A DNA stretch of 61,839 nt, filler included, from Hausera hauseri (Eukaryota), in assembly GCA_046269625.1 (NCBI GenBank). It is 10 parts of 10 records of this genome, joined end to end, with 100 filler letters (N's around TTAATTAATTAA, not from the genome) between each part and the next. Parts side by side here need not be neighbours in the genome. Positions count along the whole stretch, not along the records: positions 1 to 5,050 come from JBJURY010351157.1; 9 more parts are not named here. One strand, given 5' to 3'. The translations under genes were made by a program, and so were the position numbers. A model generated the notes under the pieces. That model was not told the DNA's origin. It ran no database searches and saw only the letters and a program-made list of their open reading frames with translations. Positions 1 through 61,839 of the stretch are shown piece by piece (within the stretch, counting starts at the first letter, position 1; the number at the start of each line of letters is the position of its first letter).

Positions 1-669
1 GGAAATATATGCCTCTTTGAAATCACCTTCAGAATTCTCAAAAAGAATCTCAAGACCATATTGAACCTTACAAGAAGAGAAACGAGACGTATACATGTGA
101 AAGGTGCTTAGAATTTCTTCAGGTGGTCGAACAGAAATAAGATGGTCGGGCGCCACATCAAAACACAAACGGACATATTTATTTCCAAGAACAGTTTGTA
201 CAGTTAATTTTGTCGCTTTATTTTCAAGTCTCTGTTTCTTTTTTGCAATCTTATTGTCCTGGATTTTACGTTTGACTGGTTGTTGTTTACTTGTTTGCTG
301 TACACTTGGTTGTTGTTCAATTGGTTGTTCACTTTGTTGTTGTACACTTGATGAGGGAAGTTGTTGGTCTAAGACAAACTGTTTTGCCATATTGATCATT
401 TGAGCATGTTGTTGCAGAATGGTTTTTTTTGGGTTTTGTGAACATGGTTAGGTGATGTCCGTGGCGGTTTCTGAACTCAGTGAAATTTGCTCCTGACAAT
501 ATTTCACATGTGGGGCAAATGAAGAACTGATATCCGCTGTATTGTACTCCATAGTAGCGAGACATAGTGTCTTCACATTGTTGGTGTAGTTTGTCGGTGC
601 AATAATTGAAGTTACAATTCTATAAATGGATATAAGAATAAAACAATGAAAAAAATAAAAACATACCAT
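1..669 (-). CDS. N-terminal part of a Polinton/Maverick pPolB precursor (Cys/His module plus terminal-protein region); runs off the contig end; one homopolymer frameshift
   Basis: ATG at 669-667, then a GT..AG intron at 666-620, then NCNFNYCTDKLHQQCEDTMSRYYG..FICPTC..HGHHL. After a +1 shift at the A8 run (430-423) the frame is open to base 1 (..KVQYGLEILFENSEGDFKEAYIS). The same module precedes clear pPolB genes in contigs 2 and 9, and contig 9 also has the FENxxGxxKxxYI motif. Confidence 0.7.
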
Positions 670-795
670 CTTGAAAAGAAGATAATATTTGTCAAATAAA
701 ATGAATATTTCACTTTTATTTATACTATTTTTCATCCAATCAAAATCGAGATAGAAAAAATATATATATTTCTCTAACTTAATACAAATCATACC

Positions 796-1029
796 ATGTT
801 TGAACCAACAATGAATTTCTGTACGATTTGTCAAGATGAAATAATAAACTTGAATGTACGACCAGTCAGATGTATTCACCGATTTTGTCTACCATGTATA
901 AGGAAATGGATCAAAGAAAGAAATGTTTGTCCTACATGTCAGAGAAGCAGCCTATATTTTGCACTGTATACTGATATTGGCAAATTGATAAAAGTTGAAT
1001 ATGTAGAAACATTTATAAATAAAAGTTAA
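796..1029 (+). CDS. Small C3HC4 RING-finger protein (putative viral E3 ligase)
   Basis: CTIC..CIHRFCLPC..W..CPTC. TATA-like run at 761-768 upstream and AATAAA just before the stop. Confidence 0.85.
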   Translation: MFEPTMNFCTICQDEIINLNVRPVRCIHRFCLPCIRKWIKERNVCPTCQRSSLYFALYTDIGKLIKVEYVETFINKS

Positions 1030-1047
1030 CACATAGTACAATATTTA

Positions 1048-1620
1048 TTACAACAATAAACCTTTCTTAAAACATAAACTAAAAACTATTATTATATAAA
1101 TGAATCCTAAGATTGCTACGACCATTGCGAATATTAAACCAATGTCTTCTAGTTTCCATACTTGATGAATTGATAATTGATTACTTTTGGACAATTGTCG
1201 TCTGACAATAACCGTTCGTACCCAAAAATCTGTATAATTATGATGAACAGACAAATACATAACATATTCTTGATTAGGAATTGTTGACATACGCATTGCT
1301 GTAACATCTCTGTCTGTAACAATACAAATACCTCTCTTTAGAGACTTGTTTCTGTATACAATTTCTATCATTAAAGCTGCATTTTTTCGCAATCTGTCAG
1401 TTAATTTTATCTTAATATTGTCGGACATATATCTACATTCATCAATATATATGTTATGCAGCAATTTCTGATCATATAAAATTATTTCGTTTGGAATTGT
1501 ACTGTTCATTGTTTCTTTCATGGAACTTAGGATTGTTTTGTTCACTGTACTGTTAAACGCATTGATTGAAACAGTTTGTGCAAATGTGCACAAAATAATT
1601 ATGTAGGCAATCATTTTCAT
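1048..1620 (-). CDS. Type I membrane glycoprotein of unknown family
   Basis: Signal peptide (MIAYIIILCTFAQTVSINA), several NxS/T sequons, C-terminal TM helix (IGLIFAMVVAILGFIYIIIVFSLCF) and a short basic tail. Intact ORF. Confidence 0.75.
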   Translation of the reverse strand: MKMIAYIIILCTFAQTVSINAFNSTVNKTILSSMKETMNSTIPNEIILYDQKLLHNIYIDECRYMSDNIKIKLTDRLRKNAALMIEIVYRNKSLKRGICIVTDRDVTAMRMSTIPNQEYVMYLSVHHNYTDFWVRTVIVRRQLSKSNQLSIHQVWKLEDIGLIFAMVVAILGFIYIIIVFSLCFKKGLLL

Positions 1621-1785
1621 TTAAAATAATAAATATTATGGAATATTTATACTTTTTATCATTGAAAATGAGCCAATAGAAATGAAGTAACAATATAAAT
1701 AAAGTAACAAAACATTGTGGAAAATAATACAATATATTTTCTAAAATACAATATATTTTCTTAAAATACAACATATTGTCAAATG

Positions 1786-1922
1786 AGCCAATAAAAATCA
1801 TTTAAATCGACAAAACTATGAGCCAATATAAATCAAATAAATCGTCACAACACACATTGTCCAATAAAAATCATTTAAATCGACAAAACTTTGAACCAAT
1901 ATAAATCAAATAAATCGTCAAA
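1786..1922. promoter_or_regulatory. Duplicated ~73-bp unit with four CCAAT boxes
   Basis: CCAATAAAAATCATTTAAATCGACAAAACT..CCAATATAAATCAAATAAATCGTCA occurs twice. CCAAT at 1788, 1823, 1861 and 1896, plus one at 1673. Confidence 0.55.
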
Positions 1923-2159
1923 ACTGAAAATAGTGCAACACATTGTCGAAAACTATATAGTATAATTTCAATGATAAAACACTCATGAAGATATAACAGA
2001 CAAGATAAACTACAAAATTGATGCATGAAGAACATGAGAAGGATGTGTGGAGAAATTGTTTTATAGAAGATTTGTAAATGTACAATAAATCAATATTGTC
2101 TAAGTTGTTATTGTAACATTTTTTTACATATAATTAACACACATAATTTACACATGTAG

Positions 2160-2416
2160 TTATAACAAATGTACATTTGTTTTAACTATATGTGTACAAT
2201 TGTACATATATAGTTAAATCATTTGCACATTTGTTTTAACTATATATATGTACAATTGTCATTTAATTGTACATATATAGTTAATTCAATTGCACATTTG
2301 ATTTAACTATATGTGTACAATTGCACATTTGTTTTAACTATATGTGTACAATTGTACATATATAAATATAGTTAAATCATTTGCACATTTGTTTAACTAT
2401 ATATATATATATATAT
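2160..2416. repeat. Array of imperfect AT-rich palindromes
   Basis: Module TGCACATTTGTTTTAACTATATRTGTACAATTG is repeated with mirrored halves. 2181-2218 (TTTAACTATATGTGTACAATTGTACATATATAGTTAAA) is a near-perfect palindrome. The array ends in (TA)n. Confidence 0.85.
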
Positions 2417-2568
2417 TTGCAAATTATTAAATCAAGAAACATTACGTTGTGGTATATTACGTAGAGTATCTAATATTATTAATTGCAAAACAAGAAACAT
2501 ATTACGTTGCGGTATATTACTTGGAATATATAAGAAAGTGTTTTGTCATTATTTTTCATTATTTTACA

Positions 2569-3708
2569 ATGAACAAAACCAACGCATTTTCCAAGATTAT
2601 GAAGATGAGCAAAGAAACAAAATCCAAATTAATAGTTGCAGCACACGAAATTGAGCAGTCAAAACTACCACCAGCAGAATATGTCCCGATAGAAGAGGAC
2701 ATAATTTCAGTTCCTGAATATAATCCATCAGATCAGTTGAATGAGGATTTAGGGGCTATCGCAAGGAGAATAGGTATTAAAATTTTTGTTTTTTTTGTTT
2801 TTTTGTCAATGTTTATTTTATTTTTAGATAATGTTGATATGGATGCAGTCATTCATCAACTACGAGATGACATGCATCTGACAGAATCAGATTCCGATGT
2901 TGAACCGGAAATGAAGAAAAGAAAACGAATAATTGAACCGTCATCAAAACAAGTCAGGATGACGAAACAGAGACAAGAAGAATTAAAGAAGGCCACACAA
3001 AACATATCAGATATAGAACAGAAAAAGAAAATTACAGATATATTAATGACCAAGTGGCAGAACCAGTGTCAGAAAAGAAGGTATAACAGATTAAAAAAGA
3101 AAAATCTAAACGAAAGTTTCGAATCAGCTGAATTGGACAACGTAAGTGATCCAAAATTTCATGTAAATCTAGATCGGCGATTCGAAATTCAACCGAAGAA
3201 GAAACAGGATGAACAGAAGAAAGTGATAACAGAAGAGCAGTTAAAATCTGCTGAGGATAAATTACAAAGTGCGCAAATTGAAATCGAACACATGAAAATG
3301 GTGATTGATGGTTATCTAAAAACCATCCACAATCAAGGGCAAACTATTATGAAATTGAGAAACGAAAATCTGTCAATGAAAAAAAACAATTGTGTTCAGG
3401 GAATGAAAGTGTTGGCGGATATGGGAATAAACACCAAACAAGATACTGCAGAGAAACGAATCAACACAGGAAAAGAAACTGTAGAGAAAGGAATAAACAC
3501 AGAAAAAGATACTGCAGAGAAAGGAATAAACACAGAAAAAGATACTGCAGAGAAAGGAATAAACACAGAAAAAGAAACTGCAGAGAAAGGAATAAACACA
3601 GAAAAAGATACTGCGGAAAAAGGAACGAACACAGAATGTCAAAAATCAACAAATGAAAAAAAGAATGTGAAATTCAGTCATGTAAAGAATTGCACCATCA
3701 ATTTTTGA
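2569..3708 (+). CDS. Basic/coiled-coil nuclear-type protein with 7 x 11-aa C-terminal repeats; probable 54-nt intron at 2774-2827
   Basis: TATATAA at 2527, ATG at 2569, T-rich GT..TTTTAG in-frame intron, KKRKR NLS-like motif, heptad region and (E)KGINTEKDTA repeats. Confidence 0.8.
   Translation: MNKTNAFSKIMKMSKETKSKLIVAAHEIEQSKLPPAEYVPIEEDIISVPEYNPSDQLNEDLGAIARRIGIKIFVFFVFLSMFILFLDNVDMDAVIHQLRDDMHLTESDSDVEPEMKKRKRIIEPSSKQVRMTKQRQEELKKATQNISDIEQKKKITDILMTKWQNQCQKRRYNRLKKKNLNESFESAELDNVSDPKFHVNLDRRFEIQPKKKQDEQKKVITEEQLKSAEDKLQSAQIEIEHMKMVIDGYLKTIHNQGQTIMKLRNENLSMKKNNCVQGMKVLADMGINTKQDTAEKRINTGKETVEKGINTEKDTAEKGINTEKDTAEKGINTEKETAEKGINTEKDTAEKGTNTECQKSTNEKKNVKFSHVKNCTINF
3415..3636 (+). repeat. 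33-bp coding tandem repeat (7 copies)
   Basis: Period GGAATAAACACAGAAAAAGATACTGCAGAGAAA, encoding GINTEKDTAEK. Confidence 0.95.
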
Positions 3709-3710
3709 TC

Positions 3711-3775
3711 GAAAAACCGGTCCTCTTTAGGGCCAAAATAGAGAATGAAAAACCGGTCCTCTTTAGGGCCAAAAT
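3711..3775 (+). promoter_or_regulatory. Two tandem histone-mRNA-type 3' stem-loops (3719-3734 and 3755-3770)
   Basis: Two identical copies of GAAAAACC-GGTCCT-CTTT-AGGGCC-AAAAT: 6-bp stem, 4-nt loop, A/C-rich flanks. The first stem begins 10 nt after the stop codon. Confidence 0.7.
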
Positions 3776-4019
3776 TTTTGATTGAACATTATTTCTTTTG
3801 GTTTTATTTTATTTGGGTTTTATTTTGATTTATTTTGGTTTTAACTTAGTTAAAATTGAATTATATATTTTGTTTTCTTTTGGTTTTAACTTACTTAAAT
3901 TTAATCAGTCTGAGAAAATTGATTTTACATAGTTATCACAAATATACACACACACAAAACTTTATTTCTATTCGTTGAAAAAAATATATAACATATGGAA
4001 TATTTACAAATTATGAAAA

Positions 4020-4457
4020 ATGTTTTGCACAATTTGCCTACAAAAATCACGCACAGAAACCGCCGGAATGAGTACTTGTACTCATAGATTTTGTCTGCAA
4101 TGTTTTTCTCAATGGGTAAAGCAAAGTGAGTCGTGCCCACTATGCAGAAAAGAAGATTTCTATGTTTCAATATACAAAAATGGATCCCTCGAGAAGATAG
4201 TGGATATAGAGCATTTGGACAAAACCTGTAATACAGGTTTTACAGTACAAATATATAATTGTCGCCAAGGACACAAGCAGTGTTTGAACTGCTTTATCGA
4301 CAGATCCAGCATATGTTGTGCAAGATGTAATGCACAACATCAGAAGGTGCTGATATTCAATTCTGATGAAAAAATGATTGGTGTGAACCTCATTACGAAC
4401 CTGTGGAAAATGGGCGATAACGGATGGGTAGATGATATGTTAATAAATTTTATGTAA
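4020..4457 (+). CDS. RING-finger protein with a second, degenerate RING-like Cys/His cluster
   Basis: CTIC..CTHRFCLQC..W..CPLC followed by CRQGHKQCLNC..CCARC. AATAAA at the stop. Confidence 0.85.
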   Translation: MFCTICLQKSRTETAGMSTCTHRFCLQCFSQWVKQSESCPLCRKEDFYVSIYKNGSLEKIVDIEHLDKTCNTGFTVQIYNCRQGHKQCLNCFIDRSSICCARCNAQHQKVLIFNSDEKMIGVNLITNLWKMGDNGWVDDMLINFM

Positions 4458-4550
4458 ATAAATTTTATGTCTTAAAACTTCTTCATTGGATGCATACATA
4501 TAGGAGAAAAGTATATATACATAACTCATAATGTATAATATTGAAAACAA

Positions 4551-4850
4551 ATGCAAACTCCAAATTTATACTATTTAACACTCGAGGATTTTTCTTATTT
4601 GTCTCCAGATGTAACAATGCTCACTTTATCAGTTCCAATTGTTCTGCAATGGACTAATAACATGTTTTTCAACTTTACAAAACAAGAATGGAAACGCAAC
4701 ATACAGATTTTCGATGTTGGAATAGATGGATCGAAGAAGATAGTGTTAGCAAAAGTCGGAAGAAATAAGTATATAGATGTGAATAATCTGTATACTCAAG
4801 TTGCTGTTGTTGAGGAATATGTTAATATGAGAAAAGTTCCCGCTGCTTAA
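4551..4850 (+). CDS. Hypothetical protein (element accessory gene)
   Basis: Intact 99-aa ORF with TATA-like sequence upstream and AATAAA overlapping the stop. Confidence 0.55.
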   Translation: MQTPNLYYLTLEDFSYLSPDVTMLTLSVPIVLQWTNNMFFNFTKQEWKRNIQIFDVGIDGSKKIVLAKVGRNKYIDVNNLYTQVAVVEEYVNMRKVPAA

Positions 4851-5050
4851 TAAATATTTTTTTGTCTATTTTGTGTTATATACATTTGTAAACCCTTTAT
4901 CGAAAACACAAGACATTTTTTCATAAAATACATTTATTTCATTACACATAAAAATACATATATTTCATTACACATATTGGCTTATAAGCCATTCTATACA
5001 GTAATTTCCACACAACATAGTCAATGGATTTTGATACATAATGTTATTGT

Positions 5051-5150
5051 NNNNNNNNNNNNNNNNNNNNNNNNNNNNNNNNNNNNNNNNNNNNTTAATT
5101 AATTAANNNNNNNNNNNNNNNNNNNNNNNNNNNNNNNNNNNNNNNNNNNN
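5051..5150. other. Artificial contig-joining linker (one of nine)
   Basis: N44-TTAATTAATTAA-N44, giving stops in all six frames. Identical linkers at 9824-9923, 15051-15150, 20856-20955, 28389-28488, 37030-37129, 46595-46694, 51292-51391 and 56407-56506. A separate 10-N scaffold gap is at 52413-52422. Confidence 0.99.
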
Positions 5151-5453
5151 TCATTTCTGGTGACGAAATTGGAACGTATGCGACAATCCATCACATACAA
5201 TGATATGCATCAGAATCCATGGGACTTATTGTGTAAACTGGCTTAAACGCCAATATACATAAAATTGTTGTAAACGTTGTTGTGTTAATAAATGTTTTGT
5301 TGAAATAATGTCTGTATTATTTATTGACTTGGAGGGACTTGTGGATGATAATAATGAATACATGAAGAAGTTATGTATAATGCCACTGGTTAATATGCTT
5401 AATCCACTGCATTATGTATTTGCGTAAGTGAATTTCAGTATATTAAATGCAAT

Positions 5454-5705
5454 ATGTGCTATTTTAGACCTTCAGAACAGTGTTGCACAAACAACGCACA
5501 AGCGACAAATGCTTATTCGACAAACCATCATCAAAAACTGACATGGGAAGAATATACTAACCAGTTTTGCAGAGATTGTCTTAAGCGAGATATTGGGAAC
5601 ATGTGTGATATAAATGAATCCATGTTGTATGTCAAAGATCATTCTGATGAGCGAAAGAGGAAGATATTTAATAGCATATTTCCAGAATTGCTAATGTGCA
5701 TATGA
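5454..5705 (+). pseudogene. Cys-rich hypothetical gene fragment convergent on pPolB
   Basis: Exon-like ORF (TTTTAG acceptor near 5467) with CRDC and further Cys/His residues past the stop. No family recognised. Confidence 0.3.
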
Positions 5706-5935
5706 ATGTAACAAATTGGTAACTATACCAAAGAACATTACATATACTTATTGTGAACATAGATCACTTTGTGCATATAAAGTGTTTACCGTTATGTCAT
5801 AGTTAATTAGTTGGTCTTATCCTATATAGTAGTTATTTACTTTTACTTGGCCTTATCCTTTATCCCACATTACTTGGTCAAGAAGGCAACACGATATTTC
5901 TATACAACATTTACTAAACAAAAAAATAACAATAT

Positions 5936-8900
5936 CTACAATGCTACATGTCCGTGAGGTAGCGTGTGGATTCCATAGTTCAGGATATGCCTATTTTCGT
6001 CCATCCAATCTACGCTTTTCTTATATAGAGTTACTGTTTGAATGTTATGATCCTTAGATTGGATCATTTTCACTTCCGATATGTGATTCTGCTTTTGCAG
6101 GACTGTCACAATCTTCAAAAGTGATCTTGGACAATGTAGCCATTTGAACCCCTTTTGCACGCTTCTTTATTTGGCCACATATGTCTAGGGCATACATTTA
6201 AATCTGATAGCTACAAATCTCGATATTATTGCTCCCTTCACTTAGTCTTTGAATTTTTCAAGGACTTTCTTATTTGCAGTCTGAGGTATCTATGTGTTGA
6301 TCTAACTGGGCAAAGTCCTCATAAATGCCTTCTGTATGGATCTGATAGATGAAACTATCAGTATCCATATACATCAGCTGCATGTACTTGAACTTGGGGA
6401 CCATGATGTAGTTGAAATGGTACATCACGGTCTTTGACAGGTCGAGGATTGCCATACCCACATATGGGCTTGTTGGATACCAAGGATGTATGATGCTGCT
6501 GTTGAATTTAGGCTTGGCAATAAGCTTCTTTGCTCGCTTTCAGTCGGAGAGCAGTTCGATGTTGATCCTGTTTCGGCTATTCTCCATGGTCTTGCCAAAG
6601 ATCGAGTTGTTGTAAAGCTTGAAATGGTCCTTCTCAAAATGGTTTTTGGCAGTAGTCCACAGATTCGTATTGAGATCTATGTAGGGCTTCAGCCACATGG
6701 ACTGGCTGAACTGCAGGGCTCTGTTGATCTTGGTAATAGGAAGTCCATGTCTAACTGCCTGCTGGAGATTGATGTAGTGGACTACATACTTCTCCCTATT
6801 ACCCAGATGACAGAGCAGCTTTCTCAGCTTGCCATGGGGTGGAGGCTTGCTCTCAAGGAGGAAAGACAGCTGTTGATGGCTCGCGTGGATGGAAGCAAGA
6901 TATTCCATAAACACCTCTAGTATGTATCCCATATCTCCAGTGGTATCGAAGTCCAATATAGGGATGTTTTCAGGATTCTCAACCCATTTGAAGTTATCGT
7001 ACGGCCCAACTCATTTCTGGAGCCTTAAAGAAATGAGCTGGATCTAATGCATGGCTCTTAATTGTAACGTCCCTGAAGCCCTCAAAGACATCTGTCAGCA
7101 GCAGGACGTCCGTCTTGAGGTATATATCGCTGAATTCAGACGTTCTGGGCATGCTGGTAGTCAGAATCACTGATATCGCAATCAGAGAGGGTACTGTAAA
7201 AGTCCATGTCCGGCAATGAGGTCTCATCCCGTGTTTCCCATGAGGTTATGTAGTCATAAGGAAACACGCCTTTCCTCTTGACGAGGTCACATGCAGTGTG
7301 GAAGAACCTCTTCGTCTCCTTGAGTTCTTCGGCAGGCAGGTTCTTCACTAAACTGTCCAATGACGAGTTCATGAAGCGGAAGCTGTCTATGAAGCGAAGT
7401 CTGAAGCGGCCCACATGCTTGGTAAAAGTGATGTATTTTTCCTCACTATATTACCATCAATGTTGCCTAATTCTCGGACTATGAAATGGGAATCATAGCC
7501 ACTGAGATTATGGAACACTACAGGCACATATTTGCATGTTTTGCAGCGAAGATTGCAGTTGTTGCATGCTGCCCTCGACATGCACCTGTAAAATGGCAGT
7601 GATCCTTGACTTTCCAATTTCCCTTGTGAATGGTTTGGAGCACAAGTGACATGCTGTTGCCTTGCGCCATTCATCTTGTTTCCACGACATGCTCATATTA
7701 TACTTATGCTGCTAAAGCATGTTTTCAAGCATATGAGCCATGTCTTCCAGTGGTTTCATGAAATGTGCTCTGCGCCTGGACCTCTAAATAGATATGGTTC
7801 ACTGTCCAGTCTTTTGGCATACATATAATATGATGAGAGGCCATGATATTGGTATGCCGCTGTGTTGCTGTGTTGAGGACTAAGACTGCATGTCAGAACT
7901 GGTCCGAGAATAGCTTCAAAGTCGCAAAAGATAACCATTGGGATCTTGATCTCCTCGAACTCCTCGTTTGCATATTTCGATTCTTGTTGTGTTTCGTAAT
8001 TTGAGATCTGACTAGACGCTCAAAGTTCTTGATCCAAACATAATGTTTCTTTTCCCCATCATCTAGTAGAAGCAGATCCCTATGATCTTCCAATTCATTA
8101 CCATATATCTGCATGAAATAGAATTTATCTTCCTCATCCAATCCAATGATGTTAATGGATATATTGTTGATTCGACTGAACTTCTTAATTTCATCTAAGG
8201 ACGGAGGGAATGTAATACATTGGAAGTCATAGTTGTGCTGCACATCATTATATTGCCAAATTCGTGAAGCATTATGTTGATCAGACACGAGTTTTGATAG
8301 AATGGCATACATGAAACACATGTTGTCATCATTAAGGAAATTGATTCATGCTTTTTTATTAGCGATCCAATCAGGGAGCTGAATATATGAACTACCCCGC
8401 ATGGACGATAATCTGTGCACATACACAAGCAATCTCTTGATGGTTTCCAGAGTCCATCCGCTCTTCTTACTGTGGCTCTCATCGGCTTTACGGATCAGCT
8501 TTGCATGCACCTCATTCAGACATTCTAATATATTGGTGGCTTCAAAAATGGTTCTTTTTCTGGTCTTGAAGGCCCTTTTGGACTTTTAGCCATCAACATT
8601 GACGTATGTGGCCTCAAGTTTCATATTAACCGTAAGGACCTTGTGCTCAACTATGTTGTCCTGGAGAATCCCTATTGTTTCTTCCTCTGTGTACTCCAGG
8701 AATTACCTGATGGTTGTTTGACCAGTTGCATCAATGACATTTGCGGCATTTCCTCCTTAATGATTCAGCATTAACTGGCCTGTCTTTGACTCCTTGATGG
8801 AACCGCTACGCCTAATGCGCATGATGCGCGTTTTAGTCCTGCATCAGGCTGTACTGCTGCATCTGGCTGTGGTACTGCATCTGGCTGTCGTACTGCAAGT

Positions 8901-9370
8901 TGTGCAACTGGCTTATGCTCATTAAAGATGATCTTTTTTGACTTTGGTGCGAAGTCAGTCAAATGATGTTTGTGATATTCATAAAACTCTATGTAATCTC
9001 CATCACATACAGCCTCACATCCTGGGCAGATATAATAAATGCTCCTATTGAATTTGTGTCCATAATAGCTCCACATGGTATTGTGGCAATTCTGAGAGTT
9101 GTGTATTGCACATGTGCAATACACATGAACTGCATCTTTAATTTTCCTTTGGTACGAAAGTCATTATTGGCATATTGGTTTGTCGGCTTGGTAAAGGAAA
9201 TCAAGTGCCATCTATGGACACTGTAAAAGTCTTCATAATTGGTTTGACACTACAGCACATGTAGGGCATATATAATACTGTTGTAAATATGGCCAGTATT
9301 TCATCATAATACTGTGGCAATTTTCAGACTCATGGATTTGAACCAAGCATTCTCTGTAAAGTTTGCACAT
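5936..9370 (-). pseudogene. Polinton/Maverick protein-primed DNA polymerase B (vOTU + EndoVII type), multiply frameshifted
   Basis: Motifs in order: SGWTL..RGSSYIQLP..NDDNMCF, HYVWIKNFERL, ExoI VIFCDFEA, CHLC..CNNCNL, FHNLSGYDSHFI, FIDSFRFM..SLDSLVKNL, KGVFPYDY, YLKTDVLLLTDVFE, KLYNNSIFGKTMEN, YMDTDSF and C-terminal TLPHGH. Confidence 0.95.
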
Positions 9371-10167
9371 CTAAAAATCAACCAATTACTTGACGAGGAC
9401 AATTAAAAACTCACCATTCGTTGAAGTGATTTTTAAATAATGAAAAATATAGTCATATCACCATGTACTGCTCCGATTATTGATGGGTTTTTGTTAGTAG
9501 ATAGCGTCTCTACCATCCCGACCTCAACATCACTTGATGATTGTAAGATTGAATTATCCATAAGATATTATAAAAGTTTATATACACTCAATCAATGAGT
9601 CTTATTTTCATCCTTTTTTGAATTTCGTGACTTTCTATTGGCTATTTATTGTACTAACTTTGAATTAAATTTAAACGTTAATATCCGTTTCAATTCCTCC
9701 TCACATCCACCTCCTTTAAGAAATTTCGCAGTTTTTCCACATTTCTTTCCAGGATTCTGCCGTCCGCGTGTTGCAGTACATATCGACGGTCGTGTTTTCT
9801 CTCGATGACTTCGTATGGCCCTTNNNNNNNNNNNNNNNNNNNNNNNNNNNNNNNNNNNNNNNNNNNNTTAATTAATTAANNNNNNNNNNNNNNNNNNNNN
9901 NNNNNNNNNNNNNNNNNNNNNNNCACCACTCCACAACAAGAAACTACAGACGTTGCCACAATTCCTCCTATGCTACCAATGGGAAGTTTCCGAAGACCTT
10001 GTAAACCGACCTCACCATCTACTTCTCCCAGAAAGAAACACCAACAAACCCAAACTCCCCGATTTAGGCTTTCTGATAAAGCGGCTTAGACAGACCCTGA
10101 AACTCTCGCCATGGCTCCTGGTAGGTCGGGCATGGCTGCCAACACCTAGGCAGGTAGGGGGCTTCCT

Positions 10168-13100
10168 GTGTCTTCTCCTAAAGTAAAATTTATAACATTC
10201 ACTCCCGCCTCTAACCTTACTACTTCAAACAAAAATAGAGACCTACATAAAAGTAGCAATTCTGCCTCTCCGATGTCCGAGGACCCCGAAAAATACCTTG
10301 CTATTCTTATGAGAATGGCAACAGATCTTCTTTTGCTTAAAAATAATTCCTGCAATTGGATTCTCTTTCCCTTAGATAGCCTTACCAAAGACAAAAGGAT
10401 CACACTGTCACTCTATGACAACCAAACCCTTAACCACCTAAGATCCCTTACCACTCACTCAGCAGCCAAACCTGCCCCAATTGGCAACATCCATATCCTA
10501 AAAGCCTTCTTTATACTCGCGTGCGACTCTCTTTCAATTACTCCAACACATAAAGTTTCACGATTTGTATGCACGTTCTGTCAAAATCCAACTATACAAA
10601 CTCTTGATGAATTCTACAACCAAACATTTCTGCCTTCTAAAATCCTAAACAGTTTCACCTCTATCCAATCGTACCATAAACCGATATATTGCGACTCTGA
10701 AACTTCTGCACAACAATTGCAGTTCCCGAAAACATGCACCCCTATCCAAGAGTCGAGCCCTCCAGTAGAGAAACAACTAACAAATTATATAGTGGATGAA
10801 GATATCGATGAATACTCCTACGACTTATAACACTAATTATCTGGCCATGCTTCTATCCTGCTTGCCGACCTCCAAAGACTGCTCTTCAAAAAACCTACCC
10901 ACTATATAGCATTCCCCACTAATCAACTCCCAGCAACCTTCTGAAAAAAACTTACATCCCGTATCTTTACAATTCAAGTAAAACTTCCTTCCTTAAGTAA
11001 TGATACACCCAACCTCAAATTCCACTTTGACTCTCAACATACCATATTTAACTTCCTTAAAGCCACTCAAGAATACATTGTTCAGCGGAATCCTACCAAC
11101 TTCACCCACTTATGGAACCAGATGAATGTCTCTGAAATTTTGTCTGAAAACACTACAATTCCAAATGTCACCGACACCACAACAAAACGCCACAACTCTA
11201 AACCCAACAACAATGAAATTGAAATTATCATTGAAAAAACTCAGCCTGCATTTTTTACTTGGCCTCTACCAAATGCTCTTACTACCCACAATCCAGTCCT
11301 TGAACAGTTCATCCCTACTATAGGATCTCTGAAAATCTTTTTCGTCAAAAATCGGAACCAGAATGTCAGTCCCTCAATAACATTTAAAGATAACAAGCTT
11401 ATAACCCAAGCTACTTCCTTCCGCAACGATTTCCTACGAAGATACAACTCATGCTTTCCTCCCCTCCCCCACTCCCGATATGGATTTTCTACTACATAAC
11501 TACACACCTAAACCCACAACATTTCCCACTAAAAGTATACCAACATACCCAATACCTGAAGAATCTAACCAACCAATCCCACATACCATCATTTTAACCA
11601 CAATCCCCACTCTGGATTAGAACCAAATAACACCTATGAATAGTCTTCCTTTCACCTGGACCCTCAAAAAAGCCCTTTCAACTCGCGACACTCGACTCGA
11701 ACAATATGGTCCCACGGCCCGAGCCTTAAGACACTTTTTCTACAAAGGCCATAGCGCACGAGTCAAATCTAACGTCAATTTCGATAACACCAAACTTAAA
11801 ACCGTGCTTTAGGTTTCCTACGCAAATTTCTCCTGACCTACAACTCTCCTCCGTCTACGTTCTTAACTCTGAAATTCGCCTCCAGACCTGAAATAATAAT
11901 AATATTCTTAACCAACCTCTCAAGAGCAATCTTACCCTCAGCAGAACAACAAATTATAAACCTAAAGAATAATTATAAAATCATTACTTATGAGAACTCT
12001 GTAATTCCTCATAAACTACCAATCCAAAAAATAAGCACACCCAGTACTCTAGCCTATGACCACCCATTAATCGCACCCTCAACTCCTGCTGTAACTCAAC
12101 AATCTATAACTACTCAACCTACATCAACACTAACCATTACTGAAACACTTAACACATGTACTGAAGAATTAACCGATAGTACTACCCGAACGTCCTTAGA
12201 ATGCTTCCTGAAATCCCCACCTAATACGAAAAATGATACACCACAAATAGAAACTAAAAATTCTGAAAGCACAAGTAAACCAACTGAGTTTTCTTTGACT
12301 GAGACTATTTCTGCAAGTGAAAATCACACTTCCCCAAATACTAACTCTCCCTCTCATGTAGACCAACCCAGTTCACCTACACAGCTTGTTTCCCTTATCT
12401 CTTCTTCTACTTCTTCCTCCAACAAATCTTATTCCGACATCCGTAAAATTCCTATACCTACCAAAATATCAGCTACTCGCAACCATCCGGACACTCCTCT
12501 TAATAATATGGGTAAAGATTTCAACAACTCAGTGAAACGCAAATTCAGAAAATGCAAACCTGAGACATGGTTTTCAACGGATTAAATTGATTATTGGGGC
12601 TACCAAACCTTCTTCAGACATAAAGCCTTATATCACATGGGATCTATTCCAAATTGCCTTTCCAAATACTACTGATGTCTTTGCACCCATTCACTTATCA
12701 ACAGAAGACGCTAAACTAATAAACTCACATTCATCTCACTCTGGCACAACCGCCACTAGTTACTTGCTTATATAAACAGAAATACCAGCTCTCTATATCT
12801 AATTGATCCCTTCAAATCCTCCGCATATTTCAAAATGCCCAGCCAACTATTATATTCACGCCTTGATGTCTTCAATGCTGTATTCAACATCCCCGAGTTA
12901 ACTTTCAGAGGTCAGTATGAACATAAAGACCACCAACCTCTCTCAAACTCTAATGACTGTGGTCCCTATGACTGCGGCTACATGCTTCAACTAGCTGCAG
13001 ATGCCACATATCTTAAAGTGGATGTAGAGTCTATACAAGCCTTCACTAATCTCTCTCAAGAATCTCCTCTATCAATCAGTACTCCTGCAAAACCCTTATA

Positions 13101-14343
13101 CACCGCGGGAGCTCTAAACTCCGCCTCTGATGACTCCTCCACAACCACAGAAACTGATTTCCTCCTAATCAAAACACCAATTAACCAACTAGTACTACAA
13201 TGCAACCTAGGTCGTTGTTCTTTCCCATCGAAATTTCTACCTACCACCTTCAAATTCCAACACGGAACCTTTCAACACTTAAAACTAAAAATTTACACCT
13301 CCGTCCCACACGACTCAGCCTTCTATTGCCTACTTTGTAAAACCCAACTACCACTAACATCAGCCATCCGCAATTGCCGTGATATCCACCGAGACGAATC
13401 CAGTCAGGAAAACCCTACCTCTAACAACTTTCTAAAATCCAATAATTTAACAATATAGATATCCCAATCCAATCCTCGTATATTGACAGTGCATGACTAA
13501 GTGACTGGACTATAGAACTATACATCCGGATGAAATGCGCTGATTGTCCGCATGTTCTGTTTGTGAATCCTCTGTCGGTGTCAGCATTGCTAAAATCTGA
13601 TGAATGATCTCTATTCCAACTTTTTTCCTTTAATTTTTTCGCCAACTGGCAAATTATTCTGGGGCCCATACGCGTACGCGCCTCTCATTGGTTACTCTTT
13701 GTCGCTGAACGCCCTGACCATTGCTGCTTCCTGATCGACCCCGCCACCAATGAATCAACCCAAGAGCACACTGACATAACCGCCAAACTTACTGAACTAC
13801 TATACCATTTCTCATACATCTCAATAGAGGAACGCTTGGACATCTCTTTCATTCGTGACTACCCGTTACAACAAAAATGCGAAGATAGTGGTCCCTTCGT
13901 GCTCCACTATGCTGTCAACTATAGCAAATAGAGAAATCCTTTCTTTCCAAACTGCGACCCTGATAAAATGAGAAAAGATATAGCACAACTCAAACCTCTC
14001 CAAACATTCCAAACATCAACTATACTTTCTATAATGCTCCCTCTGCCAAAGACTCCTTCACCAACTCACCAATCTCCACTGACGATATCAAAAAGGCTTT
14101 AAAGAAATGCAAGAAAGCAGCCCTGGCGAAAATAAGATTGAATACTCACACTGGAAAATCTTAGACCCCAATTTTACTGCTCTGGCAACGTTATTCAACC
14201 ATGTCCTTTCAAACTTGGACATCCCCGCACAATGGAAATCATTCAGAACTACCTTGATACCCAAACCAGGTAAAGAAGTCTACTCATACCTAATATCTTC
14301 ATGGCGTCCCATTGCAGTCCTGGATACCTCTTACCGTATCTTT
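10168..14343 (+). mobile_element. Decayed NeSL/Utopia-like non-LTR retrotransposon: long N-terminal region, two Ulp1-like protease domains, truncated RT
   Basis: C/A-rich strand bias. Ulp1-like motifs YLIDP..QPLSNSNDCGPY (~12570-13000) and HWLLFV..FLIDP..QQKCEDSGPFV (~13500-13920). RT start SSPGENKIEYSHWKILDP..LFN..IPAQWK..TTLIPK..WRPIAVLDTSYRIF (14107-14343), ending at an (AATA)n tract. Confidence 0.8.
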
Positions 14344-14374
14344 AATAATAAATAATAAATAATAAATAGCTGCT

Positions 14375-14760
14375 TTATGGAATGTATATCCTTTGGAGAC
14401 CTTTTACACCCCTATCAGAAAGCCATGGGGGCCTCAGTTCGTAAAGAGTTCCGTAAGTCAAATTACAAAACCGGCAAATAAATTTCCTATTCTCCTCCTT
14501 CCTGTGGCTTTCCAAATGATTGACAAAATCATCCAATTCCTCAAAATTCATTTCATAATCAATAAATACACAGAGACACGCTTGGTGGTTTTTGTGAAGA
14601 ATACTGTGAGATCTCAGTTTCTGATAATTGTAGAGATTCTTTTTACAGAATTTACATTCGAATATACTGCCAACAAGAATAATCGGATTGTGACCATCAC
14701 CAGACACATAAAACGTCGATTTGCTCCCCTCGTTTGTCAACACACGAAACTGTTTACAAT
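14375..14760 (-). pseudogene. C2H2 zinc-finger gene fragment resembling ZNF341
   Basis: FECKFCKKNLYNYQKLRSHSILHKNHQACLCV..FEELDDFVNHLESH..FICRFC..LYEL parallels the ZNF341 finger series as I recall it. Some ligands are lost. Confidence 0.6.
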
Positions 14761-15254
14761 CAATAAGGATCCACAAATCTGGCTTGTTGTGGTCCTGATG
14801 AGACACTTCGGCACGACGAGAAAAAATGACAAAAGTGCACCAACCTGTCGGCAACTGTGAAGAGAAATAAACAAGGACAAGTAACAAAAAATGAGAAAAA
14901 CGATAATAATGTATTTATAAGTAAATAAATGGCTCTTGTTGGGCACAACAATGACCAGTCACCTTACAGATCCCGATTTGAGTGATACGAAAGTCAATTA
15001 TTTACCTCAATGTAGTTTCTACCGAATGTAGAATTTCACTGGATTGAATANNNNNNNNNNNNNNNNNNNNNNNNNNNNNNNNNNNNNNNNNNNNTTAATT
15101 AATTAANNNNNNNNNNNNNNNNNNNNNNNNNNNNNNNNNNNNNNNNNNNNTCAGGCTGCCCCCCTCCAGCATACCTGCATAATGAAATTCCTCGTACTGA
15201 TTTGTGTTTTTTTTTTTTTTTTTTCTCTCGCCATTTTCCTCTCTCCATCCCCAG

Positions 15255-15632
15255 ACTCATCCTGCCGCCAGCAAGCTGCCCCTGAAGGACAGCTTCACGT
15301 TTGATGACTACAGGTCAGTGTGTGTGTGTGTTTTTAGAAACTAGAGCAAGAAGAAAATATTCGGCTCCACACAATTACCTCTTACTGTAACAGGTTAACT
15401 TTTGAGTTTTACGTCCAAGTTTCAGCTTTAAAATTCATACAAACAGAAATATTAGTGGGTCTGATGTTTGTGAATGGTTCTGTTAAAGCGTTAACAAGCG
15501 GTTGTTTTCTGTAAAAGGTGGGCAGTGTCCTCCGTGATGACCCGCCAGAACCAGATCCCCACTGAGGACGGCAGCCGGGTCACTCTGGCCCTCATCCCCC
15601 TGTGGGACATGTGTAACCACACAAATGGACTG
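15255..15632 (+). CDS. setd3: Two internal exons (15255-15313 and 15518-15632) of vertebrate, probably teleost, SETD3 actin-histidine methyltransferase
   Basis: Spliced translation THPAASKLPLKDSFTFDDYRWAVSSVMTRQNQIPTEDGSRVTLALIPLWDMCNHTNGL, canonical AG/GT sites and GC-rich vertebrate-like codon usage. Confidence 0.93.
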
Positions 15633-18356
15633 GTATTTAAAACACACTTATATTATTTTAACTGTATTTTATTATAAAATTAAACTTACATATATACATT
15701 CTCTCAATATCCAACTCGTTAACTACTTACATGGTGTCTCCCCTATCCATATTATTAGAATTATGCTTTTCCCAAAATTCTACAAGGTCCTCATAGTGCT
15801 CGTATCCGTCTATTACCCCTTTCATACTGTAACCCAGTTTATTACGGATAAAATAACCACCCTTCACACACCTCCGCAAATCTTATCGGATCTGACCATT
15901 CAAGAGATTAATGTTATTTCTCAGTTCGCTTCTACAATACATGCATTATTCCACACAACGCCTCAGAGAATTATAACCGAGATTATTATACATAAATTTA
16001 ACAATGATTCTTAATAAATTCAATACTTGCATTTTACCAATTTACAAATTCAGACCCGTAATACTATACTCCCGATAAATTTAACTTATAAACCACGAAA
16101 GACAGTGCAATCTCATTGCCAATTTAATGCACGAGTAGCAAATAACCAGACACCAAAGAAAGGGCATTAGAGCATAACTTTGATGTTGTGTCCGAATCGA
16201 ACTGGCTGTTGTTTTCTTTATTCGAACGGCATATAGACGTCCATGAATTACCGTGTCATATCTCGTTTCATTCGAAGATTTTACTCTTCAGCATTCGCAA
16301 TGATCGCGGATCGTTCACTCGTAGAAATGTATCTGGGAATCTTCTCCATCATATTACTTCTTCATATTCTGTAAATTACCCTGTAAACGGGTTAACTGAT
16401 GTACCCAACGTTATTATTTATGATTTTCAAAACTTTATTGATAATGAAAAATTATATATACAAAATTAACATAAAAAGGAATGATGACTATAATAGAAGT
16501 GTGGTCTAACTACTCACCAAATTCTTCCTCATTATCATGATTATTGGGTATATTGGAAGCATTCGTTTTGTCGTGATTGCAGTAATAATAGAACCGGAAT
16601 TTCGAATACACTGAGAATGGACCAGGAAATGTAACATTACGTTCTTATCAATTGTCTACAGAATATTCTGGTATCACAATATTAATAACTACCAAAAACA
16701 GAAACTTGGTTACCTTTTCCAAGTTAAGCTCCGAGCAAGTAACTGAAGTTATTTCTAGTGTTTGAATTTTGTGTGTGTTCTCGTTTGGTTTTTTAGCTAG
16801 TTTATATATGTATATCACGTATAATTTTGCATTTCAAATTTATAATTTCGTTTTCCAATTTTGCAATTTGAATCTCACTTCTCGTCTTCATGGTGTATTT
16901 TAAAATGCAAATGTGGAATTCGCTCTTGGTTGTCAGTTGATTTTCATAATCTATTCATAATTTCTTTCCACATTTTTGCAAAATAAGTTGGTACTATTTT
17001 GTTGTCAATTGACATTTCGCTCTACATTTTGTGAAATAAGTTGGTTGATTTTTATAATTGATTTATTCTATATTCTGTTGTTATTTGTTAGCTTTATTCT
17101 ATCAACCACACTCTATCACCGTCACCATAGCATTTGGATAACAAAACACGTACAGAGAAACAGAGTCGCAAGAATGTACCCATCACTGGGGTTTAACAAA
17201 ACAAAGAATGACGGAAAGTTATTTATTTGCATTATAATAAAATACAATAAAAAAACTAATAAAAAACAAGGTTCATTATTGCATGATCAAAGTAGCAAGG
17301 ATCAAAGTTTTAACAAGGTTCCTGTAGTACTGTGAGGGTATAAGAAACCTTGAGGATATATGAAACCCTAACAGCTGCCCTCAAGTCAAAAGAAAAATCC
17401 TCGATCTAATAATCAATCTGATTTGACAAGTTTGTCAATGATGAAGAATATGAATAAGAAGTTGAAAATTGAAGAACCAAAGGTTCCAAAATTACCAGTA
17501 GATGTGTGTTAAAATTCTAAATTCCACTCAATTTACTTTTACTTTTCATTTTCTTAATTCGCTTACAGAAATAATATGTTTCTCCAAAGTAGGATGTGTT
17601 GCAACCACTACAGTTAAACTGTTACACAAATTTGGATTCAAGTTCTAATGGGATTTTTTTGGGGAATTTACTTTTGATGTACCTCATTATTTTTTGAGAT
17701 TCGAAAAGCAATTTACAATTTATTGATGGACCTAATAAGTTGGTAATTTGCTGCTTAAAGTCCTAACTCCCTTCAGAATAAATCACTTTTAATAAAATCT
17801 GACTCAATTTTGTTTTCTTTCGGTGACGCTTTGTCATAAAATTTCGCGGTAATGACATCATTAATTTTTCATAGCTTTTCTGCTATATGGATATTAACGT
17901 TTTTTATACTTTTATGCGCTTCTTCATCAGTTGATCACAGTGACCAAGATTGCAGAAAAATAGCTATTCGACAAATTACATTGAACAAAAAATTAATGAC
18001 GTCATTACGAAGTAATTTTCTGACCAGCGTCAGAAGAATAAGCCGGATAATTATTCTGAAGGGAGTAAATACTTATGGTACTTACGTGTAACTTGTTAGG
18101 TTTGTACAGGAAGTAATGCTTTGTAATAGAGCATCTTAAACGCATTTGCATCTAAAACTCTAGTTTTTTTGTTTTGCTATATTTTTGTCCTGTGAAAATC
18201 GTTGTATTTTGAAAATAATTTTACACTACTTTTTGATTACTGATGTATTTGAAAAGGTATATAATTTACTGTAATTTGATTAGAAGTGTATTGATTTCGG
18301 AATTTGTATTTTGAATGATATTTTATCCAACGTTTATCCATCCATTAAACATGTAG

Positions 18357-19125
18357 TTCGGAAATGCAGCAGACAACATCAGCAATGTAGTTAATGATCT
18401 AAAACTTAGGGATATAATAAACTTTAAAGATACACTGTTGCCATGTCTCAAGTCCTTCAATGGATATATTTCTGAGAATTACGATAAGGAAGAAAGATGT
18501 TTAGAAGATTATAAACGAAACTTGAAAACCGAACGAAATAACTATAGTACTACAGTATGGTTTTGATATTTGTTTCTACAACTAATAACACAGAAAACGC
18601 TTTACGACAATGAAAAAGAGAAGGAAAACAACTTGAAACAGAAATTGTGTGATAATCAACTGTTGAAAAAAGAAAAACAAGATAAATATTTTGAAAGTGA
18701 AGCAAAATTGGGTGCGTTAAGTTCAAAAGTAAAAGAAAGAATTTCGAAGAATAAAATGCTGGAAGAGGAAATTCGATCATTGAAAGTTGGTATTGGGATT
18801 TGTTCGAGAATTATTTTTTCGTAGGAGGAATTAAATGAAGAAATGGCTATAACAAATAATTCTCGTTCCTTTTATGAAGCTGATCGGACGTTTGAAGCAA
18901 GTTTTTCGGAACTTTATCTTAACTATCTCGAGGTTTGTGAAAGTTTTATAATGACGTTATATCTCATCAATTCAGTATGGAATCAAACTCAACCAAAGGC
19001 TTCAGGAGAATATGGATGTCGTCGTTAAAGAAAATGCAGAAAAATTGGAGGAAAAGAGACGAAACTTGATGGGAGATATTGATAGTTGTTTAGAAGAATT
19101 TACTGCAGTTCTTAACGAAAAATGA
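18357..19125 (+). CDS. Coiled-coil protein gene with very short introns (5' end uncertain)
   Basis: Removing GT..AG introns 18555-18593 (39 nt), 18786-18824 (39 nt) and 18933-18975 (43 nt) gives a continuous E/K-rich frame ending at TGA 19123-19125. Confidence 0.75.
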
Positions 19126-19499
19126 ATTTTATTGTTTTCCGGACTTGTATCTTTCTTTTGATGTTTGTAAATGTATGTTGCTTTGTTGATGTTTATAATT
19201 TGTAAATATAGTACGTAAACAACTTTATTTCAAAATGTTCTTATTAGACTGATTTAATAATGAATAAAAGATGATTCTTTCCATTCATGTATGTGGATTT
19301 GCATTTTGGCTTAGAAAGTAATGAATATCCCAAATAACAGAATAACTGGATTAAAGATAAATTATATACAAATTCGCGATCAATGCACAATTAATAATTA
19401 AGCACAAATACAAATATACGAAACTAAGTTCACAAAATTGCTAATAGAGAAATTTTAAAATACCAGTTAAAAATTAAATTCAGAATAAAATAAAAAAAT

Positions 19500-19850
19500 T
19501 TATTTTATATGCAATATTTAAACAAAAGAAACACTAAAAACATCAACGGCACAAATGTTATAACACCAGGGTAATTGAGAAAATATGAAATGTCACAAGA
19601 TGTTCTTTGTTGGCAATTTTAACGAAAACAATATAGCAAAATTGGTAAGATGATCACATTTGCAATAATATTCATTGTTTGAGTAGATAACTTGACTACA
19701 GCCATTTGTGATCCATAGCCAATGTCTATTGGTATTCATAAAACCACATTTCTCTTTAACAGCCAACAACCGATTGGGACTCCGATATCTTGCGTTCAAC
19801 TTTACAGTGGGATTAGTTTTCACATTAATTTTCAATAAGAACATATCGGC
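19500..19850 (-). pseudogene. GPS/GAIN-motif gene fragment (adhesion GPCR/polycystin-like)
   Basis: KCGFM..WITNGC..CKCDHLTNFAILF is a canonical GPS with the HL|T site. A single hydrophobic segment follows in a shifted frame. Confidence 0.7.
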
Positions 19851-20955
19851 ATCTTGAATCTTGTTTTTTTCTTCTGAAAATAAAATTCCTTTTCGTTTTA
19901 CTTTGGAAATTTCAACGTTCGATTACGCAATATGTGTTCAGTAAGTGTCCCATTCTCACCCAAAAGATCAAGGTCACTGTAATAAATCGGTGATGATATT
20001 GATTGAATTCGGCCCAAGGTTTTGGAATTTCTAATTTTATAAATTCATTTTCAACGTCACTGGTATTGAACGGTTCGGTAAATGAAAATTCTGATTTATT
20101 ACTGTCTAAGACTGAAGTCTAAATATTAATTTGTCAAAAATGACTTTAAAATAAAGATTTTGATGTTACATAACATTTTCGAAAAATCATTTTATTATTC
20201 ATAAATGCTTGAGAGCCAAAGTTTGACTCACAAGAAACACTCAAAAACTACAACCAACCAAATTGACTGAAAGTTTGGCACAACGTTAACTGTGATTTAT
20301 TAAAAATACCAAGACTTAAAATTTTGGTCATACTAACCAGCACGAGCCTACCCCTTTGGTCAAATATATTGGATGAAGCATTTACAGGAAATATTGAAAG
20401 ACAAAAAAATCATGTCTGATCTCTTACAGAAATAAAACATTCCTGCTCTCAAGTACTTTCATGTTTGTCCACCAGACAAAGCTGCTCTGAAGTTCCCACT
20501 TGCACCAGCAGATGGGGGCAGATATTTGTGGAAATGATTGTGCAAAGGTCATTGTATTGTATCACATAATATTTATCTAAAGAAGTTTATATGTATTGGA
20601 AGTAAGTGCCTCACAGAAAGTCACATTCTGCAGAACATGCAAACTGGCCTTCAGCAAACATTGTAAATCATGTTATCTCCATGTCATCCCAGATTTTACA
20701 TATAAAAGTCAATTACAAAGTGATCTTGAGAAGCTTTGTGGCAGGATCATCACTTTTATTTCTAGTTGTTGCATCATAGCTGCTTTGGCTTCTATGTGTT
20801 TTATAAAGCACCATAATAAAAGTATGTCTGTGGATTCACTAGCCGTCTGAGTAGGNNNNNNNNNNNNNNNNNNNNNNNNNNNNNNNNNNNNNNNNNNNNT
20901 TAATTAATTAANNNNNNNNNNNNNNNNNNNNNNNNNNNNNNNNNNNNNNNNNNNN

Positions 20956-21352
20956 AAATTTTCTTTTTTAAATCATCAAAAATGTTGTGTGTTTTTATGT
21001 CCAAAAAAAAACTATCTGTATCCATGTACAAAAGATTACAATTAGGACCGTAAAATTTTTTAAAATGAAGATAATATAATTTTAGCATATGCAACTTACT
21101 TAATTCCAACACAGTATAGCCTAAAAAAATTGGCTTATCTAACACAAGATTCGCTGTTTTCATTTTAAATATTGAAAAATTTTCATTCACAATTTGAAAA
21201 TTTTCCAATAATGGATTAGCCAATAATTTCTTACAATCGTTTTCATTGAGAACAGCTTTCACATTCAAACGCTTTCTGACGTTTTGAATAGACTTTCCAT
21301 AAAAAGAATTGTTTAATTTTTTAAACAACATTTTCTCAAAATTGCTTTTGGC
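20956..21352 (-). pseudogene. Polinton pPolB fragment (polymerase motifs B-C)
   Basis: KKLNNSFYGKSIQNVRKR..LDKPIFLGYTVLELSKLHM..LLYMDTDSF. Runs into the contig end. Confidence 0.92.
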
Positions 21353-21369
21353 TTAGAAGTTATCACTCT

Positions 21370-21565
21370 AGAAAAGGCCCCTGTTTCTAGTTGGCATTGT
21401 GGTCCGCCCATTCTTCTCTATCCTCACCTATAGATACCGGCTTCTGCTGAGAGATTCATATAGCTTCTCCAGTCTATTGTGACATATCAGCTGATCCAAT
21501 CTCTCATCTGGTCCTGCATTTGCCCTTGGTTTTCTGTCCAAATAGATGTACCTGGAACAGCTCAA
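21370..21565 (-). mobile_element. 3' remnant of an RTE-like LINE
   Basis: Degenerate GQKTKGKCRTR*..EDREEW, resembling the G.R..GRP..RW..DR..W C-terminus of RTE ORFs. It sits at the point where the pPolB fragment stops. Confidence 0.45.
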
Positions 21566-21899
21566 ATGGGAGCCAACCAGGGGGCATTAGTTTAACTTTA
21601 TTTTAAACCCGATAACGAAGACAATAATATATGAAAATATGGGCTCATTTAAACCAATCAAGGATTTTAACAAAACAATAAGAGAATGATATTTTACATT
21701 GTTTTACTACTGTGGACAAAAAGGAATGAGACTGTATTTATAAAAAGTACGCTCGTCGAATATAGGTATGTATATTTATTTCGTAGGGTGGTATGACTCT
21801 TGTGAACGACTGACAGAAATTTCATGATATCTGCTTTCTTAGGTTAGACATTACAGCGTCTTTTGTGTTGGAATAAAATTGTTTTTGGCGAATTTTGAT

Positions 21900-22749
21900 A
21901 TGGATAAATATGCGTAACAAAGAATTTGTATCAAATTTTGTCTAAAAATGAAATTTCTTGTTCTGATGCAGTAAAAATGTTCCAGAAGTGTTACGGTTAT
22001 AAATCAAGATCACAAGTTTTAAGTGGTACAAATCATTTGTTGAGGGTCGTGAAGCAGTCGAAGACAAGCCTCATTCAGAAAGGCCATCAACTTCAGCCAA
22101 TAATGAAAACTACAGCCAAATCAAAAAGCTTGTACTATCCAATTGTCGAATGACTCAAATAGACCTCGTGTACAGTGTTGGTGTATCAAAAGGATCAATA
22201 CAAACAATTTTACAGGACGATTTTGGGATTGCCTCGTGTACCTTCTCGTCTTGTTCCAAAAGCTTTGAATGTGTTTGGAAAACAATGTCTTGTCCAAGTA
22301 GCCGAAGAGATACTTTCTATTACTGATGATGATCTGAAATGCATAATTACTGGCGATGATACTTGGATCTATGCATATAACTTGGGAACAGCTCAACAAT
22401 CCACTGAATATCGTTCTGTAGGTGAACCAAAACTGAAAAACCACATCTAATCAAGTCAAAAATCAAGGTCAAGTTGACTGTTTTCTTCTACTACCGTGGC
22501 GTTGTCCACAAAGAGTACCTTCAGACTAGCTAAATAGTCAACATAGAATATTATATAGGCTTTATGAGTCGTTTACCCGAGTCTATTCTTAAAAAACGAC
22601 CAGAATTATGGAGAAACAATTCATGGTTTCTGAATCACGATAACGCACCATCGCATACAACCTTAATGATTCGTCAGTATTTCATCAAAAATCAAGTGGA
22701 TGTCGTACCGTAAGCACCGTATTCGCCAGATATGGCTCCGTGTGACTGT
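21900..22749 (+). mobile_element. Mariner (D,D34D) transposase pseudogene
   Basis: QRICIKFC N-terminus, SRLVPKAL, ITGDDTWIYAY, HDNAPSHT and APYSPDMAPCD, with stops and frameshifts. Confidence 0.92.
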
Positions 22750-23104
22750 TTTGGGGGTTTTAACTGTTTGAATTTTTTCAAATTTAGTGTTGATTAAAGA
22801 AACTTAACACTCCAAATTCTTTCAGATTCAGCTGTCCATTGCGCTTATTTCCTCCGCCCTTGTGCGTTGAGATTCCTCCACTATTAAGTGTTGAGATCTT
22901 CGTGCAATTTTATGCCGATATATGACGCATTGCATTCATTCCTTCGTACATGTGCCTTGTGATGTTCCCTGCGACATTCACATTGTGAGACGGTTTTGTT
23001 ACGGTATCAATATCAACCGTATCTGATAAATAATCTGGTATATTTAAAATATGAATAAAATTCAAAACGTTCAAAAAACCAAAAATCTATTTTGTTACGA
23101 CCCC

Positions 23105-23242
23105 TTAAACGAAACATTGTGACAACATCGTGATGGTGATGTAACTGATTTAACAACATTGTGACAAAAACGAAACATTGTGACAACATTGTGATGGTGA
23201 TGTAACTGATTAAACAGCATTGTGACAATATTGTGATGATGA
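23105..23242. repeat. Short tandem repeat
   Basis: AAACGAAACATTGTGACAACAT(C/T)GTGATGGTGATGTAACTGATT units repeated. Confidence 0.8.
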
Positions 23243-23558
23243 AATTACACTCTCAATCTCCTTTATTTTAACATGTTAAGTCCCACATGATGGACATCCC
23301 TATTTTTCCTGTATTTTGTACAATTAATGTATCCCTAGCCCTGGATGGGTAAACTGAGAAGATACGTTGTTGAGTGGATTAAAAGAGATGTTATGAAAAG
23401 CGAAATTAAATAATTTTCAAAAACTGCAAAAAAAAATTATATAATTGTAAAGTTTAGGATATTAGGATATAGAAAATATAATTTTGAATATTATAAATTA
23501 TAGAATTAGTTACGAAAATTGAAATAATAAATGTAAAAAATAAAATAAAAATTAAAAG

Positions 23559-23663
23559 TCCATTTTCTAAAAATGGAACTAAACGACATGATGTCGAAAA
23601 TTACAATTTTAAAATTCAAAAATTCCATTTTCTAAAAATGGAAACAAACGACACGGTGTCGAA
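23559..23663. repeat. Duplicated double-palindrome unit upstream of a TATA box
   Basis: TCCATTTTCTAAAAATGGA plus CGACA(n)TGTCG occurs twice. TATAAATA follows at ~23672. Confidence 0.6.
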
Positions 23664-25399
23664 CTTCCCACTATAAATACAAGTGCAATAAGCACTCACA
23701 CACACAAGAACTTATTCGATTTCATCGACGACTATTAACATAGGTTAGGTCCTATGATAATTTGTGAAACCATTATTATACTCTTAGATTAATAATGGCT
23801 GGAGAAAATACTACTCATGACAGCAGTTTACTTGGAGATACAATCGGTAAAATTTTCTTTGGTTTACCTATGATATTTTATTTATTTTTTCTGTAAAATT
23901 TGTTTTATAATAAATGTGTTTAAATAATAAATCGAGATTTGATGTGAAGACTGGGCTGCGTTGGATAATGTGCGTAGAGGGGATTAAAAAATTCGAAAAT
24001 AGCGATTACTGGACCTCCGAAAATTCTTCGAATTATTCGATTGACAGAGATACGTACGAAAGTCGGAAAAGGATCGACGAGCATGAAGATTCGTGATGAT
24101 AAGATACATGATAATCCATTAATATGACAGATGATCCATTCGCCTCAAATGTGGAAGAATAAAAATGATCTTGATGGTGATTATATGAATGATTTGATTA
24201 TAATGGTTTTGTGGTTTTCGATCACAATTGCAGATTCTATTAATAACAGTATTATGTCTGATCTGTTTATCGAATTTAGTGTGAAGGCAGTTGAATTTGG
24301 ATTGTTTTATTTCAGTAAAATCATGGGAGTTTACCAACATTATAGGAGACGATAGGTTGACAGACTTGTGGCAAACCGCGTTCACGCAATATCAATTTGA
24401 GTTGTAGTTCAGCATCGGATGATATAATTTACATTGTAGTTCAAGTTATGAAACTAATTGCGAAATTGTATAAACTATTAACATTTTGCATGTGTCGTTA
24501 CAATTACGAGCTGCGTTTATTTATGATTGTAGATTTATATTTAGACACAAGATTATTTGTTGGTAGATTTTATATTTGGACCCGAGATTTCCGTTATAAA
24601 CGGACGCAATTCTAAATTTAGGAATAGGGTCAATGCTGTAATGATTCGATGGAGACAAGAGGTAAATTTACATGATCAACCAGTACATTTTGGGAACATT
24701 GGAGAGTCGGGACTTACTGTGAATAATAGCGGAATTGATAACTATTGCCTTGCACTTTAACTGATAAAAGAAATTTGGGAAATAAGAGCAGAATCGACAT
24801 AAGCGATTATTATTTTGCATTTTTATTGATGAGATAAAAGATATTGGGAAAATAACAATGGAATTAACATAAATGATTACTGTTTCGTATTTTGGTTGAT
24901 GAGATAACATTATTTGAAGATCCGGATTTAACTTAGAAAGTATTAAACATTTGGTGAAAGCCTTTGGGCCATTGTGGTTCATCATCTAGTCAGAAGAGTA
25001 GATTTTTTGAGGGACAAGTTAAGGTTTGTGTTTGTTTGAATTCAGATCATCTGATGTTTTGTGTTTACTTTACCCATACTAGTTGCACGTTGGATCACAG
25101 AGATCACCGATGTCAATCAATCAAACTGGGCTTGATTATAGGGATCTATACATGTACATGGGAAGATACATATTGAATAATATACCAAGGATCAGTAAGG
25201 ACATACATTTCCAGAGAATACATAGCTTGTTATCATGCCCCAATAATTAAAGGCGCAGGTATTCCGCATACCGAACCGCCATCGGACTCCCCTTCAGATT
25301 CAAATAAAATTTATTTATATGTTACTATGCAAACCTATGGAACCTCAAAACGTCCCAATATTTCGCCTACCTTGAATACGATACAAAATAGTAACATAT

Positions 25400-28388
25400 A
25401 AACTGGTGCCCCGAGTGAGGAAGCCTTTCTTCGTCGCCATTTCAGACGCTATGGACCGATTCAACTTGTCATTCCGGATTCGGAATATCTCTGTGCTCTT
25501 GTGCAATTTGATTGTGTTGAAGATGCTCAACGGGCTTTGCAGGAAACGAGAGATCGATCTAATAATAATAACAGCAATGACAACGGCAATGCTAATAACA
25601 ACAGTGGCAGCAGCAACAATAATAATCGTAAAATGCAAGTGGATTTTGCGAGCAACGAATATCAAGTGGCTTTTATGAATCGTTTAAAAAAAATCATGTT
25701 CAACGGAATTTTTGAAGAATTATGCTGATCCCTATCAAACAGAAAAAATTCAAAATCTCCTAATATCATGCAGTAAGTATCTTGGCCTACTCGAAGACTC
25801 CTATAAGTCCTATGATCGCTATGAAAACAAAAGTGATTATGAAGATTATGACGATTTGTATCCAGGTCGGTCATCCAGACATAGAAAATCAGTACATCAA
25901 CGACTATATGGTGAAGGTTATGAGCGAGAAGATGATTACAGCGATGAATATCATTATTCAAAACAGAGCAGTAGACATTACGATGATTATTCGCCAAGTC
26001 GATCACCAGTTCATTATTCTCGGTCCAATCAAAAATTTGCAGGAGATCAGTATAACGAGTCCCATTCACGTAGGCAAAATTATCAACGATATGATTATTA
26101 CGATAACAAACACGGTTCATCGTCAAATAACCACTACTATCGACGCAGTCCTGATCAAGAATATGTGGCAAATCATAATCGCAGCTTTTCCCAATCTCCA
26201 ACATCATCCATTGATTACTTGGATGACCATCGATATAATTTATCACCCAAACGCTATAGTCGGAAAGACTACAGAACTAGTAGGTCAAGACCTATTGATG
26301 TATATGAAAACCGCAATTTGCATTTTGATCGCACATCGGAGCAGCGTTCATTGAATAAATCATATCGATATGATGAATATTTATCTTTCCGTTCAAAATC
26401 CCGAAGCAAATCGAGATTTTCCGATAGTTTTTCACCATTTCCACAAACATCACCATCTATTCGACAACGTGCACGGAAAGAAATCGTTGATGATTTCCCT
26501 GTTTCATCTATATCAAAATTCGGACATTTGGGTAAAACTATTTCTCAGAACAATGACAAACCATCCATGTCAAGCGCTAAAGGAAAAAATAGTGTTTCAT
26601 TGTCTGCTATATCCGTGGAAAGTGACATAACGAAGAGCGATATTATTTCATCTTGCGATAATCTACAGTCTGCAGATACTTTATCAAAACTTGAACGAGA
26701 AAGAGCTAAATTACTTCAAGAGCTATCACTTTTGGGCGAAGAATCCACTAGCTCTACTTCCCTCAACACAAATAAGTCAAATATTCAATCCACTTCAAAG
26801 GACAGGGAAGTTGAGATAAAACATCGAAAGACCATCGTATCTGTGCCATGTATTGACAATGTTCAAACGATAAAAATGCCGAGTCCAAAAGATGCAAAGG
26901 CTGTATACAGTGATACTATTCCCACGAAATTAGATTCTTCTGAACATTCAGTTGATAGTATATCTAAAGAATTAAAGGAACATCCCCAAAAGTTTCCTTT
27001 GGTATCATCGTCGTCTGTAGTAACATATCACAAAGATTCTGTACTTTGTTCAAAATTGTCTCATGATTGTCATGTATCAGTTGATTCTTTGAAAGAAATT
27101 CGTCCGACCATGAATTCTGATGAATCTACTATCGTATCAGAAAATAAGCAAACGATCGATTCCCAAGACGTCTGGTCTGTGTCGGAATCGACGGTAATAT
27201 CAGACTATTCAAGTTCACATTTGTCTCGGGATCCAAGACTATTTTCATCAAGTTATCATTTGCGTCAGATATCGTCAAGTTTTCCATCACAAGGACTTGA
27301 TTTAAGTCTTTCAATTCCGTTGATAACGTCAACGACAGTTTCAACCAGTCCTACTACACCAACACCAACTACAAGCAATTATAAAGATTCTACAAGTGAT
27401 TCTGATGGCGATCATTTGGGTATAGAATCTGAACTTGATAAGCGAATTAGGGAGTTGGATGCAAAGCTTAATCGGAATGAACAGACAAATCGCACGTTAG
27501 ACTACAGCAAATTTCGCATTCGTAAACGCAATCAGGACGGCTCAGGAATTGGTACTTCGACATCGTCAGTGTTACTGTCACCGACATCCAGTTCTGGTGT
27601 TATTGGTTCGTGCATAACTACAACGTCAAATTTGCTCGACGTTGGATACACAACGACTAGCCGCGATCTTAGTTCAAATACATCAGAGTTTATAAAAACC
27701 ATGCTCAATCAAACAAAACCAAAAATTATCATTTGTTATGTGAAACAAATTCAGATCATTTATCTGCTTCATTGAGTGCAAATTATCCATCTGTCGTTTC
27801 AACAACAGCTGCTTCGTTGTCTTTTAGGACCGTTGATTTAGGTGCAAGCGAAATTGAACGGCGTTCACTGCTGTTAAAATATACTTCATCATTATCAACA
27901 AATCCGCTAACTATTTTTGATACCAAAGTCAGTATTGAAACTGAATATGTTAGCCCGACTATTAATACATACAGTACAAGAATGAATTCTGTTACTAGTT
28001 GTACAACTTCATACAAACCAGTGATATCGGTAACTTGTTCTCCAACTTCTTTGGTTTCAACTGTTTGTGTTCCAACAATTCCAACTGTTTTATCCGAGCC
28101 AAATCAACCCGTGAAATCTATCCTTAAGAAGTCAACAGTAATTCCGCAGAATATTATTAACAATCCCAGTAAACCTTTCACAAAAAATCCAGATATATCA
28201 AGTGGACAGTATAAATCTCCGTCGTCACAGGAATCAGTTAATACAACAACCACAACAGAGTCAGCTGTTAGCACCCAATGTGATCCGGAGGACCGAATCC
28301 TTCTCAAAAAAGGGAGAACTGTTACGACTCCTTAAACAACATTTTGGTCAAACCTCTTGGTGATGACTTTATTGATTAAACTGTACCT
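25400..28388 (+). pseudogene. spen: Split-ends/SPEN-like gene: last RRM plus Y/R/D/S-rich and S/T-rich regions; frameshifted and partial
   Basis: SEEAFLRRHFRRYGPIQLV..ALVQFDCVEDAQRALQET..MQVDFASNEYQVAF matches the SPEN RRM (RHFxRYGP..DFAxxExQxAF). It joins ORFs 25712-27775 and 27733-28335 through single-base shifts in A-runs. Confidence 0.7.
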
Positions 28389-29175
28389 NNNNNNNNNNNN
28401 NNNNNNNNNNNNNNNNNNNNNNNNNNNNNNNNTTAATTAATTAANNNNNNNNNNNNNNNNNNNNNNNNNNNNNNNNNNNNNNNNNNNNTGGTTTAACATA
28501 TTAATCATAAAAGTTGCAAATTGTGTCGCTTAAATATTAAAATAGACGATCAATGACAAGGAATAGAAGATAATAATGTTAATTTATCTACAAAATTCTG
28601 TACACTTCGACAAAAATATAAACTACACAGCAAACTAATATTAACCGTCGTCTATGTTTTCCACCAAAAATTGACGTAAGTCATTTTTGCGTGGTTTCAG
28701 GGAAAAGTGAATATATCTTATCTTGGAAACTTCCAGACAATTTCTGAACATCGAAAATAAACTAACAAGAGTAGCGTTTTGGAATGAGAAGCGAAAATCA
28801 ATGAGTCTTTTACTGCTTTATGTTACTTTATGTGAAAAAATATCCGCGATCCCCGTTTTGCTCACAGACCCTTCGTTTTCGTGGAAATAGACCAAACATG
28901 CCGCATACAAAACGCATACTTTTCTGAATTTTATTATGAATCAATATTGTGTTTGATTGTTTTATTGACCAACTCCACTTTTTGTTAAGCATGTTGGTAT
29001 CTCTTATAAACAAATAAATATCTGTTAATTCTGTGTTAGTTACCATTATCGTACTCATTATTTTGGTCTTTTCCCTCGAAAACGGAGACTATGTGAACAA
29101 AACGGGTGTATGATTTGTTCTTTTTAAATAAAATAACAATGTAGTGAAAGGCTCACCCAAAAACCATTACATTGT

Positions 29176-29340
29176 AAGTCTGATCTTTATTATTCTCAAT
29201 ACATTTTCAACTTAATTCGGATCAGCAAAATTGCACGGCCAACTGATAACCATAATAATAGCATTTTGAAAGTGTTAAACGTTTTGTGAACCAGTGCCAT
29301 ATAATATTGAAATATAAACTCTTGTTTAGGAAAAACGCGA
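29176..29340 (-). mobile_element. Tc1-like DDE transposase remnant
   Basis: FIFQYYMALVH (cf. FQQDNAPxH) then SWPCNFADPN*VENV..IKIRL (cf. WPxxSPDLNPIEN). Confidence 0.6.
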
Positions 29341-29742
29341 CAGTGTGAAGAATCTACCGAGGCAACGTTTATGAAGTCTACGCTTAACAAGACACGGTTT
29401 GTCGGACTCAACCACGTTCGGCGTGAACTTCTTTGAGTCGTTATCATAAATACCAACGTTATTATTACTTCAAGATAGTAACGTCGTAACACCTCGGGGT
29501 TGCTTCCAACGCCAGTAGTATAGAAATTCAAGTTCTGGATCACTCCCCCACCCCTATACGCGGAACGGATGTAGATACGGAAAACTTAACAAGTGGCTTT
29601 GGAAAATTCCCGTACGAAGACTTCAAAAATAAGAAGTACAAATCTGTACGATGCATCCAGGAGACTGCAGATTGATGAGAAAAATTTGTATTTTATAGGA
29701 AAAGGATGTATGCCATGTATGACGTATAGAAATGATGGAAAG

Positions 29743-30186
29743 CGAAGGGTACATCGAATAGTGAAGGAATGAGGTCGACCGTATGAAAGGCAGCTTCACG
29801 GGAGGATGGAGAAAAGTGATCAAGAACTGCCCTATAGTTTATGATGAGCTGGAATCGATGAATAGCCCAACGGTACTGGATTGGACGAAGCATGATGCAT
29901 GGATACAGATTCCCATGTGTGTGCGCGCTGATGATGGATTCCCTTATCGCGTTATGTCAAATGAAAGAGCGCGACGTGGGGTATTCGGCATAGTCATGCG
30001 AATGGAAGTAGCGCATTGTCCAGCGGGATAAAGATGTAAAAGGTGGAAAACCGCGTGAGCTTCCACCTTTGGAAATCGTTGAGAAAAAGATTGTCAAAAC
30101 CGACCGTTACTGGTTTCAGGAACACTTTTCTCCATACTCCGTGAAGATGCCTTTCATCCTACCTTCATTATTCGATGCATCGTTCG
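29743..30186. repeat. Imperfect inverted repeat (arms 29743-29820 and 30121-30186)
   Basis: ATGAAAGGCAGCTTCACGGGAGGATGGAGAAAAGTG versus the reverse complement of CACTTTTCTCCATACTCCGTGAAGATGCCTTTCAT. Confidence 0.8.
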
Positions 30187-30279
30187 TGTGGTGCGTATTT
30201 TAGCCCACATAAAAATACTATAATCTAGTTTACAAATTGTGTCAAAAATAGTTTGTTTTAATGTTTATGAAGTAATCTG

Positions 30280-31030
30280 AATAATTGGAAACACGTCTCC
30301 CATCGAAACCACTTCTCCACCAACATCTTTACACGAAGCGCAGCAATCCAACAATTCACCTTCCATCTCTGCTCAATTCTTCAACCCACTTTCCCCTACG
30401 TTTTCTCCCAAGACTTCTACTTCAATTTTTTCTGACAGGACATCTTCTTTTTCCCCATCCGATTTTGCCCCTTCAAGCCTTTTCACACCTCTTTCGTCTC
30501 CTGATAACAACTTGTTTTCTCCTTTTACAATACCTCCTCCATTAAACACCACTTCGACTTCACTAATCTCTCCATCCACCCTTTCATCATTCCAGCGTCT
30601 TGCATACCACCTTCCAACTACTTTCCTTCGCTTCTCCATCTTGCTCTTTTCGACTTTGTCCTTTTTCGCCGTCGTCTCTCTCTCCTTCTCCTTCTACACC
30701 TTCGTCATCTTTGGCGCTTTCTTTCTCCCTTTCTTCTCACACATCCTCTTTTAACCCTTTCACTTCCGCTTTGTAACTTCCTACTCTTTTTTCTTCAATT
30801 CCCATCTCTTTTCCTTTCTCCACCACCACCTCTGTGTCATCTTCCACTTCCACTCTTTCGCCTTATACAATTCCAACTTCTAATTTACTATTCATCTCTC
30901 TTCCTTCATCCGCCACTACACCTTTTATCGTTCCTTCGTCTTCTAACTCTCTTGATTACCTTTAACCATCCGTCTTCGACAATCTCTCTTCCTCCTTCAC
31001 CTTCTTCCTCTCCTTATTCTGACTCATCTT
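30280..31030 (-). other. Purine-rich (E/K/G-coding) low-complexity tract, probably a decayed retroelement ORF
   Basis: Extreme C/T bias on the + strand and broken E/K-rich frames on the - strand. Confidence 0.35.
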
Positions 31031-31439
31031 TGAATGACACAACACTTACAAAAAAATCTGACAATTTTTCCCCTACTTCAACATCTGCAAGCAAACACAC
31101 AGCATAAAGACAAAACACGCAAAGTCACATTCAGCAAGTATAGCAGGGAAAAATCAGTAAAAGGCACCCAAAGTCTTGTCCACACTAAGACCAACACACA
31201 CATACACTTTTTCGTTTAGTGCTTGGTTCTTTCCGTCTGTTTTAATCTTTATAGTTTTCACTTTGTCACGGGGAGGTGATGTGGTACCCGCAGCGGCCGG
31301 TCCTCTTTGGCCCATTCGGCTGGGCATGGCCGGGCGTCCGTTGCCGCCGTGTCGGGCCCATATGTGGACCCCCGATCTTCCGCCACAAAAGAATTCAAAA
31401 ACTTACGACAAAATGGCCCGACATTCATGTTCGGATTTC

Positions 31440-31790
31440 ATCTGCAGACGTAGTAGTACATTTTGTGTTTACGAATCGAATATCAACGTAGCAAACAGTG
31501 AGAAATTGCGTGTTCAATCTCAATGTACAACCAGTCTACCGCCAAGTGCCTTTTATCCAGTGTTTGAAAAGTATTCCTCATCGTCTTTCGCAGCCGTTCC
31601 TCATTCGAAATTGGTACCTATGCAATTATCGTTTTCGCAACAAAACATTAATAAGTGCAGGGTATAGAATGCACGGCTTTGTCATTTTAAATCTGCGAAT
31701 GTTATGATCTAAAATTGGATTGTTATAAAATTCAACAAAAATTCAGATTGGATCTTTTGCTTTGCAAACACGTTCACATGTCGAATGAAC
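31440..31790 (+). mobile_element. SWIM zinc-finger remnant, MULE-like
   Basis: ICECYD..FRLDLLLCKHVH at 31691-31780 (CxC..CKHxH, with a small internal duplication). Confidence 0.4.
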
Positions 31791-34700
31791 TTTTGATAGT
31801 GGTGATAATTGATTATTGCTTGTAACACTAACGGTATTGATCATGTATAAAGTTCGTTCATTTGAAAGGTGGCGATCGGAGAAGCTGATGCCGTTTTGAA
31901 GTCGAATTCTGCTACAAAGAAAGGCGGTTGATGATATGCCTAGGTGACGATTTTGTCTAGCGTTTTGTCTTCGTGGATTAATTAGGTTACTGACAAGGCG
32001 CAGAACACAACACAGTTCGACTGTCCAATTCAATCCTGACGAGAATTTAGAATTCTTACAAGTTAACGTACAAGACGCAACGAATCAAATCGATTATCAA
32101 ATGCTGATTGATACTTGGCAGGTGTCGACAAATGACGAACTAAGTGGTTATCAATTTGAAATGCACGTTGAAAGTCAAACATCTGACATATCGAATGATG
32201 CTATTTTGTATCCACCGGAACACACACAGTATTTTATTGAAGTATTTATCAAGATATGCTCAGTTCAGGTATGCTCAAATGGATTACTTGATTATGTATT
32301 TGTGCTATTTGTAAAGTTGTACCAGAATCAATTTTGTTTTGCCCTTAAACGACACTTTCCAACAAAGAATTTGCTTAAACGAACTATACATTATGTGCAG
32401 TCCAATGCAGTCTAACCAAGTCTAATCTAAAACAAACAGAATGAAATCTAAAGTAAATAAAATCTACTTACTGAGATATCTCACTGCTGTTCAAATAACT
32501 AAAAGAAAATAAACTTCAATTATTGATCGACAAACTCACTTGATTTTAAATGGGTTTTTATTTAATCCAAACGTTGAATAAACGAATTTTTATTTATCTT
32601 TATTTGGTTTTAATTTATTTTGTGTATTCTGGTGTCATATGGTATACGTCGAAATGATATATATATATAACTGTATTCTTCACTTACTCTGACTTTTGCA
32701 TTAGCTGATTGAAATTTTATGACAAATATGAACGGATGTGAGTATCTTTATTTATTGTTTGTTATTCTTTTTATTGATCGTTTAACCATATTTTAATATT
32801 TAATTATACTCTGTCTATTTAATTTTTGTTTTCGATTATTCGTATTTTAAAGTAATTAATATTCTAGTTAAGTTTAAGTAAAGCATCTTACAGTATTGGA
32901 ATAAGTTAAATAAACTTAATTCAAGGGCCCTATTCGGTATACCGTCCCTTCAGGACGGTTGTCAAATTCTGATAAGTAAGCGGGGAGTAACGTCAGTGTA
33001 CCTCCTGACGGAGCTCACACAGTAAGGTTAAATAACCTAAATAAAAGAAGAGCCCGGCAATCCCACAGGTTGCTGTTTGAGTGACTAAATAAGCCTAAGC
33101 TTGGAACAAGGAGAGGGTTCAAGCTTTTAAGTAAAGAGTATAAGTTTAAGGTCGTAAGACCAATAAATTTTACACGCTTAAACTTATCATATTTGACTAA
33201 TTGTATTTCATTGACTTTGTAGATATATTTTGTAGTGCGAAAGTGTAGAAGTCTGCTGGGAGTAAAAATATTAACTCCACGAAGGAATATTTAATTTTAA
33301 CACACCTACACATTTTAGCCACTAATTACCCACTTGACAAAATTCCTTTGAATCGGAAAACAACCGAAATGCCAAACAACACTTATAACGAAAATTCAAC
33401 TGGGAAATACTAAACAATTCAACTCCCATCATACTTCAACACATTTCCTTCAAATAACTCTCTTATTTTGTGATCAAAGTCATTTCTTTTTTGATACAAA
33501 AACCCCCTTTAATAAGATATAGAGAGGAAAAAACACTACATATATATGAAGAAAATTGGCTGATACATTTGACAAAAATAATGACTCTCATTTTTTAGCC
33601 TTAGGCTGTAATTATAAATTTGTCATCCTATGCTTACTGTATGTGCACGTATTTCATACAACTGCAGAATTTTATGACGGCTATATCATATTATTACACA
33701 ATCAAATCTACGTATGATTCGTCAAACCATTTTACAGACGTATCTAGGCCAAAAAGAATTTATGAAAATTTCAAACATCACTTTGTGAAAATTTTCCTTA
33801 GTATGACAATCAGTTTTGAAAATGACTTTTCCCAATCGCTTACAAGAAAAAATACAATTTCAATGGAAATTTCCAGACGAAATGATTGATTTTATCAAAA
33901 ACAGCTTCATGCCGATAATCCCACTAGAACATGAGGAAAATAAGTTTTTCCAACTTGTAAAATCACTTAAAATATCAATAAAAATATTTTTTAACTAAAA
34001 AACAACAGCATTGTTGGGAGCCAATTGTCTAGTTGGGCAACCCGGTTTAATTATCAAAGGATAAGTAGGGGTGAGAAGTGGATATAAAATATGTATATAT
34101 AAATGAAAGCAATAGATAAAAATATTATAACATTGCACAAAGCTCAATCTTTAAAATCATAAACAATTTCGAATGAAAGAAGCTTAAATAGAGTTTTAAA
34201 ATTTTATATATTATTAACAGAAAATTCCGGGATGAAACAAAATGAAATATATAGAGAGATAGGAATTTCTTCTAGAACTATTAAAAAACTTTCAGGATGT
34301 TGAAGTTCGAAGTCCATATAGACAGAATAAAAGATCATAGACATATAAAAACCTAAAGATTAATCACATATCACTCAACCATGTAAGCAGTTGAAACAAC
34401 CGAAACAAAAAACGAAAATTGTTAGTAAAATTGTAAAAATGGCGTATTAAGAGGAAAGATGATCCAACGTCAACGCAAATAAATGTTTAAGACTTAATAG
34501 TACGTTCACACAAATAATAATATATACTTAAAATAACACTAATGGAAGATCCGGTGGATACATATGAATATATAAATCATCAAACTTTCATTTTTAAATG
34601 TATAATTATTGTAGTTGTAGCATATTTTATATTTAAAAATGAATGAAATTATTTTAGAAAATTTTTAAAATGACGAAGAGGTTAAAAGAGAAATTACCAG

Positions 34701-34977
34701 AAAAATTAGGATTTATTCAAATACAAATTTAAAAACTCAATCAGAAATATGTCTAGAATTAATCGCTAAGACCATTATGCAGGAAAAAGTTATTGAAGTT
34801 ATGGATGATATGTTAGCTCAAACCGATGTAGAAGTCGAAAAAAAACAAATACAACAAACTACTTAACTAATAAAATTGGAACAGCGAGTCTGAAGTAAAG
34901 GAAGAAATGAATAAAAATAATATTATGATTCTGCAGAATAAAGATAGAATGATCGGCCAAAACTCCATTCTTTATCA

Positions 34978-37029
34978 TTAACAACATCTTTTATCTGTGA
35001 CCAAATCCAAGTCGATATTATTTTTCAGTAATCCTAGTACCCAAGTCATCGATGGTAAACATATAAAATGTGCTGGATCAAGTTCGATAAAAGGCTTTCT
35101 CATCTTCTGAATTAAAGCTGTTAAAATTAAGACATCTTGAATTAAATAAATTTTCGTATAATCATATAAATTTCTGCATTGCATCGTTGTCCAAACTTAT
35201 AGGCATACTGATAATCATCGATTTCTGTTTTTGATTTATTGAACTGTCAAATAATTCCTTTGATGGCAGTTGAGTTTCGTTAAGAATTTCCAATGATTTT
35301 ATCTATTCATAAGGATAGACACATTTTCGAATCATCAAATCTGTATTGTCACAAAAATATTTTTCCTACTCAATGAAATCAGATTTTACACATTTTTCTA
35401 ATGAATATTATAATAATCTGTAACTCTCAACAAATCTCAGACATCCAAAACTCAAAGAAATGTATGTTTCCTCTGATGATGGAATTATTTTTTCGATCTT
35501 TTTGATCTTTAATTTCGATTGTTCAATCTTTTATAAATGGATAAATATCATATCTTGAACCATTGTGAAAATAAACTGGTACTTGATTTGATTTTTTAGC
35601 ATTAATATTACATTTGTTATGTGCATATCCTCGAAATTTTCCATTGAAATGATCATGATCGTTAACAAATTCATTTTCAATAACACTTTTTTACAAAATA
35701 TGCATGTTTTTATTTCATTTGAATCTTATATTGATTCCATTAGTATATTAACCGATAGTAAATCTTTAAAGAATTTTTCCTTTTCAGTCAAAAATATTAC
35801 AAAATCCCTGACGGCATCAAAGAAATTTAATTCATCTTGTAATAATTCGGGATATTTTGGTTTAATTTTTACACAAATCATAAACAGAATTTGTCGGTAA
35901 CTACTGTTGTTCTTTCACATATCCGTTGATTAATCGGTTTGTTATAACTTTCGATGTCTGCAGTCATTATAAATGGAACTGGAATCACGTATTTGCATTT
36001 ACTGAATTTGAACTTGTGATTTGATGGTAAACCCTTGCAGTTGGTTCGATATTTATACATATTCGTTTATGATTTTTATTGCTTGTTGATGTACGTTGTA
36101 TGTTAAACATCTTTTGGAAAATACTAAATTTTCAACAGGTTTAGTTCTCATCTCATCCATGAAATGAAGTCATTTATTAATATATAATGGTTGCCATATA
36201 AAAGTAGATGAATTATTATCAAAATTATTTATAGAATTGAATATGACTTCAGTTTGATATGATTTTCGTCCATTAGATATATCAGTTGCTGACTTTTATT
36301 TAATACAAATACATTAACTTTAATTTGATTTAATTGCTCAAAATTTTTTATTTTGTCAATTGCAACCGGAAAATCCATTCCATCGAAACGTAATTCCTTA
36401 ATATTAGCTCCAGTCTTTTAAACGATTTGTATGATATGAATCTGTTGATAGTGGATTTAATTTCGCTAAATTCACCACATAAAACATTTGCTGTTATTAT
36501 TTTTAATATTAATTAAATTATTCAACATATGAGTTTCCAAATAGGATATCTGATCTATCAATATTAATTTCAATAAATTTAACTGAATTAAGAATCCAAT
36601 TTTATTTTACTGACTGATCGTCTACATTCTCTAATTTTTGCATTATTTTTCTGAAGATATCACCCCAATCATCATCAACGATTTCAATAAAAATGGATAT
36701 GGGATAGGTTTCTAAATATGCAGCTTTTAAACCATCATCTTGATGCCTCATAATGACAACTAATCTAGTATAGACTTTCTTAGAAAATGTGTTTATTAAT
36801 CGCTTCAATAATATTTTGTTTATGTTCGTTTAAAATCTCTTATATCATTACCTTGTTTATTAATTTCAAATTTTATTACAATATTTTTATCTTGTGATTC
36901 ATTTCGATGTGTTCTTTCATCTATATAAATTAATGGATTTACTCGATTTTTATAAAATTTTTCATGTTGTTTTATTACCTAATTTTCAAAAATATCTATT
37001 ACAATATCGACATTCGTGTGATGATGGTT
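34978..37029 (-). pseudogene. Polinton pPolB N-terminal half, heavily decayed
   Basis: NWILNSVKFI, NNNSKCFMW, FPVAIDKIKNFEQLNQIKVNVF, PFIMTADIES, VYFHNGSRYD, FVESY, YLIQDVLIL and LDPAHFICLPSMTW. Confidence 0.88.
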
Positions 37030-37129
37030 NNNNNNNNNNNNNNNNNNNNNNNNNNNNNNNNNNNNNNNNNNNNTTAATTAATTAANNNNNNNNNNNNNNN
37101 NNNNNNNNNNNNNNNNNNNNNNNNNNNNN

Positions 37130-38586
37130 CCTTTGGTCTGTAAATCCCTTTACTTGCAGTGTCGGTGAACTTATCGTATGTTATTCCTCTTAGTAAATTT
37201 GTTCCCCTTAATTTGCCAGGCATAGCTATTATTCCTCCATTTGGCAGACTTACCCAATCTGTCTCACTTCTCTTAAACATAGGTTTCCCTAAACCTGCTT
37301 CGCATTTTTTCAAAATTGTTGGCTGTGTCGCGTTTTCTTGCAAAACTCTTGTAAGTGGCATAGTCAATCGAGGTACGTTCTAATATATGACTGGCAATTC
37401 TTGAATACAACGTTTTCCCTCTATGTTTATGGATATATCCCGTTTTTCTCATTCGTAGGTCAATAGGACTTCTCCGGTAACTTCCGAAAATTCCTTCCTT
37501 CATCGGAATTACATGTGACGCTAGTTCTGGATTTGCATAGATCAAGGCTAGTTGGTCCTCATAATTTCTACATCCAATTTACAGTCGTTTGCGATCATCT
37601 TGTGATATAATTCTGCTAGTCCAATTTGTCCTTTATAATAAAAGTAATCATCTCTATTCTTCAAGTAATCTTCTATTCTTACATCTTGTGTTTCCAAAGC
37701 AAAAGTAGTTATTCCTGCTTCTGGTACGAAGAATGCTTCATAATTGGTGGCGTACATTACTACATTACATCGGGAAAGCATTTGTTTCTTAATGAACTTT
37801 AACCCGTGATCCTCGGATATCAATATAGTGGGTTTGGACTGTTTAGCTACGTCCTTCCTTGATTTGGCATTATTGTCAGTTATGTCTACATATCTTTTTT
37901 CTGTGGTTTCATTAAACTTTATTTCTTTTATTTTAATAAAGTTACAATCGTTCATAGGTGGTAAGGTCCAAATTACTATAGAGTTTCAGAAATATAGGCA
38001 CCATCTTGGATATTACACTTGGTTTTCGGTACATGTTTTTGTAACACTATGGAACATCACCTTTTGGTTCCTCATTTCTGTCTCAGAAATCGACCACTAC
38101 GATTCCTGCTTCTATTGCTTTTCATGTATCATACTCACCCCACTTACAGTATCCGGTGCATATCTAATTTCCCAACTGCTACTTTATACACTCGAATTAT
38201 CTTTCCTGTTTGGGCTTCTAACTCCAACCCCCTCAATCTCAGTCATCCTGTTTCCTTGGCTTGTTTGCATTGTTGTCGATCTAAATTCATAGGAATTAGA
38301 GGTGTCGTTGGTTTTACGATTGACGAATGTCGTGTATATTTCCACAGTGGAAAATGCTTCGCGATCGTCGTAACTTACACTCTATCCAATCTGTTGCAAT
38401 TAGTTCGCGTTGTTGATACAAGAAATACTTTTTCTCAATGGTTACTAACTTTTGGGGTTTGACATCCTCACACAACGTCAGATCCATCAGGGAATATTTT
38501 TGAAATATTTTAAACTTATCACAGTCATATACCGTGATTGCGCGGAGTTGTCTTATTAACATCATAAGTGTTATTAGTTTAGTCAT
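37130..38586 (-). pseudogene. env: Envelope glycoprotein of the chuvirus-like family; frameshifted; runs off the contig end
   Basis: Signal peptide then VYDC..YSL..C..LYQ..C..RSIFHCG..HSSIV..C..G, W..C, C..YATN, LY..C.L..NP.LA..G, ELPV, PLTRVL..C..W..P. This is the cysteine pattern of chuvirus-type glycoproteins. Confidence 0.8.
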
Positions 38587-38800
38587 CCAATTTGATTCAC
38601 AATCTCGCGCTGAGTTAGTTGGTATTAAATTTCTTACCACATCTTTCATTCTAGCGGTCGGTCTGTTTCCATCTTTCTCATCAAATAGCTTGGATCAATT
38701 TATCTCTCTAGGAATTTTTAACAGCTTTTCTGGTTCTATTGACTTCATTTTCCTTTGAGGGATTTGCTTTGATCGCCAAGCACAATATTACTTTCCTTAA

Positions 38801-41800
38801 TTATTCCTTAGTATTCTCTACCATAATTTTTTTGATTAAAACTTCATGAGATAAGTTGCTTTTGTTCATTTTGAACCGAAATGTCCTAATTATCCTTGCT
38901 GCGTCGTATATTGCCTTTTCCTTTTCATCTAACATCTCGGTTCTTTGTCCCGAATAGTTCACTATTTTTATAATGTTTCTCAGCAACTCGTTTAACTCTT
39001 CGCTATTGGAGTTAATCGCTGTCATGTATAGTTGTCTTAGTTCTCGTATCAGAGCTGCACTTTGGTCAATATCATCTGTTATTTTTCTCGGCTTTCCAAC
39101 TGGTTGTTTCTGTTTCGGCGCAGTTGGTATTGCTTCACCAATCGGTACTAGGTTCTTATCGTATTGTTCATTATCTTCTTCACTCTGGAGGTAGTCAAAA
39201 TACATGATAGGGTCTCTGACTCCCATAATGCGTCCTACGCAATGTTCATCCCTCGCTTTTCTCGCAGCCTCATCTTTTGTCTGTTCGTTGGTAATTATAG
39301 CCACTATTCGATTTGTTTCCCGTGGAAAAATTACGACATCTATTAGTTGCTCAGGTTCCTCCAGTATTCTACGTCGGAAATATAACCGATACCTTACTTC
39401 ATCTTTTCCACCGTTTCGTACTATCCATTGCTTTACTTCTCTAACCGATGTCATCGTCGTGCATACAATTTCTCTTTTCCATCCATTCAGCTGATATTTT
39501 CACCTTAATCGGCGTTTCGGGTTTAGCTTTCAAGAAATCAGCGTATTTCTTTATCAATAGTCTGGGTACTGAGCTATAAACGGTATTTTCGCTTGATAGT
39601 TTGGTTTATGTAGGGACCAATTGTCTCAGTTTGCTCTACGTCATGTTGACGTTTATCTGCTTAATTAATTCTCTCTCGGTCCGTGCGGGATCCAAGAGAA
39701 TCTCCATATCAAATCGTCGGTCTGTTAGAAGAACATCATTTTGTTGAAGTTGGATGGGTGTTTTAGGGTTTTGGTTGTACACATCTTCCAAATATGCATC
39801 CCATCCTGAGTCGTTCGTGACGTCTGGAAACCCATAATCCAACAATACCGTGGTAGCTCTTCGAACATTTTCGCGCATCTCGTTTAATCTCAACTATACT
39901 TCTCTCATTAAGTTGGTTCGGAACTTTGCTCCATTTCCACACGCAAGTTATATTGTTTTTAATGTCGGTCCTAGTTTATCTGTAGGGAACAACACTTTTC
40001 TTTCGTAACCTTTTAATTCGGTCGTTACATCCATAAACCATCTTTGTGCGAATTCTCTTTTATTCGTTAACTTTGATTGTGTGATCTTATATTTATTCTT
40101 TTAAGTTTCCAGTTCTTTGTCTAATTCATCTAGCTTCGTAGCTCTTTGCTTTGTGCGAATTCGCAATTCTTCTATATCTTTAACTTGAATTGTCAGTTGT
40201 CGTGTCTTGTCGTCATCTATTTCTGCAATTGTCGATAGTAGTGATATTATTTCGCGCATTTCTTTTAGAGTCTTCGAATTTGGATCAATTTCTTCAATAA
40301 GTCTCTTTACGAATTTAGCATCGTCTGGTGTGAGGCGATGATCTTTGGTCATTTCTATTAATTCAACGTGACAATTTTGGTCGGTATCTGATGCCCACTT
40401 AAAAAGACGGTGTAGATATTTTAATACTTCTTTTAACGCGGTCAGATGATTTGGGCAAATATCCAACGTCGATAGATCACATATGGATATTTCATCTATG
40501 GGCCTTGTTGCCAACTGTAGTACACCGTCTAGGCGGACACGTTTTAGTCTCATCGATAAGGAGGAGATTTTTCCCTGTTTCGCCGATAATTCTATTTCTT
40601 CGACCATGGTATACAATTCTTCTGTGAGTTTCATTTCCTGATTTCTACTGATAAATTTTAACCTCGATAATGCGCTAAATTTAACTCAAGGGTTTGCCTC
40701 TATTTTGTAAGCATCTAGGTTACGGAGTATTTCCTTTAACTGTTGTTTTAATATCGGTTCACATTCAGAATACTTCTTCAGACGATATTTCGTTAAACTC
40801 ACTAATCTGTCTAACGCTTTAGTCCATTCTTTGAGTTGGTTATCTATCATTGGTTTTGCGTTTATTAAGTTTTCTAATCGTTCGAAGGCGTTGTTCAATT
40901 TATCGTCTGGACCTTTAATATAGTCAATTACTCCTTTAACGTAGTTAACTTCCTTCTTGTATTCGTCCAGTTTTAAAATACATGTTTTTGTTATGTTTTG
41001 TACTTCTTGGTTCTCTGCATACGTTATTTTATTCCTACATCTGTAGATTTCGGAGCGCCTTTTATCTTGCGAGGCTATGCGAATTCCTGTCACCATATTC
41101 TTTGCGTGCGCTGTACGCGATCTTACACATTTCCATTATGAGAGGAATGTCTACAGGTTCTATTCCTAGTATTAAAAATTCGTTTTCATCCAATTTGTTT
41201 ATTAGTTTATTTTTGATGTGATAGATTACTGCACTCTCTATTTCTGTCATTAACCTCTCTAAATTCCGTTTCGTTCGCTTTTTTTTTGGATCCGCCTCTA
41301 ACGTCTTTAGTATTCCTTGGGCATTCACCACTTTACTTTTAATTTCTATCTCTTGATTATTCCATGTGTCGGTGAAGTCGATTCGGCTTTTTCTCCATGA
41401 ATCTAGTTTTGTCTTCCATTCTTCAATCAATTTCTCCACAATTTTATTCACTTCCTCTAGTTCTTTTTCCCTGCTAACGTCTTCTTTAAGGTATCGTTTA
41501 AATTCTTTATACATTTTTTCGACGAAATGCTGTTCTTTTCCAGACACATCTACCTAAATTTTTATATGCCTTAATTCTTCCAGGATGTGACGTATCGTCT
41601 CCGTATCTGTTGGCGCCATCCTAATTTCTTTTAATTTATCTGCATTTTTCCAGGACTTTCTAATCCTCCACACTTTTCCGTTTAGCTTTTTAATTCGCTC
41701 CGTACAATCAGTTTCGCTTTCACTATCGGGCAGTGGACATATCTCGTTTATCTCACTGTTCGCGTCTCCTACTGTTACGCTTAAACTTGGAATATCTGGA

Positions 41801-42213
41801 ACTTCAGTAAGCTCGACGTCTGGAGTATCTAAGTTCGGGATGTCCTATACGTCAGCATCTCGGAATTTGGTCTTTTCTACATTGCCTCTTTTTAATGGCG
41901 ATCTTGACTGACCTTTTGGCTTCCTTTTATTTGATGCAATACGACCTCTATTTTTCGTTATTTTAAGGACTAATGGAGCTATTTTGTCAGCCACATCTTG
42001 ACTTCCTTCTGTCAGGATTTCAGATTCAGCGTCCAAGTCTACACTTGCTATTTCGATTTTGTTTACCGCTTTTGTCTCCGCGGGCTTTTCCGGCATATTC
42101 TTCTTACGAACCATATTACTATTGTCCGGCGCTATTAAGTACTCCTATTTTGTTCGGGATTCAGATAGTTCATGATATACTTCTAATATCCGTACGTTAT
42201 CTTCGTATTACTT
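38801..42213 (-). pseudogene. Long non-Pol continuation of the Gag frame: coiled-coil/helical region plus a ubiquitin-like domain (~39500-39290)
   Basis: ORFs 42114-41845 and 41547-41062 are in frame with gag, and 41096-39636 share a second frame. TSVREVKQWI..RYRLYFRRRILEE..LIDVVI aligns by eye to ubiquitin. No DTG/DSG, YxDD, RNase H or integrase motifs seen. Confidence 0.65.
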
Positions 42214-43680
42214 TCAAGCCTTCAGGATTTGCGGATTGCTTGTTTCTCGTTGACTTTTCAGGTATCGTCGTGAATTTTGAATATCCAAAAGTGCGTCTAT
42301 GTCACCTCTGGGGCCATATTTCGCCTCTAGATCTTCCTGCGTCTTAATTAAGCTTGCCTTAGTCGGTTCGTTAAACGATACGTTCCGAGGATTTAGGCAT
42401 GATCGTGCTATGTGACCTTCCTTACCACATGTATAACATATTAAGTTTCCGTTTCTACCAATCCGTTGTCGATCATCCTCATTGATAAGTGATTTTAAGC
42501 GGCTGTCGCTCCTCGAATAGCCCTGATTTAAGGATTCTATACGACTACTTCCGCCATATTTGTTTTCATTGTTTCTAAAATCATTGTATCTGTTTCCGTC
42601 CTTATATTTAAAACTTTTGTTATTGTTTTTGTAACCATCTTGTTTCAAATTGTAGTTCGACTTCGCGTTCATGTTATTTAAATTCCGATTATTGTCTAAG
42701 CCTTTGTTCCCATAACGCGGACTCTTATCCATTCTATTATTGAAACTTCAATTTTGACTATGTTCGTAGAATCGTCCACTGTTTCTACGCCTATCGCTTC
42801 GCTCATTTCATTCGACATTCTTGTCGTATCTAGCATATCTATCTAACGCCATTTCTAGGTCTTGTGTCAATTGTAATGTTTTCTCAAAGTTTTCTTGTCT
42901 CGCTAAAATTAATTGTTTCACCATGTCGCTTGACCAAATGTCATTAATTAGTTGTGTTGTCATCATTACATCCAAATCTGATGGAACTGCCTTTTCTGCG
43001 GCTCTACGTACGGCGTCGTCTTTGCCTTAGCCATGTTTGAAATTCTTAGTGTACTAATGTAACTATTTGCTAACTTTTTAAAGCAAACGCAAACTGGGTG
43101 ACCGATTCGCACTTCTGTTGCATCCCATTTTGAAATGCCATCAACTTTTGTTGTGGGGTTTTCGTCGGCAGTAACTTCCTATTTAATGCTCCTACTAATG
43201 ATGACCGATCACTCTTTTTTTCGTCTGTAGGTTAGGCGTAGGCATCTGCGGCCAAATTCTTCAAATAAAGTGATAATCGTCTGATCATATGTTGAGATTC
43301 TAACCCTGTACCTTCGGCGGGAAGTTTATGTTTTTAAAAATTCATTTAGTCCTTCCGGATCGCCGTCGTATGCCGGTAAAGTCAATGACTCGTATGTAAA
43401 AATATCCAATTTCTGTATGGCCGTAGTATTATCAGCTGCCATTTGATTTGTATTTACCTCTATTCTGTTTTCAACTTTACGTCGGTTGCTTAGTCTACGT
43501 GGGACGTTAAAATTTACTTCTTGATCTTGGTCTCATCAACTTTCTAGATTTTCTCGTGATTAAGTTAGTGTACGTTTTTCGTCTAAATTCGTTCGTACTT
43601 TACTACGGGTTCGTCTTGTGATTAAATTCTCTTTACCGTTAAGGCTTAAATATTCTGATTTACTATGACTGTCAATATTT
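42214..43680 (-). pseudogene. gag: Retrotransposon Gag with a CCHC zinc knuckle
   Basis: RRTRS N-terminal motif, LPAYDGDPEGLNEFL capsid start, N/R-rich linker and CYTCGKEGHIARSC. Confidence 0.85.
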
Positions 43681-43830
43681 GTGCTTTAATACCCACTTAA
43701 TTAAATACAGGAATTTATATCCCAGATTTTATACTCGTTGATTCAGATTAATTGGTGTGGATGCGTTAATCGCGGGTATGTCGTTTAATTAACTCTCGTC
43801 TGAAGTAGTAATCTAGCGAGATGCAAACTG

Positions 43831-43847
43831 TCCTGCTAGTGCCGCCA
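43831..43847 (-). promoter_or_regulatory. Primer-binding site (tRNA-Ser-like)
   Basis: TGGCGGCACTAGCAGGA, 2 nt after the LTR end. Complementary to a tRNA 3' end TCCTGC-TAGTGCC-G-CCA with discriminator G. Confidence 0.75.
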
Positions 43848-43849
43848 AA

Positions 43850-44603
43850 TGTTATATTTTGGGATGGGCCCTAACCGCCTCCCACTATATAAGAATAGTT
43901 TACACAGTTTAGTTTGTTGCAGATTCGGTTTACCGTTCCCGGTAAATCAGGATGTACCTTATATTCTTGTAGCGTTAACGAATGCAGGTACTGCGTGTAA
44001 TATTCGTGCAAAAATTTACTGTGACTCTCTCCTATCTATATAATTTACGTCAGAATTTAATGAGCTTAGTGTAGTCAAATCAGTCTTAAGGATCGATGAG
44101 AAACTATATAAGAAATTAAGACTATTTAAAAAAGAAAATATAATTAGTACCAATAACAATAATGCTGATTGATTCTTGTGATCATTGACAAATGGCTTCG
44201 GAAAACCTTTTCTAAAATTCAATATATCCTTCGGTTCTATCCTTAATTGTCGAATTCGTATGTTTCAATTCTTTCGTGTCGTTTTCGCACTGGAGACTGA
44301 CTGCGAAATGTTCTCTGACTGAAAATCTCGCTGGTATATATACTATTAGCTCTCACCGGTTATGTCATTTTGTTCATTTATTTACTGATTCATTTTCGTT
44401 ATTTCTATTAGGTAATATTTACAATCAATTGTTTTGTGAATTCCTCGGATTTCTAACTCCGGATATTCCGATAATTACGTGCAAATCATTATCAATTCAT
44501 ATTAATTAATAACATGAATATTATTATTGTAAAATAATATCTCTAATTATAGGTCACAGTTCGCCTAGTAATTACTAATGTATCGTATGTGCATTCTATA
44601 ACA
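43850..44603 (-). mobile_element. 5' LTR (754 bp)
   Basis: TGTTATA...TATAACA termini, internal TATATA and AATAAA, directly followed by the PBS and gag. Confidence 0.8.
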
Positions 44604-46594
44604 TTTATACCTGAGCGACACCTCGTATGCTCCTATTGCGTCAGGAAAGGTGGCGTCTAATTATTGTCGGCGCAGTAGATCCAGTATACTCCGTAGACTA
44701 CTGTCATCGACTGGATTCGCTTCTAACATATAACTAGTGCTGAGTTGAGTCTGTATCGGAATAGATCTATTTTGTTTGCCATTCGAAAAGTATTTTAGAC
44801 CATTTGCTTCCGCTCGGCATACTGGGCACGTCGTTTTCCCATTATCCAGGGTCCATGTTTCGAGACAGGTACGACAACATTTGTGTCGGCATTCATGATT
44901 ATCCAAATTAACGTATCCCTGCCACATACTTTCCTTACAGACTGGGCAAATGTCTTCGTCACCATTCGTGTTTTTATCATTCAGGTCTATTTTGGGTATA
45001 ATTCGGATTTGCTCAAGTACTAGTCTGTCTTGATCGGAATACAAATAGCCATATAGCTCTTTTCGTTAAATGTTGATTGAGCTTTTTCTAGGATAGTAAT
45101 TTACGGGGACCAATGTCAAATTTATAATGGTTGCATTGTCTAAATCAGGGATCTCACCTCTCTTTTGGTAGGTCTCGTATTGCTTCTAAAACATCAATTT
45201 GATTTGATTGTTTACAGGGACAGATAATTTGCTAGTTCTTTTTGATTTAAATACGGGAGCTAGGTATTTTCTTTTCTCGAAATTCTCCCAAGCGTATGTT
45301 CCATCGGGGATTTCTAGTATTCCAGCATTTTTTACGTAAAACATTGCTTCCTTTATTTTCTGATGACTACAATACTCAGCTGTCAACCGTAACCTAGGAA
45401 AATCTTTATTTGTCAAAAAGTGGACGTTTTCTTCTGATTTTTTCATTTCTAAATATTTATTTCTATAAAAGTGACATCATTGTCGGATTTCCTCCTTAGA
45501 GTTTGGGTTCTAATCTTCCTTGTTATTTCTTCAGAATGTATCGCCTCCGTTCTATTCGGGGTTTTTGTGTTTTCAGATCCCTTTTCTGTTGTTTTTATTT
45601 CGTTTCGGATCTCTGTACTTTCGGGGTTCTGTCTTATTTTAATTATTTTCCGCTTATCTTCTTCCCGATTTTTCTTTTTGAAAAGGTATTCATATAAGGA
45701 TCATTTCCTTTTTCCAGTTGACAGTGTAGTTTCTATTCTGTACTCTTTATTCTTTTTCGGGGTTTTAGGTACTTTAAACTTTTCTTGATTTTTGTTTTTG
45801 TGTTTTGTTGGGTCTAAATTGATATTTCGAGTGGTACTGGATATATTTTCTATTTCTCTTGTCGCTGTGACTGGTTCTTATTCGGTCTTCCGAATAGTAA
45901 CTTGATAACTGTCTCCTGGTATTGGTTCGACAGTTCTCATGAGGGAATAAGGCATGAAATACCTTCTGTGTTTGGACCTTAATCCTTCGGGTTTGGTTGA
46001 ACTTCGTAAATTTTGGCTAGGATTATCAGAAGTCCATTCATGTTCCCACTTGAGCCCTGCATATATATCTCGTAAGTATTGTGAGCGTTGGCTTACTGTC
46101 AGAAGTCGGCTTATCCCAACATGTGCTCCGTTTATTGCTTCTAACATAAACTTAAATCGACCTACTACGGTCGGTGGTAGATAGCTGTTCCTCCCTTGAA
46201 CAGTCTGCTTCATCTGTTCCATTAATACAGGATGAGTCACTATTTCCCTCACTCATGCTATGTGAGTATCTGTCAGGATACTTCCATATAGACAATGGAG
46301 CAATTCCTCACGAACCTGTTATATGTCTCTTCCATGGACTAAATGCTCCTTCTTGATTTCTGTAACTTCTGAATAAGTTTCGCGTACCCGTTTTCTGGGA
46401 CTGATGATCTTTGTGTAGAGTTCGGATCCTCATAATTCTCGTGTAGATACTCCAATTGAAATGTCGCTTCCATTATCTCCTTCCCCGTAATTTACGGATA
46501 TAATTCTGGAGTTTCTGGCGTCTTGCACTAACGGAAAAGAATATAGATGGTCATCCTGATCATTCTCAGTGGGCCTCTGAATAAACCGTAAGGA
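44604..46594 (-). pseudogene. Decayed long ORF containing a RING finger (44661-45044), cut by the LTR
   Basis: CPVC..CRHKCCRTC..W..CPVC. ORFs 45446-45186 and 45044-44661 are in one frame separated by single stops, and that frame continues up to the LTR edge. Confidence 0.7.
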
Positions 46595-47149
46595 NNNNNN
46601 NNNNNNNNNNNNNNNNNNNNNNNNNNNNNNNNNNNNNNTTAATTAATTAANNNNNNNNNNNNNNNNNNNNNNNNNNNNNNNNNNNNNNNNNNNNCAGGAG
46701 GCGGAAGAAAAACGGGAAATGTGCAACTGGCAACGCAACACATGCATTTGGTGTACCGAAGTTTTGTAGAGGTAAAATTAATGTTTGCAAGTCGAATGGA
46801 CACGGTTTCGTCGTCGTCCGACCTAGGGAACACGGGGAAAACCAGCTGGGACAATTTCCGTCGGGTAAAATATCCCCTGTTCAAAGCGGCCGGTGATGGA
46901 AATGGGTCCGGTACATTGCCCATAAGTTGGGGAAAACTTCATATAACCGCCTCACGATCAGACCAATGGATCCGGGTGAAAAACACATTTTGTAAAACGT
47001 CAAAATCGTCATTTTCGTTTTGTGTTCTGTAAATGCGTTCGTTTTATTGTAAAAATCTCTGTCGTGAATTTTATTTTGTACGACGACGATTAAAACCGAA
47101 CGGTTAATAATAAATTACAATTGCACTATGAGCATGAGCTCATAATTGA

Positions 47150-47450
47150 GCACTATTCATAAGGAGAATGCTTATGACCAAAACTGCAATGCTAGTAGTA
47201 GTAGTAGTAGTAGCAAAGGTGACACCTCAGACCGTGTACCACAAATGTAACAAAGGTAATGAAACGATATAACAATACATGGTAACAACAACAACAGAAG
47301 CAATATAGCAAGCAGTATATTTCAAAATAACAAAAACTGTCTATCCAAAAGTTCGAATACGTTTAGTCAGTGTTCACATTAATGTCTGAGTACTACTACT
47401 ACTCATAAGGCGAATGATTGTGACACCTGAGACCGTCTACTACAACCTAA
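47150..47450. repeat. Direct repeats with (AGT)n and (ACT)n tracts
   Basis: CATAAGG(A/C)GAATG..TGAC and GTGACACCT(C/G)AGACCGT each occur twice. (AGT)n at 47194-47213 and (TAC)n at 47391-47403. Confidence 0.6.
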
Positions 47451-47974
47451 TGAGTACAAAATTTGTAACTAAGATATTGGAGTTATGTGGCGAAGCACAC
47501 ATTAATTCTGATTTGTTTTCTCATTAGTGTAAACGTTATTCCCGATACAGCGTATGTTAAAAGCACTGTTTACACAATCAAGTGTCTAACGTAAAACTAT
47601 AACCATTCACACACAAACATATAAAATATCATTGCAGTTAGGTTATTGTCATTTCAAAAAATCATTATTACCGAAAAATGGAAAATGTAAGTTTTATTGA
47701 TTATTAATTTTATTTGGTATCAGTTTATTTTATTATATTAAATTTTTATTTATAAATTAAATTATATTTTATTTATGAAAATTTTGTTTTTAACCAAATT
47801 CCGGACAACATTATTTCCCCACCTATCTGACTATAACAAAGAGGCATATCGCCAAGTCTTAATAGAACATTTATTTCCCTTTGTTTTGTACAACAATAAC
47901 AACAATAATTAAATCGTTTCTAATGAGTTAGGAGTACACAAACCACATGGGTTAACAAATTCCGTATGAGAATG

Positions 47975-61055: not shown

Positions 61056-61839
61056 GTTGGATTTGACGGAAATGAAGAGTTAGACTGGTTGTGGTACCGT
61101 ACGGAAATTCAATAAGGTAGCCCACGTCACATTGGATATTCACTTCAAAATTGTTTATAGATGAAGATGCCACAGGTAGGTACATTGGATTATCGAGATT
61201 GAAAGTGACATTGTCACTGGCAGTATACTTTCTGCTTTCCGGATAAATTGCACGGAGTAGCGGTACACGTACTCCAATGACAAAAATCGGTTCGGTGGCA
61301 TTCACGTAAATGTACATTTGACTTAGTCCCGTTTTCAGTTTGGGTTTGAGTGTTGCAACATATGCCGCCGCCGTCGTCTATGTCTCAAACCATTGTTTTT
61401 CAAAACCCAATACCATGGCCAAAGCTTTGTCCAATAAAATGTCAGTAATATCCTTAGCTAGTTCAAATTTAATGTACCATTTGCATCTTATTCGAAAACT
61501 TTAAATATCACCTTGTACATTTGATTTGAAAAAAGTGTTGACATAGATGTGCTACAGATTCGCAATAGACATTGTCTCCAATCAATACATATGAATTTGT
61601 CACCCTTTCTGTTGTATAGGTAAATTTCACCGTCGTTTGGTAATATAGGGGACTTAATCTAGGAGCAACTATATTTTTACATTTAATATTTGTACCTTTG
61701 TACTCTGTATTTCTGTCTCCAAATTTATTTGTTATTTTAATATGAGCCATCTCCAAGGACTCAAAGGTAACAGTAAATTGAAAATCTGCAATAAAATGTA
61801 AGTATTCCCCTAAAATAAAAACACCAATCTTGCCGTATA
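61048..61839 (-). pseudogene. Minor capsid protein (penton), frameshifted; 5' end off the window
   Basis: MYIYVN..EP..VPLLRAI..NPMYLPV..I..FEVNI..G..IEFPYG.T.LTLHFR is the conserved Polinton penton C-terminus. Confidence 0.88.

Follow-up and report, generated by a model that had tools for sequence, protein, structure and literature searches.

An accessory gene of a Polinton-type element in Hausera hauseri (ORF 2569-3708) is followed by two identical, tandem hairpins similar to the one that ends histone mRNAs, at a place where its neighbours carry a polyadenylation signal. The best reading of this arrangement, which we hold with a little more belief than doubt, is that the gene has acquired an SLBP-type, poly(A)-less 3' end formed through the host pathway. 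The window, i.e. the whole stretch of DNA that was analysed (61,839 nucleotides), consists of 11 pieces joined at N runs, mostly N-TTAATTAATTAA-N spacers. Because these pieces were joined artificially, only 1-5050 is tied to the finding, and the Polinton genes elsewhere in the window are unlinked to it. The contig ends at 1 and 5050 bound the view to a 5-kb interior piece, whose features are collected in Table 1.

Table 1. Features of the contig that carries the tandem hairpins
Feature	Position	Strand	Remarks
Polinton-type protein-primed DNA polymerase (pPolB), 5' segment, broken, cut by contig end	1..619	-	
Small RING-finger gene ending at AATAAA	796..1029	+	Pfam zf-C3HC4 E 2.3e-9; AATAAA 1018, 1055
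190-aa orphan ORF, hydrophobic ends	1048..1620	-	Putative membrane protein, from its sequence
Five CCAAT boxes: 1673, 1788, 1823, 1861, 1896	1673..1900	+	Divergent intergenic region; putative function
Upstream motif in duplicate (four half sites of ATTACGT type) and TATA box at 2527	2437..2541	+	Common to many loci
Orphan, non-histone ORF (379 aa if unspliced) with long helices/coiled coil	2569..3708	+	
Predicted in-frame 54-nt GT-AG intron, T-rich	2774..2827	+	Frame also open unspliced
Coding repeats, 6.5 x 33 nt	3424..3636	+	
13-nt direct repeat, copy 1	3701..3713	+	Overlaps stop codon; 12/13 equal to 3774-3786
Histone-type stem-loop 1	3719..3734	+	10 nt 3' of stop
Purine-rich spacer	3735..3754	+	May serve copy 1 as histone downstream element; also 5' flank of copy 2
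Histone-type stem-loop 2	3755..3770	+	46 nt 3' of stop; centre of block common to many loci
Short shared flank to ~3785, then T-rich tract particular to this locus, no poly(A) hexamer	3771..3900	+	
Second RING-finger gene ending at AATAAA	4020..4457	+	Pfam zf-RING_2 E 6.8e-10
99-aa beta-rich gene, family without name, ending at AATAAA	4551..4850	+	
Adenain-type cysteine protease, 3' end, cut by contig end	4971..5048	-	Last 26 codons
Artificial contig join	5051..5150	.	Nothing past join linked to finding

The hairpin GGTCCT-CTTT-AGGGCC is found twice in identical form with a period of 36 nt, both copies being carried by an exact 29-nt repeat (3711-3739 = 3747-3775). As the initial annotation had described, copy 1 lies 10 nt past the stop codon (TGA, 3706-3708) and an exact second copy follows 36 nt further on, with a gap of 46 nt to the stop. 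A loose histone pattern, GGYYYTNNNNARRRCC, matched twice in the whole window versus 0.09 matches expected, and two matches were reached in 1 of 100 shuffles. When the consensus was tightened to require a paired stem and a U at loop position 3, the modelled chance came to 0.008 over the whole window and to ~4e-6 for a distance of up to 60 nt from a given stop; the pair was scored as a single occurrence because a duplication is one event. One could still invoke a chance resemblance followed by a single tandem duplication, since the two copies amount to one event and the Rfam E value is only 0.014 on 701 bases. We consider this extremely improbable, and largely refuted by the low chance near a given stop and by the presence of the block at many loci. 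The hairpin arrangement is real rather than fortuitous, and a function as 3' end is proposed for it from sequence.

On the + strand, no AATAAA or ATTAAA starts between 3592 and 4441, and the 730 nt past the stop are free of either hexamer, whereas all three neighbouring + strand ORFs have AATAAA at or beside the stop (1018/1055, 4442/4457, 4849). This contrast had been pointed out before, as had the AATAAA within the coding repeats of the hairpin gene, of which we count five (3426-3591) when one partial repeat copy upstream is included. A Pol III B-box was searched for within 3301-3800 without a match. Helitron 3' ends consist of a hairpin and, ~10 nt later, CTRR; a Helitron end was considered here and rejected, as there is no CTRR within 25 nt after either hairpin.

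The machinery of histone mRNA 3' ends comprises SLBP, the U7 snRNP and CPSF73, and the histone downstream element (HDE) pairs with U7 snRNA. Replication-dependent histone genes are intronless. The hairpin of the window retains the core positions of the histone stem-loop, namely a G-C pair at the second stem position and a U at loop position 3, both of which are called diagnostic of the histone hairpin in an excerpt of 10.64898/2026.10.14.759114. The same excerpt places the conserved 26-mer 25-60 nt past the stop (median 30); copy 1 (10 nt) is outside this range and copy 2 (46 nt) inside it. Conversely, the purine-rich stretch that had been noticed after copy 1 is present and restricted to that copy: 9/10 positions from +6 to +15 are purines, versus 4/10 after copy 2. 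It begins at +6, and the AAAGA element of three loci from the metagenome scan presented below (L004, L009, and L023) lies farther away, at ~+14 to +19. According to extracts of PMC1635294, the distance between hairpin and HDE is critical and SLBP opens structures that mask the HDE. The 5' flank of the stem, AAAAACC, ends in CC and not AA, as does that of a histone H3 locus (L009, likewise AACC). For human SLBP, the relevant portion of PMC10388802 reports a base-specific contact with G7 and a need for two 5' adenines for full affinity. The loop agrees with the nematode type claimed in the initial annotation: in a section of PMC1924863, CTTT is the loop of the C. elegans histone hairpin, which is followed by AATCC and AATAAA, and C. 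elegans histone genes have hairpin and poly(A) signal together.

A scan with the Rfam Histone3 model (RF00032), which had been suggested as a check, gave a single match (3750-3794, 19.5 bits, E 0.014, 701 bases searched) and none at the gathering score of 34 bits. Genuine histone-gene hairpins scored alike reached 22.1-37.4 bits, most of them also below 34, and the 19.5 bits of the window are below all of these. No histone domain was found in ORF 2569-3708 with Pfam. Because no histone is encoded, the gene is not a member of the histone-mRNA class but may work like one. It is no histone gene end, given the absence of a histone-coding sequence and a score under the Rfam cut-off; that it works like one is a view toward which our judgement tips slightly. 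The histone-type 3' end first proposed for this gene is supported in part, by the linked Polinton context, the core positions, the C. elegans loop, a block kept across loci where the ORF is not, and parallel cases in mobile and virus-like sequences; SLBP binding, a transcript without poly(A) and S-phase timing would be its predicted consequences.

The predicted fold of each 26-mer has a stem of 6 bp and a loop of 4 nt (-8.6 kcal/mol, z -2.5, 0.81 of the ensemble). In the equilibrium fold of the tandem, one long imperfect hairpin wins (-24.9 kcal/mol); the predicted probability of the copy-1 hairpin is 0.8 until copy 2 is transcribed, dropping to 0.09 as soon as this long alternative becomes possible. 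This long hairpin, or the corresponding DNA palindrome, might itself be a termination signal of the virus type, as in Mimivirus and its virophages; the latter are relatives of Polintons and use a hairpin polyadenylation signal, as set out in part of PMC6723459. However, the copies do not have the left outer arm (3704-3715) in common (depth 38-64 at 3702-3713) and the spacers vary. In the Mimivirus and virophage manner, a long hairpin would be kept between copies and found at most gene ends; here, three of the four + strand genes use AATAAA, the neighbours of the hairpin gene among them. Moreover, the hairpins have specific bases that fit the histone consensus and that a generic hairpin would not need. 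A signal of this type is therefore very unlikely in our opinion.

The Polinton context is physically linked to the hairpins because their own contig carries a pPolB 5' segment and a protease 3' end. For the polymerase segment, 332-619 has a tblastn match at 8936-9121, on a different contig of the window (40% over 62 aa, E 2.7e-11); that contig aligns to the Pfam DNA_pol_B_2 region (tblastx E 4e-35), and the matched segment precedes its polymerase core. At the other end, 9/13 residues of the protease equal the end of a protease relic at 59057-59095 (E 1.2e-4), whose upstream part matches Pfam Peptidase_C5 weakly (E 0.003). The 26 residues of the protease end alone had no match in Pfam or PDB, and because the matched stretch is short the protease link is moderate evidence. 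Judged by these genes, contig 1-5050 comes from the interior of a Polinton-type element, where its accessory genes lie, with pPolB and protease on the same molecule. The Polinton-like element of the initial annotation is retained through these two segments and not through the genes beyond 5050. Hallmarks of Polintons are a retroviral-type integrase, capsid proteins, a packaging ATPase, terminal inverted repeats and a target duplication. As for the accessory genes, the 190-aa orphan had no Pfam or PHROG match, and the second RING gene had no relative among viral contigs. Five of the six matches of the 99-aa protein are full-length relatives (31-47% identical); its structure model has a pLDDT of 85.8, and a fold search in PDB and BFVD gave nothing at E<=0.001.

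The other contigs of the window contain retroelement-like and animal-like sequence. One retroelement-like contig (37130-46594) combines a zinc knuckle with a RING ORF and with a fusion glycoprotein gene of the Monjiviricetes type (PF24664), which is broken. A broken RRM gene with many stops, which we take to be Spen-like, lies at 25000-28388, and its Atlas match is to an RRM cluster only. Further decayed Polinton relics with a different gene order are found at 5151-9823, where protease and polymerase are convergent, at 46695-56406 and at 56507-61839, and a tRNA-Ser(AGA) at 57751-57832.

Neither homology searches nor exact look-up returned a homologue of ORF 2569-3708, and its one Pfam match is a sub-threshold coiled coil. 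In the structure model, the residues encoded from 2830 onward form three helices (pTM 0.27). The protein has basic stretches and coiled-coil stretches; we assume one basic stretch to be nuclear-localisation-like and the C-terminal KNVKF to be similar to the PP1-docking RVxF motif, bearing in mind that such short motifs arise by chance. The probable intron of the initial annotation was recovered as a prediction (Table 1). A joint at 2703-2822 in sequencing run X1 was considered as splice evidence and rejected, its ends being different from those of the predicted intron. The duplicated motif with its TATA box is likely the promoter of the hairpin gene. Four of the five CCAAT boxes further upstream are 35-38 nt apart, and this cluster together with the ATTACGT motif before the TATA box presumably resembles the layout of cell-cycle-regulated promoters.

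The region 3660-3830 is represented by 450 contig records in run X1. Summed depth, which is not copy number, is 33 at the ORF end, peaks at 39,449 at 3756-3761 and is ~31 again from 3792. We reason that overlap among short contigs could raise depth by as much as ~31-fold; the block would then stand at between ~40 and 1,200 times the level of the ORF. The hairpin block is common to many loci and the ORF is low-copy. The differences listed in X1 are three, two at 3746 and one at 3753, all in the spacer and none in the stems; 422 of the 450 records are <99% identical, and most of their differences lie outside the difference table. Because depth is no copy number and few differences are listed, conservation of the stems is only suggested. 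At 3746, related copies have A in 9,946 of 18,244 of summed depth, which yields a purine-only stretch. Run X2 has the letter differences of X1 at ~1/40 of the depth and was not counted as independent.

The upstream flanks of the block copies, readable for 30 letters at most, differ between loci and often contain further tandem hairpins. Among the 6 of 36 loose ends listed, four are upstream (53 records), with an agreement of 0.8 at one place and 0.53-0.59 at the other three; another hairpin, or the 3' arm of one, is present in two of these four consensuses, in one case with the loop CTTC. The two downstream loose ends (43 records) are T-rich. The bin of the promoter-like motif (2367-2535), which includes a masked AT repeat, has a depth of 14,002 versus 15 and 236 in the adjoining bins, and larger peaks stand at the two contig ends, which hold the core genes. 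The simplest reading is an element family in which genes diverge between a retained 5' motif and a retained 3' block; the block copies may also stem from a dispersed repeat, or a share of the depth from host histone genes.

These data bear on the proposal that the block is an arrival without effect behind the gene, either a dispersed repeat of small size or the 3' end of a host histone gene that was captured. The block is repeated, with mixed upstream and T-rich downstream flanks, part of its high depth may come from host histone genes, and the 13-nt direct repeat brackets the hairpin pair as a target duplication would. This direct repeat may be a target duplication or the remnant of an older array unit, but its right 13-mer is within the shared block (depth 20,317 at 3774-3779), unlike a locus-specific target duplication. 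Furthermore, the block sits in sense orientation 10 nt past the stop of exactly the gene that has no poly(A) hexamer, the promoter-like motif of this gene is enriched alike, none of the 8 joints listed connects promoter motif and hairpin as in a gene-less cassette, and tandem hairpins occur at 0/17 of the histone loci described below. An inert insertion is, in our view, unlikely.

A metagenome scan with a pattern built from the window's flanks returned 38 loci, consisting of 17 histone genes, 9 DD37D transposase ends and 12 loci that are neither; as the hairpin was the criterion of selection, these counts give no measure of how frequent it is among such elements. Loci were sorted by tblastn of the upstream 450 nt against histones and a transposase taken from the loci themselves, and L032 was reassigned to the last class because its H1 match is weak, of low complexity and distant from the hairpin. 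The CTTT loop is present at 0/38 loci. Nine transposases, maT-like and of the Tc1/mariner type, end in a canonical histone stem-loop (L004:494-532, L008, L013, L017, L023, L027, L029, L030:124-139, and L037:765-780). The DD37D spacing is found in 4/4 of those tested and Pfam DDE_3 in four of the five scanned. They form 5 families with 26-62% identity over the last 95 residues (8/9 aligned; L027 was placed by an identical flank). Their hairpin is 17-25 nt past the stop in eight of the nine, the ninth being frameshifted with the same flank, and AAAGA usually follows at ~+14 to +19; in L013 the first hairpin copy is degenerate. Among 17 loci scored with Rfam, the gathering score is passed by L030 (38.2), L004 (36.1), and the non-histone L003 (38.2). 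L004 and L030 are cleaner test cases than the window because they pass this cut-off and have a standard downstream element. Tandem hairpins within 80 nt occur at 3/38 loci (L004, L013, and L038), none of them a histone locus. We found no report in the literature searched of DD37D transposase genes with histone stem-loop ends.

A further case is a herpesvirus-like contig (L014), which encodes an assemblin (PF00716) and has canonical histone stem-loops at 499-514 and 1375-1390. They adjoin two small divergent genes, one hairpin being 23 nt past the stop and the other at an unclear ORF end; one of these genes has a weak zinc-ribbon match. Histone-type hairpins do recur behind other mobile-element and virus-like genes, and the Polinton locus is an imperfect example of this recurring pattern.

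Other loci of the scan deserve mention. At L038:46-156, a non-histone ORF of 266 residues, for which Pfam gave no match, is followed by three tandem histone-type hairpins and then AAAAGAG. Hairpins that have no histone gene upstream are also present at L003:2716-2731, L015:2036-2051 (an orphan ORF beside an H2B gene), L035:4551-4566, L011/L032, and L036. In two unrelated LINE-like elements (L021:710-725 and L026:4666-4681), the 16-nt hairpin lies in sense orientation inside the start of ORF1, which may reflect chance or translation control. L008:1-1416 has its eukaryotic-type transposase fragment and hairpin between bacterial ssb-like and ABC-ATPase-like genes, a layout that may come from chimeric assembly or transfer. 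L018 (bacterial) as well as L021 and L026 (match in LINE ORF1 coding sequence) were left out of the support. Pattern scans of viral contigs gave 0 loci; another gave 7, none with an ORF of >=40 codons ending just before the hairpin, and five of these seven, a single hairpin followed by a U-tract, were read as phage terminators and rejected.

For the Polinton gene, we propose that transcription would start from the TATA promoter at 2527 and that the predicted intron would be removed by splicing. Host SLBP would then bind the hairpin, and cleavage would occur after copy 1 with the help of the purine-rich spacer; copy 2 may be a back-up or, lying at the canonical distance, the site itself. The predictions have copy 1 folding first while the RNA is being made, and the protein-free full precursor refolding into the long hairpin, hiding both sites. 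For the element, the probable advantage would be that dividing or germ-line cells make one nuclear regulator in a burst and then remove it fast, the neighbouring genes being on ordinary polyadenylation. This reading is favoured because of the CTTT loop, the low modelled chance, the missing hexamer as opposed to three of three neighbours, the block present at many loci, the like enrichment of the promoter motif and the parallel cases. It is weakened by the Rfam score of 19.5, by the split of HDE and distance features over the two copies, by the closeness of the purine-rich stretch, by the CC flank, by the predicted intron, by the lack of a CTTT loop among the 38 metagenome loci and by the long alternative fold.

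Several of these weak points fit another possibility, in which the hairpins bind SLBP without forming an end and act as a decoy, or in translation or decay control, within a longer polyadenylated or read-through RNA; host histone supply would thereby be lowered, or the message tied to S phase. Tandem copies raise binding capacity and are superfluous for cleavage, and neither copy combines the canonical distance with a purine-rich follower. The probable intron and the AATAAA of the downstream RING gene (4442) would permit a longer transcript, and hairpin and poly(A) signal coexist in C. elegans histone genes, as described in PMC1924863 in the section cited above. Nevertheless, the poly(A) hexamer is absent for 730 nt past the stop, the message of a single gene would presumably be a weak sponge compared with abundant histone mRNA, and the transposase cases display the standard layout of hairpin plus AAAGA. 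We regard binding without end formation as clearly unlikely.

Beyond this gene, the SLBP-type reading suggests a wider one, on which our belief and doubt are evenly balanced: animal mobile DNA would have repeatedly taken the histone mRNA 3' end, in a Polinton gene, at least five DD37D families and a herpesvirus-like genome, often in tandem and here with a nematode-type loop that possibly matches the host's. The messages concerned would be poly(A)-less and belong to S phase or to germ or stem cells. If so, histone mRNAs would not be the sole messages of their class, mobile DNA would read the host cell cycle directly, and transposon and virus messages would be missed by poly(A)-selected RNA-seq. 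In text from PMC5100578 and PMC10388802, histone mRNAs are called the only known cellular or metazoan mRNAs with such ends. The literature searched, with subscription journals and Repbase notes outside it, gave no description of histone-type ends on non-histone genes of mobile elements or viruses, Polintons included, which is in line with the lack of a Polinton precedent claimed at the outset.

Compared with known systems, the locus is like a Polinton/Maverick in that a pPolB 5' segment and a protease 3' end flank small accessory genes with RING fingers, and in its strong repetition in X1. It is unlike them in its histone-type 3' end, of which we found none for Polintons in the literature searched. 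With the hairpin polyadenylation signal of Mimivirus and Sputnik, as presented in part of PMC6723459, it shares a virus-like element and a gene end marked by a hairpin instead of AATAAA; theirs serves the giant-virus machinery and leads to poly(A), whereas the hairpin of the window copies a host sequence-specific protein site and is found on one of the four + strand genes. The C. elegans histone hairpin, bound by CDL-1 according to an excerpt of PMC1924863, has the same CTTT loop; unlike in C. elegans, no AATCC or AATAAA follows the hairpin of the window. From the histone mRNA 3' end in general, the locus departs in that its gene belongs to a mobile element, encodes no histone and probably has an intron, in the tandem copies, in the C at loop position 1, the U-G pair and a score below the Rfam cut-off, and in the division of HDE and distance features between the copies. 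It is alike in its stem of 6 bp, its loop of 4 nt, the G-C at stem position 2, the loop U3, the U-A top pair, the flanks, which are A-rich although CC adjoins the stem on the 5' side, the site just past the stop (at 10 and 46 nt) and the ending without a poly(A) hexamer.
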